Part shown: in pieces, positions 1 to 64,000 of the stretch | How positions within the stretch are numbered: position 1 is the stretch's first letter | Layout: the number at the start of each line of letters is the position of its first letter | Assembly: GCA_964537635.1 (NCBI GenBank) | Contig: CAZICJ010000004.1 | Location: 11,797 to 75,796 of the forward strand | From: an uncultured Pirellulales bacterium | GTDB taxonomy: Bacteria; Planctomycetota; Phycisphaerae; Sedimentisphaerales; Anaerohalosphaeraceae | Length of the DNA: 64,000 bases | Direction: 5' to 3' | Translations under genes and position numbers: made by a program | Notes under the pieces: model-generated | Told to the model about the DNA's origin: nothing | Seen by the model: the letters and a program-made list of their open reading frames with translations, nothing else | Database searches by the model: none

Positions 1-177
1 GGCGATTTCCTGTCCGCTTTTGATTTGATACATTTGCAGGTATTCAAAAATAGGCCCGTCAAATTCTTCAAAGCCGCACCGCCGCGACGCCGCCTTCCAG
101 CCATCCACAATATAGTTGCGTACCGCCATCTGGGCCGGATAAAAATCGCGTGTTCCCTTAACCGGTGGGATTTTCAT
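1..177 (-). CDS. hisS: Histidine--tRNA ligase, N-terminal part (runs off window start)
   Basis: Manual translation gives MKIPPVKGTRDFYPAQMAVRNYIVDGWKAASRRCGFEEFDGPIFEYLQMYQIKSGQEIA, the typical HisRS N-terminus (KGTRDF); ATGA overlap with upstream gene; not in ORF track. Confidence 0.85.
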   Translation of the reverse strand, partial: MKIPPVKGTRDFYPAQMAVRNYIVDGWKAASRRCGFEEFDGPIFEYLQMYQIKSGQEIA

Positions 178-602
178 TTTTTGGCCTTTCGCGGTTTCTT
201 TTTCTTCTTTTCCAGCTTGTCAAAGACGCTGGCGCCGAACTTAATCCGCATATATTCCTCCATCTGCTTGTCGTCGGTAAAGTGCAGCTGGTAGTCATAT
301 TCGTCGCTGGTGATTTCGCAGTTGTGGGTCTTGTAGTTGCGGCAGATGGCCGGCCGCAGGTCGTAATTCGAACAGCGGTGGGCGCTGTCTAAATACTTGC
401 ACGGCGTCAGCACATTTAAATACCAGTCGCCATCCTCGACAAAAACCGCTACATTCTGATGGCTCAAATACCACCGGATATTGTCATAATCATCCCAATC
501 CTCCGGCGTTTCTATCGCTAGGGCAAAATACCGGCAGCACAACCCCGTGCACTGATGGCATTGACCATGTCCGCTTTGTTTCTTTTTTTTGACCGCTTTC
601 AC
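174..602 (-). CDS. YkgJ-family cysteine cluster (putative Fe-S/Zn) protein
   Basis: CxxCxGxCC ... C ... C ... RPxxC pattern; RBS AAGGAAA upstream. Confidence 0.75.
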   Translation of the reverse strand: MKAVKKKKQSGHGQCHQCTGLCCRYFALAIETPEDWDDYDNIRWYLSHQNVAVFVEDGDWYLNVLTPCKYLDSAHRCSNYDLRPAICRNYKTHNCEITSDEYDYQLHFTDDKQMEEYMRIKFGASVFDKLEKKKKKPRKAKK

Positions 603-638
603 ATCGTTTCCTTATCTAAAATCCTATAACCGCGATCC

Positions 639-667
639 ATTATAACCCCGGTTGTATATCGGGTCAA
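639..667 (-). promoter_or_regulatory. sigma70-type promoter for the ykgJ-hisS operon
   Basis: Minus strand TTGACC-17 bp-TATAAT. Confidence 0.7.
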
Positions 668-701
668 GCATCCTCAAAAAACGCCAAAAACCCCGCTCTT
701 T

Positions 702-800
702 GTCACCCTGAGCGCAGTCTTTAGCCCTGAGCGAATGCGAATGGGGAAGAGTCTGTTCAAACCAGTATGCCTCGAAGCCTGCCCGCAGCGCAGCGAAGGA
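702..800. repeat. REP-like intergenic element (GTCA(C/T)CCTGAGCGCAG...GAAG type)
   Basis: gtcaccctgagcgcag, ccctgagcg and cgcagcgcagcgaagg sub-repeats; related inverted copy at 50470-50496. Confidence 0.45.
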
Positions 801-891
801 ACATTCCACAATTTTGATTTTTAATTTCCCTATATACCCACATGCCTATGTATCTATATACTCATATACTTGCTTAACTATAAGAATATTA

Positions 892-955
892 GGGACATCT
901 GCCGTTATTTAATTGGTAACTGTGGGGAATGGCACTGCCGTTTGTAACTGTCTCC
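892..955. repeat. Degenerate tandem REP-like units (ctgccgtt...gtaactgt x2)
   Basis: Two copies of ctgccgtt followed by gtaactgt, bounded by gggaca / tgtctcc. Confidence 0.4.
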
Positions 956-1090
956 GGTTATCACGCAGCAGTCTAATTCTGAGTCGATGCCGGCATCCGC
1001 AAAATAGGATTTGAGCACCTGCGATATCTGCCATTCGCCGTTTTCCGCCGTCGGCGCACAGCGGATCAGTTTTTGCAGTAATTCTTTCAT
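905..1090 (-). pseudogene. Truncated M20 (ArgE/DapE-like) metallopeptidase N-terminal fragment
   Basis: MKELLQKLIRCAPTAENGEWQISQVLKSYFADAGIDSELDC resembles the M20 first helix/strand; the frame then runs into repeat DNA and stops, with no HxD motif. Confidence 0.5.
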
Positions 1091-1210
1091 AGGCGGGATA
1101 TTATATGCGAAAACCGCCAAAAGAGAAACCACCGATTCGGCAGATTTTCACAGATTTTTTGGACAGGAATATTTTTGCCGCAGAGAATACAGAGAAAGAT
1201 GAGGGAAAAA

Positions 1211-1256
1211 CGGGGACTGGTACGTTCTGGCACCAGCCAGGTTGTACCTGTCCCCG
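1211..1256. repeat. GGGGAC...GTCCCC palindromic REP-like hairpin
   Basis: cggggactggtac ... gtacctgtccccg, 13-bp arms with one mismatch. Confidence 0.6.
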
Positions 1257-1426
1257 CTTTTGGGATTGGCGTTTTTTTTTGGAGATTCTGTTGGCAAGCG
1301 CCGGCCGGCAGGAATATAATGGGGAAAGTTCGGAGTTTGGAGAAAGAAGTCGGACGTGAAATTTTGCGGGTATTACGATTCTGGGTGGATAAAGAAAAGG
1401 ACATTACCATAGAGGATACGGAGGAC

Positions 1427-2287
1427 ATGAAGATTTTTTATGACTATGATTTGACGGTTCACAATTCGTATCGGGTTCGGGCTGTCGGGGCGCGGGTGTT
1501 TTTTCCTGAAGCGCCGCAGGATATCGAGTCCATCTTTGCCGATGGTGCGAGCAGGAAAGTTATCTTGGGCGGCGGGTACAATGTTATTTTATCCAAAGCC
1601 TATTACAGCGATTTGGATTTTGTCATTTTCGGGCAGCCATATTCGTGTTGTTCGGTCGATGGCAACACGATTACCGCACAGGCGGGGCTGTCCTTAAAGG
1701 CGCTCAGCCAAACCGCAATGGAGCATTCACTGGCGGGGCTGGAGTTGTTTTATGATATCCCCGGCAGTGTCGGCGGTGCGGTCTTTATGAATGCCGGCGC
1801 CAACGATGTCGCTCTTGGCGATTTTATCAATTCTGTCACCTATTATGACACGGCACAGCGTTTGTTCAAAACAAGCTTGCGTGCCGACTTGCAGTTTGGC
1901 TATCGGACGAGTCTTTTCTTTGGCCGGCCGGAATTGATTGTCTCCGAGATAACCTTGTCCCTGCCTTCCGGCGACCGGGATATACTATGGCAAAAAATGC
2001 TGGATAATCAAGCCATCCGACGGCAAAAACAGCCCTGGGACTACCCCAACGCCGGCAGCGTATTCAAGCGGCCCGCCGGCCGGTATGTCGGCCCGCTTGT
2101 CGAGCAGTTGGGACTTAAGGGCAAAACCATCGGCGGAGCCATGGTCTCGACGAAACACGCCGGCTTCATCATCAATCACAACGGCGCCGCGGCCGGCAGC
2201 GACATCCTCGAACTGATTGCCGTCATCCGCAACGCCGTGCGGGACGCCTTCGGCATCGAGCTGGAGCTGGAACAGCGGATTATCTAA
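1427..2287 (+). CDS. murB: UDP-N-acetylenolpyruvoylglucosamine reductase
   Basis: GGGYNV, IPGSVGGAVFMNAGA, PNAGSVFK, KHAGFIIN, LELEQRII motifs; start at 1427 after GGAGGA (ORF track starts 1175). Confidence 0.92.
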   Translation: MKIFYDYDLTVHNSYRVRAVGARVFFPEAPQDIESIFADGASRKVILGGGYNVILSKAYYSDLDFVIFGQPYSCCSVDGNTITAQAGLSLKALSQTAMEHSLAGLELFYDIPGSVGGAVFMNAGANDVALGDFINSVTYYDTAQRLFKTSLRADLQFGYRTSLFFGRPELIVSEITLSLPSGDRDILWQKMLDNQAIRRQKQPWDYPNAGSVFKRPAGRYVGPLVEQLGLKGKTIGGAMVSTKHAGFIINHNGAAAGSDILELIAVIRNAVRDAFGIELELEQRII

Positions 2288-2303
2288 CCACGGTCAAGCG
2301 AGG

Positions 2304-4193
2304 CTAATCGAGATTTTCCTCCAGCCAGTCGATCGCATCGGGGATTGCTTCCCATGCCAGTCTCTGTATATGGGCACATACAATCGCCTCTTCTTCGGAC
2401 CCGATACTATAACTTTGCGGATAGGGCGGCAATACCCCATCATCCAGGATGTAATCTGCCGCTGCGGGATTGCACTCGATTGCTTTTGCCAAATGCCTGC
2501 GGGCAGTCGGTGTGTCGCCCTTTTGGATAAAGGTCGATAGGGCTCTGCCGTAATTCCACATTGCCGTCCCATCTTCTTTGTATCGTTTGAGCAGGGCGTC
2601 GGCTTCCTGTGTTCGTTTTGTTGTCAATAGACACGCTAAAAGACTTTCCCGCACGCCCTGATTGTCGTTGGGGTTGAGCCGCAGCATGTCCCGATAGTGT
2701 TCAATCGCCTCGTCGATGCGTCCCATTTTTTCAAGGCTTTCGGCCAGCCCCAGCCGTGCGCGCATATAAGGCCGTGTCTGGATGATGCCCCAGAAATGGC
2801 CGGCCTCTTCTTTAAAGAATTGCTTGCCAAGGGTTCGTTCTCCCGCCGCAACTCCTTCGGCATACAGGTCACACGCATCCTGAGGATTGGAACGGGACTC
2901 GGCCAAAATCACATACGCATCCACGCAATCCGGACAGATTTCCAATGCCTTTTTGGCAAGCTGGATTTGCTTGCGTCCTCTGGCCTCAAACGCCTCATAG
3001 CAGATATCCTGTGCCTGCTCAAATGCAGTTACCGGATGCTGCGGCGGAACAGGTTTTCCCACAATATTGGCATTGAGAAAATCCTGCATTTGTTTTGTGT
3101 CTTTAAAATCATGACCGTCCAGAAGACGCTGGATATCCAGATTGATTTTTTCCATTGCCCGCCGGTCCGGAATTCGTCCCGACTTGGCATTTTGTTTTCG
3201 TATGTCCTCGACGGACTTGAGCAGTTCGGGCAGCGCCAGCGTAAAGGTCATCTCCTCATCGAAGGTGCGGACGGTCTTTTGCCATCTGCCGCTGTCGATT
3301 TCAGCTTCGGTGGTCTGTGCAAATGCCCGCAGGAGTCCCTCCATAAACGCTAAAATATCCACCCCGGGCCGGCAAAATTTGCCCTTCGGTTTATAACACA
3401 TCGCCAGCGGATATGCCTGGTCGGATGCGACGGGCAACTGGTTATCTTCCCACAGGTCGGCGTCGCCGAAGGGCAGCTCTTCAATCCCGCCGAAAAACAG
3501 CGTCCAATAGGAAATGTTTTTAACGGCATCACTGCCGCTGCCCGCGGCGAATTGTTCAAACAATTTGACCGAATCGTAAAAGGCGATACCGTATGTCATA
3601 CCGCCGTTGCCAAGGATCGTTGTGTATCGCAGCAACGGGTCAACAAAGGGCGACTCAATCTGAACTAAGTCCATATCGCATAAATACTGCCAGGGTTGGG
3701 CGGCGTAAAACTCTGCAGCCGCTTCGGCAAAACTTCGCATTCTATCCAGCGTGACATGCTTAGCCGAAAACGCATCCGGCAGCAGCCTGCCGCCGGACAA
3801 GTGTTTGGCGAGGTCGGCAAACATCTCATCAAAGCCGAACAGTTTTTCACGATGTACAACCGTGATGCCGGTATCTGCCAGTTGTCCCTGAAGATAGTCG
3901 GCCAGCGCGGAATCGCTGACTTCAATGGTTCCCGGACGATGGCCGGCCAATTTTTTATCACAGGCAAACTGTATAAGACCATCCAGTGCGACGGAAAGGT
4001 TTTTGTGTTCCAGTGAATCCATCGAGGGTTCACTCATTTTATGTGTCATCACATTGACCCATATCGCAGACCAGGGACGGTAGAGTTTTTGCTGTTCATT
4101 TGGCACCCAGGCGGGCATACGAAACATGCCGCCCTGCCATCGCATCTGAGGCTGCAGGGGCAATTGTTTTAAGCGTTCTATCTGGAAATTCAT
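2304..4193 (-). CDS. TPR-containing protein with uncharacterised N-terminal domains
   Basis: C-terminal RPYMRARLGLA...EAIEHY...LRLNPNDNQGVR TPR-type region; 629-aa ORF. Confidence 0.6.
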   Translation of the reverse strand: MNFQIERLKQLPLQPQMRWQGGMFRMPAWVPNEQQKLYRPWSAIWVNVMTHKMSEPSMDSLEHKNLSVALDGLIQFACDKKLAGHRPGTIEVSDSALADYLQGQLADTGITVVHREKLFGFDEMFADLAKHLSGGRLLPDAFSAKHVTLDRMRSFAEAAAEFYAAQPWQYLCDMDLVQIESPFVDPLLRYTTILGNGGMTYGIAFYDSVKLFEQFAAGSGSDAVKNISYWTLFFGGIEELPFGDADLWEDNQLPVASDQAYPLAMCYKPKGKFCRPGVDILAFMEGLLRAFAQTTEAEIDSGRWQKTVRTFDEEMTFTLALPELLKSVEDIRKQNAKSGRIPDRRAMEKINLDIQRLLDGHDFKDTKQMQDFLNANIVGKPVPPQHPVTAFEQAQDICYEAFEARGRKQIQLAKKALEICPDCVDAYVILAESRSNPQDACDLYAEGVAAGERTLGKQFFKEEAGHFWGIIQTRPYMRARLGLAESLEKMGRIDEAIEHYRDMLRLNPNDNQGVRESLLACLLTTKRTQEADALLKRYKEDGTAMWNYGRALSTFIQKGDTPTARRHLAKAIECNPAAADYILDDGVLPPYPQSYSIGSEEEAIVCAHIQRLAWEAIPDAIDWLEENLD

Positions 4194-4281
4194 TTTGCAT
4201 ACTCCTGGATTCTGGTATTAATGCCGCACAGTATAGCACCAATACGGGGCGAAATTCAAGCCGTTTTCCTAAATGTTTATC

Positions 4282-4310
4282 TTGACGCTGGGGGCGGTTT
4301 GGGGTACTGT
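4282..4310 (+). promoter_or_regulatory. Putative sigma70 promoter of eno
   Basis: TTGACG-17 bp-TACTGT. Confidence 0.4.
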
Positions 4311-4337
4311 GTCGTGCTGTGTATCGGTCTGTACTGA

Positions 4338-5663
<1,326 letters not shown>

Positions 5664-5681
5664 TCCTGTCGAAAGAATTGG

Positions 5682-5717
5682 GCAGAGACGTCATTGGGCG
5701 TCTCTGCTTTTATTTTT
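5682..5717 (+). terminator. Rho-independent terminator after eno
   Basis: gcagagacg/cgtctctgc 9-bp stem followed by a T-rich tail. Confidence 0.7.
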
Positions 5718-5763
5718 GGACTGCAAAGATAGGATTAGTCGGACAGGAAAGCCTCTTTAATCC

Positions 5764-6273
5764 ATGAATCCGCTGCTCACATTTTTACGATTTGTGCTGT
5801 TCTGCGTGTTTTTCGCAGTCGGCGCCGGCGCGATTGTGCTGGCGCTTCGGGTCGAGCCGGAAATCACGGATTATTATCAAAGTCAGGCTCAATTGGAAAA
5901 AATCATCCAAGACAATGAAAAGCTCAAAAGCCTGATTAGTCAATACCAGGCACAGATTGCTCTGATCGAACGGGAACCCAATATTCTGGGCCGGCTGGAG
6001 CAAATCACATTAGGGCAGGCGCCGACGGCTGAGGACACGGTGTACCCCAATAGTTATAACCCGAAATTGGCCAAAACCGTCCAGCAGGTGCTTGAACAGG
6101 TCGATGGCAGGCAGCAGGCCGAACCGATGCCGCCTTGGCTCCAACGGTGCCGAGAACCCAAATACCGCAAGGCGCTGCTGATTGCCGGCTGCGGACTGGT
6201 GCTGGTGGGATTTATCTTCTTCGGCAACGGCAGGCGGGTAAAAACAGAAGCCAAAAAGTATTACGCCCGATAA
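5764..6273 (+). CDS. FtsB/DivIC-like septum-formation-initiator protein with extra C-terminal TM helix
   Basis: N-terminal TM, coiled coil, then EPNILGRLEQITLG...EDTVY; lies directly downstream of eno. Confidence 0.5.
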   Translation: MNPLLTFLRFVLFCVFFAVGAGAIVLALRVEPEITDYYQSQAQLEKIIQDNEKLKSLISQYQAQIALIEREPNILGRLEQITLGQAPTAEDTVYPNSYNPKLAKTVQQVLEQVDGRQQAEPMPPWLQRCREPKYRKALLIAGCGLVLVGFIFFGNGRRVKTEAKKYYAR

Positions 6274-6447
6274 CAATGCCGTTTATGGTTCTATTTGCCG
6301 CGATTTCGGGCGGCAGTGCAAAATCTATGTTTTTGGGGGGATGAATTTACAGCCGCAATGCCGCATTTGCCGATAAGAACAAGACCAGTTTAATAACACT
6401 GAAAATGACGATAAAAGCCTTCGTGGCTTGGAATGACAGGATAAGTT

Positions 6448-8997
6448 GTGAAGCACGCGAATTTATACCGTTTTGCCGTGGAAGGCATATTGCTGACGGT
6501 GTGCGTTTTTTTGTTCTTCAGCGCCATCAGCTTTGATATCGCTGACCCGCCCAGCGAGTATGCCTGGCCGCACAATGAGCCGGTTGCCAACTGGTGCGGT
6601 TCAGCGGGGGCGTTTTGCGCTTATTATATGCATTACTATATTGGGCCGGGTGTGCTGATTGGGCTGTTTGCGGCGATTTGGCTGTTTATTTCTCATTTGT
6701 CCGGCGCGCAGGTGGTGCATCCGGTATTTCGTCTGATTGGGGCGTTGCTGCTGATGACGGCGGCGTCGGCCTGCTGGTATCTGCTCTGGCCCGACAACAG
6801 CAGGGAATATGGGATGATATATCGAACCCTGCTGGGCGGGTTGTACGACTATAAGATGATCCCTCTGGCCGACGGGGGGTTTAAGTGCAGCGGACAGGAA
6901 TTTCCGATGGGCAATGGCGGGATTTTGGGCATTGCTGCCGGCGTCGTCATGCGCCAGCATCTTGGGCTGCTGGGGACGGTGATTGTCTTAGCCAGTACTT
7001 GGTTTGTCGGGCTGGAATTGCTTGCCAGCGAGCTGATGTCGGCGGTCATGCGGGCGGTGGGCTTTAGCGTTCTGAAATTCTTCGGCCTGGCCGGTCCCGC
7101 ATGGAATGCCGCCCGGGAACATTCCCATGTGCTTGGCGATATCTGGACGCGGCTGAGCCAAAAACAGAAATCGCGCGGCGATGGGTCGCTGCGGGATATC
7201 ACATTGCCTGAACGCAAGACGCCGCTCAAGGAGCCGGTTGTCAAGCCGATTAAAATTACCCAGCCTTCGACGATCGCGGAAAATGCCACCCAGCAAGAGG
7301 CTTCGGAGTCATCAGTACAAGCCGAGCCCGAAATGCCGCCTGCTGATGAGCCGGCTGAAACCGCACAATCGCAGCCGGAAGAACCCAAGCCGGTCAAGAT
7401 TAAGCCCGCCCCGCGTCCGCCGGTCAAGGAAAAAGAATATGTGCCGGCGACGTATGATGATTATCAGCTTCCGCCGCTGGATTTACTCAAAGACCCGGAG
7501 CAGGGATTTGCGGCGATTCAGACCAAAATGGTTGAGGAAAAAGCGCATGTCCTAGAAGGTCTGCTTAAAGAATTCGGCGTTAATGCCAATGTTGTCGCCG
7601 CCGAACCGGGACCGGCAATTACCATGTATGAATTGGAATTGGCGCCGGGCATCAAGGTCAGCCAGATTTCGGCGCTGGCCAATGATATGGCACGGGCGCT
7701 CAGTTCGGGAAGCGTCCGCGTGGTTGCACCGCTGCCGGGCAAACACACCATCGGCATCGAAGTTCCCAACAGCCAGCGGGAAACGGTTCGGCTCAAAGAC
7801 CTGATCATGCGCGGCGGCAGCAAAATCGGGCGGATGCACATCCCGCTGTTTTTGGGCAAGAGTTCATCCGGCGAGGCGCTGGTGTCGGATTTGGCGGCGA
7901 TGCCGCATTTGCTGATTGCCGGTACGACCGGTTCGGGCAAAAGCGTCTGTATCAACACGATTATTACCAGTGTGATGCTGACTCGGAGACCCGATGAGGT
8001 CAAGATGATTTTGGTGGACCCCAAGATGGTCGAAATGGCCGCCTTTGATATGATACCGCACTTGATGTGCCCGCCAATCACCGAAGTCAAGCGCGCCGAG
8101 CAGATTCTCGAATGGGCGACGACGACGATGGATGAGCGGTATGAATTGCTGGCCGAAGCCAAAGTGCGCAATATCGCCTCGTACAATCTGCTGACGCCGG
8201 AACAATTGATAGAAGCGTTCAGTCCGGCCACGCCCGAAGAAGAGGCCAAGATACCCAAAAAATTGCCGCATATTGTCATTGTGATTGACGAGTTGGCGGA
8301 TTTGATGATGACCAGCGCCAAAGAAGTGGAAGCGTATATCGTCCGTATCGCCCAAAAGAGCCGCGCCGTCGGCATTCACCTGATTGTCGCAACCCAGCGT
8401 CCGCAGGCGACAGTGGTAACAGGTCTGATTAAAGCCAATATGCCGTGCCGCATTGGTTTTCGCGTAGCTGCCCGTATGGACAGCCGGATTATCCTCGACC
8501 AGAACGGCGCCGAGACGCTGCTGGGACAGGGCGATATGCTGTTTCTCAGACCCGGTACCGGCGACCTGATGCGCTCACAGGGGGCGTATCTGGATGATGA
8601 TGAAATCCGTAATGTCGTCAAGTTCCTCAAAGAGGTTGCCCAGCCGCAGTTCCACCCTGACCTGATGCAGCTCAATCGGGTGGATTTGACCGAAGGCAGC
8701 AAGGATGACCTGTTCGATGATGCGGTGCGGATTGTGCTGGAAACCAAACGCGGCAGCGTGTCGCTGCTGCAGCGGAAATTATCCATCGGCTACGCCCGCG
8801 CCAGCCGCATGATTGAAATGATGGCGACGGCAGGTATTCTGGGAGACTATAAAGGCTCTCAGGCGCGTGAAGTAACCATTACCGCCGATGAATATGAACA
8901 AATGCGCAAAAATATGCTTGCCGATGAAGTGGCCGGCTATCAGGACTTAACCGCCGCCGACAGTTCCGTCGAGGCAGACGATGAAGATGAGGAATAA
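6448..8997 (+). CDS. ftsK: DNA translocase FtsK/SpoIIIE
   Basis: 4TM N-domain, Pro-rich linker, PHLLIAGTTGSGKS Walker A, VIVIDELADLM, ATQRP, gamma domain LQRKLSIGYARASR. Confidence 0.96.
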   Translation: MKHANLYRFAVEGILLTVCVFLFFSAISFDIADPPSEYAWPHNEPVANWCGSAGAFCAYYMHYYIGPGVLIGLFAAIWLFISHLSGAQVVHPVFRLIGALLLMTAASACWYLLWPDNSREYGMIYRTLLGGLYDYKMIPLADGGFKCSGQEFPMGNGGILGIAAGVVMRQHLGLLGTVIVLASTWFVGLELLASELMSAVMRAVGFSVLKFFGLAGPAWNAAREHSHVLGDIWTRLSQKQKSRGDGSLRDITLPERKTPLKEPVVKPIKITQPSTIAENATQQEASESSVQAEPEMPPADEPAETAQSQPEEPKPVKIKPAPRPPVKEKEYVPATYDDYQLPPLDLLKDPEQGFAAIQTKMVEEKAHVLEGLLKEFGVNANVVAAEPGPAITMYELELAPGIKVSQISALANDMARALSSGSVRVVAPLPGKHTIGIEVPNSQRETVRLKDLIMRGGSKIGRMHIPLFLGKSSSGEALVSDLAAMPHLLIAGTTGSGKSVCINTIITSVMLTRRPDEVKMILVDPKMVEMAAFDMIPHLMCPPITEVKRAEQILEWATTTMDERYELLAEAKVRNIASYNLLTPEQLIEAFSPATPEEEAKIPKKLPHIVIVIDELADLMMTSAKEVEAYIVRIAQKSRAVGIHLIVATQRPQATVVTGLIKANMPCRIGFRVAARMDSRIILDQNGAETLLGQGDMLFLRPGTGDLMRSQGAYLDDDEIRNVVKFLKEVAQPQFHPDLMQLNRVDLTEGSKDDLFDDAVRIVLETKRGSVSLLQRKLSIGYARASRMIEMMATAGILGDYKGSQAREVTITADEYEQMRKNMLADEVAGYQDLTAADSSVEADDEDEE

Positions 8998-9000
8998 TTG

Positions 9001-9618
9001 ATGAGTCAGATTGTGCTAACCGTTAAGAAAGTGCAGGAGGCTGGATACGGGCCGGCGCTGGCAGGTCTGGCGCATAACAAAAAGCAGTCGCCGGACAAAA
9101 TGTCCGTCGTCGCCGCCAAACTGGCCGACAGAGACGGCGGGCATAACAAATTTCTGGAAAGCATCATCCTGTGGCTGGATGTGCGCGGCCCGCGGTATTT
9201 CTGGCAGGAGGCCGATACGTTTCGTCTGTCCACCAAGCAATCCGAAAGCACGATGCACACGTTGACCGGAGAGTTGCTGCAGGTGGATATGGAAAACGCC
9301 AAATCGGTGGAGCGATTTTTGACCGAAAACTTTGAACCGGACAGTTGCTCGACCGAGACGCTGCGCTGGATCTATGAGGCAGCAAAAAGCAATGACTTAA
9401 TTGCCGTCAAAAAACGCCTGCCGGAAGGGTTTTTACAGACGCGAATGTGGTGTATGAGTTATAAAACGCTGCGCAATATCATCCTACAGCGCCGCACACA
9501 CCGCCTGCCGCATTGGAAAGAGTTTATCCGCCAGACATTGGAGCAGGCAGACCATCCGGAGCTGCTGCCGGAGTTGTCGCAGAAAACCGCACGGCTGGAA
9601 AATTCGGCGCCGATATAG
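9001..9618 (+). CDS. Divergent ThyX-fold (FAD-dependent thymidylate synthase-like) protein
   Basis: GHNKFLES, PRYFWQEADTFR..TKQSESTMH, LPEGFLQT, LRNIILQRRTHRLPHW parallel ThyX motifs of phage-type homologs. Confidence 0.55.
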   Translation: MSQIVLTVKKVQEAGYGPALAGLAHNKKQSPDKMSVVAAKLADRDGGHNKFLESIILWLDVRGPRYFWQEADTFRLSTKQSESTMHTLTGELLQVDMENAKSVERFLTENFEPDSCSTETLRWIYEAAKSNDLIAVKKRLPEGFLQTRMWCMSYKTLRNIILQRRTHRLPHWKEFIRQTLEQADHPELLPELSQKTARLENSAPI

Positions 9619-9639
9619 GTTATAGGATAGGAAATAATC

Positions 9640-10119
9640 ATGTGCTGCTATATGGAATTATTGGACCGGCTTTGGGTGTGGCTGCAAACGGCGCCTATTC
9701 TGCCGATTCTGATTGCCGCGCTGCTGGGGGGTGCGGTCGGACTGGAACGGCAGTTGCGGCGCAAGGCAGCGGGCTTGCGAACCAATATGCTGATTTGCAT
9801 GGGAGCGGCTCTGTTCACACTGCTTGCCAAAGAAACGGGCGTTACATCGGATTCATTGACCCGTGTCATACAGGGGATTGCCACCGGCGTTGGTTTTCTT
9901 GGCGCCGGCGTGATGATTCATCAGGGAATGGATATTCACGGGATTACGACCGCTGCGACGATTTGGCTGGTAACCGCTGTCGGGGTTGCCTGCGGTCTGG
10001 GGTTATACGGAATAGCGACAACTACTATCGTGATTGCAATCATTGTGCTGGCCGGCATGTCACCGATTGAAAAAAAACTGCAAAGCCATTTCTCTAAACA
10101 GGACTCAAACGGCCAGTAA
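9640..10119 (+). CDS. MgtC/SapB family membrane protein
   Basis: LGGAVGLER, AAGLRTNMLICMGA, QGIATGVGFLGAGV, GITTAATIW. Confidence 0.9.
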   Translation: MCCYMELLDRLWVWLQTAPILPILIAALLGGAVGLERQLRRKAAGLRTNMLICMGAALFTLLAKETGVTSDSLTRVIQGIATGVGFLGAGVMIHQGMDIHGITTAATIWLVTAVGVACGLGLYGIATTTIVIAIIVLAGMSPIEKKLQSHFSKQDSNGQ

Positions 10120-10182
10120 ATGCAAAAAGGCGATAGAACATGTCGCCAACACGCAGCGTAAAAAAGACAGTCGGTTTTTTGA

Positions 10183-10211
10183 TTGTCAATTACGGGTTGT
10201 TAAGATATAAT
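10183..10211 (+). promoter_or_regulatory. sigma70-type promoter of the nifU-TM2 unit
   Basis: TTGTCA-17 bp-TATAAT. Confidence 0.6.
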
Positions 10212-10248
10212 CCGGTCTGAAATCCGGAAATTTTATAGGAGATATCCA

Positions 10249-10503
10249 ATGTGTGAAAATTGCGGTTGTTCCAAATCGTTTGCCGACAAGGTAACCGAGG
10301 TTATTGATTCGATTCGTCCGATGCTGCAAAACGACGGCGGTGATATTGAGTTTGTCGGCGTCGATCCGGACAATACGGTGCGCGTACGCCTTCAAGGCGC
10401 CTGCCGCGGCTGTCCCGGCGCCAAAATGACGCTCAAGATGGGCGTCGAACGGGTTCTCAAACAAAAGTTGGCTGAAGTTAAGCAGGTCGTCGCGGTGGAT
10501 TAG
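10249..10503 (+). CDS. NifU/NfuA C-terminal-domain Fe-S scaffold protein
   Basis: IRPMLQNDGGDIEFV, LQGACRGCP, TLKMGVER. Confidence 0.9.
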   Translation: MCENCGCSKSFADKVTEVIDSIRPMLQNDGGDIEFVGVDPDNTVRVRLQGACRGCPGAKMTLKMGVERVLKQKLAEVKQVVAVD

Positions 10504-10554
10504 ACGTTGCCGGCACAGATCATTGAACCAAACATTTTTTAACAGGGAGGTCTT

Positions 10555-10788
10555 ATGGTACAAGAAACTACGGGTGCGGTTTCGAACAAAAATGGAGTAG
10601 TATGTTTGCTTCTGGCGTTGTTTTTGGGCTGCTTTGGGGTTCACCGATTTTATGTCGGCAAAGCCGGTACAGGAATCCTGACGATTGTTTTGTTTTTCGG
10701 AGTCTTCGGTATCTGGCCGTTGGTTGATGCGATTATGATTCTGATGGGCAAATTTACCGATGCTGACGGCAAGGTCGTCAAGCTGTGA
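10555..10788 (+). CDS. TM2 domain protein
   Basis: LLLALFLGCFGVHRFYVGK...GIWPLVD. Confidence 0.85.
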   Translation: MVQETTGAVSNKNGVVCLLLALFLGCFGVHRFYVGKAGTGILTIVLFFGVFGIWPLVDAIMILMGKFTDADGKVVKL

Positions 10789-10814
10789 GTTTAGGCTTTT
10801 GTGAAAAGACACAC

Positions 10815-10850
10815 AAAACCCGTCGGCTGTATTTTTCCGGCGGGTTTTTT
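10815..10850 (+). terminator. Rho-independent terminator
   Basis: aaaacccgtcgg/ccggcgggtttt hairpin with T run. Confidence 0.65.
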
Positions 10851-10884
10851 CTGTTGAGTGGATTTGTCAAACGACAGCGTGAAA

Positions 10885-11328
10885 ATGGGTGCAATGAACA
10901 ATAAATGGTACAGAGGCGGATTGCATTTTGAGTGTCTGGGCTGCGGCAACTGCTGCGCCGGACCCGCAGAAGGCTATATTTGGATTACGCCGCCGGAAAT
11001 TGAGCGGCTGGCGCGCTTTTTGAACCTGAGCGAAAAAGACCTGCGCCGCCAGTATCTCAAACGCGCGGGCCTTCGTACCAGCATTATCGAAGACCCCAGC
11101 ACCAATGACTGTATTTTTCTGCAAACATCCGCTGACGGCAAACGCGGCTGTGCGGTCTATCCTGTTCGACCCAATCAGTGCCGCACCTGGCCGTTCTGGA
11201 GCGGCAATATCGCCAGCCCGGACGACTGGAACCAGGCGGCCGTGCGATGCCCCGGCATTAACCGCGGGCCTGAATTTACCGCCGAGCAGATTGAAGCTGC
11301 ACGCAATCAAAAAACCTGGTGGGAGTAG
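10885..11328 (+). CDS. YkgJ-family cysteine cluster protein
   Basis: GLHFECLGCGNCC, CIFL, CAVYPVRPNQCRTWPFW; start could also be 10858 or 10894. Confidence 0.8.
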   Translation: MGAMNNKWYRGGLHFECLGCGNCCAGPAEGYIWITPPEIERLARFLNLSEKDLRRQYLKRAGLRTSIIEDPSTNDCIFLQTSADGKRGCAVYPVRPNQCRTWPFWSGNIASPDDWNQAAVRCPGINRGPEFTAEQIEAARNQKTWWE

Positions 11329-11396
11329 AATGGTGTTGGTAATGGATGTCTGGATGTATTTGGCAAGGATAATTTGGGCCAAAAGGATGAAACGAG

Positions 11397-12332
11397 ATGA
11401 TTAAACGATATCATGTTGCAGGAAAAGGGCTGATCGAATCCAGCCAGGATGTCGGGGCTATTCTTGTCGCCGCCGGTCCGGATGAGAAGGAGCGAACCCT
11501 TCTTCAGGAGCAGTTCCATCTGGATGAATATGATATGGCGTCTATCTTTGACCCGGATGAAGTGCCGCGTCTGGACGTCGCCGGCGGGCGGCTGCTGGCG
11601 ATTTGGAAATTCCCGGAAAAAGCCCTGATTACCAATGTCATTGAACTGGGCGTCAAGGTATCGGGGCTGGCGATATTTCAGGACAATCTTGCCCTGATCG
11701 AGCCGCCTGCCAATTTATATTTCAAGGACCGTGAGTTTAGAAATGTCGGCGACGTCAAAGATGTACTGCTGGCGTTTCTGCTGTGTTCTGTCCGTCATTT
11801 TGTCGGCCACCTCAAGGCGATTAAGCAAATCAGCGTCGAATTGGAAAAGAAGATTACCGTGTCGATGGAAAATCGGCATCTGATTCAAATGTTCAGTTTG
11901 AGCGAGAGCCTTGTCTATTATATCGACGCTATCGAGGGGAATGCTGCCGTTCTGGCAAGGCTGCGCCATATTGGCGGCCAATATGGTTTCGACGCCAATC
12001 ATCTTGCGCTGCTGGACGATATCATTCTGGAAAATACACAAGCCGCCCGCCAGGCCAATATCTTCAGTTCGGTTCTCAGCGGCCTGATGGACGCTCGCGG
12101 CACCATCGTCAACAACAATATGAGTGTTCTGCTCAAAAATCTGACCCTGATTAATATCGTGTTTCTGCCGTTAAATCTGATTGCCGGCATTCTGGGTATG
12201 TCCGAATGGAGCATGATGACGCAGAAGTTCGGCTGGCAGATGCCGTATATTCTGTTTTGTGTCGCGATGCTTGCGATTGGCTGGGGTACCTGGATACTGA
12301 TGAAAAAATTAGTGGACCGCGGTCCGCAATAA
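11397..12332 (+). CDS. corA: CorA-family Mg2+/Co2+ transporter
   Basis: Soluble N-domain, two C-terminal TMs, GILGMS variant of the GMN loop. Confidence 0.8.
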   Translation: MIKRYHVAGKGLIESSQDVGAILVAAGPDEKERTLLQEQFHLDEYDMASIFDPDEVPRLDVAGGRLLAIWKFPEKALITNVIELGVKVSGLAIFQDNLALIEPPANLYFKDREFRNVGDVKDVLLAFLLCSVRHFVGHLKAIKQISVELEKKITVSMENRHLIQMFSLSESLVYYIDAIEGNAAVLARLRHIGGQYGFDANHLALLDDIILENTQAARQANIFSSVLSGLMDARGTIVNNNMSVLLKNLTLINIVFLPLNLIAGILGMSEWSMMTQKFGWQMPYILFCVAMLAIGWGTWILMKKLVDRGPQ

Positions 12333-12383
12333 TCAATACCGGCAATCGTTGTCTGGGGCCGCAGCGTACGGCGGGAAAAATAA

Positions 12384-12803
12384 ATGGATGAGTCCCTGTG
12401 TAAAATAGTCGATGATGTTGAGGATGCATATCGGCGTCTTCAATCGCAGCTTGACTCGGCAAACCCGCACTGCAACGCCTGCGGGCAATGCTGCGATTTC
12501 GACGCTTTCGGCCATCGGCTCTATCTCACAACACCGGAACTGCTGTATTTCAAGACCCGGCTGGCTGAAAACGGCATCCCTCCGCGTCCGATGACCGGCG
12601 GCGTCTGTCCCTGGCGAGTTGAAGGCAAATGTTCGGTCTATGCGTGGCGGTTTGCGGGCTGCCGGATTTTCAACTGTACCGGCGATGCGGACTTGCAAAG
12701 CCGCCTGAGCGAGGAGATACTTTCCTGCATGAAACGGATTTGTCAAACGCAAAACCTGCCCTATCAATACAGGGACTTGAAGTCGGCGTTGAATACGCAA
12801 TGA
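12384..12803 (+). CDS. YkgJ-like cysteine cluster protein
   Basis: CNACGQCCDF, CPW, CSVYAWRFAGCRIFNC. Confidence 0.7.
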   Translation: MDESLCKIVDDVEDAYRRLQSQLDSANPHCNACGQCCDFDAFGHRLYLTTPELLYFKTRLAENGIPPRPMTGGVCPWRVEGKCSVYAWRFAGCRIFNCTGDADLQSRLSEEILSCMKRICQTQNLPYQYRDLKSALNTQ

Positions 12804-12846
12804 ACAGGCGGTTCGGATTCAATAGTAATAAGAACAGGAGGCTCCA

Positions 12847-13056
12847 ATGAAAAAATTGTTTTTCCTCAAATGGCTCAATATCATTCTTGCCGTCATATTT
12901 TTTCTGCAGGTCGGCACAGTTTTTTTCAGGCCGATGATTCCCGGCAAGCTGTTTTTTCCGGTGCACGCATGGGTGGGCAGGACGCTGATTCTGGCGGTGA
13001 TAGTGCATATCCTCATGAACTGGGGCTGGATCAAAACCAACATCCTGAAAAAATGA
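12847..13056 (+). CDS. Small 2-TM membrane protein (DUF4405-like, His-containing)
   Basis: Two hydrophobic helices each with a His (VHAW, VHIL..NWGW); RBS AGGAGG. Confidence 0.6.
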   Translation: MKKLFFLKWLNIILAVIFFLQVGTVFFRPMIPGKLFFPVHAWVGRTLILAVIVHILMNWGWIKTNILKK

Positions 13057-13071
13057 CCCGGCCTTCAGAAT

Positions 13072-14043
13072 TCACGCAAACTGCCGGCGGACCATATCAA
13101 TCGACAAAAACAAGTCGCCCGGACAGCCTTGTCTGCCGTTGATAAATGCGGCAAAATCCATCCGTCCTGAGCCGGCGGGCTTGATGCTTTTGATTTCCAG
13201 CTTTCCCTGTCCGCAGATAATTCGCAGTTGGTCATCAAGGATGCCGTGCATGGCGGGCTGGTGTTTATCCAACTCCACCGCATAGGCGTCGGCAATGCTC
13301 ACCTGCCAGGATTTACCCGTCTTTGCCGACACATAGACCGCCTGCGTTCCCGGCCAGGGCCACAAGCCGCGAATCTGATTGGCAATCGCCGCCGCCGGCC
13401 GGCTCCAGTCGATAAAGCCATGTTCTTTTTTGAGCTTGGGGGCTTTGGTTACCAGCGATTCATCCTGCGGCAGATAGTGTGCGGCGTCGCAGTCAATTTG
13501 GCCGATGGTCTCTATCAATAAGGGCGCCGAAAGCTGCGACAGCCGGTCATGCACTGTCTGAAAATTATCCTCCGGCTCGATGGCCGTCTGTGCCTGTCCG
13601 AGTATCAGGCCGGCGTCCATCCGGTCGGCAAGCGTAATAACGCTGACGCCCGTGCGGCTCTCGCCGTTAATAATCGCCCAGTGAATCGGCGCTGCCCCGC
13701 GATACCTGGGCAATAACGACCCGTGTACATTGATTGCACCGTGGGAAAATGACTGCACCAGCGGCTGGGAAATTTTCTGACCAAAGGCAATGACAACTAA
13801 CAGGTCGCCGCCATACGCCTTGACTTGCTGTACCGCGGACGGCTCGTTGATGTTGTCGGATTCGATACAGGGGATATTGTGCTCCCGACACCAGATGGCG
13901 ACATCGGTGGCTTTCAGTTGGCGATGTCGGCCGGCCGGCCGAGCGGGCTGCGTAAAAACCGCCGCCAATTCGTGTCCGCTGGCGGCAATTGCCTCCAGAC
14001 ACGGAATGCCGAATGAAGATGAACCAAAATAGACAATGCGCAT
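13072..14043 (-). CDS. fmt: Methionyl-tRNA formyltransferase
   Basis: VFTQPARPAGR, INVHGSLLPRYRGAAPI, MDAG. Confidence 0.95.
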   Translation of the reverse strand: MRIVYFGSSSFGIPCLEAIAASGHELAAVFTQPARPAGRHRQLKATDVAIWCREHNIPCIESDNINEPSAVQQVKAYGGDLLVVIAFGQKISQPLVQSFSHGAINVHGSLLPRYRGAAPIHWAIINGESRTGVSVITLADRMDAGLILGQAQTAIEPEDNFQTVHDRLSQLSAPLLIETIGQIDCDAAHYLPQDESLVTKAPKLKKEHGFIDWSRPAAAIANQIRGLWPWPGTQAVYVSAKTGKSWQVSIADAYAVELDKHQPAMHGILDDQLRIICGQGKLEIKSIKPAGSGRMDFAAFINGRQGCPGDLFLSIDMVRRQFA

Positions 14044-14054
14044 AACAAGGGGTC

Positions 14055-14588
14055 TCAGGAATCGGCGTTCTTATTGTCGTATTCTTCTTGAAGCTGACCG
14101 AGCCGGCGGCGGGCGCGGAGTTTGGCCGCCTGCGTCATCCGGTCTTTTATCAGTATGCCCTGCAAGTGGTCGTACTCATGCTGAAATGCCCTTGCCAGCA
14201 GACCGTGGCCGGTTTCCGTAAAGGGATTGCCGTCCAAATCCACCGCATGAACTGTGCAGCAGGCATAACGTTTGATTTTCGCATAGATGCCGGGTATCGA
14301 CAGGCAGCCTTCCTCGTTTTCGTCCAGTGGGCCGGACAATTCGATTTTCGGATTGATATAGACGGTCGCGCCTTCTTTGGTGCCGTCCAGCGATACGACA
14401 AAGATTTGCAGATCGACCCCCGCCTGCGGACCCGCAAGGCCGATGCCCTTCTGTTCAACCATAATGTCTTTCATCCGTTCGACCAGCGCCCGTAAGGATG
14501 CGTCAAAGACAGTGATTTCTTTGGCCGTCTTGCCCAGCACCGGTTCCGGAAACCGGGTGATTTTGCATGTGGTATAATCGTTGCCCAT
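14055..14588 (-). CDS. def: Peptide deformylase
   Basis: GIGLAGPQ, EGCLS, QHEYDHL. Confidence 0.96.
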   Translation of the reverse strand: MGNDYTTCKITRFPEPVLGKTAKEITVFDASLRALVERMKDIMVEQKGIGLAGPQAGVDLQIFVVSLDGTKEGATVYINPKIELSGPLDENEEGCLSIPGIYAKIKRYACCTVHAVDLDGNPFTETGHGLLARAFQHEYDHLQGILIKDRMTQAAKLRARRRLGQLQEEYDNKNADS

Positions 14589-14613
14589 AAATTATTTTTT
14601 CAGTTCCAGTGTA

Positions 14614-15360
14614 TTAGTCGTCGAACTCATCGCCCTTAAAGATGCTGCCCAGATAGCTCTTTTGCACCCGTTCGTTCTGGATGATATCGCGCGGCGAGCC
14701 TTCGGCAATCACTTTGCCGTGGTCGATAATATAGGCCTTGTCGGCCACTTCCAGTGTCCGCTCGACATTGTGGTCGGTAATCAGAATGCTCACGCCGCTG
14801 GCGACCAACCGGCGAATCTCGCCCTGCAATTCCTCCACCGCAATCGGGTCCACCCCGCTAAACGGCTCATCGAGCAGAATCAGGGATGGATTGGTAACCA
14901 TCGCACGGGCGATTTCCAGTTTTCGCCGTTCACCGCCGGACAAAAACCGCGCCTGACTCTTGACCACTTCGGTCAGGCCGAACCGCTCAACCAATTCATC
15001 GGCGCGTTGTTTGCGCTGGGCGGATGTCAGGCGCATCGTTTCCAGAATGGCCAGCAGATTGTCCCGCACCGTCAACCGCTGAAAGACGCTGGGCTCCTGC
15101 GATAAATACCCCATCCCCAGCCGGGCGCGTTTATACATCGGCAGCCGGGTGATATCCGTGCCTTCAAAGATAACCGTGCCTTCATCCGGCACAATCATCC
15201 CGACGGCCATCCGAAAGGTTGTCGTCTTGCCGGCGCCGTTGCGCCCCAGCAGGCCGACAATACTGCGCTGACCGACCGTGATATTGACCTGGTTGACCAC
15301 CGTGCGTCCGGAGTATTTTTTTACCAGACCCTGTGTCTGAAGCAGTGTCATCTGTACCAA
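14614..15360 (-). CDS. lptB: LPS export ABC transporter ATP-binding subunit
   Basis: GRNGAGKTT, GMGYLSQEPSVF, LSGGERRKLEIAR, DEPFSGVDP, ITDHNV. Confidence 0.93.
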   Translation of the reverse strand: MVQMTLLQTQGLVKKYSGRTVVNQVNITVGQRSIVGLLGRNGAGKTTTFRMAVGMIVPDEGTVIFEGTDITRLPMYKRARLGMGYLSQEPSVFQRLTVRDNLLAILETMRLTSAQRKQRADELVERFGLTEVVKSQARFLSGGERRKLEIARAMVTNPSLILLDEPFSGVDPIAVEELQGEIRRLVASGVSILITDHNVERTLEVADKAYIIDHGKVIAEGSPRDIIQNERVQKSYLGSIFKGDEFDD

Positions 15361-15563
15361 TGAATGTCTCCTATTAATATAAGGCCGCCAGAGTTTCTAT
15401 GCGGCGATGGTATTATATCAGCCCGAAGCCTTCCTGCCAAAGCCCTTTTTTGAACTCTTGACAGTAAAATCAAGGGTTTCATTTGGCGCAAAGGGCTTTT
15501 TCTGGTATGGTACGCCCTTTTAGTACGCCCTTTTGTGAGAACGGTTTACTATCAAGGAATATT

Positions 15564-16262
15564 ATGCTGAAAACCAGTCCATTTGAAGACCTTTTCAAGC
15601 AATTGGGGGCAAATTTTGCCGACTATGACGGCTGGCGGTTGCCGGCCGACTTCGGGCATCCCCAAAAAGAACACGATGCGTTGGCTAAACATTGTGCGGC
15701 ATTTGACTTATGCGCCTTTGGGCGAATCTCTGTCAAGGGCGATGATGCCGCCGAGGTGATAACGGCTGCCGGATTCGATATTACCCAGATTAACACCCGT
15801 CAGCAATGGATGTGGGCAAAGACAGATACGGATTGTCCAATTCGAATTGCTTGCCTTGGCGACGATTTTATCATTTTGACAATGCCGTCAAAACATCAGG
15901 ACATCATCGCCAAACTTGACCAAATCAAAATAAAGAACTCCTACAATGTCCAAATAGTCGATTTGAGTGCAAAAATGGTGATGCTTGGGCTGTATGGACC
16001 CCAGGCAGTGGATGCGATGCAAGGCGTTTTGCCGTTTGAAATAGACGATTTGGAAGAATTTGGCACGATGCCAGTTTCCGTATTCCTGATGAACTTTATC
16101 GTGATTCGGGGAAGTTGGACAAAAGGCGATGGCTTGGAGCTTCTTTGCCCAGCGGGGACGGCCGGCATAATTTCATCCGCAATTGTCAAATATCATAAGA
16201 AATACCATATCAGCCCGGCCGGAATGAATTGCCTGCTGCATGCGATAAAAAACAGGTCGTAA
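15564..16262 (+). CDS. GcvT/aminomethyltransferase folate-binding-domain protein (lacks C-terminal barrel)
   Basis: GANFADYDGWRLPADFG...EH.A...AAFDL..FGRI.VKGDDA N-terminus. Confidence 0.65.
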   Translation: MLKTSPFEDLFKQLGANFADYDGWRLPADFGHPQKEHDALAKHCAAFDLCAFGRISVKGDDAAEVITAAGFDITQINTRQQWMWAKTDTDCPIRIACLGDDFIILTMPSKHQDIIAKLDQIKIKNSYNVQIVDLSAKMVMLGLYGPQAVDAMQGVLPFEIDDLEEFGTMPVSVFLMNFIVIRGSWTKGDGLELLCPAGTAGIISSAIVKYHKKYHISPAGMNCLLHAIKNRS

Positions 16263-16357
16263 ATATCCAGAAATTTCCGCCACGATTTGTTGGGCATTGG
16301 ACTGGATATTCCCTTGGATGTGTGGTATAAGGAGGTGCTATTTTATTGGAATAATCA

Positions 16358-17143
16358 ATGTCGGAAAAATTTGCGATAATCAGTGATATACATTCGAATC
16401 TGGAAGCCCTGACGACAGTCCTTAAGGACATCGAGCAGCGGGGCATTCAGAAAATCTATTGTTTGGGTGATATTGTCGGCTATGCCGCCAATCCCAAAGA
16501 ATGTCTGGACTTGGTCATAGAAAAAACAGAAAACTGCGTGATGGGCAACCATGACTATGCGGTGCTGTTTGAGCCGACCAATTTCAACAGCGGCGCCGAG
16601 GCGGCGACCTATTGGACGCGCAAGGTACTGGAAGACGAGCCGGACAGGGAAAAGGCCGAAAAACGCTGGAAGTATCTCGGACAGCAGAAGATGCGCTGGA
16701 CATTGAATACCAAATTGGATGGCGTTGAAGCCCAATTGGATTTTGTTCACGCTTCGCCTCGGCGTCCCATCAACGAATATATCTTCCCCGACGATGTCTA
16801 TACCACCACCGGCAAAGTCGGGGCGCTGTTCGACAAGGTCAAGCATATATGTTTTGTCGGGCATACCCATCTGCCGGGCGTTTTCCTCAGCGAACCGGAT
16901 TTTTATCCGCCGGACGAACTGGGCTGGAAATATCCAATTATCCCCGACGAAAAAGCCATTATCAATGTCGGCTCGGTCGGCCAGCCAAGAGACCGCGACA
17001 GCCGCACCAGTTATGTCTTTATTGAAGGCAATGAGGTCAATTTTGTCCGTCTGGAATACGACTACAAGGCAACCGCTGCCAAAATCTACGCCATCGAGGA
17101 ACTGGATAATTTTGAGGGCGATCGACTGGCCGACGGGCGATAG
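16358..17143 (+). CDS. Metallophosphoesterase (calcineurin-like) family protein
   Basis: ISDIHSN, LGDIVGY, GNHD, VHASP, GHTH, NVGSVGQPRD. Confidence 0.9.
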   Translation: MSEKFAIISDIHSNLEALTTVLKDIEQRGIQKIYCLGDIVGYAANPKECLDLVIEKTENCVMGNHDYAVLFEPTNFNSGAEAATYWTRKVLEDEPDREKAEKRWKYLGQQKMRWTLNTKLDGVEAQLDFVHASPRRPINEYIFPDDVYTTTGKVGALFDKVKHICFVGHTHLPGVFLSEPDFYPPDELGWKYPIIPDEKAIINVGSVGQPRDRDSRTSYVFIEGNEVNFVRLEYDYKATAAKIYAIEELDNFEGDRLADGR

Positions 17144-17151
17144 AGAAATGT

Positions 17152-19110
17152 ATGGCATATAATACAACCATAAACAATACAACTCTCAATCTTGAAAACG
17201 CGGCCGCTTTTTTGGGAATATCGACCGCAACGGTCAGGAACTGGGTCAAATGCGGTCGGTTGCGTACTATTGATAAGGATGCCAACGATTTCTTTTGCTT
17301 AAATGAAGTAAAATCTATAAAGATGAAAATCGCCAGCGGCGATATTGGAAGGCTTAACAAAAGGGCAAATAAGACGACAGCCAACCGAGCATTTGTGCCG
17401 AATGAATACCTGGCTGATAAGAAAAATTTGGCTTGCTGGAATGAAATTATCCATTTTATAAAGGATAACCCTCTCGATTTGTCTGTTATACTTTTACTGG
17501 TCAGTCTTAATGTATTGAAAAAAGAGAGCCTTTTGTTTCACATAAGCATTGACGACCTGGTTGAGCGAAAACCGTTGTTTATTTCAAACGACCAGTTACA
17601 AACAGAGATGCAATCCTGGCTCTCTGGCACACCATTGGAAAGAATAAAAGAATCTCACACTTTTTTACTTGAATGTCCTCTCCCTGAACAGCGGGACATT
17701 CTTGGATGTCTATATCAGTCTCTACAGGTAGAGGGAAAAAAATCTCAAAACGGTTCTTATTATACGCCATCTTATATCGTGGATGAAATTGTTCGCGACC
17801 ATGTAAAAAGAGATTCAAAAGTTCTTGATCCCTGTTGCGGAACGGGACAGTTTTTGCTGGCATTTTCAGAAACCATTGAAAATCCGTCGAATATCTACGG
17901 CGTAGACATAGACCCAATTGCGGTCAGAATCGCCCGCCTGAATCTTTTGATAAAGTATAAAAATCATCGCTTTGTCCCCAAAATTACCTGCAAAAACGCT
18001 CTCTTGGATATCGGCGGCTATGATTTATTCAACGCCAACGATGAAACAATAAAAGAGTTCGATGTGATCGCAACCAATCCGCCGTGGGGTGTTCATTTTC
18101 CAAAAGACATTCTCAAAAAACTGCGTACTGACTATCCCGAAATATCCTCACTGGAATCCTTTTCCTATTTTTTAAAAAAAGGAATCGCTTTGCTTAAAGA
18201 CGGAGGAATTGCCTCTTTTATTCTGCCGGAATCCATATTGAATGTAAAAACCCACAGGGATATCAGAGACCTAATCCTGAAAAATACGCATGTTGAAAAA
18301 ATAGTCTATCTCAACCGTGTCTTTAAAAACGTATTTACGTCTGTTATTCGGTTGGATTTAAAAAAGGGACAAGCCGCCGGGGGTGATACGGAAATTTGCA
18401 GGGACGAATGCATTTGTCGTATCAATCCGCTCCGATGGAAGGCGAATCCGGACTTCATCTTTGACATACATGTCAATAATGCGGATTCGGAAATCATTTC
18501 AAGAATATATGAATGCCCGCACACAACATTGGAAAGAAATGCGGAATGGGCGCTGGGGATTGTTACAGGAGATAACGAAAAATATGTAATCAATACGCCC
18601 AGAGCTGGATTCGAAGAAGTTTATAAGGGCAAAGATGTCGCCCCGTTTGCATTGAAGAACCCAACCAGTTATATTCGGTTTGTGCCCGAATCTTTTCAGC
18701 AGGTCGCTCCCATTGAAAAATACCGTAGCAGGGAGAAACTGATTTACCGGTTTATCTCGAAGGGGCTTGTTTTTGCGTACGACGACAGGCAAAAATTAAC
18801 GCTGAACAGCGCCAATATCGTAATACCTATGGTTCGTAATTATCCAATCAAGGTTATTGCAGCGTTGTTTAATTCTTCCTTGTATCAATTTCTCTTTCAA
18901 AAGAAATTTTCAAGCATCAAGGTTTTACGCAGTCATATTGAACAATTGCCTTTGCCGCTCTGGGGCAAAAAGGAGATGGATGAAATTGTCAACAGGGTGG
19001 ACAAAATCATAAAAAAACAGGGCGATGTTGAGGCGCTGGACAATTACATTATGCGTCTATACGGGCTGTCGACAAACGAGATTGACTATATAAGGAACGC
19101 AATCAATTAA
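17152..19110 (+). CDS. N6-adenine DNA methyltransferase (gamma class, TaqI/Eco57I-like) with N-terminal HTH
   Basis: GSYYTP, VLDPCCGTGQF (motif I), IATNPPW (motif IV), TaqI-like C-terminal TRD (EKLIYRFI...AYDD...LNSANI); N-terminal AAAFLGISTATVRNWVK HTH. Confidence 0.85.
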   Translation: MAYNTTINNTTLNLENAAAFLGISTATVRNWVKCGRLRTIDKDANDFFCLNEVKSIKMKIASGDIGRLNKRANKTTANRAFVPNEYLADKKNLACWNEIIHFIKDNPLDLSVILLLVSLNVLKKESLLFHISIDDLVERKPLFISNDQLQTEMQSWLSGTPLERIKESHTFLLECPLPEQRDILGCLYQSLQVEGKKSQNGSYYTPSYIVDEIVRDHVKRDSKVLDPCCGTGQFLLAFSETIENPSNIYGVDIDPIAVRIARLNLLIKYKNHRFVPKITCKNALLDIGGYDLFNANDETIKEFDVIATNPPWGVHFPKDILKKLRTDYPEISSLESFSYFLKKGIALLKDGGIASFILPESILNVKTHRDIRDLILKNTHVEKIVYLNRVFKNVFTSVIRLDLKKGQAAGGDTEICRDECICRINPLRWKANPDFIFDIHVNNADSEIISRIYECPHTTLERNAEWALGIVTGDNEKYVINTPRAGFEEVYKGKDVAPFALKNPTSYIRFVPESFQQVAPIEKYRSREKLIYRFISKGLVFAYDDRQKLTLNSANIVIPMVRNYPIKVIAALFNSSLYQFLFQKKFSSIKVLRSHIEQLPLPLWGKKEMDEIVNRVDKIIKKQGDVEALDNYIMRLYGLSTNEIDYIRNAIN

Positions 19111-19857
19111 ATGCAAATTCTGAAATTAAAACTTGAACAGATAATCGAATCGCTTTCTGCTGAAAGAAAAAGGCAACTGAAAAGCCGGTTGGATGATTTA
19201 ATCTCTGTCTATCCATTCAATGAATATGAATACATCATTTCGAGCTTATTGGGGCTGGGCAAGCTGACGCTGAACGGTTATCTGGAAATCAGAGATGAGT
19301 ACATTTCCCGCAATCTGTTTCTCTATATTTTTGAAATTTCGGCGCCGCGCGGATTTGGCGAGCAATGGGCGCAGGGACACCTCAAAGAGCTGGTTCCGCA
19401 ATTAGTCAAGCCAACTAAAAAACTGGATAAAAATTACTCTGGCCAGTATGATTTTTTATATTCATTGTCTGACAAGAATGTAATTCGGATTGAGGTGAAA
19501 GCGTCGCGTGCGGTGGATTTTGAAAGCCAGGAACCCTTGTATGTCAAGGCGCTGGCATGGGAATCAAAAAAGCCGTTTGATATGAATTTTCAGCAGGTCA
19601 AACCCGGATGCTGTGATGTATTTATTTGGATAGGTGTTTGGCGAGATGTTATTAGGTACTGGGTTTTGGCTTCAAAAGAGGTGGAATCCAACAAGCATTA
19701 TTCAAAAGGTCAGCATAGAGGAAATACAGGAGAGGGGCAGATTCATCTGAAACAGGACAACCTCGAAGAGTTTAGGCGATATGAGGTAAAACCCAATCAG
19801 TTGCTCAAGAAAATTAAAGCGGCGTACAAACGGCAAACTTCATCGTTGAAGAAATAA
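19111..19857 (+). CDS. Putative PD-(D/E)xK restriction endonuclease
   Basis: QYDFL...RIEVKAS catalytic motif, NFQQVKP..CDVF; abuts the methylase stop; AT-rich like the methylase. Confidence 0.65.
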   Translation: MQILKLKLEQIIESLSAERKRQLKSRLDDLISVYPFNEYEYIISSLLGLGKLTLNGYLEIRDEYISRNLFLYIFEISAPRGFGEQWAQGHLKELVPQLVKPTKKLDKNYSGQYDFLYSLSDKNVIRIEVKASRAVDFESQEPLYVKALAWESKKPFDMNFQQVKPGCCDVFIWIGVWRDVIRYWVLASKEVESNKHYSKGQHRGNTGEGQIHLKQDNLEEFRRYEVKPNQLLKKIKAAYKRQTSSLKK

Positions 19858-19913
19858 CGGCATTTCGCAGAATAAAATGAACATCGAATCAGTCAGTAAG
19901 GAACAAAAATAGA

Positions 19914-21953
19914 ATGAAACTGGGTATGTTTGTAAAATTCATCATCGTATCATTTGTAGTTGCCTGCGGAGTGTTGATTTGGGACAGCGGTTTGTTTGAC
20001 GCCAATAATTCCAAAGCCCCGCTGATTCCGTTGGCGGCTTCCGCGCAGCAGGCGGAGCCGACGGAAAACAGCGCCGCTCAGCCCGCCGCTGAATCGGAAA
20101 TGCAGGCCGCCGCCGAACCGCTGATGGTCGCGGCAGTCAGCGCCTCGTCGCAAACCGTCGTTCTGGGCGAAGTATATCCTGACATCAATCGCACGGATGA
20201 TATCACAAAATTCAAATTCAAGGTCGAATTGACCACGCAGGGAGCGGCGATTTCTTCGGCGCAGTTGAGTGAGTTTTCCGACCGCGACCCTAAGTCGCCC
20301 AAACCACTGCGGATTATCAATCCGGTCATCTCCGGCAAGCCGGTGTATTCCTGTGCCGCCGAGGCACTCTATCTGGCGCCCAAGGGACAGCCGTTTGCCG
20401 AGCTGGCCTTTCCTCTCGACAAACTGCAATGGGAAGTGCTGCCCGGCAGGAATGCCAATCAGGCGATCTTTGCCGCTCAACTGGGTAAGGTCGAGGATGG
20501 CAAACTAATTGAGCCGATGATTCGCATTACCCGCACCTACACGGTGCAGCCTGGCAGCTATGACCTTGACTGTCAAATCGCGGTGGAAAATTTAACCGAC
20601 AATCAACTGCAAGCCCAACTACGGTTCGGCGGAGCGGTGGGCATCGCTCAGGAAGGCATGGTCGTCAGGGGCAAAACCGTCTCGCAGGATATTCCCAAAC
20701 TCATTGCGGCGTTTATGCTGGAAAATCAATCCGTCGAGACGCGCCTTCAGGATGCAGGCAAAATTTATAAAAATATCCAAAAGGGCAAACCGCTGACGCT
20801 GATGCACGACAAGGCGACAGCTTCCTTTATCTGGGCGGCAATTACCAATAAATACTTTGCCGCTATCCTGCGTCCGGTACCCGCCGGCGACGATACGCCC
20901 GCATGGGCATCACTGGAATCCACACGCTATTTCGGCACGGATGAAACCAAAAAGGGCTTTTGTTCCTTTGCGATGCGAAGCCAGACGATTGAACTGGACG
21001 CCAAAGGTTCACCGCTTGCCGCCAAAACCTTTGCAATGCAGCTTTATCTGGGACCCAAAGACAAACGCACATTTGAAGACAATCCAACCTATAACCGTCT
21101 GGCATATTTTCAGACAATTGATATGCAGTCCTGCTGCTGTCCGGCCGGGGTCATCAGTCCGATGGCGTTCGGCATCGTCTGGCTGATGAATACGATGTAC
21201 AACCTGATGGGTCCGCTGGGCAACTACGGCATCGTCATTATGATTCTGGTTTGCGTGGTGCGGCTGCTGCTGCACCCGCTGACCAAGAGCAGTCAGGTGC
21301 AGATGATGCGGATGCAGAAACTCGGACCGCGTATCCAGGAAGTCCAGCGCAAGTATGCCGACAACAAAGCGGAAATGCAGAAACAGACGATGGCAATCTA
21401 TCGCGAACAGGGCATTACGCCGGTGATGAGTATGCTGCCGATGTTTTTGCAGATGCCCATCTGGATTGCCCTGTGGACGGCTGTCAGCGTCAGCATTGAC
21501 CTTCGCGGACAGGGTTTTATGCCGTTCTGGATTACCGACCTGTCGGCGCCGGACGCCCTGTTTCGGTTTGGGCCCGTGGCGATTCCGCTGCTGGGGGATA
21601 TCGGCTCACTGAACCTGCTGCCGCTGCTGATGGGCGTTGTGATGTACCTGCAAATGAAGTTGACGCCCACCTCGCAGCCTTCGGCGACGGCCAGCCCGGA
21701 AATGGCACAGCAGCAGAAGATGATGGCGATTATGTTTCCGGTGCTGTTTCCGATTATGCTGTATAACGGCCCATCCGGCGTGAATCTCTATATTATGTCC
21801 AGTATGGCCGCCGGCGTTGTCGAGCAGTGGGTCATCCGCAAGCATCTCAAAGAAAAGCAGGAACAGGAAGAAGCCGGCACGATTCCGACGACCGCCAAGC
21901 TGGGCAAAGTCAAAAAGAAAAAACCAAAACCCATGTTCAAGTGGGACCGCTAA
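19914..21953 (+). CDS. yidC: Membrane protein insertase YidC
   Basis: Large periplasmic domain, GNYGIVIMILVCVVRLLLHPL, MQKLGPRIQEVQRKY, LPMFLQMPIW, WITDLSAPD, PSGVNLY. Confidence 0.95.
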   Translation: MKLGMFVKFIIVSFVVACGVLIWDSGLFDANNSKAPLIPLAASAQQAEPTENSAAQPAAESEMQAAAEPLMVAAVSASSQTVVLGEVYPDINRTDDITKFKFKVELTTQGAAISSAQLSEFSDRDPKSPKPLRIINPVISGKPVYSCAAEALYLAPKGQPFAELAFPLDKLQWEVLPGRNANQAIFAAQLGKVEDGKLIEPMIRITRTYTVQPGSYDLDCQIAVENLTDNQLQAQLRFGGAVGIAQEGMVVRGKTVSQDIPKLIAAFMLENQSVETRLQDAGKIYKNIQKGKPLTLMHDKATASFIWAAITNKYFAAILRPVPAGDDTPAWASLESTRYFGTDETKKGFCSFAMRSQTIELDAKGSPLAAKTFAMQLYLGPKDKRTFEDNPTYNRLAYFQTIDMQSCCCPAGVISPMAFGIVWLMNTMYNLMGPLGNYGIVIMILVCVVRLLLHPLTKSSQVQMMRMQKLGPRIQEVQRKYADNKAEMQKQTMAIYREQGITPVMSMLPMFLQMPIWIALWTAVSVSIDLRGQGFMPFWITDLSAPDALFRFGPVAIPLLGDIGSLNLLPLLMGVVMYLQMKLTPTSQPSATASPEMAQQQKMMAIMFPVLFPIMLYNGPSGVNLYIMSSMAAGVVEQWVIRKHLKEKQEQEEAGTIPTTAKLGKVKKKKPKPMFKWDR

Positions 21954-21984
21954 ATACATCAGTCCGGAATCGGGTGTCTATACG

Positions 21985-22668
21985 ATGACCGCTTTTGTAA
22001 TCACAATCGATGGGCCTGCCGGCGTCGGCAAAAGTACGATTGCCCGGCTTCTGGCAAACCGCTTGGATGCGGTGTTTCTCGACACCGGCGCGATGTACCG
22101 CGCGGTTACACTGGCCGCCGTGCGGCGGAAGATTGACCCTGCCGATACTGCGGCGGTGCTGGCGATGATGCGGCAGCGCCGGTTTGAATTTCACGCTCAG
22201 GCAGATGCAATGCGTGTGTTCATCGACGGCCAGGACTGCACAGCCGACATCCGCGACCCCGATATCACCGCCCGAGTCAAACCAATTGCCGCTGCGGCGC
22301 TGCTGCGCGAGCAGTTGGTGCAGATGCAGCGGGCATTTGCCGCACAATACCCCCGCATTGTTACAGAAGGACGCGACCAGGGAACGGTCGTTTTTCCGGA
22401 TGCGGCGGTCAAACTCTTTTTGGTTGCCGACCCTGCCGAACGGGCGCGCCGCCGGCACAGCGATCTGGTCGCTGCCGGCAAAGATAGCACGCTGGAGCAG
22501 GTTTTATGCGACCAGCAGAGCCGCGATGAATCCGATTGCAGCCGCACCGTCGGTCCGCTGAAACCCGCGCCCGATTGTTTGATTGTCGATACAACCTCTA
22601 TCACCGTTCAACAGGTTATTGAGACCCTCGAAGCCTATGTCCGAACAAAAATCCACTCTGCGAACTGA
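21985..22668 (+). CDS. cmk: Cytidylate kinase
   Basis: ITIDGPAGVGKST, LDTGAMYRA, VTEGRDQGTVVFPDA. Confidence 0.95.
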   Translation: MTAFVITIDGPAGVGKSTIARLLANRLDAVFLDTGAMYRAVTLAAVRRKIDPADTAAVLAMMRQRRFEFHAQADAMRVFIDGQDCTADIRDPDITARVKPIAAAALLREQLVQMQRAFAAQYPRIVTEGRDQGTVVFPDAAVKLFLVADPAERARRRHSDLVAAGKDSTLEQVLCDQQSRDESDCSRTVGPLKPAPDCLIVDTTSITVQQVIETLEAYVRTKIHSAN

Positions 22669-23350
22669 ACTGCACGACAGCATCCCAAAATGGCTGTGGT
22701 ATTTATTCTGCCGAACCCTATCGGTCGGCGTCGTATCGCTGCTGTACCGCGTCAAGGTCTATAATCGCAGTGCCGTTCCCAAACAAGGCCCCGTGCTGGT
22801 TGTCAGCAACCACCAGAGTTTCTTTGACCCGATGTTCAGTCAGAACTGGGTCTGGCGGCCGTTTTATTTCGTCCCGCGCGATACCCTGCTGGATGTTCGT
22901 TTCTGGGGGCGGATTATCCGCACATTTTATGTCATCTCCATTCGGCGCGGACAGCCCGACATCGCCGCAATGAAAACCATTATCGAAGTCCTCAAACAAA
23001 ACAAGGCGGTTTGTCTTTACCCCGAAGGCACTCGTACCGCCGACGGCAGAATCGGCGTCATCAAGCCCGGCTTTGGACTTATCAGCCGGCGTACCGGAGC
23101 GACTATTGTGCCGGTCGTCATCGACGGCATCTTTGAGGCCTGGCCGCGAACCCAAAAATACCCCAAACTCTTCGGCAAGGTCGGCGTGATGTATGGCGAT
23201 CCCATCTCGACCGAACATATCAAGATGCTTTCGGATGAGCAGTTTGCCGCCGAATTGACACGGATTATGCGCGATATCCAGGCAGACCTGCGCGGCCAGC
23301 TCAACAAGAAACCCTATATTTACGACAAAATCCCCCCGATATTTTTGTAA
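22637..23350 (+). CDS. plsC: 1-acyl-sn-glycerol-3-phosphate acyltransferase (PlsC family)
   Basis: SNHQSFFDP, YPEGTR, IVPVVIDG. Confidence 0.88.
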   Translation: MSEQKSTLRTELHDSIPKWLWYLFCRTLSVGVVSLLYRVKVYNRSAVPKQGPVLVVSNHQSFFDPMFSQNWVWRPFYFVPRDTLLDVRFWGRIIRTFYVISIRRGQPDIAAMKTIIEVLKQNKAVCLYPEGTRTADGRIGVIKPGFGLISRRTGATIVPVVIDGIFEAWPRTQKYPKLFGKVGVMYGDPISTEHIKMLSDEQFAAELTRIMRDIQADLRGQLNKKPYIYDKIPPIFL

Positions 23351-23550
23351 GTGTTTTGATGGCAAAATGTTCAGGAGACGAAAAACATCGCCAAGCCCGG
23401 TTACGACATAGGTGTTGTACCGATAGCCTGTTGATTTTATCCATAATACAAGATATTTTTGGGCCTGTATTGTATAATTCTGTAAATTTCTTTTTAATCT
23501 TTCGCACTTTTTGAAACATAGAAAAAAGGTTATTGGACCTGAAAATGTGG

Positions 23551-23600
23551 AATTGGGTTCGTTTTGCATTTTTGCATCCTTCTAAAATGGGTTCGTTTTG
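23551..23600. repeat. Dispersed TGGGTTCGTTTTG repeat (two local copies)
   Basis: aattgggttcgttttgcattttt (23551-23573) is identical to 50410-50432; second partial copy at 23588-23600. Confidence 0.7.
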
Positions 23601-23747
23601 TAAAAACAGTTCGTTGTTCATAGAAAGATAGAAACTATGAAAGCCAGGCCTCCCATTGGTTGGTCTTAGCGGATACAATGTTCCGCAATACGAGCTGGCC
23701 ACAGGGGTCGCTCAAATAGATTTGAACCTTTAACAAGGAGACCTGAC

Positions 23748-24803
23748 ATGAAGATTGTAGCAATGGATTTAGGAAAAAACAAGACCGTGGTTTGCTATTA
23801 TGACAGTGCCGATGGCGCTCATCGGTTCCTGACCGTCCTGACACAGCCCCAGGCCATTCACGATGCGCTCGTTGCCGAGCCGGCCGATCGCGTTGTGATG
23901 GAAATTGGTTCTGCCGCCGGCTGGATATATGACATGGCAAAAGCCCTCCAGATTACGACCCAGGTGGCCAACACCAATCATGAGGCGTGGCGGTGGAAGA
24001 ATGTGAAGAAAAAAGGGGATCGTGATGATGCGTTGCGGCTGGCCAGACTCAGTGCCTCCGACCAGTTGCCGCAGGTGCACATGCCCAAGCTGGAAATACG
24101 GCAAAAGCGAACCACCATCGCCTATCGTCATAGTCTTGTCGAACGCCGCACGGCAATCAAGAACAATATTCGTGCAATCCTGGATCGTCAGGGTCTGGCA
24201 ATGGCCGCCGGCCATAGCGGATGGACACAGGCAAGTATGGGCTATTTACGGTCGCTGGCCCGTCCGTTGGACCAATGCGAAGTCTCGGATTTATGGCGTG
24301 GGCTGTTATCGGTTGAATTGCAGCAGTATAATGCTATCGAGGCGGCCATCGACACGGTCCAGGCCAAGCTGGATGCGTTGGGCCAGGCAGATGAAAAAGT
24401 ACAGTTGTTACAGACGATTCCGGGTGTGGGTCCGCGTCTGGCCGAGGCGGTAGTGGCTTATCTTGATGACCCTAAACGATTTAAGAACGGCAAACAGGTC
24501 GGCAGTTATATCGGGCTTACGCCTCGCCAGTTCCAAAGCGGCTCGATGAATCGCTCCGGCGGCATCAGCGGGATGGGCAATGCGCTGGTACGAACCTTAC
24601 TGGTGGAGGTCAGTTGGCTGGGGCTTCGCCATAACCCGTGGATGCGTGCGATTTATGAACAGGTTATGCGAGGCACAAAAAGCCGCAAAAAGATAGCGAT
24701 TGTGGCGGTGGCAAGGAGGCTGCTTGTGGTCTGCTGGGCAATGCTGCGAGACAACCGGAAATGGAAAATGCCTGCCAGCGGCAACACAAAGGCTGCGGCC
24801 TGA
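23748..24803 (+). CDS. IS110-family transposase/recombinase (RuvC-like DEDD + Tnp20 domain)
   Basis: AMDLGK, VMEIG, KGDRDDA; TIPGVG, YIGLTPRQFQSG, AIVAVARRLL; RBS AAGGAG. Confidence 0.95.
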   Translation: MKIVAMDLGKNKTVVCYYDSADGAHRFLTVLTQPQAIHDALVAEPADRVVMEIGSAAGWIYDMAKALQITTQVANTNHEAWRWKNVKKKGDRDDALRLARLSASDQLPQVHMPKLEIRQKRTTIAYRHSLVERRTAIKNNIRAILDRQGLAMAAGHSGWTQASMGYLRSLARPLDQCEVSDLWRGLLSVELQQYNAIEAAIDTVQAKLDALGQADEKVQLLQTIPGVGPRLAEAVVAYLDDPKRFKNGKQVGSYIGLTPRQFQSGSMNRSGGISGMGNALVRTLLVEVSWLGLRHNPWMRAIYEQVMRGTKSRKKIAIVAVARRLLVVCWAMLRDNRKWKMPASGNTKAAA

Positions 24804-25118
24804 GAACCCGATGAGGGAGAGCGGTTCAGCAAGAATTTTCTCCCCTCAGGAGAAGAAGAAATAACTGGGCGCGACCGCCCGACTGTATTGTAATGTGGTG
24901 AATTGCGTGTGTGGAGTGTAAGGTAAAAAAGTGAAGTGCTGAAATTTGTGGATTGGCAAGACGGTATTCGGTAAATCCTATGGGCATAAAAGCTCGAGAG
25001 ATAGAATGGATGCCGTTGCAGCAGTTTGAGTGGAACTCGACGATACGATGCCCAATAGGGCCGGTCGAGAAAATCCGGATAGAAGGCTGAACCAATCACA
25101 CAAATTTTTCACTTGACG
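24804..25118 (+). ncRNA. Candidate bridge/seek RNA of the IS1111-type element
   Basis: Non-coding and structured (ggttcagc 24823/gctgaacc 25086; gggcat/atgccc; ggatt/aatcc); contains matches to the junction sequences; exact boundaries unknown. Confidence 0.55.
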
Positions 25119-25348
25119 GGCCTGGCTTCATAGAAGGATTTTAGACAGGATTAACGGGATTTACAGCATCAGGTACTTATGCAATTGTGAAAGAACAGCG
25201 GCTGGCGATTAAGGGCTTGCCAGCGTATGGAATGGGGTTCCACAATAATCAGTATTATATCATAAGAGGGTGGAAAAAGCAAGGTTGAATTGTTGACATA
25301 ATTGTATTTTTCAGGACAGGTTTTATCTTTTAATTTGCAATTATTTTA

Positions 25349-25377
25349 TTGACATATAATGGGCAATATTGTAGTAT
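25349..25377 (+). promoter_or_regulatory. Near-consensus sigma70 promoter for the large secreted protein/PEP-CTERM operon
   Basis: TTGACA-17 bp-TAGTAT with AT-rich upstream element. Confidence 0.75.
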
Positions 25378-25424
25378 AGATTACTGAAAATTAAATATTG
25401 ATAGTCCACTGGACTTGAAGCGTT

Positions 25425-25560
25425 TCAATCAAAACCGGCAAATTTTGTACAAGCGAACGCACAAGGCAGTTGCCCCGTCTGGGGCATTGCTTGCGTGTCG
25501 CTTGTAGGCCTTGCCGGGCCTTGATTGGACACAACAGAGCGATGCTCCTTTTTTGTGTAT
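25425..25560 (+). other. Long nested hairpin(s) in the 5' leader (putative cis-regulatory RNA or sRNA)
   Basis: Nested pairs caatcaa/ttgattg, ccggcaa/ttgccgg, tacaagcga/tcgcttgta, acgca/tgcgt, gcccc/ggggc; then acaca..gagc/gctc..tgtgt. Confidence 0.55.
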
Positions 25561-25634
25561 CTTGCGGAATGTCCCGACGGGCGAGAAAGGAGGTCAAATA
25601 AGAGTAGAGGGTTTTTATTTGAAAGGAAGCAGGT

Positions 25635-28600
25635 ATGGATTGGAGAAGACAAGCGGCGGGTGTTTTTTTATTTTTGGCAGGATTGGCATATTCGGCAACA
25701 TTGCCAACCAGTATCAAAGTGTTAATTGGAGACACGCAGGCACAAGGGGCAAAAACAGCTTTTTGGGGACGTTTGGATGCGGCGGGCTACTCTGATGATG
25801 GATTTTATTATGGTCCTTCGCCGAGCCATCCTGTCAGCGGGTATCATGAGTTATTATCCGGCGAATGGGGTGCAGCGGTCTATTATGACGGCATCCACAC
25901 GACGTGGATAGATCCGGTAAATCCGAACAAGGGCAAAAAAGCGATGTGGCTGACGAATCTATTTGAGTATCCCAATTGGTACACAAACAGTGATTTTGTG
26001 GTCAGCAGCGACCCAGCCAAACAGCCCCGTTCATGGGCGGACCCGAATGGCAATCCTGCACCTCAGAATGATACCGCGATTTCGTACATCGACAATGGGA
26101 CTATGGAAGTGCGGATTGATTATGAAGTGGTTGACCTGGAATTTCGAGATCCGAATTATTATCTGTGCCGTTCGCCGATGGTCTTCTTAGATAAAGAACG
26201 TCGCTGTTCCGGCGTTTTGCCTTCAGACCGGTATATTCTGCTGCAAACCTATACCTTGCGCAATATTACCGCAGAGCCTTTGACAGATGTAGAGTTTTAT
26301 CAATTTCTGCACAGTCATGGCGCGGATGAATACGGCCCGGCGGTCAATTCCACCTATACCGAACTGGCGCTGGATGACCCGTTAGCTTATTATACGCCTT
26401 ATAATCCTATTCACGAAACGGGTAATTTTCGATATGATATTACCCAATGGAATACCTACCCTCACTCGAACTCCTATCATTCAACTCATCGGGATTTTGT
26501 CGGATTCAGTTGCGCCCAAAAGCCGGACTGGATTGATACGGATGTGTATGAGGGCGGGCATTCGTATGATGAATACAAGCCGCCGCGCGGCAGTCATATC
26601 CATGTGGAATCGAGGAAGCTTAACGGCGTCAAATATATCTATGACAGTGAAGTCGGCGGGGCGATGGGGTGGAACATAGGGACACTTGACCCCAATGAAA
26701 CGGAGTCTGTAACCGTGGCTTTTATGTTTGGTTATGGAGAACCGACCTATCATACAGGTTTAAGCCTGACTAAAACGGTTGACCCCAATTATTCGCAGGT
26801 GGATTTGAATTATGAAATGGCCTACACGCTGACCTATACCAACGACAGCAGCAGCGCATTGACTAATTGCATCTTGACGGATACGCTGCCGGCGGGGGTG
26901 GACTTTGTGGAGGAAATCATCCCTCAGGCCAGTCCGCAGCCTGGGATTGCGTTGGGGATAGCGGATGTCAACGACCTTGACGAAATAACGCTGAATGTCG
27001 GGCAGAGTGTTCGGCTGTATGTGGATAAAGAGACGCTGACGGAAGATATTTACGCTTTCAGCATCGAGGCGAATATGGCCGACCCGAATTTGGGCAGCAT
27101 TGACAATGCGGAATACGACCCGAACAACCCAACTTCGGCACAGATTTTAGCCTCACCACGAACGGATTCTTTTGATTATTTTGGGCCTGGACAAACGCAG
27201 GCGGAAGGGATTATTCTGTCGGGGGCCAGTCTGGGCAATGTGATGAATGATGGCAACCTTGCCAGTTTTGTCTATACGGCGACGCAGGCCGGACATGCGC
27301 ACTTGACCTTGGTTAATTACGATGAAGCATTGACAGCACAATTGAGTGAGATGGTGATTCATCAGATTGACCCCAACGACCCGAACAGTTTACCTGCAGA
27401 ACCCAATGAGCCTGTGCAGCCGGCGCCGCCGGACTGTCCGAGGCCGAGCAATTTGGCCGCGGGTGTGTATGATGAAGCGTTGCATACGATTACATGGGAT
27501 ATTGGGACGATTGCGGCCAATTCCTGCGGGAGCGTGAGTTTTCGCGTAAAGGTCAATGAGAAATCTGAGCCGGGCGGGACACTGCATAACGAGGCGGTCT
27601 TGTCCTGCGACAGCGGGCTTGCGTTGGCGACATTGGATACATCGGTAGCATGTCGGGATGGCATTATCTATGTGGACAGATCTGCAGATGGTGCTGGCTC
27701 TGGGACAAGCTGGGCGAATGCCTATACGGATTTGCAAAAGGCGCTGACGCGGGCGGCCGGCGGCTGCGGAGAGGAAATCTGGGCGGCGCGGGGCTTGTAT
27801 TCTCCGGGCATGCAGGTGACGGATAGTTTTGTGCTGCCGGCGGGTGTGTCGGTTTACGGCGGATTTGTGGGGTGGGAGACCTCGCTCGAGCAGCGGGAGA
27901 TTGCGGCCAATCCGACGATATTGTCAGGACTGATTAGTCAAGACGATGAGGGCTATACAACTCGTAATATCACGGTTGTTATGATGGGTAACCATTCGCT
28001 GCTGGATGGAGTAACGGTAAAAGAATCTGGTGGAACTCTGGCCTCACCGGGACGCGGCATTTATGGTCAAAATGTTGATTTTATGGTTTCCAATTGTATC
28101 ATTAAAGACAATTTGCAGTATGGGATTCGTGCTGACAATGGCAATGTTTCTGCAAAGTGGTGTACGATTTCCGACAATGGTTATGACGGCATTTATTATT
28201 TTGGCAATAACAGCAAGGCGCTATCCATTGAAAATTGCCGAATTTTTGGCAACGGACAACATGGCATCAACACAAGAAATGCCTCGACAAGTATTCTCAA
28301 TAGTATCCTTTCTTCCAATGGTTCGGATAACAGCGGAACTTACTACGGCGTTTATGTATTTTATCCATCCGCTTCGCCGGTTCTGAAGAATTGTTCAGTG
28401 GTGGACAACATACATGAGGGGTGTTATTTTGTGGGCCTTGGGACGCGGTATCCCTCGATTCGCAACTGCATCCTGTGGGGCAACAAAGACAATGGTCAGC
28501 AGTTGGAAGGGTATCGGACAGCATATTATAGCTGCATCTATGACCCCAACTACCCTAACCAGACTACGCCGGACGGAACGTACCATAACATTAGCTGCAA

Positions 28601-29465
28601 TCCTGTATTTGCCGAAGGCGGCTGGCCGGAATCGGGAGTATATCGTTTGCTGGCCGCGTCGCCGTGTGTTGACAAGGGCGACCCTGCACTGTCTTACAGC
28701 AATCAGATGGATATGGACGGCGAAGACCGCGTCTATGGCTATACTGCCGATATGGGGGCGGATGAGGCCTGCGCCTGCGACGGCACTTTGACGGATGATG
28801 ATATTTATAACGAATATGATTGGGATTACGATGGATTGGTCAATCTGGCGGAGTTCAATACTTTTTCCAAAGCGTGGCTGTCGCATGACCCAAATGACCC
28901 GGCGCTGACGGACCCCAATAGCCCAATGAACGACCCGAACAGTTCCTATTATGTGTCGCTGACGGACAAGGAGCGGTGGGAGCCGATGTGTGATTTTGTC
29001 ACAAGCGGCAATAGCCAATATGTGATTGATTTGGCAGATTTGATGATTTGGGTTGAAGATTCGCCGTGGCTGTGGCATGCGTGCTGGCGGATGGATATTA
29101 CAGAAATGCTTCAGCAGCAGCAAATGATGATGAGTCTGCCGGAACAGAGCCAGCAATTGATGACACAGCAAATCGAGGCGATGCCGATGGAAACGCAACT
29201 TATTGAGACGCCAGTAGAGGCCGTTCCGATGGAAGCCGTTGCTGTTGCGGAAATACCAATTCCCGAAAAGTCAATTGAAGAACAGCTTGCCGATATCCAA
29301 GATGCGGCCAAATGGCTGGAAGAACTCTGGCTAAGTGAGCCGGAACTTCAGAGTGAAATAGACTCCGCATCGTGGAAAGAATTTATGAATGCAGTGTATG
29401 AAAATATGGAAGAACTGGAAAACTTAAACGCTCAAACCTTATCTGAATCGGAGGAATTACAATGA
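25635..29465 (+). CDS. Large secreted multidomain protein (DUF11, cohesin-like insert, right-handed beta-helix, choice-of-anchor-Q-like, dockerin-like EF hands)
   Basis: Signal peptide; LSLTKT..YTLTYTN..LTDTLPAGV; IYVD..A.G.GSGTSWANAYTDLQKAL; SPCVDKGD..DMDGEDR..DMGADE; DWDYDGLVNLAEF. Confidence 0.75.
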   Translation: MDWRRQAAGVFLFLAGLAYSATLPTSIKVLIGDTQAQGAKTAFWGRLDAAGYSDDGFYYGPSPSHPVSGYHELLSGEWGAAVYYDGIHTTWIDPVNPNKGKKAMWLTNLFEYPNWYTNSDFVVSSDPAKQPRSWADPNGNPAPQNDTAISYIDNGTMEVRIDYEVVDLEFRDPNYYLCRSPMVFLDKERRCSGVLPSDRYILLQTYTLRNITAEPLTDVEFYQFLHSHGADEYGPAVNSTYTELALDDPLAYYTPYNPIHETGNFRYDITQWNTYPHSNSYHSTHRDFVGFSCAQKPDWIDTDVYEGGHSYDEYKPPRGSHIHVESRKLNGVKYIYDSEVGGAMGWNIGTLDPNETESVTVAFMFGYGEPTYHTGLSLTKTVDPNYSQVDLNYEMAYTLTYTNDSSSALTNCILTDTLPAGVDFVEEIIPQASPQPGIALGIADVNDLDEITLNVGQSVRLYVDKETLTEDIYAFSIEANMADPNLGSIDNAEYDPNNPTSAQILASPRTDSFDYFGPGQTQAEGIILSGASLGNVMNDGNLASFVYTATQAGHAHLTLVNYDEALTAQLSEMVIHQIDPNDPNSLPAEPNEPVQPAPPDCPRPSNLAAGVYDEALHTITWDIGTIAANSCGSVSFRVKVNEKSEPGGTLHNEAVLSCDSGLALATLDTSVACRDGIIYVDRSADGAGSGTSWANAYTDLQKALTRAAGGCGEEIWAARGLYSPGMQVTDSFVLPAGVSVYGGFVGWETSLEQREIAANPTILSGLISQDDEGYTTRNITVVMMGNHSLLDGVTVKESGGTLASPGRGIYGQNVDFMVSNCIIKDNLQYGIRADNGNVSAKWCTISDNGYDGIYYFGNNSKALSIENCRIFGNGQHGINTRNASTSILNSILSSNGSDNSGTYYGVYVFYPSASPVLKNCSVVDNIHEGCYFVGLGTRYPSIRNCILWGNKDNGQQLEGYRTAYYSCIYDPNYPNQTTPDGTYHNISCNPVFAEGGWPESGVYRLLAASPCVDKGDPALSYSNQMDMDGEDRVYGYTADMGADEACACDGTLTDDDIYNEYDWDYDGLVNLAEFNTFSKAWLSHDPNDPALTDPNSPMNDPNSSYYVSLTDKERWEPMCDFVTSGNSQYVIDLADLMIWVEDSPWLWHACWRMDITEMLQQQQMMMSLPEQSQQLMTQQIEAMPMETQLIETPVEAVPMEAVAVAEIPIPEKSIEEQLADIQDAAKWLEELWLSEPELQSEIDSASWKEFMNAVYENMEELENLNAQTLSESEELQ

Positions 29466-30100
29466 AAAAGATACAGTTGCTGATGTTGATTTTATCCGCC
29501 CCCATTTGGGCAGGCTATACTTACACGATTACGGATGGGATGGATTTTGGCGCGTTGACACTCACAGGTACGCAATCTCTTTTGATGACAGGGGGGGGGG
29601 GTATTTTATTAGATGTATATTTTAATAGCTACGCAAGAATAGAACGAACAGCCCCTTATAATCAACAGATATATCCGAGTGGTGGGATAGAGCGGCTTAG
29701 TGTTGACGATCATGCCCATCTGGATTTTGCTGGGGGTGAAGTCTATCAAATTGGCGTAGGGAACTATGCTACGGCGACCATCAGCGGCGGGAAAATAACT
29801 CGCCTGGCTACCGCACAAACAGCATGGAAATGGGTTGGAGAACGCGACGGCCACTGGGAACCTAATCCCCATGTGGAAATCATCTGTCGCGAATATGCTT
29901 ATAATACCACAACCAAAAAACTGACGGGTCTTTGGAATTCGGATGCTGACAACAATCGATTATACGACCCGTTCAATATCCAGCTTGTCGATGTTGCCGG
30001 CTATTCCCCCACGATTGACAATATCAAGTTTACAATTATACCGGAGCCGATGACGCTTGCCCTGCTTGCATTGGGCGGTGTTTTGATTCGCAAAAAATGA
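29462..30100 (+). CDS. PEP-CTERM sorting-domain protein
   Basis: Signal peptide; C-terminal IPEPMTLALLALGGVLIRKK; ATGA overlap with upstream gene. Confidence 0.92.
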   Translation: MKKIQLLMLILSAPIWAGYTYTITDGMDFGALTLTGTQSLLMTGGGGILLDVYFNSYARIERTAPYNQQIYPSGGIERLSVDDHAHLDFAGGEVYQIGVGNYATATISGGKITRLATAQTAWKWVGERDGHWEPNPHVEIICREYAYNTTTKKLTGLWNSDADNNRLYDPFNIQLVDVAGYSPTIDNIKFTIIPEPMTLALLALGGVLIRKK

Positions 30101-30126
30101 GATACTGTAATACCAAAACAAAACCG

Positions 30127-30155
30127 GGCGGGGTGAAATTCCCCGCCTTATTTTT
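30127..30155 (+). terminator. Rho-independent terminator
   Basis: ggcgggg/ccccgcc stem plus T-rich tail. Confidence 0.7.
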
Positions 30156-30243
30156 ACTCACCTATCTGGACACGCACCTTTTACAAAATAAATCTGGATG
30201 ATTTTGAAAACAACCGCAAAAATATCGGGGGGTGAGTATATTT

Positions 30244-31629
30244 ATGACAGCCAGTAAGCCAACGGCGCGGCAGGTAGCCACTTCGGCGCTGTCGCAGGCG
30301 GATATCCAAAAGCACGATGCCGCACTGCGTCTGAGCCGGCTCATCTGCCAGACCGACCAGCGGGGACGGGCGACCGATTTGGTCTTTGGCGTTATACGAA
30401 ATCGGGACATTCTGGATAGTGTATTAAAGCAAATCGGCAATGTCCATAAAGACCGTACCGACAAGCGGATTATGACCATCCTGCAAATTGCCGCATACGA
30501 ACTGATTTATGTCCCCGCGACGCCGGACTATGCGATTGTCAATGAAGCGGTGGAAATGGCCGCCCGTGTCTCTAAAAAGGCCGCCGGCTTTGTCAATGCG
30601 GTACTGCGAAATTTCGGGCGGGCAATTATCAATCGAAGCGCATCGTTAGCCGATTGGCCGAACCGCCGCACCATCCCCGCCGACACATCCACCGGCTGCC
30701 AAATGAATTATGATATTTTTCCCGATATCCAACGCAATCAGGCGCAATTTGTGGCCGAAGCTTTTTGCCTGCCCGTCTGGCTGATACAGGAGTGGCTGGA
30801 TGACTATGGAAATGACAAGACATTGTCTATCTGCTTTGCCTGCAATCGCCATCCGAGCGTGGTTATCTGGCCGAACCTGCTCAAGACCACCGCAAGCCAA
30901 CTACATGATAATCTGGGCAAACAGGATAAACTGGGTATTGTTTTGTCTCCTGATGGACAATCGCTCAAGTTGAACTATTCTGGCGATATTTCGCAGCTTG
31001 ACGCATTTCGGGAAGGGTTATTTTTTGTGCAGGATGTGTCATCCGCATCGGCAATCTCGCTGTTGCCGGTCGATAAGGGGATGAAGATTCTGGACTTATG
31101 TTCGGCGCCCGGCACCAAGACCGCCTGTCTTGCCGGCCGGCTGGATAACACTGGGACGATTTATGCCGCAGACGCCGACAAAGCTCGTCTTGACAAGGTG
31201 CTGCAAAATTGCAGTAGATTGGGCATCAAGAATGTCGTAATTATCGAACCGGATGGCTTACATCCGTTTTTGTCGAACCATACGCAGATGGATGCGGTGA
31301 TTTGCGATGTGCCTTGTTCCAATACAGGCGTATTGGCACGGCGCGTCGAGGTGCGACACCGACTCACAACGCAATCCATCCTGTCGCTGACACAAACGCA
31401 GCGGTCGATTTTACAGCAGGCACAGGCGGTATGCCGGCCGGGAGGATATATCCTCTATTCCACATGCAGCATTCAGCGCAGCGAAAATCAGCAAATCATC
31501 CGCTGGTTTCTTGAGCAGTACCCATCCATGCGACTTGTGAAAGAACAAATCACACTTCCTGCCGTCGAAACGCCATACAGCTTTGACCACGACGGCGGAT
31601 ATGCAGCGCTGCTGCAAAAACAGGAGTAA
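30244..31629 (+). CDS. rsmB: 16S rRNA m5C967 methyltransferase (NusB + RsmB/Sun)
   Basis: NusB-like YAIVNEAVE...GFVNAVLR; DLCSAPGTK, DVPCSNTG, YSTCSI. Confidence 0.9.
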   Translation: MTASKPTARQVATSALSQADIQKHDAALRLSRLICQTDQRGRATDLVFGVIRNRDILDSVLKQIGNVHKDRTDKRIMTILQIAAYELIYVPATPDYAIVNEAVEMAARVSKKAAGFVNAVLRNFGRAIINRSASLADWPNRRTIPADTSTGCQMNYDIFPDIQRNQAQFVAEAFCLPVWLIQEWLDDYGNDKTLSICFACNRHPSVVIWPNLLKTTASQLHDNLGKQDKLGIVLSPDGQSLKLNYSGDISQLDAFREGLFFVQDVSSASAISLLPVDKGMKILDLCSAPGTKTACLAGRLDNTGTIYAADADKARLDKVLQNCSRLGIKNVVIIEPDGLHPFLSNHTQMDAVICDVPCSNTGVLARRVEVRHRLTTQSILSLTQTQRSILQQAQAVCRPGGYILYSTCSIQRSENQQIIRWFLEQYPSMRLVKEQITLPAVETPYSFDHDGGYAALLQKQE

Positions 31630-31640
31630 AATTACAACCA

Positions 31641-31750
31641 GTATCCACAGGTTATCCACAATCAGGGTTTGTGATGTGCAAATCGTGTGAAAAACAATTT
31701 TTTTTTTAACATAACTATCTTCTTTTTCAAGGGCTGTCGGATGTGGAAAA
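31641..31750. promoter_or_regulatory. DnaA-box cluster with AT-rich tract upstream of dnaA (candidate oriC / autoregulatory site)
   Basis: TTATCCACA 31652-31660, GTATCCACA 31641-31649, TTTTCCACA (minus strand) 31742-31750; A/T run around 31690-31720. Confidence 0.65.
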
Positions 31751-31769
31751 GAATTTATAAAAATGGCTG

Positions 31770-31798
31770 TTGCAAGCGGGTCGTTTGGCTCTTATGAT
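31770..31798 (+). promoter_or_regulatory. Putative sigma70 promoter of dnaA
   Basis: TTGCAA-17 bp-TATGAT. Confidence 0.55.
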
Positions 31799-31875
31799 TT
31801 GCCCGATGAACATTATAATTTGACATTGATGCAAGAGACCACAACACGAATTGACTGCAGATAGCGGAGAACATT

Positions 31876-33255
31876 GTGCAGGCGACTTTCAAGGACGAAG
31901 TTAGAGCGATTCAGGCTCATATTGCCGAACATATCGGCCAGAGTAAATATGATGTGTGGTTCAAACACGGCACACAGTTTACGCTGACTGAAGAGTTTCT
32001 GGATGTCGCCGCGGCCAGCAGTTTTGTCGTCAATTGGATAGAAGGGCATTTTTCCAAACAAATTGCAGCCGCCGTTCGCAGTATCGCCGGAACAGACCGG
32101 CCCGTGCGTTTTTCCGTGGATGCCTCGCTGACGCCGACGGTCGCTCCCGAGTCCGGCCATCGCGCGCCGCGCGCGGCGGCAGGCCCTTCGGCCAGAGCAG
32201 AATTTACACCGCCGCTGAAGTTAACGCTGGACACCTTTATCGTCGGCGCCAAAAACCAACTGGCGTTTAATGCCGCCCAGACCGTAATCACCGAAGACCA
32301 TAGCCCGTTTAATCCGCTGTTTTATCACGGCGGCTACGGCGTCGGCAAAACGCACCTGCTGCAGGGCATCTGCAATACCTTTGCTAAAAAGCGGACGCAT
32401 CGCCGCTGGCTGTATGTCTCGGCAGAAGATTTCGCCAATCAATATGTGTTGGCGCTCAAGACCCGCAAGCTGGATGTATTTCGCAGCCGGCTTCGCAATC
32501 TGGATTTGCTGGCCATTGACGACATTCATTTTCTGGCAAACAAAAACGCGATGCAGGAAGAATTTCTCCATACATTCAACAGCATCGACCTGGCGGGCAA
32601 ACAGATTGTTCTGGCTTCCGACGCGCACCCCAAAATGATTGGGCAATTGACCGACAAATTAGTCAGCCGGTTTGTGTCGGGCATGGTGATCAAAATTGAC
32701 TCGCCCGATTTTGAGACGCGATGCAGGATTTGCGAACAGAAGGCGTCCGTGATGAAGCACAAACTCGCCAAAGATATCGTCGAATTTATCGCAGAGCATG
32801 TCCCTAATAATGTTCGCGAACTGGAAGGCGCCCTGCTCAAAGTCGTCGCCTATGCCTCTGTCAGCCATCAAAAAGTAACCCTGTCGGCAGTCAAGCAGCT
32901 TTTATCCGAACATGTGATGCGTGCCGACCCGGTCGTTCACAGTTCCGGCATTGTTTCAGCCGTGGCGCAGTATTTCAATGTCAGCCCCGCCGATATTCAT
33001 TCAGCCAAAAAAGACCGCTCGATTACTCTGGCGCGATCATTCTGTATGTATCTGTCGCGGCGGCTGACGCGGATGTCCTTTCCGGAAATCGGCAAGACAC
33101 TGGGCGGCAAAAATCACGCCACCGTCATTATGGCCTGCCGCAAGGTGGAAGAATCACTGCAAGCCAATCAGCAGCTCAGTTGGAAAGAAAACGGCGGATA
33201 CCGCAACGCTCCGGCCAAAGATGTGCTTCAGGAACTCATGGAGCAGATTTCCTGA
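31876..33255 (+). CDS. dnaA: Chromosomal replication initiator DnaA
   Basis: NPLFYHGGYGVGKTHLL, LLAIDDIHFL, QEEFLHTFN, NVRELEGAL, SFPEIGKTLGGKNHATVI; GTG start. Confidence 0.95.
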   Translation: MQATFKDEVRAIQAHIAEHIGQSKYDVWFKHGTQFTLTEEFLDVAAASSFVVNWIEGHFSKQIAAAVRSIAGTDRPVRFSVDASLTPTVAPESGHRAPRAAAGPSARAEFTPPLKLTLDTFIVGAKNQLAFNAAQTVITEDHSPFNPLFYHGGYGVGKTHLLQGICNTFAKKRTHRRWLYVSAEDFANQYVLALKTRKLDVFRSRLRNLDLLAIDDIHFLANKNAMQEEFLHTFNSIDLAGKQIVLASDAHPKMIGQLTDKLVSRFVSGMVIKIDSPDFETRCRICEQKASVMKHKLAKDIVEFIAEHVPNNVRELEGALLKVVAYASVSHQKVTLSAVKQLLSEHVMRADPVVHSSGIVSAVAQYFNVSPADIHSAKKDRSITLARSFCMYLSRRLTRMSFPEIGKTLGGKNHATVIMACRKVEESLQANQQLSWKENGGYRNAPAKDVLQELMEQIS

Positions 33256-33331
33256 CAGCCAAAACCGCGCCGATAAAACGATACCAACGCTCATTTTCCA
33301 TAGTGGATTTGACCCAATAAAGGAATCATAA

Positions 33332-33985
33332 GTGATGACCTTTCTGCAAACAAATAAAGTTCGAAATGCGGGAATCATTCTGGTTTCCTGCATTTGCGGC
33401 TGGATTATGATGGGACTGGAAATACTCGGCGTTCGGATGCTGACCCCCTATTTCGGCAGCGCTATTTATGTCGTTACCGGAAGTGTCATCGGTGTTTTTC
33501 TCCTGAGCCTGTCCATCGGCTATATGCTGGGCGGCTGGCTTTCGAATAAAACGGATTGCCGCCGGATGCTGGGCTTGATTAACACCGTTGCCGGCGTTTG
33601 GTTGTGCGCACAGCCTTTTTTTAATGATCCTGTCTGCGATACGGTTTTCAATTTCGGGCTGGATGAAAAATGGGGTTCTCTATTGGCCTCACTGGTATTG
33701 TTCGGCGCCCCGACGATCCTGCTGGGTATGGTTTCCCCAACGGTGGTGCACTGGCTGACAAGCCAGGCGTGCGATTCCGGATTCAATGCCGGTATGGTGC
33801 TTGCCGCTTCCACCGTGTCCAGCTTTGCCGGCTGTGTCATTACGGCGTTTTACTTGGTACTGTATTCCCTGCGGTGGACCGTCTGCATTTTCGGCGTCGT
33901 TCTGGCCGTGCAGGGTATTGTGATTTTGCTGTTGGCACAGCGGCCAGCGGCGGTCCTGCCACTATCTGCTTCAAAGGAAAAATAA
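33332..33985 (+). CDS. Membrane (MFS-like) module of the fused MFS/spermidine synthase family, stand-alone
   Basis: MGLEILGVRMLTPYFGS...SVIGVFLLSLSIGYMLGG; ASTVSSFAG. Confidence 0.8.
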   Translation: MMTFLQTNKVRNAGIILVSCICGWIMMGLEILGVRMLTPYFGSAIYVVTGSVIGVFLLSLSIGYMLGGWLSNKTDCRRMLGLINTVAGVWLCAQPFFNDPVCDTVFNFGLDEKWGSLLASLVLFGAPTILLGMVSPTVVHWLTSQACDSGFNAGMVLAASTVSSFAGCVITAFYLVLYSLRWTVCIFGVVLAVQGIVILLLAQRPAAVLPLSASKEK

Positions 33986-33986
33986 T

Positions 33987-34931
33987 ATGAAAAAGAAAAC
34001 GGCTGTCTTATTGCTAATCTGTGTAAGCGGGCTGACAGCGTTGAGCGTATGGTCTGCCAGCGTCACGGCGGCGACCCAGACAAACAAGGCCATTTATCAG
34101 AAAAATTCCCTTTATAACAGTATCTATGTCTATCAAGACCAATCGGTGGTAACGCTTCAATTCGGAAAACAGTACTCCAATCATGTCCAAAGCCGGGTGG
34201 ATATGGATAACCTGCATGAGCATATGCTGGAATACTCAAAGATGACTTTTTGCGGACTGTTTTACCAGCCTAAGCCCAAAAAACTGCTTGTCTTGGGACT
34301 TGGCGGTGGCGTCATTCCGCGAGAAATGCGCCGGTGTTTACCCGAATTGGAAATCGATGTAGCGGAAATTGACCCGGATATTCCGTCGGTAGCTGAAAAA
34401 TTTCTCGGGTTCAAGGAAGATGAAAAACTCAAAGTCTATGTGGATGATGGGCGGATGTTTATCAAAAAGCAGCTCCGCCGACAGCCGGCCGTGCAATATG
34501 ACATTATTATCCTGGACGCCTTCAACGGCGACTACATCCCATTTCATTTGATGACTAAGGAGTTTCTGGAGGAAGTCAAAGGGGTGCTGGCGCCGGATGG
34601 GGTGGTGGTTGCCAATGTCTTTTTCACCAATCGGCTTTTTGACGCGGAACTCAAGACCTTTATCTCGGTGTTTGGCCGCAGTCAGGCATATTTTGGCGTC
34701 TATTCCGGCAACGCCATGCTGGTATCCCCCAACTCTGGCGGACGGATTCTGACTGTGCAAGAAGCGACAGAACAGGCAGAACAATTGCAGAAAAAGCTTC
34801 CGATTACATTCGATATGCGGCACATTGCGGCGATGCTGCGCCCAGATACGCAGCCCGAATCCAATGCCAAAATACTCACCGACGATCTGGCGCCGGTCAA
34901 CTGGCTGCGGCAGCAGAAAACAACCAAATAA
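33987..34931 (+). CDS. Spermidine-synthase-like SAM-dependent transferase with signal peptide
   Basis: LVLGLGGG, EIDPD, DDGRMF, DIIILDAF, GVVVAN, ILTDDLAP; hydrophobic N-terminal leader. Confidence 0.82.
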   Translation: MKKKTAVLLLICVSGLTALSVWSASVTAATQTNKAIYQKNSLYNSIYVYQDQSVVTLQFGKQYSNHVQSRVDMDNLHEHMLEYSKMTFCGLFYQPKPKKLLVLGLGGGVIPREMRRCLPELEIDVAEIDPDIPSVAEKFLGFKEDEKLKVYVDDGRMFIKKQLRRQPAVQYDIIILDAFNGDYIPFHLMTKEFLEEVKGVLAPDGVVVANVFFTNRLFDAELKTFISVFGRSQAYFGVYSGNAMLVSPNSGGRILTVQEATEQAEQLQKKLPITFDMRHIAAMLRPDTQPESNAKILTDDLAPVNWLRQQKTTK

Positions 34932-34947
34932 TTTCTGGAAAGACTCT

Positions 34948-36360
34948 ATGTGTTCTATCTTCGTCTATGCCCAACGGAGAATCTTTCAAATCCTGTTATT
35001 GCAAGCGCTCGCTTTAATCCTTATGGTAACCGGTTGCGTCCGTCCGGTCGTCTATCCGCGGCTGGACATCAACAGCGACAACCAAATGAACGATGCTGAC
35101 TGGATTGACCGCCAAAATCCTGCACCGTGCCAATTTAGCCCGCTCAACCCTGTCGATACAGACGGCGACGGTATTTTCGATGGGCCGACAGACCCGGTTC
35201 TTTATCAGAAAGCCCGCCGTGCCAAGGCAATTTGGTCAAGGCATACAACGCACTTTATTCTGCGAATCGACTCACTGAGTCGATCATTTCAGAATGAGTT
35301 CACTCAACTGATGACGGATGCGGCGATTTTGAGTCCGCCAGACTGGGATATCCGCAAGCTTGAAAGTTATAACGGCATCGGCGATGCTCCCGCCTGGCCG
35401 CGGTATCAGGTCGAACCCAATTTGCCCGGCGGCAAAAACACCCCGATTTCGCTGGTCGTGATTCCCAAAAAGATATGGGATGCATTCGGCGACCCCGACC
35501 CAATCGCCTGGATTAACAATCGCATTGAGAACCCCAATTTGGAAATTGTTCAGCATGGTTATACCCATGCCAATACGCTGCCCCGTTCGGACTGGGCAAA
35601 AAAACGGGACCGCAACTGGTATGCCTGCGAGACCTGCGGCTACGGCGACTGGGAAATAGCTGCGTATCTGGGCGTCGGCAAGCAGATATTACTGGGCGAT
35701 TACGCCAATACCTGGATTCGTCAGGCCGGCGCCGACCCCAATCTGTCGCCGCGGATTGACTGGGCAAAAGCCGCCAATCCGCTGCTGGGCTACGCACCGC
35801 CGTTTAACGCATTTGATACCAATACCGTTTCCGGGCTGGCATGCAATGGCATGCTGGTTATTTCGGCAAGCGTCTTTGAGGAAAACAGCCGGATTTTCAG
35901 CCCCAACGGCTCATTCAAGGAACGATTCGATGCATTTGGCATCTTTCATGCGCCGGCGGATTATCAGGTTAATCCCGTGATTCCCGAAGGGCTTGGTTCG
36001 TTCGAGGAGTATCTGGCGTCGATAACCCGCTTTGGCGGTTTGAATGTCTGGCTGATTGAAGAAGTCGAGTGGTCCAGCCGATTCTGCAACGATCTGCCGC
36101 GGCTGGAGCGGTGCGACTGGAATCCCGACGCCGATGTCAACCGCGAGAACAATATGGTCGATATGGTTCGCTGGCAGCGGTGGATGACGCTGCTGGACTA
36201 TGTCAATGCCTATGGTCAGCCGATGACGCTGGGCGATTATGCCCTGGCGATGGCGTTTGACAATGCCCCAACCGTCTATAATCCAGACCAGGCCGATAGC
36301 GACCACGACGGCATTGGCGATGTCGTTGATGAAAACCCCCTCCAGCCGGATGATGACTAA
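34948..36360 (+). CDS. Putative lipoprotein with DUF2334/NodB-like deacetylase domain and Ca-binding (EF-hand/TSP3-like) repeats
   Basis: LILMVTGC lipobox-like; LEIVQHGYTH; DINSDNQMNDAD, DTDGDG, ADSDHDGIGDV. Confidence 0.55.
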   Translation: MCSIFVYAQRRIFQILLLQALALILMVTGCVRPVVYPRLDINSDNQMNDADWIDRQNPAPCQFSPLNPVDTDGDGIFDGPTDPVLYQKARRAKAIWSRHTTHFILRIDSLSRSFQNEFTQLMTDAAILSPPDWDIRKLESYNGIGDAPAWPRYQVEPNLPGGKNTPISLVVIPKKIWDAFGDPDPIAWINNRIENPNLEIVQHGYTHANTLPRSDWAKKRDRNWYACETCGYGDWEIAAYLGVGKQILLGDYANTWIRQAGADPNLSPRIDWAKAANPLLGYAPPFNAFDTNTVSGLACNGMLVISASVFEENSRIFSPNGSFKERFDAFGIFHAPADYQVNPVIPEGLGSFEEYLASITRFGGLNVWLIEEVEWSSRFCNDLPRLERCDWNPDADVNRENNMVDMVRWQRWMTLLDYVNAYGQPMTLGDYALAMAFDNAPTVYNPDQADSDHDGIGDVVDENPLQPDDD

Positions 36361-36365
36361 ATCGG

Positions 36366-38114
36366 TTATGGATTCGGCAGAGTTTGCAGGGCGTCAATCA
36401 ACTGCTGTCTGTCGAAGATGCCGCGCAACTTGAGCCGTGTGCCGTCGGGTAGCATAACAATGCTGACCGGCACTGTGCCGGATTCGCCATAGAGATTTTT
36501 AAGGTCGGCTGTGGCGGGCATATCGTCGGTTGTCGTATCCGCTTTGATTGCCAGAACCCCTTTGGCTTTTATCAGGTCGGCGACACCCTCGTTCTGATAG
36601 ACCTGTTTATCAACGAAGACGCAGTTGGTGCACCAATCGGCAGTGAACTTGATAACAACGGGCTGTTTTTGCTCAACGGCTTTCTGAATGACTCCGGCAT
36701 TATACGCCTGCCAGTCAACAAGATGCTTTTCCATAGGCAGCAGCAGCCAGCCCGCACCCACCGCCAGGGCGGCGGCAAGCAATCGAACCGCCCATTTGCG
36801 GCCGGCAGGCGTAGCAAAATTGACCCAGCCGCCCCACATCCACAGCGCAAAACTAACAATGACCGCATAGTACAGCACATCGACCAGCCGTTCTTTGGGC
36901 AGGGCGCTTAGCATCTTGACGGCGATAATCAGCAGAATAAACCCCATCGCCTTGCGCAGATGCTCCATCCACACGCCGGGACGAGGCAGCTTATTGAGCA
37001 GCGACGGCACAAGGACAATTATCAGATACGGCAACGCCATGCCGGCGCCCATCACGATAAACGCCAGCAGACTTATCGCCGCAGACTGAGTCTGTGCCCA
37101 GACGACCACAGCGGCCAGAATTGCCCCGCTGCACGGCGTACTAAGCAGCGCCGACAAAAAGCCCATACCGATAGAACCTGCTATTCCGCTGCCGGATGAA
37201 CCGCCGCCGGTCAGCGACGATGGGATGGAAATGCCGAATACATCAAACATAAACAGCGCAAATACCACCAGAAACAATCCCATCGCCATCATAAACGGCG
37301 GATACCGCAGATGGTCGCCCCAGTTGAACACCGCGCCGGTCGTCAGTTTGAGCACAATCGCCGCACCAGCAAAGACGGCAAAAAAACCAATCACACCGGC
37401 ACAAAAGGCAAGCCCCAGACCGATGCGCCGAGAGGTCTTTTCCTGAGCCTGACTGATGAGCCGCGACAAAATCAGCGGCAGTACCGGCAGGACGCACGGC
37501 ATCAGATTAAACGAAAGCCCCGCCGCAAGCGCCAGCAGCAGTGCATAGGAAATCCCGAACGAACCGCCTTCAACGATTTGCCCTGACGCCGGTTTTGCGG
37601 GCGGCTCAATCGCTTTGTCGATTTTTCGCCATTGGCCGACGGCGGCAAAATCAACCTCGGCGGACACCGTTTTGGTAAACGGTGCAAGGCAAACCTGGCT
37701 GGTGCAGGCAATGCCGGAAATGACCGCATCGACCTGAAATTTACCGTCGGCGGGCGGATTGACAATCGGTATCAAAATGTCAAACCGGCCGACATACACA
37801 TCGATGTTTTTTTTCAGCCCCTTGTCGAACAGCACGGATGGCCTAGGTGCAATCGGTTTATCAAAAGACAATCCCGGTGCTTGTGCCGCGACGGTCAATT
37901 CCAGTCCCTCAGCCGGTGCCGATTGCGGCGTGGCATAGTAGTGCATATCTGCCGTACCGTCAAATACAACCGCAGCGGCGGGCGAGCCATTGAGCAGCAC
38001 CGGTTCCAGATAGGCTCCAGAAAACTCTTGGTTTTGACGCACCAGTTCAACAGAAGGCTGGGCGGCTGCCATTGAAACCAGCCACAGCAGCCAAAACACA
38101 TTTTGAATCCGCAT
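36366..38114 (-). CDS. dsbD: DsbD-family protein-disulfide reductase (DsbD-N, TM domain, thioredoxin)
   Basis: ACTSQVCLAP, FNLMPCVLPVLP, LSTPCSGA, FTADWCTNC. Confidence 0.88.
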   Translation of the reverse strand: MRIQNVFWLLWLVSMAAAQPSVELVRQNQEFSGAYLEPVLLNGSPAAAVVFDGTADMHYYATPQSAPAEGLELTVAAQAPGLSFDKPIAPRPSVLFDKGLKKNIDVYVGRFDILIPIVNPPADGKFQVDAVISGIACTSQVCLAPFTKTVSAEVDFAAVGQWRKIDKAIEPPAKPASGQIVEGGSFGISYALLLALAAGLSFNLMPCVLPVLPLILSRLISQAQEKTSRRIGLGLAFCAGVIGFFAVFAGAAIVLKLTTGAVFNWGDHLRYPPFMMAMGLFLVVFALFMFDVFGISIPSSLTGGGSSGSGIAGSIGMGFLSALLSTPCSGAILAAVVVWAQTQSAAISLLAFIVMGAGMALPYLIIVLVPSLLNKLPRPGVWMEHLRKAMGFILLIIAVKMLSALPKERLVDVLYYAVIVSFALWMWGGWVNFATPAGRKWAVRLLAAALAVGAGWLLLPMEKHLVDWQAYNAGVIQKAVEQKQPVVIKFTADWCTNCVFVDKQVYQNEGVADLIKAKGVLAIKADTTTDDMPATADLKNLYGESGTVPVSIVMLPDGTRLKLRGIFDRQQLIDALQTLPNP

Positions 38115-38158
38115 ACATAACCCCTGTAATGGAATTACCCGGCCTGGCGTATCGCTGA

Positions 38159-38656
38159 TTAGCGGTGTTTGATCATCAATTCGATATCTTCCAGCAGCGC
38201 CTGAAGGTCTTCTTCATGTTCAACTTCCTGCTGGATAATCTGAAGGACGATATTGTAGGTTACCGGGTCTGTATTTTGAGTTTTTTCCATCAGCTTTTTG
38301 TAGGTCGTGATGGCGCACTGCTCACCCTTGATGTTCTGTTTGAGGATCGCCTCAACATACACATCGTCCGGCGCATCATAGCCGCAATTGGTGAATTTGT
38401 ACCAGTCCTTGGGATTATTTACAGGCGTCCCGCCAAGCTGAATGATGCGGTTTGTCAGCATCAGCGAATGAGCGAGCTCCTCGGTGGCGTGCAGTTCCAG
38501 TTCTGCGATGACCGCATCTTTCATCGGCCCCTTGAGCACTTTGGCGCCGATCCAGTATTGATAATACGCCAGCCATTCATCACAAAACGCCCGATTCAGC
38601 AGACCGAGAAGCTCCTTGACATCCATCCCGACAATTTCGATTCCTTTTGTACCCAT
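38159..38656 (-). CDS. Ferritin-like (DPSL/bacterioferritin-type) protein
   Basis: DEWLAYYQYW, HATEELAH, RIIQLGGTP, GEQCAI, EVEHEEDL. Confidence 0.88.
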   Translation of the reverse strand: MGTKGIEIVGMDVKELLGLLNRAFCDEWLAYYQYWIGAKVLKGPMKDAVIAELELHATEELAHSLMLTNRIIQLGGTPVNNPKDWYKFTNCGYDAPDDVYVEAILKQNIKGEQCAITTYKKLMEKTQNTDPVTYNIVLQIIQQEVEHEEDLQALLEDIELMIKHR

Positions 38657-38735
38657 CGTCTAATCCTTTCTAAATCAACTCGTTTTTTCCCAGCATCCGT
38701 ATTGATATCACAGCCTGCCAGACTTTGGAATTTTT

Positions 38736-39419
38736 TTATTCTTGCGGCAGCCGCGACAAATCCGCATCCCGGCCGGCAATCATCAGAACATCATCTTTAT
38801 AAACCATCGTTTCCGGCATCGGGACATTGATGACTTCTTCGGCCTCGGAGCTGACGGCGGCGGTGCGCTTGATGGCAACCAGATTCAGGTTGTACTTGAG
38901 ACGCAATTGAAGTTCCTTGACGGTTTTGCGGTCGAAACTGTCCGGCGCCGTAACACGAGCGAGGCTGTAGCCGGGGGCAAAATCAATTTTCTCTTCGATG
39001 TGCGGGGTAATCAGCCGGTACGCCCATCGCTGAGCGGTTTCGATTTCCGGATAAATTACCTCGTCGGCGCCTATTGCCGTCAGGACCTGACCAGCGGTCT
39101 GGTTTTCGGCACGGGCGTAAATATGCGGCACGCCGAGCTGTTTTAAGTTGACCACCGTCAAAATCGCCGCCTCAAAGCCATGACCGGCCTGCCCCATTCC
39201 TACAATCGCGACATCCACCCGCTCGACGCCCTGAGACTTTAGGGCATCCTTATCGGTGCTGTCTAACCGCACGGCATGGGTTACTTCATCGCGGATATTT
39301 TCAACAACCTCCCGGTCGCGGTCAATCGCAAGCACCTCAGCGCCGCTGGCTGTCAGTGTAAGCGCAAGACGGCTGCCGAAACGGCCCAATCCAATTACAG
39401 CAAAGCGTTTCATAGTCAT
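38736..39419 (-). CDS. ktrA: KtrA/TrkA potassium uptake NAD-binding subunit
   Basis: FAVIGLGRFGS Rossmann fold, GADEVIYPE, RCK-C domain. Confidence 0.9.
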   Translation of the reverse strand: MTMKRFAVIGLGRFGSRLALTLTASGAEVLAIDRDREVVENIRDEVTHAVRLDSTDKDALKSQGVERVDVAIVGMGQAGHGFEAAILTVVNLKQLGVPHIYARAENQTAGQVLTAIGADEVIYPEIETAQRWAYRLITPHIEEKIDFAPGYSLARVTAPDSFDRKTVKELQLRLKYNLNLVAIKRTAAVSSEAEEVINVPMPETMVYKDDVLMIAGRDADLSRLPQE

Positions 39420-39443
39420 CTTCCTTTGAGAAGTTCTTTCCAG

Positions 39444-41225
39444 TTAACCCACAACCAGCGGCTCGACGGGATAATCGTAGCGGGCAGGACGCACATTGAA
39501 CATCATCCCGACCAGCAGTGTCAGCGGTCCCAGTCTGCCGATGAGCATCGTCATCATAATAACCCATTTACCTGCCGTTGTCAAAGACGGCGTAATACCG
39601 GTTGACAAGCCCACAGTTCCAAGCCCCGAAGCGGCCTCAAACGCAATATCCTCTATTGCAAAATGGCTGTTGCGTTCCGTTATGGATAATGTCAATATGG
39701 ATATCAGCAAAACCGTCATATACAGGGTCGTAATCGTAATGGCTCGCCCGATGACAATCAGCGGCACCGCCCGCCGGAACATCTCCACATCGCGCCGCCG
39801 CCGCAGCGTTGTATATATCACCATTACCAGCAGCGCAAAGGTAACTGTCTTGATGCCGCCGGCAGTCGAACTCGGAGAGCCCCCGATAAACATCAGAAAA
39901 ATCAAAACCAGTTTGCTGCCCGACGACATGCCGGCCATATCAATCGTATTAAATCCCGCGGTGCGCGCTGAAATCGATTGAAACAGCGCCGACAAAAAAC
40001 GCGGGTCGCGGCTGTCTTTGGGCGAATAATACTCAAATAACATCAATGCCGCGGTCCCGCCCGCAATCAAAAGAAAGGTCATCGTCAAAACAATCTTGGT
40101 TTGCAGATGCAAGCGGTGCGGCACAACCGGATTACGCACACTGGACAGTACGTTGTGCTGGACAAAAAATCTGCGGAACTTATCCGCAATCACATCCGAT
40201 AAATTGTACAACACCCCGAATCCAAGTCCGCCGGCCACGATCAACGGGCAAATCACCAGATACAAGCCCTTCGAATCGTGATACTCCATCAAATTGTTGG
40301 GAAACAAGGCAAAACCCGCGTTGCAAAAGGCGCTGATGGAATGAAAAATGCTGAAATACCATTTCTGCTGAGAGCCGACCGCGCCGCAGGGGATATTGTC
40401 CCACATGGGGTATAAACAAACCGCCCCGACCATTTCAACCAAAAGCGTCGTGATAAACACGAAGCCGACCATTTTGCCGATACGATTGAGCGTCTGTTCG
40501 TTGAGCAAGTCTTGCATCGCCGAGCTTTCGCGCATACTGAGCGATTGGCCCAGCATCATCGCCAGCACCGCCCCGAAAATCACAATCCCCAGCCCGCCAA
40601 GCTGAATCAGCGTCATAATCACCAGTTCGCCAAACAGGGTAAAAGAAGTGGCGGTATCGACGACGGTCAGCCCCGTTACACAGGTGGCGCTGGTGGCAGT
40701 AAAGACCGCATCGATAAAACGCATCTGTTCCAGAGTGTGCGATTTGGGCAGCATCAGCAGGCCTGCGCCGGCCAATATCAGCACCACAAACAAGGTTATC
40801 AACGACCGTGCCGGGTTATGTCCGCTCGAGGCTAAGAAAATAGTGCTTCGACAAACCTTATCGATAACCTGGACAACTAAGTAAATACTGACCCCTCTAA
40901 GGATGGAATCTATCGGCTGGTCGATCGCGGCAAACCACCGCCCCGGACCCATAAAAGCCAAAAACAAGATAGCCAATAGCGGGATTTCAAACCAATACAT
41001 CCGGAAATACTCGCGTTTGGATACAGCGTTAAAATACCGGATGACTTTTTCCAGCACAAAAAAGAAAAAAAGCCCGATTTCGATACCGTGAAGCAGGTAG
41101 CGGGGCAGGGGCGGGGTGTAATACCCGTAAAGCATGACAAATGTTGCAGCGACGGTCAGAATCCCAACCGCATTAAGGATAATCATCGCACGCTCAAGGC
41201 GCTTATTGCTGTATTCAATTATCAT
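39444..41225 (-). CDS. ktrB: KtrB/TrkH potassium uptake membrane subunit
   Basis: ATSATCVTGL, SISAFCNAGF, SARTAGFN, GGSPSSTAGGIK, GTVGLS, GRLGPL. Confidence 0.92.
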   Translation of the reverse strand: MIIEYSNKRLERAMIILNAVGILTVAATFVMLYGYYTPPLPRYLLHGIEIGLFFFFVLEKVIRYFNAVSKREYFRMYWFEIPLLAILFLAFMGPGRWFAAIDQPIDSILRGVSIYLVVQVIDKVCRSTIFLASSGHNPARSLITLFVVLILAGAGLLMLPKSHTLEQMRFIDAVFTATSATCVTGLTVVDTATSFTLFGELVIMTLIQLGGLGIVIFGAVLAMMLGQSLSMRESSAMQDLLNEQTLNRIGKMVGFVFITTLLVEMVGAVCLYPMWDNIPCGAVGSQQKWYFSIFHSISAFCNAGFALFPNNLMEYHDSKGLYLVICPLIVAGGLGFGVLYNLSDVIADKFRRFFVQHNVLSSVRNPVVPHRLHLQTKIVLTMTFLLIAGGTAALMLFEYYSPKDSRDPRFLSALFQSISARTAGFNTIDMAGMSSGSKLVLIFLMFIGGSPSSTAGGIKTVTFALLVMVIYTTLRRRRDVEMFRRAVPLIVIGRAITITTLYMTVLLISILTLSITERNSHFAIEDIAFEAASGLGTVGLSTGITPSLTTAGKWVIMMTMLIGRLGPLTLLVGMMFNVRPARYDYPVEPLVVG

Positions 41226-41520
41226 TAACTCTTTATTCTAAAAGATGTTATGAGAGATTCTATCAAACATAAAGATATCCGTCCGTTATTTTAAATCATT
41301 TACTCCCACTTTCAACTAAATTATCGCCCAAATGGTTTAATGTTGTGGGCAGGCAATCCGGTGGTCGAAAGCCTGCCTACTGGTCTGCAAATGCTGCATT
41401 GCAATGACACGGATTGGATAGTCGAGGGCAGAAAGTGGAAGGTAGGGCGGGAAATTAAAAAGCAAAATGAGAAGAACAATGGCGCATTCGAACATGAAGC
41501 GCAAGGTCTTGGGACAATGT

Positions 41521-42333
41521 TCAGCCTAGGGCGACATCGAGTGTCATCATGACGGCAAAGCCGAGCATGGCGCCGGCAGTGGCAAGGTCGGTGTTGCCTT
41601 CGCGCTGGGATTCGGGAATGACTTCCTCGATGACGACAAAGATCATTGCACCGGCGGCAAAGCTCAGAGCATAGGGCAGCAGCGGAGCAACCAGCATGAC
41701 CGCCGCGGCGCCGATAACGCCGGCGATGGGTTCAACGGCGCCGGAAAGCTGGCCGTACCAGAAACTTTTCAGCCGACTCATTCCTTCGCGGCGCAGCGGC
41801 ACGGAGACGGCCATGCCTTCGGGGAAATTCTGCAAACCGATGCCCAATGCCAGCGCACAGGCAGCGCCGAACGAGGCTTCTGTCAGGCCATACTTTAACG
41901 CCCCAAAAGCGACGCCGACGGCCAGGCCTTCGGGGATGTTGTGCAGTGTGATGGCCAGCACCAGCAGGGTGCTTCGCCGCCAGGATGTCTTGATGCCTTC
42001 GGCTTCTTTGATGGGATACTCGATATGCAAATGCGGCAGTATCAGGTCGATGCATCGGATAAACGCCCCGCCCAGCAGAAAGCCTGTCAAGGCGGGTATC
42101 CAACCGGGTTTTCCCTGTGATTCTGCCATTTCGATGCCGGGCGCCAGCAGCGACCAGAAACTGGCGGCAATCATCACCCCGCCGGCAAAGGCGAGCATAA
42201 AATCCAGCGTCTTGCGTCCGATGGTGCGGGTGAGAAACACCGCCGAGGCGCCCAGGGCGGTAACGCCCCAGGTAAAGAGGGTTGCCAGCAGCGCCTGGAC
42301 GATGGGATTGAGATTTTCAAGGGCATTGAACAT
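41521..42333 (-). CDS. ZIP-family (ZupT/GufA) metal transporter
   Basis: [35 protein letters not shown]. Confidence 0.92.
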
Positions 42334-42348
42334 ATAGCACAAACTCCA

Positions 42349-42678
42349 TTACCATTTTTTAAACACAAAAAAGACCGCCAGCAGGATAAAGGCAAATCCC
42401 ACCAGATAATTCCATTTGAAACTTTCTTTAAGGTACAGCACGGAAAAGACCGCAAAAACAACCAGTGTGATGACTTCCTGAATTGTTTTGAGCTGTGCGG
42501 TGGTGAATTGCTCACTGCCGATGCGGTTGGCCGGCACCTGAAAACAATACTCGACAAAGGCAATCAGCCAACTGACCAGTATCGCTTTCCACAGCAGGCT
42601 GTGTCTGAATTTGAGATGACCGTACCAGGCAAAGGTCATAAAGATATTGGACAGGGTTAATAAGAGGATGGTTTTCAT
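42349..42678 (-). CDS. DMT-superfamily small membrane protein (DUF486-like)
   Basis: SNIFMTFAWYGHLK, EYCFQVPANRIG, QLKTIQEVITL. Confidence 0.88.
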   Translation of the reverse strand: MKTILLLTLSNIFMTFAWYGHLKFRHSLLWKAILVSWLIAFVEYCFQVPANRIGSEQFTTAQLKTIQEVITLVVFAVFSVLYLKESFKWNYLVGFAFILLAVFFVFKKW

Positions 42679-42703
42679 CGGGTTCTCCGAGTGATGTTTT
42701 TGG

Positions 42704-43669
42704 CTATGACAATATTTTTCGGATCTCGGCACAATCCGTGCGGATTTGGTCAATTAACTGTTGTCGGCTGTCGAACCGCTGCTGGGGACGGATGCGGCTG
42801 ACAAAATCCATCGCCAGATATTTGCCGTAGAGATTTTCGACATGGTCTTCCAGAATATGAGCTTCGATGAGCAGGGGATAGTCCGTAACGAATGTTTTTG
42901 CGCGTCCGAGGCTGAATGCGGCTGGCCGTTTGGCGGGGGCAGTCCACACCTCATCCAGACTGTCGCTGACAGCCACCCAGCCGGCATAAACTCCTTCGGC
43001 GGGAATGGTTTGGTTTTCCGGATGGATATTGGCGGTCGCAAAGCCCAGTGTTTTTCCGATGCCGCGTCCGGGGACGGTCTTGCCGACGAGGCGGTAGTGC
43101 CTTGCCAGCAGTGTATTGGCGGCACTGATATTGCCTTCTTCGAGCAGCCGGCGGATGGCGGAACTGGAACACAGCATCCATTGTTGTTCCTTGTCGAGAA
43201 ATACCTGGCGAAACGGCGCTTCATGGACGGAAAAGCCAAAGTATTTGCCCAGTTGCCTCAGGGTTTCCATCGTGCCGCTGCGTCCGTAGCCAAAGGTAAA
43301 ATTGGGACCCTCGACAACCGCTGTGGGACGCAGCGTTTGTACCAGGAATTCCTCGATGAAGGCACGCGGGGACAGATTCAAAAACCGCAGGGTATCGGTG
43401 ATGATAATGAGCTGGTCGGCGCCGGCCTGTTCCAGCAGGCGGGCTTTCATGGCGATGGGACTCAGCGCCTGCGGCGCCCGCTGTGGGTACAGAACGGTAA
43501 GCGGATGCGGCTCAAAGGTCATTGCGGTCAGGGGTCCCTGCGGGCAGACATTTTTTGCCATCGTCAGAATATCGATATGGCCGGCGTGCAGGCCGTCGAA
43601 ATTGCCGATACAAACAACACCGCCTTGCTGAACACCCTCAAGTCCGCCGCTGGAATCATAGATTTTCAT
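42704..43669 (-). CDS. ribF: Bifunctional riboflavin kinase/FAD synthetase
   Basis: IGNFDGLHAGH, TFEPHP, GPNFTFG, SSSAIR, GFATAN, IEAHIL. Confidence 0.92.
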   Translation of the reverse strand: MKIYDSSGGLEGVQQGGVVCIGNFDGLHAGHIDILTMAKNVCPQGPLTAMTFEPHPLTVLYPQRAPQALSPIAMKARLLEQAGADQLIIITDTLRFLNLSPRAFIEEFLVQTLRPTAVVEGPNFTFGYGRSGTMETLRQLGKYFGFSVHEAPFRQVFLDKEQQWMLCSSSAIRRLLEEGNISAANTLLARHYRLVGKTVPGRGIGKTLGFATANIHPENQTIPAEGVYAGWVAVSDSLDEVWTAPAKRPAAFSLGRAKTFVTDYPLLIEAHILEDHVENLYGKYLAMDFVSRIRPQQRFDSRQQLIDQIRTDCAEIRKILS

Positions 43670-43803
43670 TATGCAATCTCCACAATAAGCGGGAGCATCA
43701 TACCTGCCGGCGGCCTGTTTGACAAGCAATTTCCGGTTTGGACTTGACGCATCTGCCTGTATCGGTCAAGATAACGGCAGTCAATTGTTTATTGTGGACA
43801 TGG

Positions 43804-44844
43804 ATGAAGACATATATCTACCTATCAGGATTGGTGTTTATTGCCGTACTGTGTATGCTGTCGGTGTTTGGGGCGTTTCTGGGCGCCGACCGCGCGAAGG
43901 ACTTTTTCAATTCCTTTCCTCTGGCGGTGTTCTGGGGCGGGTTTGCGGCGGTGTTTGTCTGGGCAATCATCGCATTTCGCAGTCTCCAGCGGAGTGTGCC
44001 GTTGTTTGTGATTCATATCGGCTGCGTGCTGGTGCTGTGCGGAGGCTTGATTGGCTCTCAGACCGGCATTCGGTTTTACAACCGCCTGTTCGGCAAAGAT
44101 GATTTGAGCAAGGGATATATCAGGTTATATCCGCACCAAACCGCCCGCCAGGTGACCAGTGAGATTGACAGGCGGCTTTATGACCTTGGGATGGAATTTC
44201 GGCTCAATCAATTCGATGTGCTGTATTATGATAATGCGGACGGCCATTTTTTGATTCAGGACAATCAGACCGGCCGGCAATGGCAGATGCCGGCACAGAC
44301 GGCGGCCGGCCAATCGGTTGATTTACCGCCGCTGAACGCTGCCGCAGAAGTGGCTGGGGTGTATCAGAATTTGCAGATATCGGTTGAGGATGGACGGGTG
44401 TCGGCACAGGAGGGGCCTCTGACGCAATCCAATCCCGGCTGGCAGCTTCGGATTCATTTACCCGACGGCGCGAGTGAAACGCATTATGTTTTTCAGAATC
44501 AGGCAGCGCATCGCAATCCGCAAAAGCGGTTTATGGTTTCGTTTGAGAGCAATCAGATGGTGCGTGATTATGTCAGTGATTTGACGGTGCTTTCCGGCGG
44601 CAAAGACATAGCTGCCAAAAAAATCGAAGTCAATAAGCCGCTCTATGTGCGGGGATATCATCTCTATCAAAGTTCATGGGGGCAGGATGAGAATGGTCTT
44701 TATTCGGTGCTGCAAGTGGTCAATTCGCACGGTCTGACGGCGGTGTTCGCCGGATATATGCTGATATCGGCGGGGCTGATTTGGCATTTTGCCGTAGTGT
44801 TAAGCGGCAGCAGGAAAAATAGAAAGGCCGGCAATGCAGATTAA
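43804..44844 (+). CDS. resB: ResB/CcsB-like cytochrome c biogenesis protein (system II)
   Basis: Three N-terminal TMs with IHIGCVLVL, YVSDLTV, IEVNKPLYVRGYHLYQSS, C-terminal TM. Confidence 0.82.
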   Translation: MKTYIYLSGLVFIAVLCMLSVFGAFLGADRAKDFFNSFPLAVFWGGFAAVFVWAIIAFRSLQRSVPLFVIHIGCVLVLCGGLIGSQTGIRFYNRLFGKDDLSKGYIRLYPHQTARQVTSEIDRRLYDLGMEFRLNQFDVLYYDNADGHFLIQDNQTGRQWQMPAQTAAGQSVDLPPLNAAAEVAGVYQNLQISVEDGRVSAQEGPLTQSNPGWQLRIHLPDGASETHYVFQNQAAHRNPQKRFMVSFESNQMVRDYVSDLTVLSGGKDIAAKKIEVNKPLYVRGYHLYQSSWGQDENGLYSVLQVVNSHGLTAVFAGYMLISAGLIWHFAVVLSGSRKNRKAGNAD

Positions 44845-45622
44845 GCAGTCAGCCGAAGGAGTGTTGATTTATGCCGCGATGGGGCAGTTGCTTATCGGGT
44901 TGATCGCGGCGCTGCTGCGCCGATACCGGCTGGCCGGCTGGATTGCGGCGTCGGCCTGTGCGACGCTGCTGGGCGGCTGGGTGTGGCGATGGCATCAGGT
45001 GGGACATATCCCGATGCAGAATATGTTTGAGGTGTTTTTAACGCTGGGTCTGGTACTGCCGCCGATTGGGGCGGTCTGCCGCAAATGGCTGGATAGTCCC
45101 GACTGTGCGGATACGATTGGCGATATGGTGCTGGGGCCGATTGTGCTGTTTCCAGCGGGGTTTGTATTTTCCGACCAGCGGCAGATGCTGCCGCCGGCGC
45201 TGCAAAGCCCGCTGTTTGCCCCGCATGTGGCGGTCTATATGCTCTCTTACGCGCTGATGGCCAAGGCGGCAATTCAGGCGGGGATGGGATGGATGCAGCC
45301 CAGTCAATCCCAACAGCGAGAAGAGTTTGCCTATAAACTGATTTGCATGGGATTTCCGCTGCTGACGCTGGGGCTGCTGCTGGGCAGTGTCTGGGGCAAA
45401 TTGGCCTGGGGCGACTGGTGGGGCTGGGACCCCAAAGAACTGTGGTCGCTGGCCTGCTGGCTGGTGTATGCGTTTTATCTGCACTGGCGAAAGTGGTTTC
45501 GACGGCAGATTATTTCTGTCAACTTTGCAACGGTGATGATGGGTTTTGTGTTCATCATCATCACGCTGCTGTGGGTCAATCTGTCACGAATTTTTAGCGG
45601 AGTACACAATTATGCGGGATAA
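44834..45622 (+). CDS. ccsA: Cytochrome c biogenesis protein CcsA/ResC
   Basis: HIPMQNMFE, LPPALQSP..PHV, GSVWGKLAWGDWWGWDPKELW (WWD domain), YLH. Confidence 0.93.
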   Translation: MQIKQSAEGVLIYAAMGQLLIGLIAALLRRYRLAGWIAASACATLLGGWVWRWHQVGHIPMQNMFEVFLTLGLVLPPIGAVCRKWLDSPDCADTIGDMVLGPIVLFPAGFVFSDQRQMLPPALQSPLFAPHVAVYMLSYALMAKAAIQAGMGWMQPSQSQQREEFAYKLICMGFPLLTLGLLLGSVWGKLAWGDWWGWDPKELWSLACWLVYAFYLHWRKWFRRQIISVNFATVMMGFVFIIITLLWVNLSRIFSGVHNYAG

Positions 45623-47261
45623 ATTGAGTGTGAAATTACGAATGCTGCTATGGATTATCTGTCTGATATTGCTGGGCGCAGGCCAGACGAAAGGCGCTGC
45701 GGATTCAAATGATTTTACCACAGAACTGCCCTCGCACAAGAATATGCGGATGGACTGGTGGCGGCAGGCGCGTTTTGGGATGTTTATCCATTGGGGGATT
45801 TACGCGGTGCCGGCCGGCCAATGGCAGGGCAAAACCGGCTATGGCGAATGGATACGCAATGAGGCGCAGATTCCATCCGACCAATATGATTTGTTTGCCG
45901 GGGCGTTTAACCCGCAGGCATTTTCCGCCGGCCAATGGGTCAGCACGGCCAAAGCGGCAGGGTTCAAATATATCATCATTACCAGCAAGCATCACGATGG
46001 GTTCTGTCTGTGGGACAGCGCCCAAACCGATTTTGACATCATGGATGCAACGCATTATAAGCGGGATATCCTCAAAATGCTTGCTGATGAGTGCCGCAGG
46101 CAGGATATGCAATTGGGGTTCTATTATTCGATTATGGATTGGCATCACGCGGATTATCTGCCGCGCCGGGGGTGGGAAAAACGCAGCGCTGAAGGAGCGG
46201 ATTTCGACCGGTATGTTCGGTATATGAAGGCACAGCTCGGCGAATTGGTGAGCCGATACGATCCGGCGGTTTTGTGGTTTGACGGCGAATGGGAAACGAC
46301 CTGGACAAGCGAACGGGGGTGGGACTTGTATAATTATTTACGCGGCTTAAAGCCGGTGATTATTATCAATAATCGGGTGGGCAAAGGCCGTCAGGGTATG
46401 GCCGGCACATACGACCCCAATGCTGAGGCGGGCGATTTTGGAACGCCTGAGCAAGAAATCCCCGCGATGGGGCTGCCGTATGACTGGGAAGCGTGTATGA
46501 CAACCAACGACCATTGGGGCTATAATGCGGCAGATAAAAATTATAAGTCCCCTCAGGATTTGATGCGCAAGCTGGCCGACATTGCCTCCAAGGGCGGCAA
46601 TTTTCTGCTCAATGTGGGACCTATGGCCGATGGGACATTTCCACCCGAGGCGGTCAAGCGGCTGCAGGCCGTCGGCAGTTGGATGCAGATGCACAGCAAA
46701 AGCATTTACTCGACGCGGGCGAGTTTGTTTAGCCACTTGTCCTTTGGCCGCAGCACGACCGGCGATAAGCGGGTTTATCTGTTTGTTTTTGACTGGCCTG
46801 CCGATGGGAAACTGATGCTGCCGGGATTATTCAGCAGGCCGCTGGCAGCCCATTTTATGGAATATCCGGATTTGCCGATCGGCATCACGATAGAGCAAAC
46901 GGATGTTGTACTGTCGGTGCCGAAGGAGTCGGTCGAATCGCTGCTGCCGGTCATTGAGTTGGAATTTGCCCAGATGCCGCAGGTGGTCAACGGTCCTCAG
47001 ATTTTTCCGGAACAGGCGGAATTCGACAACGCCGTCGATATTTCATTCAGCGATTTTGTCGCCGACGACAGCCACCGGATTCATTACACACTGAACGGCA
47101 CAGACCCCAACGCAGCCAGCCTGTATTATGAAGAGCCGTTCACGCTGAGGGATTCAGCAGTAGTATCCTGCCGGAAGTTTTCACCGGACGGAAAACCGCT
47201 CAGCGCAGTGTCGCGCAAACAGTTTGTAAAAAAGACGCCGGATAAAAAACCGCAGCCGTAA
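45612..47261 (+). CDS. Alpha-L-fucosidase (GH29) with C-terminal Fn3-associated/chitobiase-like domain
   Basis: WWRQARFGMFIHWG, TSKHHDGF, LWFDGEW, INNRVG, DFGTPEQ, WEACMT, NFLLNVGP; IHYTLNGTDP. Confidence 0.92.
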   Translation: MRDKLSVKLRMLLWIICLILLGAGQTKGAADSNDFTTELPSHKNMRMDWWRQARFGMFIHWGIYAVPAGQWQGKTGYGEWIRNEAQIPSDQYDLFAGAFNPQAFSAGQWVSTAKAAGFKYIIITSKHHDGFCLWDSAQTDFDIMDATHYKRDILKMLADECRRQDMQLGFYYSIMDWHHADYLPRRGWEKRSAEGADFDRYVRYMKAQLGELVSRYDPAVLWFDGEWETTWTSERGWDLYNYLRGLKPVIIINNRVGKGRQGMAGTYDPNAEAGDFGTPEQEIPAMGLPYDWEACMTTNDHWGYNAADKNYKSPQDLMRKLADIASKGGNFLLNVGPMADGTFPPEAVKRLQAVGSWMQMHSKSIYSTRASLFSHLSFGRSTTGDKRVYLFVFDWPADGKLMLPGLFSRPLAAHFMEYPDLPIGITIEQTDVVLSVPKESVESLLPVIELEFAQMPQVVNGPQIFPEQAEFDNAVDISFSDFVADDSHRIHYTLNGTDPNAASLYYEEPFTLRDSAVVSCRKFSPDGKPLSAVSRKQFVKKTPDKKPQP

Positions 47262-47267
47262 GAGCGG

Positions 47268-48416
47268 TCAACTGCCCGCGATTTCATCGTCCGTTAGGTA
47301 GCATTCAGGTTCGTTTTTCCAGTGCGCCAGGTCAGGGCTGCCGTCCAATGAACGGAAGTTGCCCCCGCACAATTCAAACCAGGTGCATTGGGCGCATCGG
47401 GGGTCTTTGTATTTGTCTTTTTTGCGCAGGATGGAAATAATCGGGTCGTCGGGGTTGTCCCAGATATGGGCGAAGGATTTCTCGTTGACATTGCCCAGCG
47501 AATAGGTGCGCCAGAACTGGTCGGCGAAGACCTGTCCATCCCAACTGACGGCGGCGATATTCTGGCCGACGCGGTTGCCCGCCGAGCGCAGCAGCAGTCC
47601 CTTGACAAAATCGACGCGCGGGTCGTGCTGTTCCTTCATACGCAATAGCAGATAGATGCCGTCGGCGTGATTGCCGACAGTCAGGACTTCCTCGAGGCGG
47701 TCATCACGGCACAGCGAGGCGGTGCAGTCGAGGATTTGGTCCAGAGCGGCGCGCACTTCGCTGTGGGCGGCAGGGGCTATTTGTTCCATCTGGGCCCTGC
47801 CGCAGCGGATAAGGTGATAAAAGCAGATGCGCCGCACATCGGCATTGGTTGCGATGCGAAAGACTTCAGCGACATGTTCAATGTTGCAGCCGGACATTGT
47901 AAAACGCAGACCGGTACGGATGCCGTGCTTGCGGCAGGCTTCGATGCCTCGCAGCGTCGCGTTAAAGGCGCCGCTTTTGCCGCGAAAATGGTCGTGAATC
48001 AGCGGCGGGCCGTCCAGCGAAATGCCGGCATACGACAAGCCTGCCTCGGCAAGGCGTTTGGCAATGTCATCCGTAATCAGGGTGCCGTTGGTGGAAATCA
48101 CCAGCCGCAGACCCAGACCGCGAGCGAAGTGCATCAATTCGAATAAGTCATCCCGCAGCAGCGGTTCGCCGCCGCTGAACAGCAGCACCGGACAGCCGTA
48201 ATCGGCAATTTGGCGGATGAAGTGTTCGGCCTGCTGGGTGGTCATTTCCGGCCCCTGCGGCAGTTCGCGCGACATACTGTAGCAGTGCAGACACCGCAGA
48301 TTGCATCGGGCGGTGCAGTTGAAAACCACAATGGGTTTATGGTCGCGCTGTGCCGGATAACGCAGGGCGTCGGATTGGCCGGCCAGCCCGCAATATAATT
48401 TTGAGATATTAATCAT
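47268..48416 (-). CDS. ahbC: Radical SAM/SPASM heme biosynthesis protein, AhbC/NirJ1-like
   Basis: MINISKLYCG N-terminus, CNLRCLHC, LFSGGEPL, ISTNG, VLTVGNHADG, SPASM C..C.WFELCGG. Confidence 0.8.
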   Translation of the reverse strand: MINISKLYCGLAGQSDALRYPAQRDHKPIVVFNCTARCNLRCLHCYSMSRELPQGPEMTTQQAEHFIRQIADYGCPVLLFSGGEPLLRDDLFELMHFARGLGLRLVISTNGTLITDDIAKRLAEAGLSYAGISLDGPPLIHDHFRGKSGAFNATLRGIEACRKHGIRTGLRFTMSGCNIEHVAEVFRIATNADVRRICFYHLIRCGRAQMEQIAPAAHSEVRAALDQILDCTASLCRDDRLEEVLTVGNHADGIYLLLRMKEQHDPRVDFVKGLLLRSAGNRVGQNIAAVSWDGQVFADQFWRTYSLGNVNEKSFAHIWDNPDDPIISILRKKDKYKDPRCAQCTWFELCGGNFRSLDGSPDLAHWKNEPECYLTDDEIAGS

Positions 48417-48458
48417 CGTTCACCCTTATCGGATACGCCTCTCACGGCGTTTGCTTGA

Positions 48459-48542
48459 TGCGAGCGGAGGGAGTCGAACCCACAAATCCCGAAGGACACA
48501 AGGACCTAAACCTTGCGCGTCTGCCAGTTCCGCCACGCTCGC
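48459..48542 (-). tRNA. tRNA-Leu(TAG)
   Basis: GCGAGCG acceptor stem, GGAACTGGCAGAC D-loop, CAAGG-TTTAGGT-CCTTG anticodon arm, long variable arm, GGTTCGACTCC T-loop; CCA not encoded. Confidence 0.95.
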
Positions 48543-48547
48543 TTTTG

Positions 48548-48823
48548 TCAAAACAAATTGTCGCCGGCCTGCTCTTGGCCTTGTTCGGCGACCGGTCTTT
48601 CTGCCGACGCCGGTGCCGCGGTCGAAATCTCCTCAATCCGCTTTTCGGCATCCTGCAGAATGCCCCGGCAGTATTGTATCAGCTTCATCCCCTTTTCGTA
48701 CTGCTCCAGGCTTTCCTGCAGCGGTACCTGTCCCTGCTCTATCCGCGAGACAATCTGCGTCAATTGCTCAATCGCCTGTTCAAATGACGGCCCTTCGGGT
48801 TTGTTTTTATCGCCTTTTGCCAT
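48548..48823 (-). CDS. xseB: Exodeoxyribonuclease VII small subunit
   Basis: SFEQAIEQL.QIV..IEQG.VPLQESLEQYEKG..L...C. Confidence 0.93.
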   Translation of the reverse strand: MAKGDKNKPEGPSFEQAIEQLTQIVSRIEQGQVPLQESLEQYEKGMKLIQYCRGILQDAEKRIEEISTAAPASAERPVAEQGQEQAGDNLF

Positions 48824-48825
48824 AA

Positions 48826-50331
48826 TCACTTATCCTGATTTTCCGTGAGCGTTTTTTGCACAACGCTTTCAATTTTTTCCTGTCGGGCAAGTTCCGTCCA
48901 TATAACATCTCCAATGTTGACATCACATGCCGCTCCGACAACCCGTCCCGTCCGGCAGTTATGGGTGATGCTGTACCCGCGTTCCAGCACCGCCTTGGGG
49001 TTTAAGGCTTGTAATGTATGCTCAACGGCAGCCATTTGCAATTGGTTTTTTGAAAGAATGCCCGCAATGCCCTGCCCCAGCCGGTTTCCCAGCCCTGCCA
49101 GCCGCATGGAATCGGCTTGAATCCGCCGATGGGGTTCGTTTCGCCGCATTCGTTCATTGAGCCAGTCGAGCCTCTGCCGGCCAACCGCAAGCCGGCCGGA
49201 CACCGTCTTTTGCAGTCGCGCTGCCAACCCATCAATCCGGCTGCCGCCGGCGTATAAAACCCGCATCGGTTCAAGCTGCCCGACGCTTTTTTCGAATTGC
49301 AAGACACGTCGCTGTGCCAATTCTACCCGCTTTTGGATAGCGGCGTTCAATCGGGTATGGCAGTCGTCGAGCTGTTGCGTATTGTTTTGCAAAATCCGCC
49401 CCGGCTGGCGGAACAATCCGGATGCAAGGACTTCGGCAATCCTTGATTTGAGATACCGCAATTCATTTTTAACCGAGTGCGAAAGCCGTTTTTGGAGTGA
49501 TTCAATCCCCGCCAGCACCTCTTTTTTATCCGGCACGGCAATCACGCCCGCCTGCGTCGGCGTTGAAGCCCGTACATCGGCGACAAAATCCGCAATCGTA
49601 AAATCGACTTCGTGGCCAACGGCGCTGATAACCGGCAGATGCGACTTAACTATCGCTCTTGCAAGGACTTCCTCATTAAACGCCCAGAGGTCTTCCATCG
49701 ACCCGCCGCCGCGTCCGATGATGAGCAGTTCCAATCCCAGTTTGCCGCGCTGCTGGTTGGCTTTGGCGATGGCGGCGGCGATTTTTTCGGCAGCCCCTTC
49801 GCCCTGCACCGGCACATCGAACAGGAACAATTTGCATGGCCAGCGCTTAAAAACGCTGTTTTGAATATCCTTGACCGCCGCCCCGCTGGCACTGGTAATG
49901 ACGCCGATATTCATTGGATAGGCCGGCAGCGGGCGTTTGCGGGCATCATCGAAAAGCCCTTCGGCTTGCAGTTTTGTCTTGAGTTGCTCAAACGCCAATT
50001 GCAAGGCGCCGACGCCGGCCGGCTCGATTTTGTCGGCATAAAGCTGATAGCGGCCGGCCGCCTGATAGACCTCGATATGCCCGCTGACTAACACCGCAAG
50101 GCCGTTTTCCGGCTCGAATTTGAGGGCGCGGAATTTGCTCGCCCACATCACGCAACTCAGAATGCTGGATTGGTCTTTGAGCGAAAAATAGCAATGGCCG
50201 CTGGCGTGAACCTTAAAATCCGTAATCTGGCCGCTGACAACTAAGCGGGCGGGGACTCTCTCCTCGATCGCCGCTGAGACCATCGCATTGACCTGACTGA
50301 CACTGTAAATGAGTAATTTCGCTTTCGCCAT
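48826..50331 (-). CDS. xseA: Exodeoxyribonuclease VII large subunit
   Basis: SGHCYFSLKD, GVITSASGAAVKD, VQGEGA, IGRGGGSMEDLWAFNEE, SAVGHEVDFT, LNPKAVLERGYS. Confidence 0.96.
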   Translation of the reverse strand: MAKAKLLIYSVSQVNAMVSAAIEERVPARLVVSGQITDFKVHASGHCYFSLKDQSSILSCVMWASKFRALKFEPENGLAVLVSGHIEVYQAAGRYQLYADKIEPAGVGALQLAFEQLKTKLQAEGLFDDARKRPLPAYPMNIGVITSASGAAVKDIQNSVFKRWPCKLFLFDVPVQGEGAAEKIAAAIAKANQQRGKLGLELLIIGRGGGSMEDLWAFNEEVLARAIVKSHLPVISAVGHEVDFTIADFVADVRASTPTQAGVIAVPDKKEVLAGIESLQKRLSHSVKNELRYLKSRIAEVLASGLFRQPGRILQNNTQQLDDCHTRLNAAIQKRVELAQRRVLQFEKSVGQLEPMRVLYAGGSRIDGLAARLQKTVSGRLAVGRQRLDWLNERMRRNEPHRRIQADSMRLAGLGNRLGQGIAGILSKNQLQMAAVEHTLQALNPKAVLERGYSITHNCRTGRVVGAACDVNIGDVIWTELARQEKIESVVQKTLTENQDK

Positions 50332-50409
50332 AGATGCGGATTATAACGCAGCAGACATACAAAAAAAAATCCCTTTCTTCACCCTGTCTCTTTCGCATCA
50401 TTCCAAAGA

Positions 50410-50650
50410 AATTGGGTTCGTTTTGCATTTTTAGCTTTCAGCGGGCAGCACCCAGCCAACAGCAAGGGGGATTCTTCGGCAGAGCCTCAGAATGACCGGG
50501 GGATACCGTTGATCCAAGATGTTTGAAGTCTCATTTCTGTGGGCTTGTGAAATGCCCACCCTTCACGGCGCACATTTTACCACAAACGAGTTGAAATTTC
50601 CACTTGAAAATTCTAAATCGTAAGCACGAAATCCGAAACAAATTCAAAAT
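50410..50650. repeat. Intergenic mosaic of REP-like elements
   Basis: 23-bp copy of the 23551 repeat; gattcttcgg..ctcagaatgac (50470-50496); gtgggc..gcccaccc hairpin (50539-50563); aagcacgaaatccgaaacaaattc tract (50610-50650). Confidence 0.5.
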
Positions 50651-50845
50651 GGGTAAATGGAAAGATATGAAATAAGAGGGGCAAGATTGGGGGTGGAAAA
50701 TAACGACCAGACAAAGCGGAATTGTATTGAAGATAGTGGGAAAAAAGTTCGCAATTCGGGACGAAAAGGAAACAGGAAACTGAAAAAATGAGATTGGGAT
50801 TAAAGGTAAAGACGCACGGGCGTGGGTCTCTACGGGACGTTTTAT

Positions 50846-51265
50846 TTAGGATTTTTTCTTATAGGCTTCGGCGGGGTCATAGACTTTTTGTGCCGTCAGA
50901 GTCAGTTTGTCTGCGAAGCCTTTTTCGACCGCGCGGTAGAAGCAGGATTGGTAGCCGACGTGGCATTGCCCCTGATCCACAACGACCTTAAGTACCAGGC
51001 AATCCTGGTCGCAATCGACCAACACCTGCTGGACTTTCTGGACGTGGCCGCTTTCTTCGCCCTTGCGCCACAATTTCTGCCGACTGCGGCTAAAATACAC
51101 GGCATTGCCCGTTTTGAGCGTCAAATCGAGGGCTTCCTGATTCATATAGGCGACCATCAGGACTTCGCCCGTGCCGGCGTCCTGAGCAATGGCGGTTATC
51201 AAGCCGTTGGCATCGAACTTCGGCGTAAAGTCCAATCCTTCCTCTATTTGTTTGGGCGCTGCCAC
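50846..51265 (-). CDS. hisI: Phosphoribosyl-AMP cyclohydrolase
   Basis: GEVLMVAYMN, YFSRSRQKLWRKGEESG, DCDQD, CHVGYQSCF. Confidence 0.95.
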   Translation of the reverse strand: MAAPKQIEEGLDFTPKFDANGLITAIAQDAGTGEVLMVAYMNQEALDLTLKTGNAVYFSRSRQKLWRKGEESGHVQKVQQVLVDCDQDCLVLKVVVDQGQCHVGYQSCFYRAVEKGFADKLTLTAQKVYDPAEAYKKKS

Positions 51266-51371
51266 AATTGTATCTCCTGAGATTTCAATAAATTTTTAAC
51301 GGATTTCATATCTCTTATTGCAGGGGGACGTTTTACCCTGTATTCTCTACAAAAACAAGTATTTTTCAGGA

Positions 51372-52418
51372 ATGACCGGTTTGAGCAAACAGAAAAAAAA
51401 GGGATATCTGGGGCTTGCCGTCCGTTTTCTGGTGGCGGCGGCGGCCTGCGGTCTGTTGGTTAAGTCATTGGATTTCAAGCAATTAGCGGATACATTCCAG
51501 AAGCTCAATCTCTGGATACTGGCAGCGGCAGTGGGGATTTTTACGGCCGGCCAGACAATCGTTGCCCTGCGGTGGTGGATTCTGATGCGTGCCAATCAGA
51601 TTTTTATCAGGCTATGGCAGGCGGTCAAATTGACCTTTTTGGGGATATTCTTTAACAATTTTCTGCCGGGGGCGATTAGCGGCGATTTCCTGCGCGCCTG
51701 GTATGTCGCCAAGCACACAGACCGAAAAATGCTGGCGGCTATATCCGTATTTATGGATAGACTTATGGCATTATTCGCTTCGTTTATCATGGCTTGTACG
51801 GCGTTGCTGATCGCTCATCCAGAGGGTATCTTTCAGGCTCAGGACAAACAAGGTCTGGATGGTCTTAAATCAGCGCTATATTATATTCCAGTAATCTTGA
51901 TAGGAATTATCATAATTATGCGCATTGTACTCTTTTTTCCTTTTGGCAAGCGGCTTTTTTTAAAATTGACTCAATCCGTCATAGTGCATTTTCGCCGGTT
52001 TGTTTATGATCTGTCCGAGGCGGCATTGAGCTGCGTCCGCAAGCCCTTGACTCTGCCAATATCCGTATTATTAACACTGATATTGCAGTTTTCCGTGATT
52101 TTTGCCCTGTGGATGGTCGGCAGCAGTTTGGGAATGACCGTTGGGCTGGGGGATTATCTGGTGTATTTTCCGCTGATGTGGGTGGTGGGGTCTATTCCTG
52201 TCAGTATCGCCGGCGTTGGCGTGGTGGAAGGCGGGATTGTTGCTCTGTTTAGCCAGTTTTCAGGGGCATCTGTGGAGTCCGCCGCCGCATTGGCGCTGTG
52301 CCAGCGGTTGATTTGGATACTCGGTTCACTGCCGGGAATGGCGATTCATCTGAAAGGCGGATATTTGCCAGAGGGAGAAAATGAGTTTTTTATTGACGGC
52401 AGTGCGGCAAAACACTAA
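51372..52418 (+). CDS. Lysylphosphatidylglycerol synthase TM / UPF0104 flippase-like membrane protein
   Basis: ALRWWIL, FFNNFLPGAISGDFLR, SVFMDR, PVSIAGVGVVEG. Confidence 0.85.
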   Translation: MTGLSKQKKKGYLGLAVRFLVAAAACGLLVKSLDFKQLADTFQKLNLWILAAAVGIFTAGQTIVALRWWILMRANQIFIRLWQAVKLTFLGIFFNNFLPGAISGDFLRAWYVAKHTDRKMLAAISVFMDRLMALFASFIMACTALLIAHPEGIFQAQDKQGLDGLKSALYYIPVILIGIIIIMRIVLFFPFGKRLFLKLTQSVIVHFRRFVYDLSEAALSCVRKPLTLPISVLLTLILQFSVIFALWMVGSSLGMTVGLGDYLVYFPLMWVVGSIPVSIAGVGVVEGGIVALFSQFSGASVESAAALALCQRLIWILGSLPGMAIHLKGGYLPEGENEFFIDGSAAKH

Positions 52419-52682
52419 ACTGATAAGTGTCCGGATAATCGGTCTAAATAGGTGGAAAAACCGAAGATATGCTGACATTGCAAAACTTCACGGTGTTAAA
52501 ACATGGGGGGTATGAGGCACTGTCGTCTGCCGCTGCGGCGGACGGCCGAATTGTCGTGTCGTCGGACGCAAAAAAGTCGGCCCGGCTCCATTTCCTGCAT
52601 AGTGCGGCTATGGAGAGGGCATATAACTATAGTCGTCGGTATTCAAACCGCACCATAACTACTTGTGAAAGGGAGGGCGACC

Positions 52683-52997
52683 ATGCTCTTTACAATGACT
52701 GGGAAACATATTGAGATAACCGCAGCGCTTCGTCAGCATGCACAGGAGAAAGCGGACAAGCTGCCGCGATTTTACGACCATATCAGCCATGTGGAAGTTA
52801 TCCTGGAAGGCAGCCACGGCGGGATGCCGAGCGTGGAAGTGATTGCCCGGGTCGAACACGCAGAGGATACGGTGGCACGGGAAAGCGGTCCAGACGCCTA
52901 TACCTGTATCGATATGGCGTTTCATAAAATAGAGCGTCAGTTGAAAAAAGCCAAGGAAAAGCAGCGCAATAATAAGCATGTTTCCCTGGAAGAATAA
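52683..52997 (+). CDS. hpf: Ribosome hibernation promoting factor (RaiA/HPF)
   Basis: TGKHIEITAALRQHAQEK, DAYTCIDMAFHKIERQLKK.KEK. Confidence 0.9.
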   Translation: MLFTMTGKHIEITAALRQHAQEKADKLPRFYDHISHVEVILEGSHGGMPSVEVIARVEHAEDTVARESGPDAYTCIDMAFHKIERQLKKAKEKQRNNKHVSLEE

Positions 52998-53093
52998 TAT
53001 TTTTTCGGCATCCGATTGCGGCATGCCGGTTGTTTTCCGTCGGCGAGCGGCAAAAACGCATCCGCCGCCGCGATTCGCTTGTTAGGAGAATTC

Positions 53094-53567
53094 ATGAAGC
53101 TGGCTGATATCGTTTGTTTTGATGCGATTGTGGATCGTCTTGGTTCGTCCAAACGAGACGAGGTAATTCGAGAATTGGTGCTGCTGCTGGTCAAGAGCGG
53201 TAAAATTAAGAAAACGGCTGCAGACAAAATTGCCCAGTCTGTGATTAAGCGCGAGAACGAGGCCAGTACCGGCATCGGCAGGGGCGTTGCCGTTCCGCAC
53301 GCCAAGTGTGCCGACCTTAAAGAACCGGTGGCGGCCATTGGCTGCTCTTCGGACGGGATCAATTTTTCGTCGCTGGACAAGCAGCCGGTCTATAGTGTGC
53401 TGTTGCTGCTGAGCCCAGCCGATGACCCAGACAAGCACCTTCAGGCGATGGAGACCGTTTTTCGCAATCTTCAAAAAGACGATTTTCGCCGTTTTCTCAG
53501 ACAGGCTCAATCCGTCCAGGATATCAAGGAAACCATTCTGGATGCGGATGGGGATTTGGCGGAATAA
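53094..53567 (+). CDS. PTS EIIA (Ntr/Fru-type) component
   Basis: KRENEASTGIGRGVAVPHAK, FSSLDKQPV; RBS AGGAG. Confidence 0.9.
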   Translation: MKLADIVCFDAIVDRLGSSKRDEVIRELVLLLVKSGKIKKTAADKIAQSVIKRENEASTGIGRGVAVPHAKCADLKEPVAAIGCSSDGINFSSLDKQPVYSVLLLLSPADDPDKHLQAMETVFRNLQKDDFRRFLRQAQSVQDIKETILDADGDLAE

Positions 53568-53608
53568 TCCCTGCATATTCGGAAAAAGCCAGGCAAAGGA
53601 AACCTGCG

Positions 53609-53917
53609 GTGGCGGATACGATTCACGAAATTGAAGTTGAAATCAGGAACGAAAGCGGCTTGCATTTGCGTCCGGCGATGCAGTTTGCCGACCTGGCCGG
53701 TTCGTTTAAATCGGATATCCGCGTCATCAATGAAACGACCGAAGTGGACGCCAAGAGCATTATGCAGATGTCGATGCTGGCGGCAACCTGCGGGGTAAAA
53801 TTGAAAATCAAAGCCCGGGGGCAGGATGCCCGCGAAGCCCTGTCGGCGCTGCAATCGCTGGTGGAAAATGATTTTATGAACACGGCGGTTCCTGACACGG
53901 GAACCCCCAGAGGATAA
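53609..53917 (+). CDS. ptsH: Phosphocarrier protein HPr
   Basis: NESGLHLRPA (His15), VDAKSIM (Ser46). Confidence 0.93.
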   Translation: MADTIHEIEVEIRNESGLHLRPAMQFADLAGSFKSDIRVINETTEVDAKSIMQMSMLAATCGVKLKIKARGQDAREALSALQSLVENDFMNTAVPDTGTPRG

Positions 53918-53933
53918 TCGCAGAAGGTAAGGT

Positions 53934-55670
53934 ATGGAAATTCGTAAAGGTATTGGGGTCTCCCCCGGCATCGCCATCGCGCGGTGCATGGTGATTGACT
54001 CCAAGGACTACCGCATTGCTCGGCGGTCTATTCTGGATTCGCAGCGGTCCAGGGAGATTGCGCGTGTTCGCCAGGCGTTCGCCGAAGCGATTAAAGAATT
54101 AACCCATATCCAGACATCCCGCAATATTGAAAAGGGCAGCATCAAGGAGATTTTTGCGGTCCATACACGGTTTTTGCGGGATAAAAGCTTCCGCAAACGG
54201 ATTACGGACTTCATTGACAAGGAAAAGGTTACTGCCGAGTATGCCGTGTCGGCGATTTTACGGGAGATTGCCTCTCATTTTGAGGGCATCGAGGATGCTT
54301 ATATCAGCGAGCGTGCGGCGGACATTTACGACATTGAAAAACGCCTGCTGACACAACTGCTGGGCAAGGTAACGCATGATGTGGAACATCTGACCGAGGA
54401 AGTGGTGGTGGTAGCCCACGAACTGATGCCGACGCAGACGGCCAGTTTCAATAAGACCTTTGTGCGGGGGCTTGCGACGGAGGCCGGCGGGCGCACCAGC
54501 CATACGGCGATTGTCGCCCGGTCGATGGGCATTCCGGCGGTCGTTGCGCTGGGGGATTTGACCAGCGCCATCACGACCGACAGCGTGGTGATTATCGACG
54601 GCAACCGGGGCGTGGTGGTGGTGGACCCGGATGACGAGACGCTGCGTCAATATCAGAACTATGCCCGCCAATTGGTGCTGTTTGTGCATCAACTGGATGA
54701 ACTTCGCGATAAGCCGGCCGAGACTAAAGACGGGATTAAGATACAGCTTCTGGGCAACATTGAGTTTCCGGATGAAGCGGCGGTTGTTCGCGAAAAAGGC
54801 GGCGAGGGCATCGGGCTGTACCGGACGGAATTTTTGTATTTGTACAGCGGTTCAGAGCCGACCGAAGAAGACCATTATCAGGCGTATGCTCAGGCGGTTA
54901 AAGTATTTTCCCATGAGCCGGTTGTGATTCGCACCATGGATTTGGGAGCCGACAAACTGCCTCAAACCATACGGTCTGACCCGGAGACCAATCCAGCGCT
55001 GGGACTGCGTTCCATTCGGTACTGCCTTCAGCATTTGGGACTGTTCAAGACCCAGCTTCGGGCGATCCTGCGTGCATCGGTGCTGGGCAATGTGCGCGTG
55101 ATGTTTCCGCTGGTGACCAATCTGCAGGAGCTGCGCCAGGCGCGGATGATTCTGCGGGATGTGATGGAAGACCTCGATGAGTACGCGATTGCGTACAATG
55201 CCAAAATGAAAGTGGGCATTATGATTGAGACACCCAGTTCGGCGCTGACGGCCAATTTTCTGGCGGCGGAAAGCGATTTTTTCAGCATCGGCACCAACGA
55301 CCTGATTCAATATACGCTGGCCGTGGATCGCTGCAACGAGCATGTATCGACGCTGTTTTCAGCGGCAGAACCCGCGGTGCTTCGGATACTGCGCGGCGTC
55401 ATCAGTGACGCCGGCCAGGCGGGCATCGATTTGAGTGTTTGCGGCGAAGTGGCATCCGACCCGGAGTTTATTATGCTGCTGCTGGGCATGGGTGTGCGGA
55501 CGCTGTCGCTGGCGTCGCCGATGATTCCGGAGGTCAAGAAAATTATCCGTTCGGTAACCATCGAACAATGCAATGAACTGGCCGTCCGCGTGGCGCCGAT
55601 GGATTCGCAGCGTCAGATTAAAAATCTGCTGCGCGACGCGGCCAGCCAGATTTTGCCGGAAACCTTCTGA
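53934..55670 (+). CDS. ptsI: PTS enzyme I (PEP-protein phosphotransferase)
   Basis: GGRTSHTAI, GIGLYRTEF, IRTMDLGADK, NPALGLRSIR, FFSIGTNDLIQY, VCGE. Confidence 0.96.
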   Translation: MEIRKGIGVSPGIAIARCMVIDSKDYRIARRSILDSQRSREIARVRQAFAEAIKELTHIQTSRNIEKGSIKEIFAVHTRFLRDKSFRKRITDFIDKEKVTAEYAVSAILREIASHFEGIEDAYISERAADIYDIEKRLLTQLLGKVTHDVEHLTEEVVVVAHELMPTQTASFNKTFVRGLATEAGGRTSHTAIVARSMGIPAVVALGDLTSAITTDSVVIIDGNRGVVVVDPDDETLRQYQNYARQLVLFVHQLDELRDKPAETKDGIKIQLLGNIEFPDEAAVVREKGGEGIGLYRTEFLYLYSGSEPTEEDHYQAYAQAVKVFSHEPVVIRTMDLGADKLPQTIRSDPETNPALGLRSIRYCLQHLGLFKTQLRAILRASVLGNVRVMFPLVTNLQELRQARMILRDVMEDLDEYAIAYNAKMKVGIMIETPSSALTANFLAAESDFFSIGTNDLIQYTLAVDRCNEHVSTLFSAAEPAVLRILRGVISDAGQAGIDLSVCGEVASDPEFIMLLLGMGVRTLSLASPMIPEVKKIIRSVTIEQCNELAVRVAPMDSQRQIKNLLRDAASQILPETF

Positions 55671-55716
55671 CCGTTTGAGCGGTCGCAAAGAAAGTCTGTT
55701 TCGGGCGATTGGAATT

Positions 55717-56400
55717 ATGGATACCAAAACACTGGTTATGACATATTGTATCAACGGCACGATTTCCTGTCTATCACAACAGGAGACGCTGGCGATGTTT
55801 GCTCGTGCGCTGATTCGCGCCGGTCTGGATATTGTATTTTCCAACGGCTTCAATCCGCACCCCCGCCTCTGGCTGAGTCTGCCGCGGGCTGTCGGCGTTG
55901 AAGGGCAGGATGAATTACTGTCCGTGCTGGTTTGCCGTCCGCCGCTGCTGGATAGCGGCCTGCTCAAATCACTCAACAGCCAACTGCCGGCAGGATGCCG
56001 GATTACGGACGCGTCGCTTCTGGAAGGCCGCGTGGTCTATCAGCCCGACAGCGTGGAGTATATTTTTACGGCAGACTGGTCGGCGGCGCCGCAATTGCCG
56101 GTGCGGCTGTCGGATTGCCGCCGGCAGATAGAAAGCCGCGAACCGATATGGATTCAGCGGGGTCATTACGGCAAGGCTCAGACCCGCCGGCTGGATATGG
56201 CTGCGTTTCTGGAGCATATCGAGTGGCAGGATGGCTGTATTCGGCTGCGCTGCCGCGTTAGCGGCCAGGGGGCGATTCGCATAGAGGAAATGCTGGCCTG
56301 GATGGGGCTGGAGCGGCAGTGTCTGACATCCCCGATTTTGCGCACAAACATCAAGTGGAGCATTCCACGGAAAGCAGGTGAACAAACTCATGTCAATTGA
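55717..56400 (+). CDS. TIGR03936-family radical SAM-associated protein (DUF2344)
   Basis: LSQQET...FARALIRAGL.I.FSNGFNPHPR......AVGVEGQDE. Confidence 0.85.
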   Translation: MDTKTLVMTYCINGTISCLSQQETLAMFARALIRAGLDIVFSNGFNPHPRLWLSLPRAVGVEGQDELLSVLVCRPPLLDSGLLKSLNSQLPAGCRITDASLLEGRVVYQPDSVEYIFTADWSAAPQLPVRLSDCRRQIESREPIWIQRGHYGKAQTRRLDMAAFLEHIEWQDGCIRLRCRVSGQGAIRIEEMLAWMGLERQCLTSPILRTNIKWSIPRKAGEQTHVN

Positions 56401-57913
56401 AATGCTTATCAATATCGCCGAAGCGGAAGAGTCGCGGGTTGCGGTTATCAGCGATGGACGGCTGGAGGAGCTGTATGTGGAACGCGCCGGCGCCGCCAGC
56501 CATGTCGGCAATGTCTATAAAGGCAAAGTCGTCAATATCGAGCCGGCGATACAGGCGGCGTTTGTCGATTTTGGCGTCGCCAAAAACGGATTTCTGCATA
56601 TCAGCGACCTGCACCCCCGCTATCACAGCGGTAAAAAAGAGTCGGAGGAAAATATCGGCAAGCGGCAAAGTGTAACACAGCGGCCGCCGATTCAACGGTG
56701 CCTGCGCAAGGGGCAGGAACTGGTGGTTCAGGTTATCAAAGAGGGCATCAACACCAAAGGCCCGACGCTGACGACATATCTGTCGCTGCCGGGCAAATAT
56801 ATGGTGCTGATGCCGTATATGCACAATATCGGGATTTCGCAGAAAATTGAAGATGAACAGGAGCGCAAGCGGCTTCGGGAAATCACCCAGAATATGAAGC
56901 TGCCCGCCAATGCCGGCGTGATTATTCGTACCGCCGCACTGAGCGCCAACAAGCGCGATATTCAGAATGATTTGTCCTATCTGACCCGTCTGTGGACGGT
57001 CATCAGCCGGCGGATTGAAACAGACAAATCGCCGTCGGAGATTTACAAGGAGTCCGATTTGGTGCTGCGGACGGTGCGGGATATCTTCGACAGCCAGATT
57101 TCGCAGATTCTGTGCGATAATGAGTCGATGGCGTCGCAAATCCGGGATTTTCTGTCGATTGTGCAGCCGCGGCTGAAAAAGCGGGTGGTCTATTATACAG
57201 GTCAGGAGCCGCTGTTCCATAAATATTCGATCGATCAGGAAATCGAGCGGATTCAATCCAGCCGCGTGGAACTCAAAAGCGGCGGATCGTTGGTGATCGA
57301 ACAGACCGAGGCGATGGTTACAATCGATGTCAACAGCGGCAAATACCGCAAGCAGGACAATGCCGAACAGACGGCGCTGAAAATCAATCTGGAAGCGGCG
57401 GCGGAAATAGTCCGCCAATTAAAGCTGCGCGATTTGGGCGGCATTATCGTATGCGATTTTATCGATATGCGGGAGATGAAAAACAAGTGCGCAGTGGAAA
57501 AGGCGTTTCGCGATGCGCTGCGCAGCGATCGGGCGCGGTCGCGCGCCCTCAAGATGAGCGCCTTCGGCCTGATCGAACTGACCCGCCAGCGGATGCGTCC
57601 ATCGATGGAATTAAGCACGACGCACCGATGTCCGCATTGTCATGGCGCCGGGGTTCTCAAGAGCCAGGAAGCCCAAAGCATTGATGCGCTGCGTCTGATT
57701 CGCGTAGGGCTTTCCAAGCCGGCGATTCGAAAAATCGAAGTTACCGCCGCGCCGGAAATCGCCGAATACCTGCTCAACCAGAAACGGGCGGTACTGGCCA
57801 GCTATGAAGCGGAGTCGGGCAAGCAGATTTTTGTCAAGACGGATGCGGCGGTGCCAGACCGCTATTTCCAGATAGTTTGCTATGACGACCGCGGAAGTCT
57901 CATAAAACTCTAA
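56390..57913 (+). CDS. rng: Rne/Rng-family ribonuclease (RNase G/E catalytic domain)
   Basis: GNVYKGKV, QAAFVDFG, GFLHISD, KGPTLT, IDVNSG, LRDLGGIIVCDFIDM, GLIELTRQR, CPHCHG.G. Confidence 0.93.
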   Translation: MSIEMLINIAEAEESRVAVISDGRLEELYVERAGAASHVGNVYKGKVVNIEPAIQAAFVDFGVAKNGFLHISDLHPRYHSGKKESEENIGKRQSVTQRPPIQRCLRKGQELVVQVIKEGINTKGPTLTTYLSLPGKYMVLMPYMHNIGISQKIEDEQERKRLREITQNMKLPANAGVIIRTAALSANKRDIQNDLSYLTRLWTVISRRIETDKSPSEIYKESDLVLRTVRDIFDSQISQILCDNESMASQIRDFLSIVQPRLKKRVVYYTGQEPLFHKYSIDQEIERIQSSRVELKSGGSLVIEQTEAMVTIDVNSGKYRKQDNAEQTALKINLEAAAEIVRQLKLRDLGGIIVCDFIDMREMKNKCAVEKAFRDALRSDRARSRALKMSAFGLIELTRQRMRPSMELSTTHRCPHCHGAGVLKSQEAQSIDALRLIRVGLSKPAIRKIEVTAAPEIAEYLLNQKRAVLASYEAESGKQIFVKTDAAVPDRYFQIVCYDDRGSLIKL

Positions 57914-57935
57914 AGGCAGATACTCAGAAAGTGAA

Positions 57936-58919
57936 ATGACAATGTTTGATACAGGCTATGCCAAAGCGGTGCTGCGAGCGGAATCTGCCGGCATTGAATC
58001 TCTGACGGCGCTTGCCGACAGCGAAGCGTTTTTAAAAGCCTGCCAGCGGCTGCTGGAATGCCGCGGGTCGGTTATCGTAACCGGCGTCGGCAAGGCCGGC
58101 ATCATCGGCAGTAAAATCAGCGCCACGCTGGCTTCCACCGGCACGCCCAGCCATTTCCTGCACCCGACAGAGGCGGTGCACGGCGACCTGGGGCGGCTGC
58201 GCGCCGGCGATATTGTGCTGGCATTGAGTCACAGCGGCCAAAGCGATGAGATTTTGCGGCTGGTCGAACCGATTAAGCAGCAGGCGATTTGTCTGATGTC
58301 GATTGTCGGCGACGCCGACAGCCGCCTGGCACGCCACAGCGATATTGCCTTGTGTATGGGCACCTTCACGGAGGCCTGTCCGCTGGGATTGGCGCCCAGT
58401 GTTTCGACAACCTGCATGCTGGCGCTGGGCGACGCACTGGCACTGACAGTGATGAAATCCCGTCAATTCAGCGCTGAAGATTATGCCCGGTTTCATCCGG
58501 CCGGCGCCTTGGGGGCAAAATTGATTACCGTCAGCCAGACGATGTGGTTTGGCCCCGGAGAACCGCTGCCGCTGGCAAAGATTGGACAAACACTGCGGGA
58601 TATGCTTTGCAAGACCGCAGACCGCAAACGGCACGGGGCGGTGATGGTCGTCGATGACAGGGATCAGTTAGCCGGCATTATTACCGACGGCGACCTGCGG
58701 CGGGCTATCACGCGTTTCGGCGAAGGATTTTTGGATAAACACACCCAGGATATTATGACCGCCGACTGCAAGCGGGTGTCGGAAAGCACGCTGGCCGCCG
58801 AGGCGATGGCGATTTTTCACCGCTACCGCATTGATGAACTGCCGGTGGTTGACCAGCACAATCGGCCTGTTGGACTGATTGATGTTCAGGATATTGTGGC
58901 AATTAAAATTGTAGGCTGA
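57936..58919 (+). CDS. kdsD: Arabinose-5-phosphate isomerase (KpsF/GutQ family)
   Basis: TGVGKAG, TLASTGTPS.FLHP.EA.HGDLG, LAPSVST, FHPAG.LG, CBS pair. Confidence 0.94.
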   Translation: MTMFDTGYAKAVLRAESAGIESLTALADSEAFLKACQRLLECRGSVIVTGVGKAGIIGSKISATLASTGTPSHFLHPTEAVHGDLGRLRAGDIVLALSHSGQSDEILRLVEPIKQQAICLMSIVGDADSRLARHSDIALCMGTFTEACPLGLAPSVSTTCMLALGDALALTVMKSRQFSAEDYARFHPAGALGAKLITVSQTMWFGPGEPLPLAKIGQTLRDMLCKTADRKRHGAVMVVDDRDQLAGIITDGDLRRAITRFGEGFLDKHTQDIMTADCKRVSESTLAAEAMAIFHRYRIDELPVVDQHNRPVGLIDVQDIVAIKIVG

Positions 58920-58920
58920 T

Positions 58921-59445
58921 ATGACAAAACGACAAGTGGATTTTGGCCGGCTGCGGCTGCTGATTACCGATGTGGACGGCGTGATGACCGACGGCGGCAT
59001 TATTATTCATACCGACGGCACGGAAAGCAAACGGTTTCATGTGCTGGACGGCCATCGCATCACGCTGTGGCATCGGGCGGGGTTCGACAGTGCGATTCTC
59101 AGCGGCCGCGATACGCCGGCAACGACCCTTCGCGCCCAGCAGCTCGATATTCGGTATGTCCTGCAGGGACACAAGGAAAAGCTGCCCGCCTTTGAGCAAT
59201 TGCTCGCACGGACGGGTCTGACAGCCGAACAGACGATTTATATCGGCGACGACTGGCTGGATTTGCCGCTGATTCGCCGCGCAGGGTTTTCGGTCGCGGT
59301 CGCCAATGCGGTCGAAGACATCAAACCGTATGCGGATTATGTAACCCAGCGCTGCGGCGGCAGCGGGGCTGTTGCCGAGGTGGTGGAACTGCTGCTTCGC
59401 AAGACCGGGCGATGGGATGAAATTATTCAACGATATCACATATAA
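58921..59445 (+). CDS. kdsC: KDO 8-phosphate phosphatase
   Basis: LITDVDGVMTDG, FHVLDG, YIGDDWLD, GGSGAVAEV. Confidence 0.93.
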   Translation: MTKRQVDFGRLRLLITDVDGVMTDGGIIIHTDGTESKRFHVLDGHRITLWHRAGFDSAILSGRDTPATTLRAQQLDIRYVLQGHKEKLPAFEQLLARTGLTAEQTIYIGDDWLDLPLIRRAGFSVAVANAVEDIKPYADYVTQRCGGSGAVAEVVELLLRKTGRWDEIIQRYHI

Positions 59446-59479
59446 TCCGGCGGCGGCTGGACAGCGGGGTTTATAAAAA

Positions 59480-62407
59480 ATGCGAAAACTGGCGATATAT
59501 TGTATTGGGCTGATGGTTGCGGCAGCCGGCTTTTTTGGGTATTTGAAGCTGGCCGGCCTCAAGCGTATCGAAAATCCCGGCGGGCAGGTCTCCCCGATGG
59601 ACAGCGGCACGCCCGCCCGCCAATCGCGGCAGATTGGTGAAACGGTTTTGCATACGGTCGAACAGTCGCGCTATACTATTTTGGACCCGCAGACCAAACG
59701 GCTCAAACGGATATTCGGCTTTGGCAGCCTGCTCAATCCCGGCGTGCAGTCCTCAGACTGGCAGGTTAAGAAACCGTATATGCTGATCTTTGAGGACGAT
59801 TTTACCGCGCGTCTGGACGCCGAAGAAGGCTCTATCCAGGTGGATGTGTCCGGCCAGAAGATTGTGCCGAAGGATGCCGCCCTGGCCGGCCGCGTTAAAA
59901 TTACACTCCGCCCGAAAGACAAGGATCGCTTTTCTGAAACAATTATCCTGCTGGACAGCCTTAATTACAGCAGCGAACGGTCGGAATTTTTTACCGATGG
60001 GCCGGTGGAAGTCATTTCCGCCCAGGCGCGAATGGCCGGCAAGGGAATGATGCTGATTTACAACCCGCAGCAAAATGGGCGGATTGAATATTTTCAGATT
60101 CAGAACCTCAGCTACCTGCGTTTGAAAAATGCGGTTGCATCCGATACTGTGGATGCCTCGGGTCAGCCGCCGGCGACAGCCGTGTCTTTTCCTGCCGACA
60201 AGATGGATATTTTGCCGGACAAGAAGCCCGGGTCGGTTTCTAACACAGACGCAAATGTCAAGCCAAACAAGCCTGTTCCTGCGTCGGATTCCGGCGGTAC
60301 CTCTGCCCCTGAATTGCTGTATCAATGTCTGCTCAAGGATCAGGTCGAAATCCGCTACGGCAATCAACTGGTTGTACAGGGCGCTGACCAGATTCATATC
60401 GCTAATATCCCGTTAGGACAGTCCGCGGTGGCCGCCGCCGACTCGAAACCATCTTCGACCAATGCGGCGGCAGCACAAGCCGATAAGCCGGCGGCGGATC
60501 CGAAACTGACGGCGGCAGAATCAGAACCGATATGGCAGGAGTCCGCTATTGCGATAACCGCCGATGACGACCAGACGGATGTTCTGGTTACCTGCAATGG
60601 GCCGATTGTGATTGAGCCGATGAACGGATCGTTTGAACAGACGATGGATAAAGCGGCTCAGATGGATATAAAAATGACCGGCAGTCCGCTGAAAATTATG
60701 CGGCGGCCTGCACCGCAGCAGGCGTTTGAGCCGATGGCTATTTGTCAAGAACTGGAATATCAGCCGCAGCAGGATGTTTTGAAATTAGTGGCCGGGGGCT
60801 TACAGCCAGAAACACAATTATATATGGATGCCGGCAAGGGAATGCTGGAAACAAGCGGCCCGGTGGTCTGGCAGCGAAAAGCCCGTCAGGCACAAATTGA
60901 CGGGCCTGGGCAAATTCGATTTGAGTCGCCGGCGGACTTGAAAGCGGATGCCGGCAAAGGCAGCATCCGCTTTGACGGTATAATGGATGTGCTGTTTGCC
61001 GAGCCAGCGGCACAATCCCGGAACTCACTGGCATTGCTGGCGGTCAATTTTGGCGGCGGGATGGATGCCGAGATGCACAACGGCACAACGCTGACAACCC
61101 GCGCCGACCAGGCAACCTTTGAATTTAAGCCCGACAATCAGCTTAGCCGGGCGCAGCTCAACGGCGGCGTTGAGTTCACCTCGCAAAATCAGACTGCCGC
61201 CCAATCGAAAGCCGCTTCCGACAAAGCCGTACTGACATTCGACCAGGGCAATGTGCTGACGCTGGCGGACTTCGACGGCAATGTCCGATTTGAATCTCCA
61301 CAGGGGCGTTTTTCATCGGGCAAGACCGTGCTGGAATTTGTCAGCAATGAAACCGGACAGCTTGAGGTCAAATCGCTTCGCGGGTCGGACAATCCGGTCA
61401 TGACGATGGTGGCGACGAATTCCCGACCGCCGGCGCGGTTTGAATCCAAACAGATTCAGTATGATATGCGGGACGGCGCCGCCGTTGCCGAGGGTCCGGT
61501 GCGGCTGAGTTTTTATATGCCCGCTGACTCCAATGACCCAAATCAATTGACTCCGATGGTCATTACCGCCCAAAAAGACGCCCGCTTTTACACCGGCGCC
61601 GATAAGACGATTCGGCAGGCGGTCTTTTCGCAGAATGTTGTCGGTGATTCGACGGTTGTCAATGGCAGTCAAAAAGAATCCAGACGCTTTTTCGGCGACA
61701 AACTGGTCGTGGATTTTGACAGCGATCCCAACGGCAAAACCATCGTGCGGCATCTGGCCGTACAGGATGGTGATGTCAAACTGCAATCCATTCGGTCGAT
61801 TGACAGCCAGATTGTCAATCATGTCGAGATGGTCAGCACCCGCATCGATTTCGACGGTATTACGGAAGTCGTTACGGCAGGTCCCGGCGATATCCGGCTC
61901 AACAATCAGCAGACGCCGGCGCCGACTCCGGATGCAGAATCGACTGCCAACACGATTAACCTGCGTCAGCCGTGCTATGCTCTGATTGAGGGGTATGATG
62001 GGCTGCGGTGGGCGCTGCGCGAAAAAACCATTGATGCAGAGGGCAAAGAAAAAGCGATCACCATTTCTTATCTGCCGATGAACAATGGAACGCCGGGCAA
62101 GCGCACCTGGGCGTCTGTATCCAAAGCCGCGATAACATTAGCCGATGCGGCCGGCGGGAAATTTCAACTGGCAAGCCTGGCAACTGACGGCGGTGTCTAT
62201 ATGGAACGGGAAGGCGAGCATATCCTGCTGGGACAACGGCTATTCTATGCCTCCGACGGCTGGGTCCATATTGAAGGTACGACGAACAATCCGTGCATCG
62301 TGGATGGGGCGCGGGTCCCGGTCATTGATTATAATTTGCAGACTGGCCAGCTCAAGACCAAACTCGGTTCGACCCCCGGCGCAATCAGTATTCCCGGCCG
62401 AAAATAA
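59480..62407 (+). CDS. Giant membrane-anchored periplasmic beta-rich protein, LptC/LptA(OstA)-like repeats
   Basis: Single N-terminal TM; repeated beta-strand-rich segments (FFTDGPVEV..AQARMAGKGM; TTRADQATFEF); directly follows kdsD-kdsC. Confidence 0.55.
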   Translation: MRKLAIYCIGLMVAAAGFFGYLKLAGLKRIENPGGQVSPMDSGTPARQSRQIGETVLHTVEQSRYTILDPQTKRLKRIFGFGSLLNPGVQSSDWQVKKPYMLIFEDDFTARLDAEEGSIQVDVSGQKIVPKDAALAGRVKITLRPKDKDRFSETIILLDSLNYSSERSEFFTDGPVEVISAQARMAGKGMMLIYNPQQNGRIEYFQIQNLSYLRLKNAVASDTVDASGQPPATAVSFPADKMDILPDKKPGSVSNTDANVKPNKPVPASDSGGTSAPELLYQCLLKDQVEIRYGNQLVVQGADQIHIANIPLGQSAVAAADSKPSSTNAAAAQADKPAADPKLTAAESEPIWQESAIAITADDDQTDVLVTCNGPIVIEPMNGSFEQTMDKAAQMDIKMTGSPLKIMRRPAPQQAFEPMAICQELEYQPQQDVLKLVAGGLQPETQLYMDAGKGMLETSGPVVWQRKARQAQIDGPGQIRFESPADLKADAGKGSIRFDGIMDVLFAEPAAQSRNSLALLAVNFGGGMDAEMHNGTTLTTRADQATFEFKPDNQLSRAQLNGGVEFTSQNQTAAQSKAASDKAVLTFDQGNVLTLADFDGNVRFESPQGRFSSGKTVLEFVSNETGQLEVKSLRGSDNPVMTMVATNSRPPARFESKQIQYDMRDGAAVAEGPVRLSFYMPADSNDPNQLTPMVITAQKDARFYTGADKTIRQAVFSQNVVGDSTVVNGSQKESRRFFGDKLVVDFDSDPNGKTIVRHLAVQDGDVKLQSIRSIDSQIVNHVEMVSTRIDFDGITEVVTAGPGDIRLNNQQTPAPTPDAESTANTINLRQPCYALIEGYDGLRWALREKTIDAEGKEKAITISYLPMNNGTPGKRTWASVSKAAITLADAAGGKFQLASLATDGGVYMEREGEHILLGQRLFYASDGWVHIEGTTNNPCIVDGARVPVIDYNLQTGQLKTKLGSTPGAISIPGRK

Positions 62408-62419
62408 CGCTTTCTGCCA

Positions 62420-63205
62420 TCAGGCAAAGATGGATTTGTCCGGTATTCCGTAAGCGTTAAATGCCCGCCGTGCCGACAGATGAATGCCCAGCGTAACCGT
62501 AATCGATGTGCCGGTGAAAATGGACAGCATAATGGCGATTTGGTATTGAATGGCCGTTATCGGGTCGTTGCCGCCCAAAATGACGCCCGTCATCATCCCC
62601 GGCAGCGAGACCAGTCCGAAAGTCGCCATGGTTGCCACCGTCGGCGTCATTGCCTGCTGCAGCGCCTGTATGACAAACGGGCGGATTGCCTCGGACAAAC
62701 TGGCCGATTGCCCCAACCTGTGTTCGAGGATGCGCTGGCTGCCGGCAAGCGATTGGTAAAAGGTGCGGATACCGACGATATCGGCACGCATACAGTTGCC
62801 CAGTATCATCCCCGCGATGGGAATCATCAGGCGGGCATCCAGTACATTGGGACAGGACAGCACCACGCCGACAAATACAATCAGCGGAACCACGACGCCG
62901 GCCAGCAGGGCAATGAAAATCTCCGCCGCCATCACACGGATTTTCAAGCCGCAGCCTTTTAAGATAGAGCCATCCGCCACGGCAACCATCACCACCAGCC
63001 ACAGCAGATTGAGCCAGAAATTGTTCAGGCGGAAAACCACTTGCAGATACAGCCCGACAAAGACCAATTGGATGGTCATCCGCACCATCGCCAGCAGGGC
63101 TTGCCCCATCATCGGCAGTTTGTACCAGTAAATCACGCCCGGCGGTATCAGTGTCATCAAATAGCCGGCCGCTACGCCCCAGGGATGAATCGTCGTCTCG
63201 GTCAT
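62420..63205 (-). CDS. fetB: ABC transporter permease FetB/YbbM (UPF0014)
   Basis: RMTIQLVFVGLYL, IPIAGMILGN, GLVSLPGMMTGVILGG.DP..AIQYQI. Confidence 0.9.
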   Translation of the reverse strand: MTETTIHPWGVAAGYLMTLIPPGVIYWYKLPMMGQALLAMVRMTIQLVFVGLYLQVVFRLNNFWLNLLWLVVMVAVADGSILKGCGLKIRVMAAEIFIALLAGVVVPLIVFVGVVLSCPNVLDARLMIPIAGMILGNCMRADIVGIRTFYQSLAGSQRILEHRLGQSASLSEAIRPFVIQALQQAMTPTVATMATFGLVSLPGMMTGVILGGNDPITAIQYQIAIMLSIFTGTSITVTLGIHLSARRAFNAYGIPDKSIFA

Positions 63206-63894
63206 TTTGTCTGTCCATTGCCGCTGCGGCTTGGCAGTGTGATACAGTCGCCGATGCCGGCCAGGCGTGTATCGTGAGTTGCGACCATCGCCGTCATATC
63301 GCTTTGTGCCAGCAGGTCTGCCAGAACGGCGGCGTTATCCTTATCCAGAGCCGATGTCGGCTCATCGAATAAGTAAATCGGCCGCTTGAGGAGCAAGGCG
63401 GCAATAATGGCGATTCGCTGCTTTTCGCCGCCGGACAAATCCGTTACTTCTTTGCTCAATATCGATGCCGGCAGTGAAAATCGTTCCAGTAATTGACCCT
63501 GTTGCGACATATCTAATGATATACTGGCATTGGCTTTGTAGGTAAATGGGTGATGGAGAATATTTTGCACCTTGCCGGTTCCCAGTTGCGGCTCCTGAGA
63601 CACATAACCGATTTTTTTCCGCAGATTCCAGATGTTCCTGCCATCAATGGCATATCCATCTATCTGGATATTGCCCTTGTCGGGTGCAATAAACCCCAAT
63701 ATCGCCCGAAGGATACTGCTTTTGCCGCTGCCAGATGCACCGACAAGCACACATTTTTTCCCCCGCGGCAGGGTCATGGAAAAATTCTCTACCACTGTCT
63801 GGCCGGGAAATGACAAAGTAACACCATCGATGATCAGGGGCATGGAATGACAATCGAGGGTGGATTGTTTATCCATATATTCGACCGGTTTCAT
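63202..63894 (-). CDS. fetA: ABC transporter ATP-binding FetA/YbbL
   Basis: GASGSGKS, IGYVSQEP, LSGGEKQR, DEPTSALD; true start may be 63876 or 63843. Confidence 0.85.
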   Translation of the reverse strand: MKPVEYMDKQSTLDCHSMPLIIDGVTLSFPGQTVVENFSMTLPRGKKCVLVGASGSGKSSILRAILGFIAPDKGNIQIDGYAIDGRNIWNLRKKIGYVSQEPQLGTGKVQNILHHPFTYKANASISLDMSQQGQLLERFSLPASILSKEVTDLSGGEKQRIAIIAALLLKRPIYLFDEPTSALDKDNAAVLADLLAQSDMTAMVATHDTRLAGIGDCITLPSRSGNGQTK

Positions 63895-64000
63895 CCACGA
63901 AGACAGAACTTTGCGCAGATTTCATTATCCCAATCGCCTTTTCCAGCTCGACAGCATTGGGGATCTTGATCAGCCCGCCGCAATGAGGACAGCGACAACG
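63869..64000 (-). CDS. C-terminal part of a Zn-ribbon-containing protein (runs off window end)
   Basis: Manual translation RCRCPHCGGLIKIPNAVELEKAIGIMKSAQSSVFVDETGRIYG*. Confidence 0.55.
   Translation of the reverse strand, partial: RCRCPHCGGLIKIPNAVELEKAIGIMKSAQSSVFVDETGRIYG

What the first reader, a model, noticed from the sequence alone, without database searches (positions are those of the whole stretch)
24804..25118. Candidate bridge/seek RNA carrying guide-like matches to its own target site
Seen in the 3' non-coding end: AGATAGAA (24999-25006) is identical to the left flank+core (23626-23633); GATAGAAGG (25078-25086) is identical to the reconstructed empty target; AAAATCC (25070-25076) is the reverse complement of the right flank GGATTTT (25136-25142). 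Stems are ggttcagc/gctgaacc, tgagggaga/tctcccctca, ggatt/aatcc, gggcat/atgccc and ctcga/tcgag. Known: IS110 bridge RNAs and IS1111 seekRNAs base-pair with target and donor DNA through internal-loop guides. Inference: a probably uncharacterised Planctomycetota RNA-guided recombinase whose guides can be read from the sequence and which may be reprogrammable. Which match is the real guide is not resolved by eye.
Basis: partly seen in the sequence, partly recalled or inferred. Interest (0 to 1): 0.8.

Follow-up and report, generated by a model that had tools for sequence, protein, structure and literature searches.

The report
IS1111-type insertion sequence guide RNA

Summary
Window 23632-25136 is an intact IS110-family element of the IS1111 type. 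It has a 351-aa DEDD transposase, 15/16-bp subterminal inverted repeats and a long non-coding region downstream of the transposase gene.

A conserved structured RNA lies at 24933-25112(+). A covariance model built from 99 relatives scores it at 107.6 bits. On that alignment 25 of 32 base pairs show compensatory changes.

One arm carries an internal loop.
- Its 5' strand, AAAUCCUAU (24973-81), is complementary to the predicted target ATAGGATTT.
- Its 3' strand, GAGAGAUAG (24996-25004), equals the left flank plus core, GAAAGATAG. The single difference is a G:T wobble.

Across 73 relatives with different loops, both strands track their own flanks (0 of 1000 permutations reach the observed match). 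The closest relative (86% identical protein) keeps the scaffold but has different loop strands and correspondingly different flanks.

Empty sites in four other genomes show conservative insertion at a 2-nt AG core.

That strand binds the donor, not the target.

Verdict: a new member of a known kind, of moderate interest. Expression of the RNA was not tested.

The parts
23630..23631 (+). Left copy of the 2-nt core AG. The left target half (LT) ...CATAGAAAGAT ends at 23629.
   Evidence: Empty against occupied sites in four related genomes fix the core and its register. The left junction xxx-AG-AAACTATG is conserved across the family.
23632..25136 (+). Insertion sequence, 1505 bp: left end AAACTATG... 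to right end ...CTTCATAGA, plus one core copy AG (25135-36).
   Evidence: Ends are conserved across about 130 related elements. Boundaries come from empty sites in relatives. For the window itself they are inferred by homology.
23635..23650 (+). Left subterminal inverted repeat, CTATGAAAGCCAGGCC.
   Evidence: Read directly; conserved in relatives.
23748..24803 (+). Transposase gene, 351 aa, DEDD/RuvC-like N-terminal domain plus Tnp C-terminal domain, with motif GLTPRQFQSG.
   Evidence: PF01548 and PF02371. NCBIfam NF033542 at 217 bits against a cut-off of 140. D7, E52, D91, D94, S264 and G265 are invariant in the 29-sequence alignment.
24866..24881 (+). GC-rich hairpin GGGCGCGACCGCCC between the transposase stop codon and the RNA. 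It looks like a terminator but has a weak T-run. Role unknown.
   Evidence: It is kept in the closest relative with one compensatory pair change (GGGCACGACTGCCC).
24933..25112 (+). Bridge/seek RNA, about 180 nt: an outer stem, a three-way junction and two arms.
   Evidence: Covariance model R1: 107.6 bits, E 3.7e-27, the only real hit in the window. MFE -65.8 kcal/mol, z -6.1. 32 pairs, 89.4% paired, 25 with compensatory changes.
24942..24956 (+). 5' strands of the outer stem: AAAUUUG (24942-48) and GAUUGG (24951-56). They pair with CAAAUUU (25101-07) and CCAAUC (25092-97).
   Evidence: Helices 1 and 2; covariance-model alignment.
24960..24969 (+). Arm A stem, 5' strand GACGGUAUUC. It pairs with GGAUGCCGUU (25008-17).
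   Evidence: Helix 3: 9 of 10 pairs have compensatory changes, 92% paired.
24973..24981 (+). Target guide on the 5' strand of the internal loop (top-strand guide), AAAUCCUAU. It pairs with ATAGGATTT of the predicted empty site. In the occupied locus 7 nt pair with AGGATTT at 25135-41.
   Evidence: Read directly. Family-wide, the reverse complement of the 5' strand against core+RT gives 6.53 against 3.30+-0.13, 0 of 1000 permutations. L132 has the same strand and the same right target half.
24982..24995 (+). Small hairpin GGGC-AUAAAA-GCUC that separates the two guide strands.
   Evidence: Helix 4 (94% paired); RNAalifold.
24996..25006 (+). Target guide on the 3' strand of the internal loop (bottom-strand guide), GAGAGAUAG, followed by AA. 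It equals LT+core GAAAGATAG (23623-31) with one G:T wobble. The AA equals the first two bases of the left end.
Evidence: D2. Family-wide 5.63 against 3.12+-0.13, 0 of 1000 permutations.
25018..25035 (+). Junction strand GCAGCAGUUUGAGUGGAA (family consensus GCAUAAGUUGAAUGAGA). AGUUU (25023-27) is complementary to the left end AAACT (23632-36). It is a candidate right-donor guide, not established.
   Evidence: Conserved. The complementarity is only 4-5 nt and does not covary in the subgroup with a different left end.
25036..25069 (+). Arm B: stem CUCGAC/GUCGAG enclosing a variable hairpin.
   Evidence: Helix 5: 5 of 5 pairs have compensatory changes.
25070..25091 (+). Junction strand AAAAUCCGGAUAGAAGGCUGAA, conserved across the family. 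AUAGAAG (25079-85) equals right end ...ATAGA plus core AG, which makes it the left-donor guide.
   Evidence: Conservation. The triplet after AUAG equals the triplet after the right-end CATAG in 92 of 101 elements and in 8 of 17 non-consensus cases. No covariation with the right target half.
25114..25119 (+). TTGACG, a family-conserved CTTGAC(A) motif near the right end. It may be the -35 box of a promoter formed at the circle junction.
   Evidence: Conserved. No convincing -10 partner was found, so this is inference only.
25119..25133 (+). Right subterminal inverted repeat, GGCCTGGCTTCATAG.
25137..25149 (+). Right target half (RT), GATTTTAGACAGG.
   Evidence: Complementary to the 5'-strand guide. 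Boundary inferred by homology to relatives with empty sites.

Best explanation
The finding lies in the right non-coding end of an intact IS1111-type member of the IS110 family (23632-25136). That end encodes a structured RNA of about 180 nt (24933-25112, same strand as the transposase gene) that acts as the element's bridge/seek RNA.

The RNA folds into an outer stem that closes a three-way junction.
- Arm A ends in an internal loop, which is the target-binding loop. Its 5' strand (AAAUCCUAU, 24973-81) pairs with the top strand of the target across the AG core and the right half. Its 3' strand (GAGAGAUAG, 24996-25004) pairs with the bottom strand of the left half plus core.
- The single-stranded junction between arm B and the outer stem carries AUAGAAG (25079-85). 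This equals the element's own right end plus core, so it reads the donor, meaning the joined ends of the excised circle.

The DEDD transposase bound to this RNA would bring the circle junction CTTCATAGA-AG-AAACTATG together with the target AAAGAT-AG-GATTTT. It would exchange strands at the AG core and leave one AG on each side without a target duplication.

Shown here: the RNA's conservation and covarying helices; the covariation of both loop strands with flanks across the family; the 2-nt core, from empty sites in relatives; and natural reprogramming in the closest relative. Inferred from published work on IS621, ISEc11 and ISPa11: that the molecule acts as RNA bound to the transposase, and the chemistry of strand exchange.
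For: Protein:
- Pfam PF01548 and PF02371.
- NCBIfam 'IS110 family RNA-guided transposase' above its cut-off.
- Candidate catalytic D/E/D/D and SG residues are invariant in the alignment.

IS1111-type anatomy:
- 15/16-bp subterminal repeats.
- 330 nt of non-coding sequence downstream against about 116 nt upstream.
- The GL-P----SG motif.

RNA:
- Covariance-model hit of 107.6 bits, unique in the window. [quoted passage not shown]
- 32 pairs are 89.4% paired, against 81.1% in shuffles and 28-46% in slid controls. 25 pairs have compensatory changes.
- z -6.1 for the fold.

Guides:
- In 73 elements with distinct loops, the 3' strand against LT+core gives a mean longest match of 5.63 against 3.12+-0.13. 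The reverse complement of the 5' strand against core+RT gives 6.53 against 3.30+-0.13. No permutation out of 1000 reaches either value.
- Window guides match the predicted target 9 of 9, and 9 of 9 counting one G:T wobble.
- The closest relative (86% aa, L161-165) has the same scaffold but loop strands UGGUUGC and ACGAG, with flanks AG-CAACCAG and AACG-AG.
- L132 shares the window's 5' strand and its right target half, but differs in the 3' strand and the left target half.

Core: empty sites in four genomes.

Donor strand: covaries with the right end and core in variant subgroups (ATAGGAG, ATAGAGG, ATAGAAA).

Agreement with the literature: the top-strand match lies 5' of the bottom-strand match and the two overlap in the target, as reported for IS1111-type seekRNAs (PMC11187229). 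Donor-binding bases lie in a multiloop, as noted for IS1111 orthologues (PMC11208160).
Against: - There are no expression data, and no convincing promoter for the RNA. A terminator-like hairpin (24866-81) sits between the transposase gene and the RNA.
- The uninterrupted allele of this locus was not found, so the window's target and core register rest on homology.
- The window's 5'-strand guide sits one base out of register compared with most relatives. L082 shares the window's register.
- A right-donor guide could not be identified.
- Only one copy is present in the 64-kb window, so there is no direct sign of recent activity here.
- Rfam has no matching family.
Confidence: 0.88

Rival explanations
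1. One reading: the target guides are AAAATCC (25070-76, right flank) and GATAGAAGG (25078-86, spanning the empty site), lying next to each other near the 3' end of the RNA.
For: Both matches exist. The order, top-strand match 5' of bottom-strand match, would also fit the IS1111 rule.
Against: This stretch is conserved across elements with unrelated targets. The 25070-77 segment does not covary with right flanks (2.92 against 3.02; 903 of 1000 permutations score at least as high). The closest relative has AAAUUCU there, while its right target half is CAACCAG. L012 has AAAUCC with an unrelated flank. GATAGAAGG is unchanged in L161 although the base after its core differs. The empty-site reconstruction behind this reading is contradicted by the empty sites in relatives.
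Confidence: 0.04
2. The conserved 3' region acts as DNA rather than RNA. It would hold transposase-binding sites, a junction promoter and subterminal repeats, with DNA-DNA guide pairing of the kind used by IS200/IS605.
For: The last 45 bp or so (CTTGAC... and the inverted repeat) are conserved as sequence without covariation, and probably do act as DNA. There is no transcript evidence here.
Against: Helices up to 170 nt apart keep pairing through compensatory changes, including G:U pairs, on one strand. That is the signature of a folded RNA. For every IS110/IS1111 element tested so far the non-coding region acts in trans as an RNA bound to the transposase (PMC11187229, PMC11208160).
Confidence: 0.05
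3. The element is a dead relic and the flank matches are leftovers with no present function.
For: There is a single copy in the window, and the RNA scores lower than many relatives (107 against up to 164 bits).
Against: The reading frame is intact with all conserved catalytic residues. Both ends and all helices are intact. The guides still match the flanks perfectly.
Confidence: 0.05

Closest known systems
IS1111-type seekRNA elements (ISEc11, ISPa11, ISKpn4; Siddiquee et al. 2024, PMC11187229)
   Same: DEDD transposase of about 340-350 aa with a GL-P----SG motif. Subterminal inverted repeats. Long non-coding region downstream of the transposase gene. RNA with a top-strand match 5' of a bottom-strand match, overlapping in the target. 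No target duplication. Natural reprogramming between close relatives, of the ISEc11/ISXne4 kind.
   Different: No nucleotide-level comparison with those elements was made here, and protein similarity to them was not measured. The best plasmid-borne relatives are only 42-43% identical. Hosts are uncultured Planctomycetota, Acidobacteriota and similar. No RNA or transposition data exist for this element.
IS621 / IS110-group bridge RNA (Durrant et al. 2024, PMC11208160; Hiraizumi et al. 2024, PMC11208158)
   Same: Two-part RNA that reads both target and donor. A 2-nt core is shared by target and donor (CT in IS621, AG here). Each site is read on both strands by the two sides of a loop. The recombinase has the same domain pair.
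   Different: Here the RNA is in the right end rather than the left. The guide order is reversed. The donor-reading bases lie in a three-way junction rather than in a second internal loop. The protein resembles IS621 and ISCro4 only in the C-terminal domain at sequence level (E 3e-12 and 1e-14).
ISPpu9/ISPpu10-type elements that insert in REP sequences
   Same: Several relatives of the window element insert in repeated palindromic intergenic sequences, for example GAGCCC-AG-GGTTGCTTCAACCC in the CAVYOP genome.
   Different: No REP-like target repeat could be shown for the window element. One 12-of-14 look-alike site at 5725 is not statistically secure.

Membership tests
IS110 family (DEDD transposase insertion sequences) | N-terminal DEDD/RuvC-like domain plus C-terminal Transposase_20 domain | tested here: met
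   PF01548 (E 6e-10) and PF02371 (E 2e-25). NF033542 at 217 bits against a cut-off of 140, covering residues 4-337.
IS110 family (DEDD transposase insertion sequences) | Catalytic acidic residues and the conserved Ser-Gly of the C-terminal domain | tested here: met
   D7, E52, D91, D94, S264 and G265 are invariant in 29 homologues. Their equivalence to IS621 D11/E60/D102/D105/S241 is by position and motif only. The N-terminal domain was not aligned to IS621.
IS110 family (DEDD transposase insertion sequences) | Conservative insertion at a short core shared by donor and target, with no target duplication | tested here: met
   Empty against occupied sites in four related genomes give a 2-nt AG core. 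For the window element this is by homology; its own empty allele was not found.
IS1111 subgroup | Subterminal inverted repeats of 7-17 bp | tested here: met
   CTATGAAAGCCAGGCC (23635-50) against GGCCTGGCTTCATAG (25119-33). These are 15/16 bp with one indel, set 3 bases in from the left end and 1-3 bases in from the right end.
IS1111 subgroup | The longer non-coding region lies downstream of the transposase gene | tested here: met
   333 nt downstream (24804-25136) against 116 nt upstream (23632-23747). Family-wide the figures are about 250-295 against about 105-123.
IS1111 subgroup | GL-P----S/TG motif and a transposase of 330-350 aa | tested here: met
   GLTPRQFQSG is present. The protein is 351 aa, at the upper edge of the range.
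IS1111 subgroup | Transposase related over its full length to that of IS1111 | not tested
Bridge RNA / seekRNA | A conserved structured non-coding RNA inside the element | tested here: met
Bridge RNA / seekRNA | Two short segments that match opposite strands of the target, change with the target, and have the top-strand match 5' of the bottom-strand match in the IS1111 type | tested here: met
   Permutation tests. Natural reprogramming in L161-165 and L132. Window guides at 24973-81 and 24996-25004.
Bridge RNA / seekRNA | Donor-binding segments that match both joined ends of the element | tested here: inconclusive
   The left-donor guide plus core (AUAGAAG) is supported by covariation. No convincing right-donor guide was found: AGUUU against AAACT is only 5 nt and does not covary.
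Bridge RNA / seekRNA | The RNA is transcribed, binds the transposase and is required for transposition | not testable with these tools
   Needs RNA sequencing, RNA-protein co-purification and transposition assays.
Any Rfam family | A match to a curated covariance model | tested here: not met
   Nothing relevant even at E up to 10. Nothing in Rfam 15 matched this RNA.

The most novel reading that the evidence does not exclude
In this clade the two bottom-strand guides may read through the core into the recombination products. The target loop's 3' strand ends LT-core-AA, where AA equals the first bases of the left end. It changes to AC in the L146/L147/L149 group, whose left end starts AC. The donor strand ends LD-core-N, where N matches the first base of the right target half more often than chance (62 of 101 against 47.5+-3.2). 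That would be a handshake-like device placed on the opposite guide strands from the handshake guides of IS621, inside a three-way-junction architecture.
Probability: 0.25. Interest if true: 0.5.

Novelty: new member of a known kind. Interest (0 to 1): 0.3.

Why it matters
The result adds a well-defined clade of RNA-guided recombinases from uncultured Planctomycetota, Acidobacteriota and related bacteria. The metagenome scan alone found about 500 relatives.

For this clade the following can now be read straight from sequence:
- the RNA fold;
- both target guides;
- the AG core, with natural GG and AA variants;
- the left-donor guide.

Empty sites and natural reprogramming serve as internal controls. 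This is useful for annotating such elements, and as a source of orthologues for bridge-recombinase engineering. It does not change the current understanding of the mechanism.

For the scan itself, the lesson is that short guide-like matches picked by eye can be half right. The decisive information came from relatives.

Tried and rejected
- Rfam scan at a permissive threshold: only chance hits.
- Promoter/terminator scan: no plus-strand promoter for the RNA. A junction promoter from the conserved TTGAC(A/G) finds no acceptable -10 box in the left end (and inspection).
- L001 turned out to be the same locus from another assembly.
- RNAalifold alone recovered only 14 pairs and missed the outer stem. 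The fuller structure was written by hand and then tested.
- Right-donor guide: simple complementarity between the 25018-35 strand and the left end is 4-5 nt, shifts in register, and does not follow the altered left end of the L018 group. Left unresolved.
- The look-alike target at window 5725 has a 12-nt exact match to the predicted site, but the local alignment score of 31 is within background (23.3+-4.9, maximum 47).
- Search for the uninterrupted allele through neighbouring genes: one contig that stops before the element, otherwise nothing on record.
- DNA for the 82% and 70% relatives (P0004, P0007) was unavailable or too short.

Full report
**What is at the locus.** The finding lies downstream of an open reading frame at 23748-24803(+) that encodes a 351-aa protein.
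- The protein carries the two domains of IS110-family transposases, PF01548 and PF02371.
- It scores 217 bits against the NCBIfam equivalog 'IS110 family RNA-guided transposase', whose cut-off is 140.
- In an alignment with 28 homologues, D7, E52, D91, D94 and the S264-G265 pair are invariant.
- The C-terminal motif reads GLTPRQFQSG. This is the GL-P----SG form described for the IS1111 branch (PMC11187229).
- The gene is flanked by subterminal inverted repeats: CTATGAAAGCCAGGCC at 23635-50 and GGCCTGGCTTCATAG at 25119-33.
- The long non-coding region is downstream of the gene.

These are the defining features of the IS1111 type.

**Checking the observation.** By themselves they are weak evidence. 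AGATAGAA occurs five times in the window and GATAGAAGG twice. The 3' non-coding region folds better than shuffles (z -5.7). That signal comes from 24933-25112 (z -6.1), not from 24804-24932 (z -1.4).

**Relatives.** A protein search gave thousands of homologues, mostly on contigs of about 1.5 kb, as expected for a repeated element. I fetched 79 loci from species-representative genomes and 80 from metagenomes. They come mostly from Planctomycetota (Phycisphaerae, Pirellulales, Sedimentisphaerales) and Acidobacteriota. The left and right ends are strongly conserved...AG-AAACTATGAA(A)GCC... on the left and ...CTTGACA..GGCTTCATAGA-AG... on the right.

**Boundaries and core.** Four genomes with several copies also hold unoccupied target sites within the fetched flanks.

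| Genome | Empty site | Left junction | Right junction |
|---|---|---|---|
| CBDCYN | CCCCAGGGAA-AG-TGGACGGTC | GAA-AG-AAACTATG | CATAGG-AG-TGGACGG |
| CAVYOP | AGCCC-AG-GGTTGCTTCAACCC | | |
| CAVTGZ | GGCAAGTCGA-AG-ACTTGCCG | | |
| CAWCZR | CGTATG-AG-AATCCCGG | | |

Insertion is therefore conservative at a 2-nt core, AG, that sits two bases after the right-end CATAG. Applied to the window, this gives:
- left target half ...CATAGAAAGAT;
- core AG (23630-31 and 25135-36);
- right target half GATTTTAGACAGG;
- empty site AAAGAT-AG-GATTTT.

This particular left target half ends in AT, so LT+core reads ATAG, like the right end of the element.

**The RNA.** An alignment of 109 distinct 3' regions showed conserved blocks separated by variable ones. 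On a structure-blind MAFFT alignment of 99 sequences, RNAalifold found four helices with compensatory changes in 13 of 14 pairs. A fuller structure of 32 pairs (outer stem H0/H1, arm A H2/H3 with terminal hairpin H4, arm B H5) gave the following:
- 89.4% of cells paired, against 81.1% in column shuffles (0 of 500 reach the observed value) and 28-46% when partners are slid;
- 25 pairs with changes on both sides;
- 242 doubly changed cells against 74 expected.

A covariance model built on this structure hits the window once, at 24933-25112(+), with 107.6 bits and E 3.7e-27. [quoted passage not shown] These include loci not in the seed and proteins only 37-40% identical.

**Target guides.** Arm A ends in an internal loop whose two strands are the variable blocks.
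- In the window the 5' strand is GGUAAAUCCUAU (24970-81) and the 3' strand is GAGAGAUAGAAU (24996-25007). The hairpin GGGC-AUAAAA-GCUC separates them.
- AAAUCCUAU is the exact complement of ATAGGATTT in the predicted empty site.
- GAGAGAUAG equals LT+core GAAAGATAG except for one position. There an RNA G would face T of the bottom strand, a wobble.
- Across 73 elements with distinct loop strands and both flanks available, the mean longest exact match of the 3' strand to its own LT+core is 5.63, against 3.12+-0.13 when flanks are permuted.
- For the reverse complement of the 5' strand against core+RT the figures are 6.53 against 3.30+-0.13.
- No permutation out of 1000 reaches either observed value.

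Individual cases are striking. L003 matches 13 nt and 7+2 nt. L152 matches 9 and 9. L096 matches 9.

Two comparisons bear directly on the window.
- Its closest relative (P0002, 86% identical protein, five contigs L161-165) has an almost identical RNA scaffold. Its 5' strand reads UGGUUGCUAU and its 3' strand AGAACGAG. Its flanks read AG-CAACCAGACC on the right and AACG-AG on the left.
- L132, only 59% identical in protein, has the same 5' strand as the window and the same right target half (GATTTAG). Its 3' strand and left target half are both different, and they match each other.

The order (top-strand match 5' of bottom-strand match) and the overlap of the two matches in the target are as reported for IS1111-type seekRNAs (PMC11187229).

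AAAATCC (25070-76) and GATAGAAGG (25078-86) lie in the single-stranded junction between arm B and the outer stem. Its family consensus is GGAAACUCGGAUAGAAGGUUGAA, whatever the target.
- The 25070-77 segment shows no relation to right flanks (2.92 against 3.02; 903 of 1000 permutations score at least as high).
- It reads AAAUUCU in the closest relative, whose right target half is CAACCAG.
- AUAGAAG equals the right end ...ATAGA plus the core.
- Where a subgroup has a different last base of the right end or a different core, this strand changes with it: ATAGGAG in L003, L142, L151, L016 and L057; ATAGAGG with core GG in L021 and L022; ATAGAAA with core AA in L019.
- Overall the triplet agrees in 92 of 101 elements and in 8 of 17 non-consensus cases.

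This strand is therefore the left-donor guide. It sits in a multiloop, as Durrant et al. noted for many IS1111 orthologues (PMC11208160). A right-donor guide could not be pinned down. AGUUU (25023-27) is complementary to the first five bases of the left end, but the match is short and does not covary.

**Mechanism, by analogy.** In IS621 the recombinase-RNA complex pairs one loop with the target and the other with the donor. The donor is the joined ends of the excised circle. Strands are exchanged at the core through a serine-linked intermediate (PMC11208160, PMC11208158). In ISEc11, ISPa11 and ISKpn4 the downstream non-coding region yields RNAs of about 80-150 nt that co-purify with the transposase and are needed for circle formation and insertion (PMC11187229). 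The anatomy here fits this scheme point by point. The RNA's existence in the cell, its ends and its promoter remain untested. No plus-strand promoter was found, and a GC-rich hairpin lies between the gene and the RNA.

**Comparison and novelty.** The element is a new member of a known kind.
- At sequence level the protein resembles the solved IS621 and ISCro4 transposases only in the C-terminal domain.
- It is at most 43% identical to anything in the plasmid collection.
- Database annotation already calls relatives RNA-guided transposases.
- The published survey predicted bridge RNAs in 93% of IS1111 elements (PMC11208160).

What this analysis adds is a tested structure and guide map for this clade, a corrected target for the window element, and two small leads. 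One is handshake-like positions on the bottom-strand guides. The other is a one-base flexibility in the register of the top-strand guide.

**Limits.**
- The window's own empty site was not found.
- The permutation tests ignore phylogenetic relatedness. The reprogramming seen between close relatives argues against that as an explanation.
- The host phylum of the window was not tested directly.

Noticed in passing
window 5725-5738 (+): AAAGATAGGATTAG matches the predicted empty target AAAGATAGGATTTT over its first 12 bases. It lies in the intergenic gap between ORFs 4353-5663 and 5764-6273, just after a terminator-like hairpin. It may be an unoccupied second target. However, the wider local alignment score is within background.
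   Followed up: partly
window 619-627 (-) and 1004-1012 (+): Two further exact copies of ATAGGATTT, the complement of the top-strand guide. That makes 3 in the window against 0.57 expected. They could be candidate half-sites or chance.
   Followed up: no
L121:1985-2040 and L126:1400-1455: Two related elements, in different flanks, carry a tandem duplication of the last 27 bp of the right end (GCTTGACAGGCCTGGCTTCATAGAAG twice). The true right target half, the one matching the RNA guide, follows the second copy.
   Followed up: partly
L003:2101-2287 (+) and 3572-3758 (-): Two copies of the element lie tail to tail within 4.5 kb of one Phycisphaeraceae contig. This could be a composite arrangement.
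   Followed up: no
many loci, e.g. L154, L139, L098, L100 (flanks listed): A large share of the relatives sit in arrays of short repeats of the CCACAGAG / CACGAAG / CGCAAAG type on both sides, for example AGCCACAGAG-AG-GTCACAGAGG. Their guides are tuned to these repeats. What the repeats are is unknown.
   Followed up: no
window 24866-24881 (+): A GC-rich hairpin between the transposase stop codon and the RNA. It is kept in the closest relative with one compensatory pair change (GGGCGCGACCGCCC against GGGCACGACTGCCC). It could be a terminator, a processing site or a stabiliser.
   Followed up: partly
window 23748-24800 (protein residues 128-260): A weak, sub-threshold NCBIfam match to the TIGR-Tas RNA-guided endonuclease family (E 1e-5, 25 bits against a cut-off of 100).
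   Followed up: no
window 19914-23350: The upstream neighbours are housekeeping genes: a YidC-type membrane insertase, cytidylate kinase and an acyltransferase (Pfam labels). The element therefore sits in an ordinary chromosomal intergenic region, not in a mobile island.
   Followed up: partly

Follow-up and report, generated by a model that had tools for sequence, protein, structure and literature searches.

Does the long intergenic region that precedes the gene of a 1276-aa secreted protein carry a regulatory RNA and, if so, of which kind? The Phycisphaerae are abundant polysaccharide degraders of anoxic sediments, digesters and guts, and to our knowledge almost nothing is known of their gene regulation. 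In the window, the whole stretch of 64,000 nucleotides analysed here, the intergenic region 25136-25634 separates an IS1111-type insertion sequence from this gene. The original prediction, made from the DNA letters, had described there a leader with a promoter, a palindrome, nested complementary blocks, a second hairpin followed by a T6 run and an orphan Shine-Dalgarno (SD) sequence, and had proposed a novel cis-regulatory RNA (attenuator, antitermination or protein-binding leader) or an independent sRNA. We found that this leader is one copy of a previously uncatalogued RNA family that is widely conserved in Phycisphaerae. The features of the leader and of its surroundings are collected in Table 1.

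The sigma-70-type promoter was found exactly where it had been announced. By itself this match in the window is not significant, the scan giving 3 sites vs 1.9 expected. Among relatives with a good sigma-70 promoter, the -10 box ended 23-26 nt before the P0 hairpin in 30 of 42 cases (25 nt in the window) and, since the promoter recurs at a fixed distance in relatives, the RNA would start at a fixed place, about 17 nt before P0. Transcription in the window would start at about 25383-25386, some 7 nt past the -10 box. The palindrome is present one base downstream of the 25402-25414 first given. It forms the P0 hairpin, with a loop CACUG nearly invariant within the order in our alignment and a C-G to U-A change in 33 of the 77 sequences. 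The nested complementary blocks proved to belong to a single rod of about 105 nt over 25419-25548, in a leader of 263 nt. The minimum free energy of this leader was -92.9 kcal/mol compared to -72.4 ± 5.1 kcal/mol for 200 dinucleotide shuffles (z = -4.07), none of which folded as stably. The T6 run was also recovered, whereas the hairpin given with it is more aptly taken as one piece of an alternative fold that involves the entire 3' half. Two mechanical ORFs of the minus strand, 25391-25735 (114 aa) and 25425-25652 (75 aa), overlap the leader; they are unlikely to be genes because one-base indels among the six copies of this genome would break their frames. A leader peptide was considered and rejected, the 5' half having no conserved start codon or frame, with 1-nt indels between copies.

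Table 1. Positions of the leader elements, helices and neighbouring genes in the window (rod, state in which both halves pair; alternative fold, state in which the 3' half pairs with itself).
Feature	Position	Strand	Basis or remark
Sigma-70-type promoter TTGACA-17-TAGTAT	25349-25377	+	promoter scan, 10/12 consensus positions
A/U-rich single-stranded 5' end, consensus ACAAUURAAUAUUGA	25383-25402	+	conserved columns, alignments A2 and A3; unpaired in both folds
P0 hairpin AGUCC-ACU-GGACU, palindrome AGTCCACTGGACT	25403-25415	+	sequence-conserved; 97.9% paired
5' half, proposed antiterminator strand	25419-25476	+	rod pair counts
Segment a of 5' half	25419-24	+	
Segment b of 5' half, with 5' strand of H5/H6	25449-60	+	
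Segment c of 5' half	25466-76	+	
Helix H3	25425-32/25521-28	+	rod
Helix H4	25435-41/25511-17	+	rod
Helices H5/H6	25449-60/25493-505	+	rod
Apical stem c:d	25466-76/25481-90	+	rod
Apical tetraloop GUCU of rod	25477-25480	+	
3' half, rod partner of 5' half or, alone, terminator-like hairpin	25481-25548	+	alternative-fold covariation
Helix d:f, 10 bp	d 25481-90/f 25539-48	+	alternative fold
Helix e:d'	e 25493-505/d' 25527-38	+	alternative fold
Tip hairpin AGGCCU-UGCC-GGGCCU	25506-21	+	alternative fold
U6 (T6) tract	25549-25554	+	directly 3' of last d:f base
Type A module, CUCCUUUUUUG pairs with GAGAAAGGAGG	25545-25594	+	MFE fold
Orphan SD AAGGAGGT	25587-25594	+	no start codon behind; inside type A helix
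Hairpin UCAAAUAA/UUAUUUGA	25594-25622	+	just 5' of true RBS; inverted repeat I12, fold; recurs in type A relatives
True RBS AAGGAAG	25623-29	+	ATG at 25635
1276-aa signal-peptide protein, DUF11 and beta-helix domains	25635-29465	+	Pfam
212-aa PEP-CTERM protein	29462-30100	+	overlaps 1276-aa gene; NCBIfam TIGR02595, 16.3 bits vs cut-off 16

The 2.7-Mb genome to which the window belongs contains six copies of the core that runs from the promoter to the T run, C4 (the window), C121, C15, C129, C44 and C93. Similarity among them spans the promoter to the start codon and ends there, the coding regions being divergent. A first covariance model, built from these six copies, gave full-length matches in 27 of 41 relatives; the complete genome G022, of the same family, is without the RNA. 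A second model was built from 86 hits and used on 301 sampled Phycisphaerae genomes; the RNA was found in 52 of them, with 1-9 copies each, and 24 of these 52 belong to other orders. The contigs returned by a pattern scan of public genomes were mostly labelled Phycisphaerae, Sedimentisphaerales, Anaerohalosphaeraceae. Two copies, L083 and L099, come from contigs of a cultured Anaerohalosphaeraceae isolate. The comparison of window positions 24500-26000 with Rfam 15 (4227 models, E <= 10) gave only chance matches, of 14-24 bits against gathering scores of 39-50 and none overlapping the rod, and nothing was found on the element in twelve other members at E <= 0.1. The view that the leader fits no recognised riboswitch class was thus borne out, and we found no description of this RNA in the literature searched.

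Covariation was counted on an alignment of 77 distinct sequences, which was fitted to the rod and not to the alternative fold. For the rod, 95.2% of the cells were paired compared to about 40% with slid partners, and compensatory changes were present at 40 of the 50 pairs, which none of 500 shuffles reached. The alternative fold exhibited 95.0% of paired cells (43-53% in slid controls), with compensatory changes at 24 of 31 pairs and 174 compensatory cells compared to 54.9 ± 11.6 in shuffles, again matched by none of 500; given how the alignment was made, the test of this fold is a conservative one. The same helices came out of an unbiased scan over every column pair, together with e:d' and the helix a:b of the 5' half, which in the alternative fold is 90.8% paired with 5 of 6 pairs compensatory. 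The segment d (GGGGCAYYG) is complementary to f (CRRUGCCC), and the resulting helix is about 96% paired, with changes including A-U to G-C and C-G to U-A. The tip hairpin (RGGCY-Y UGSC R-RGCCU) has 6 bp, overlaps H4 and is 97.1% paired, 5 of its 6 pairs being compensatory. The alternative-fold helices hold in members of other orders, where for example GGC/GCC of the tip hairpin is replaced by CCC/GGG. Since the two folds use the same strands (c:d vs d:f, H4 vs the tip hairpin), the rod and the alternative fold cannot coexist.

Other pairings were examined on the same alignment. Covariation links the loop nucleotides on either side of the 3' strand of H4, and a pseudoknot or kissing contact with H4 through this GGC/GCC pairing was dropped, as the pairing is the stem of the 6-bp tip hairpin that overlaps the H4 strand. 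A compact local hairpin GGGCA/UGCCC (d':f) was 81-83% paired, no better than shuffles, and the candidate partners of c (a:c, and the P0 loop CACUG with CAGUG) showed little or no covariation in the column-pair scan. Some loop nucleotides are conserved, such as AAAYCG-CA and the P0 loop, and most conserved positions pair in one or other of the two folds. The rod also contains conserved G-U pairs, found in 65 of 77 sequences at one basal pair; as a G-U pair is a C-A mismatch on the opposite strand, selection acts on the plus-strand RNA and not on the DNA.

The folding energies of the 77 members averaged -11.4 kcal/mol for the 5' half alone and -72.1 kcal/mol for the full rod. In 73 of them the isolated 3' half folded into a single long hairpin based on d:f. 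The energy of this half averaged -37.3 kcal/mol, with -37.1 kcal/mol for the window copy, and between the rod and the split fold the difference is about 20 kcal/mol in favour of the rod. No base separates helix d:f from the U tract; the basal helix a:f of the rod is mostly made of G-U pairs and stops 2 nt earlier. A G-U-rich strand f is what is expected for a strand that must fit two partners. Counting as a U tract any 8 nt with at least 5 U, 61 of the 77 members have one, and about 20% of the members keep both folds without it. In the predicted fold of the window copy, a weak local hairpin with the U tract can form even in the rod state.

From these features we lean towards reading the element as a cis-acting two-state transcription attenuator in the 5' leader of mRNAs for exported proteins. 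In this model, the inferred parts are termination as such, which way the switch turns and what kind of trigger turns it. An intrinsic-terminator attenuator has a GC-rich stem abutting the U tract, here d:f, with 10 bp in the window, and a mutually exclusive antiterminator maintained by selection, here the rod, which covaries as does the split fold. In the proposed mechanism, the 5' half would pair over its whole length with the 3' half and the rod would be the antiterminator; the strand before the U tract would then be held only in the weak, G-U-rich basal helix, and RNA polymerase would be expected to read through. If the 5' half were held away, the 3' half would fold alone, with d:f as its base followed by e:d' and the tip hairpin, and transcription would stop at about 25555. 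As the rod is thermodynamically favoured and nucleates first, c and d being neighbours only a tetraloop apart, the default state is probably ON, and a factor capturing the nascent 5' half would turn the leader OFF. This factor could equally be a protein that recognises the P0 hairpin, whose sequence is conserved, or a small ligand that stabilises a 5' domain, and the logic of the switch would be that of TRAP, PyrR or an OFF riboswitch. The greater stability of the rod means that the terminator fold needs a helper, and the local hairpin c:d means that the freeing of d requires c:d to be opened. Termination would not be the sole output, since the members without a U tract keep both folds.

The two folds could also be sequential and not alternative, RNase III cutting the rod and the 3' half refolding into the long hairpin, which would shield the new 5' end in the manner of the ompA 5' stem-loop. 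The conservation of both folds, including in the members devoid of a U tract, agrees with such processing, as do the length and near continuity of the rod duplex and the nature of the controlled genes, which probably code for abundant surface proteins and have strong promoters. However, processing accounts neither for the U tract placed right at the foot of d:f in 61 of 77 members nor for the G-U pairs by which the basal strand f accommodates two partners, and we judge it unlikely.

The genes behind the RNA were then considered. About 85% of the copies are directly upstream of a same-strand gene. From the match to the next same-strand ORF there are usually 35-120 nt; the start codon of some members comes as early as about 30-45 nt past the match or past the U tract, so that a separate promoter would not fit. 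A signal peptide was detected by a crude test at the start of 58 of 72 downstream ORFs; several more are evident by eye, and about 85% of the downstream genes encode signal-peptide proteins. In Pfam, the commonest downstream families are DUF11 (16), Beta_helix (11), PEP-CTERM (7-8) and DUF1565 (6). This context bears on the possibility that the element is a multicopy trans-acting sRNA of about 170 nt, with its own terminator and its 5' end ACAAUUAAAUAUUGA as seed, the expression of the next gene being incidental read-through. The layout is indeed the classical one, namely an own promoter, an unpaired conserved 5' end, a structured body and a hairpin with a U tract; several copies occur per genome, and a few of them (L039, L042) have no nearby ORF. 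The constant position upstream of same-strand genes, the very short distance to some start codons, the conservation of RBS modules together with the RNA and the functional coherence of the downstream genes are all against it, and the second conserved fold would have no explanation, which makes an sRNA quite improbable.

The search for homologues suggested with the original prediction found relatives carrying the RNA upstream of secreted-protein genes, with covariation. A novel cis-regulatory RNA is supported both by this covariation and by the position of the element, which follows a promoter and precedes the start codons of genes for secreted proteins or linked to PEP-CTERM. The link to PEP-CTERM genes that had been put forward holds for exported proteins generally but is not specific to PEP-CTERM, DNA methylases and LuxR-type regulators being found as well. 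An exosortase is present in 40 of 41 relatives, with or without the RNA, and its co-occurrence is uninformative because it is near-universal irrespective of the RNA.

DNA methyltransferases are encoded downstream of at least five copies. Those with a methylase gene (EcoRI_methylase, N6_N4_Mtase) at G000:C93:851-1027 (L017), L021, L094 and L113 are without the usual sigma-70 promoter and have a distinct tail, AUUGCGCAYUUCUUCAUC...AAAACGCCA, the end of which is complementary to the 5' basal strand of the rod. In the other orders, a GerE/LuxR-type HTH protein of about 100 aa is found behind the RNA in at least 9 of 20 loci (L134, L135, L138, L139, L140, L143, L145, L147 and L148, from genomes G662, G440, G483, G455, G513, G497, G682 and G653), and 7 of the 8 such proteins scanned against Pfam exceed the cut-off. 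These copies have a different 5' hairpin, UUGACGCG..CGCGUCAAG, and the HTH gene starts 7-40 nt after the U tract; in the three loci read further (L135, L143, L145) an exported or prepilin-like ORF comes next, about 390-490 nt after the match. The window's genome has a weak LuxR homologue (C51:596-805), which is without the leader. The gene set being so heterogeneous, with surface proteins, DNA methylases and LuxR-type regulators, it gives no pointer to a ligand.

Between the U tract and the start codon, the copies differ by their tail. In the type A tail, found in four copies of this genome and in several elsewhere, a purine block that holds the orphan SD is the predicted pairing partner of the U tract and its flanks; this block is followed by a hairpin and then by the true RBS. 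Among the four type A copies of this genome, conservation extends through the RBS into the first codons. Copies of other types have either the conserved tail described for the methylase genes or a short A-rich spacer. The orphan SD was correctly located and has no start codon; its reading as an SD did not hold, since the motif is predicted to pair with the U tract and relatives do not preserve it as an SD. RNAalifold applied to 13 related modules paired the U tract with the AAGGAGG block, and some relatives read AAAGGGCAUC in place of the SD, so that the pairing is kept and the SD is lost. As only the pairing is preserved by this variant, we favour a role of the orphan SD in pairing over one in ribosome binding.

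The STAB-SD of the cry3A leader of Bacillus thuringiensis is a non-initiating Shine-Dalgarno sequence that stabilises the mRNA. The leader of the window resembles it by a perfect SD, AAGGAGG, which precedes the real RBS by about 45 nt and is followed by no start codon of its own. Unlike the STAB-SD, the motif has a predicted pairing with the U tract, gives way to AAAGGGCAUC in relatives and is restricted to one subtype of the family; a STAB-SD, which would be accessible and conserved as an SD, was rejected on the predicted pairing and this replacement.

A related proposal is that of a constitutive leader acting on translation or on the fate of the message, either as a protein platform coupling the mRNAs to the export machinery or as a ribosome stand-by site using the orphan SD. 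The P0 hairpin and the conserved internal loops resemble protein-binding sites, the RNA is associated with exported proteins as a class, and both the orphan SD and a hairpin lie directly 5' of the true RBS. The predicted pairing of this SD with the U tract and its replacement in related modules speak against this proposal, as do the copies that precede cytoplasmic DNA methylases and LuxR-type regulators; neither form explains the terminator geometry and the dual-partner design, and we give this proposal little credence.

The insertion sequence upstream of the leader raised the question of a DNA element. It spans about 23628-25135 and is inserted, at about 23632-25134, in one copy of a dispersed repeat, as indicated by C26 (G000:C26:2842-3026), an uninterrupted repeat that joins 23631 to 25135 and corresponds to the empty site. 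In the genome we counted at least 20 copies of this repeat, whose length is about 150-250 nt; its parts in the window, 25135-25284 and 23585-23631, are upstream of the leader promoter; in C121 and C129 both the repeat and the leader are present and the IS is absent. Like an IS1111-type seekRNA or an IS110 bridge RNA, the leader is a structured non-coding RNA found downstream of a DEDD transposase gene in the same window. Unlike them, it is not part of the IS, whose guide RNA was placed at 24804-25118 and whose end is about 250 nt before the leader. An IS110 bridge RNA was rejected: the leader, with its start at about 25383, lies beyond the end of the IS at 25135, and five more copies have no transposase gene. 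A MITE or a part of the dispersed repeat was rejected as well, the similarity stopping at the start codon and the repeat being a separate one at 25135-25284. Among the outcomes that would have counted against the original prediction, neither a known Rfam family nor a MITE was matched, and covariation was very strong. A DNA-level element (MITE, part of the adjacent IS1111 element as bridge or seek RNA, or recombination site) is very improbable: the element is multicopy, an IS110/IS1111 transposase gene lies 550 nt upstream (Pfam) and many matches are near contig ends, but the IS ends at 25135 with an uninterrupted target repeat at C26, the five other leader copies adjoin no IS, the G-U pairs show selection on the plus-strand RNA, the similarity between copies is bounded by the start codon and not by terminal repeats, and the family spans a class in a fixed promoter-gene context.

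Under the attenuator reading, the closest analogues would be the TRAP-controlled trp leader and the PyrR-controlled pyr leaders of Bacillus. By analogy, the leader would share with them a mutually exclusive antiterminator and terminator, a default antiterminator whose upstream strand is sequestered by a factor, and a terminator stem abutting the U tract. It differs from them in having no sequence or Rfam kinship and no visible (G/U)AG repeat array or PyrR binding loop, in being a full-length rod that pairs both arms of an unusually long 68-nt terminator hairpin, and in a regulon of exported proteins where theirs is a biosynthetic pathway. The c-di-GMP-I (GEMM, RF01051) riboswitches precede genes for PEP-CTERM and other surface proteins, with four of them within 18 kb in Methylophaga nitratireducenticrescens GP59 (PMC12530212). 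Like these riboswitches, the RNA is a multicopy structured leader in front of PEP-CTERM or secreted-protein genes and of unrelated genes, with a proposed terminator as expression platform. In contrast to their two-hairpin aptamer it forms a rod, and it gave no cmscan match to them at E <= 10. A search with the RF01051 model found this riboswitch neither in the window's genome nor in 19 of 21 relatives; two GGDEF genes are present in this genome, so that a second-messenger trigger is conceivable, although the context for it is thin.

As a family, the RNA is strongly supported; it is absent from Rfam 15 and from the literature searched, and appears as a variant of the attenuator or riboswitch kind with an unusual design in which a rod is opposed to a long hairpin. 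With up to nine copies per genome heading genes of large secreted or cell-surface proteins, it is a plausible master control point of surface building. Going further, and only tentatively, the family may constitute an RNA switch of a new class, controlled by a ligand or a protein, and act as the gate to a large part of the exported surface proteome of Sedimentisphaerales (PEP-CTERM, DUF11, beta-helix) and, in other Phycisphaerae orders, to a small LuxR-type regulator ahead of secreted-protein genes; a single global signal, for instance a second messenger or an envelope or attachment cue, could then act on all of them, with the full-length rod as the antiterminator of the 68-nt terminator hairpin. 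The strong covariation of the two folds makes the switch hypotheses directly testable by mutants and in vitro transcription, and the trigger, once found, could prove to be a new riboswitch ligand or point to a new RNA-binding regulator. A new Rfam entry can now be submitted for the family.

Some copies deserve a separate mention. Public MAG contigs labelled Syntrophaceae, Odoribacter and Candidatus Kuenenia stuttgartiensis (L053, L070, L060, L091, L106) carry high-scoring copies, and the bit scores of the 'Kuenenia' MAG are those of G029, which the genome collection places in the window's own order; these labels likely result from mis-binning or mislabelling. At C121 (L014), the ORF behind the leader starts like the 930-aa protein of C15 (MEKT.ETKRAVV...), no open frame of at least 100 aa follows, and two PEP-CTERM genes come next; the locus looks like the remnant of a recombination between leader-headed loci. 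Finally, complete leaders were found in tandem on the same strand at L036 (973-1161 and 1501-1675) and L099 (4941-5117 and 5194-5371), and also in L077, L096, G005:C4:196941-197371 and G027:C38, an arrangement that recalls tandem riboswitches.
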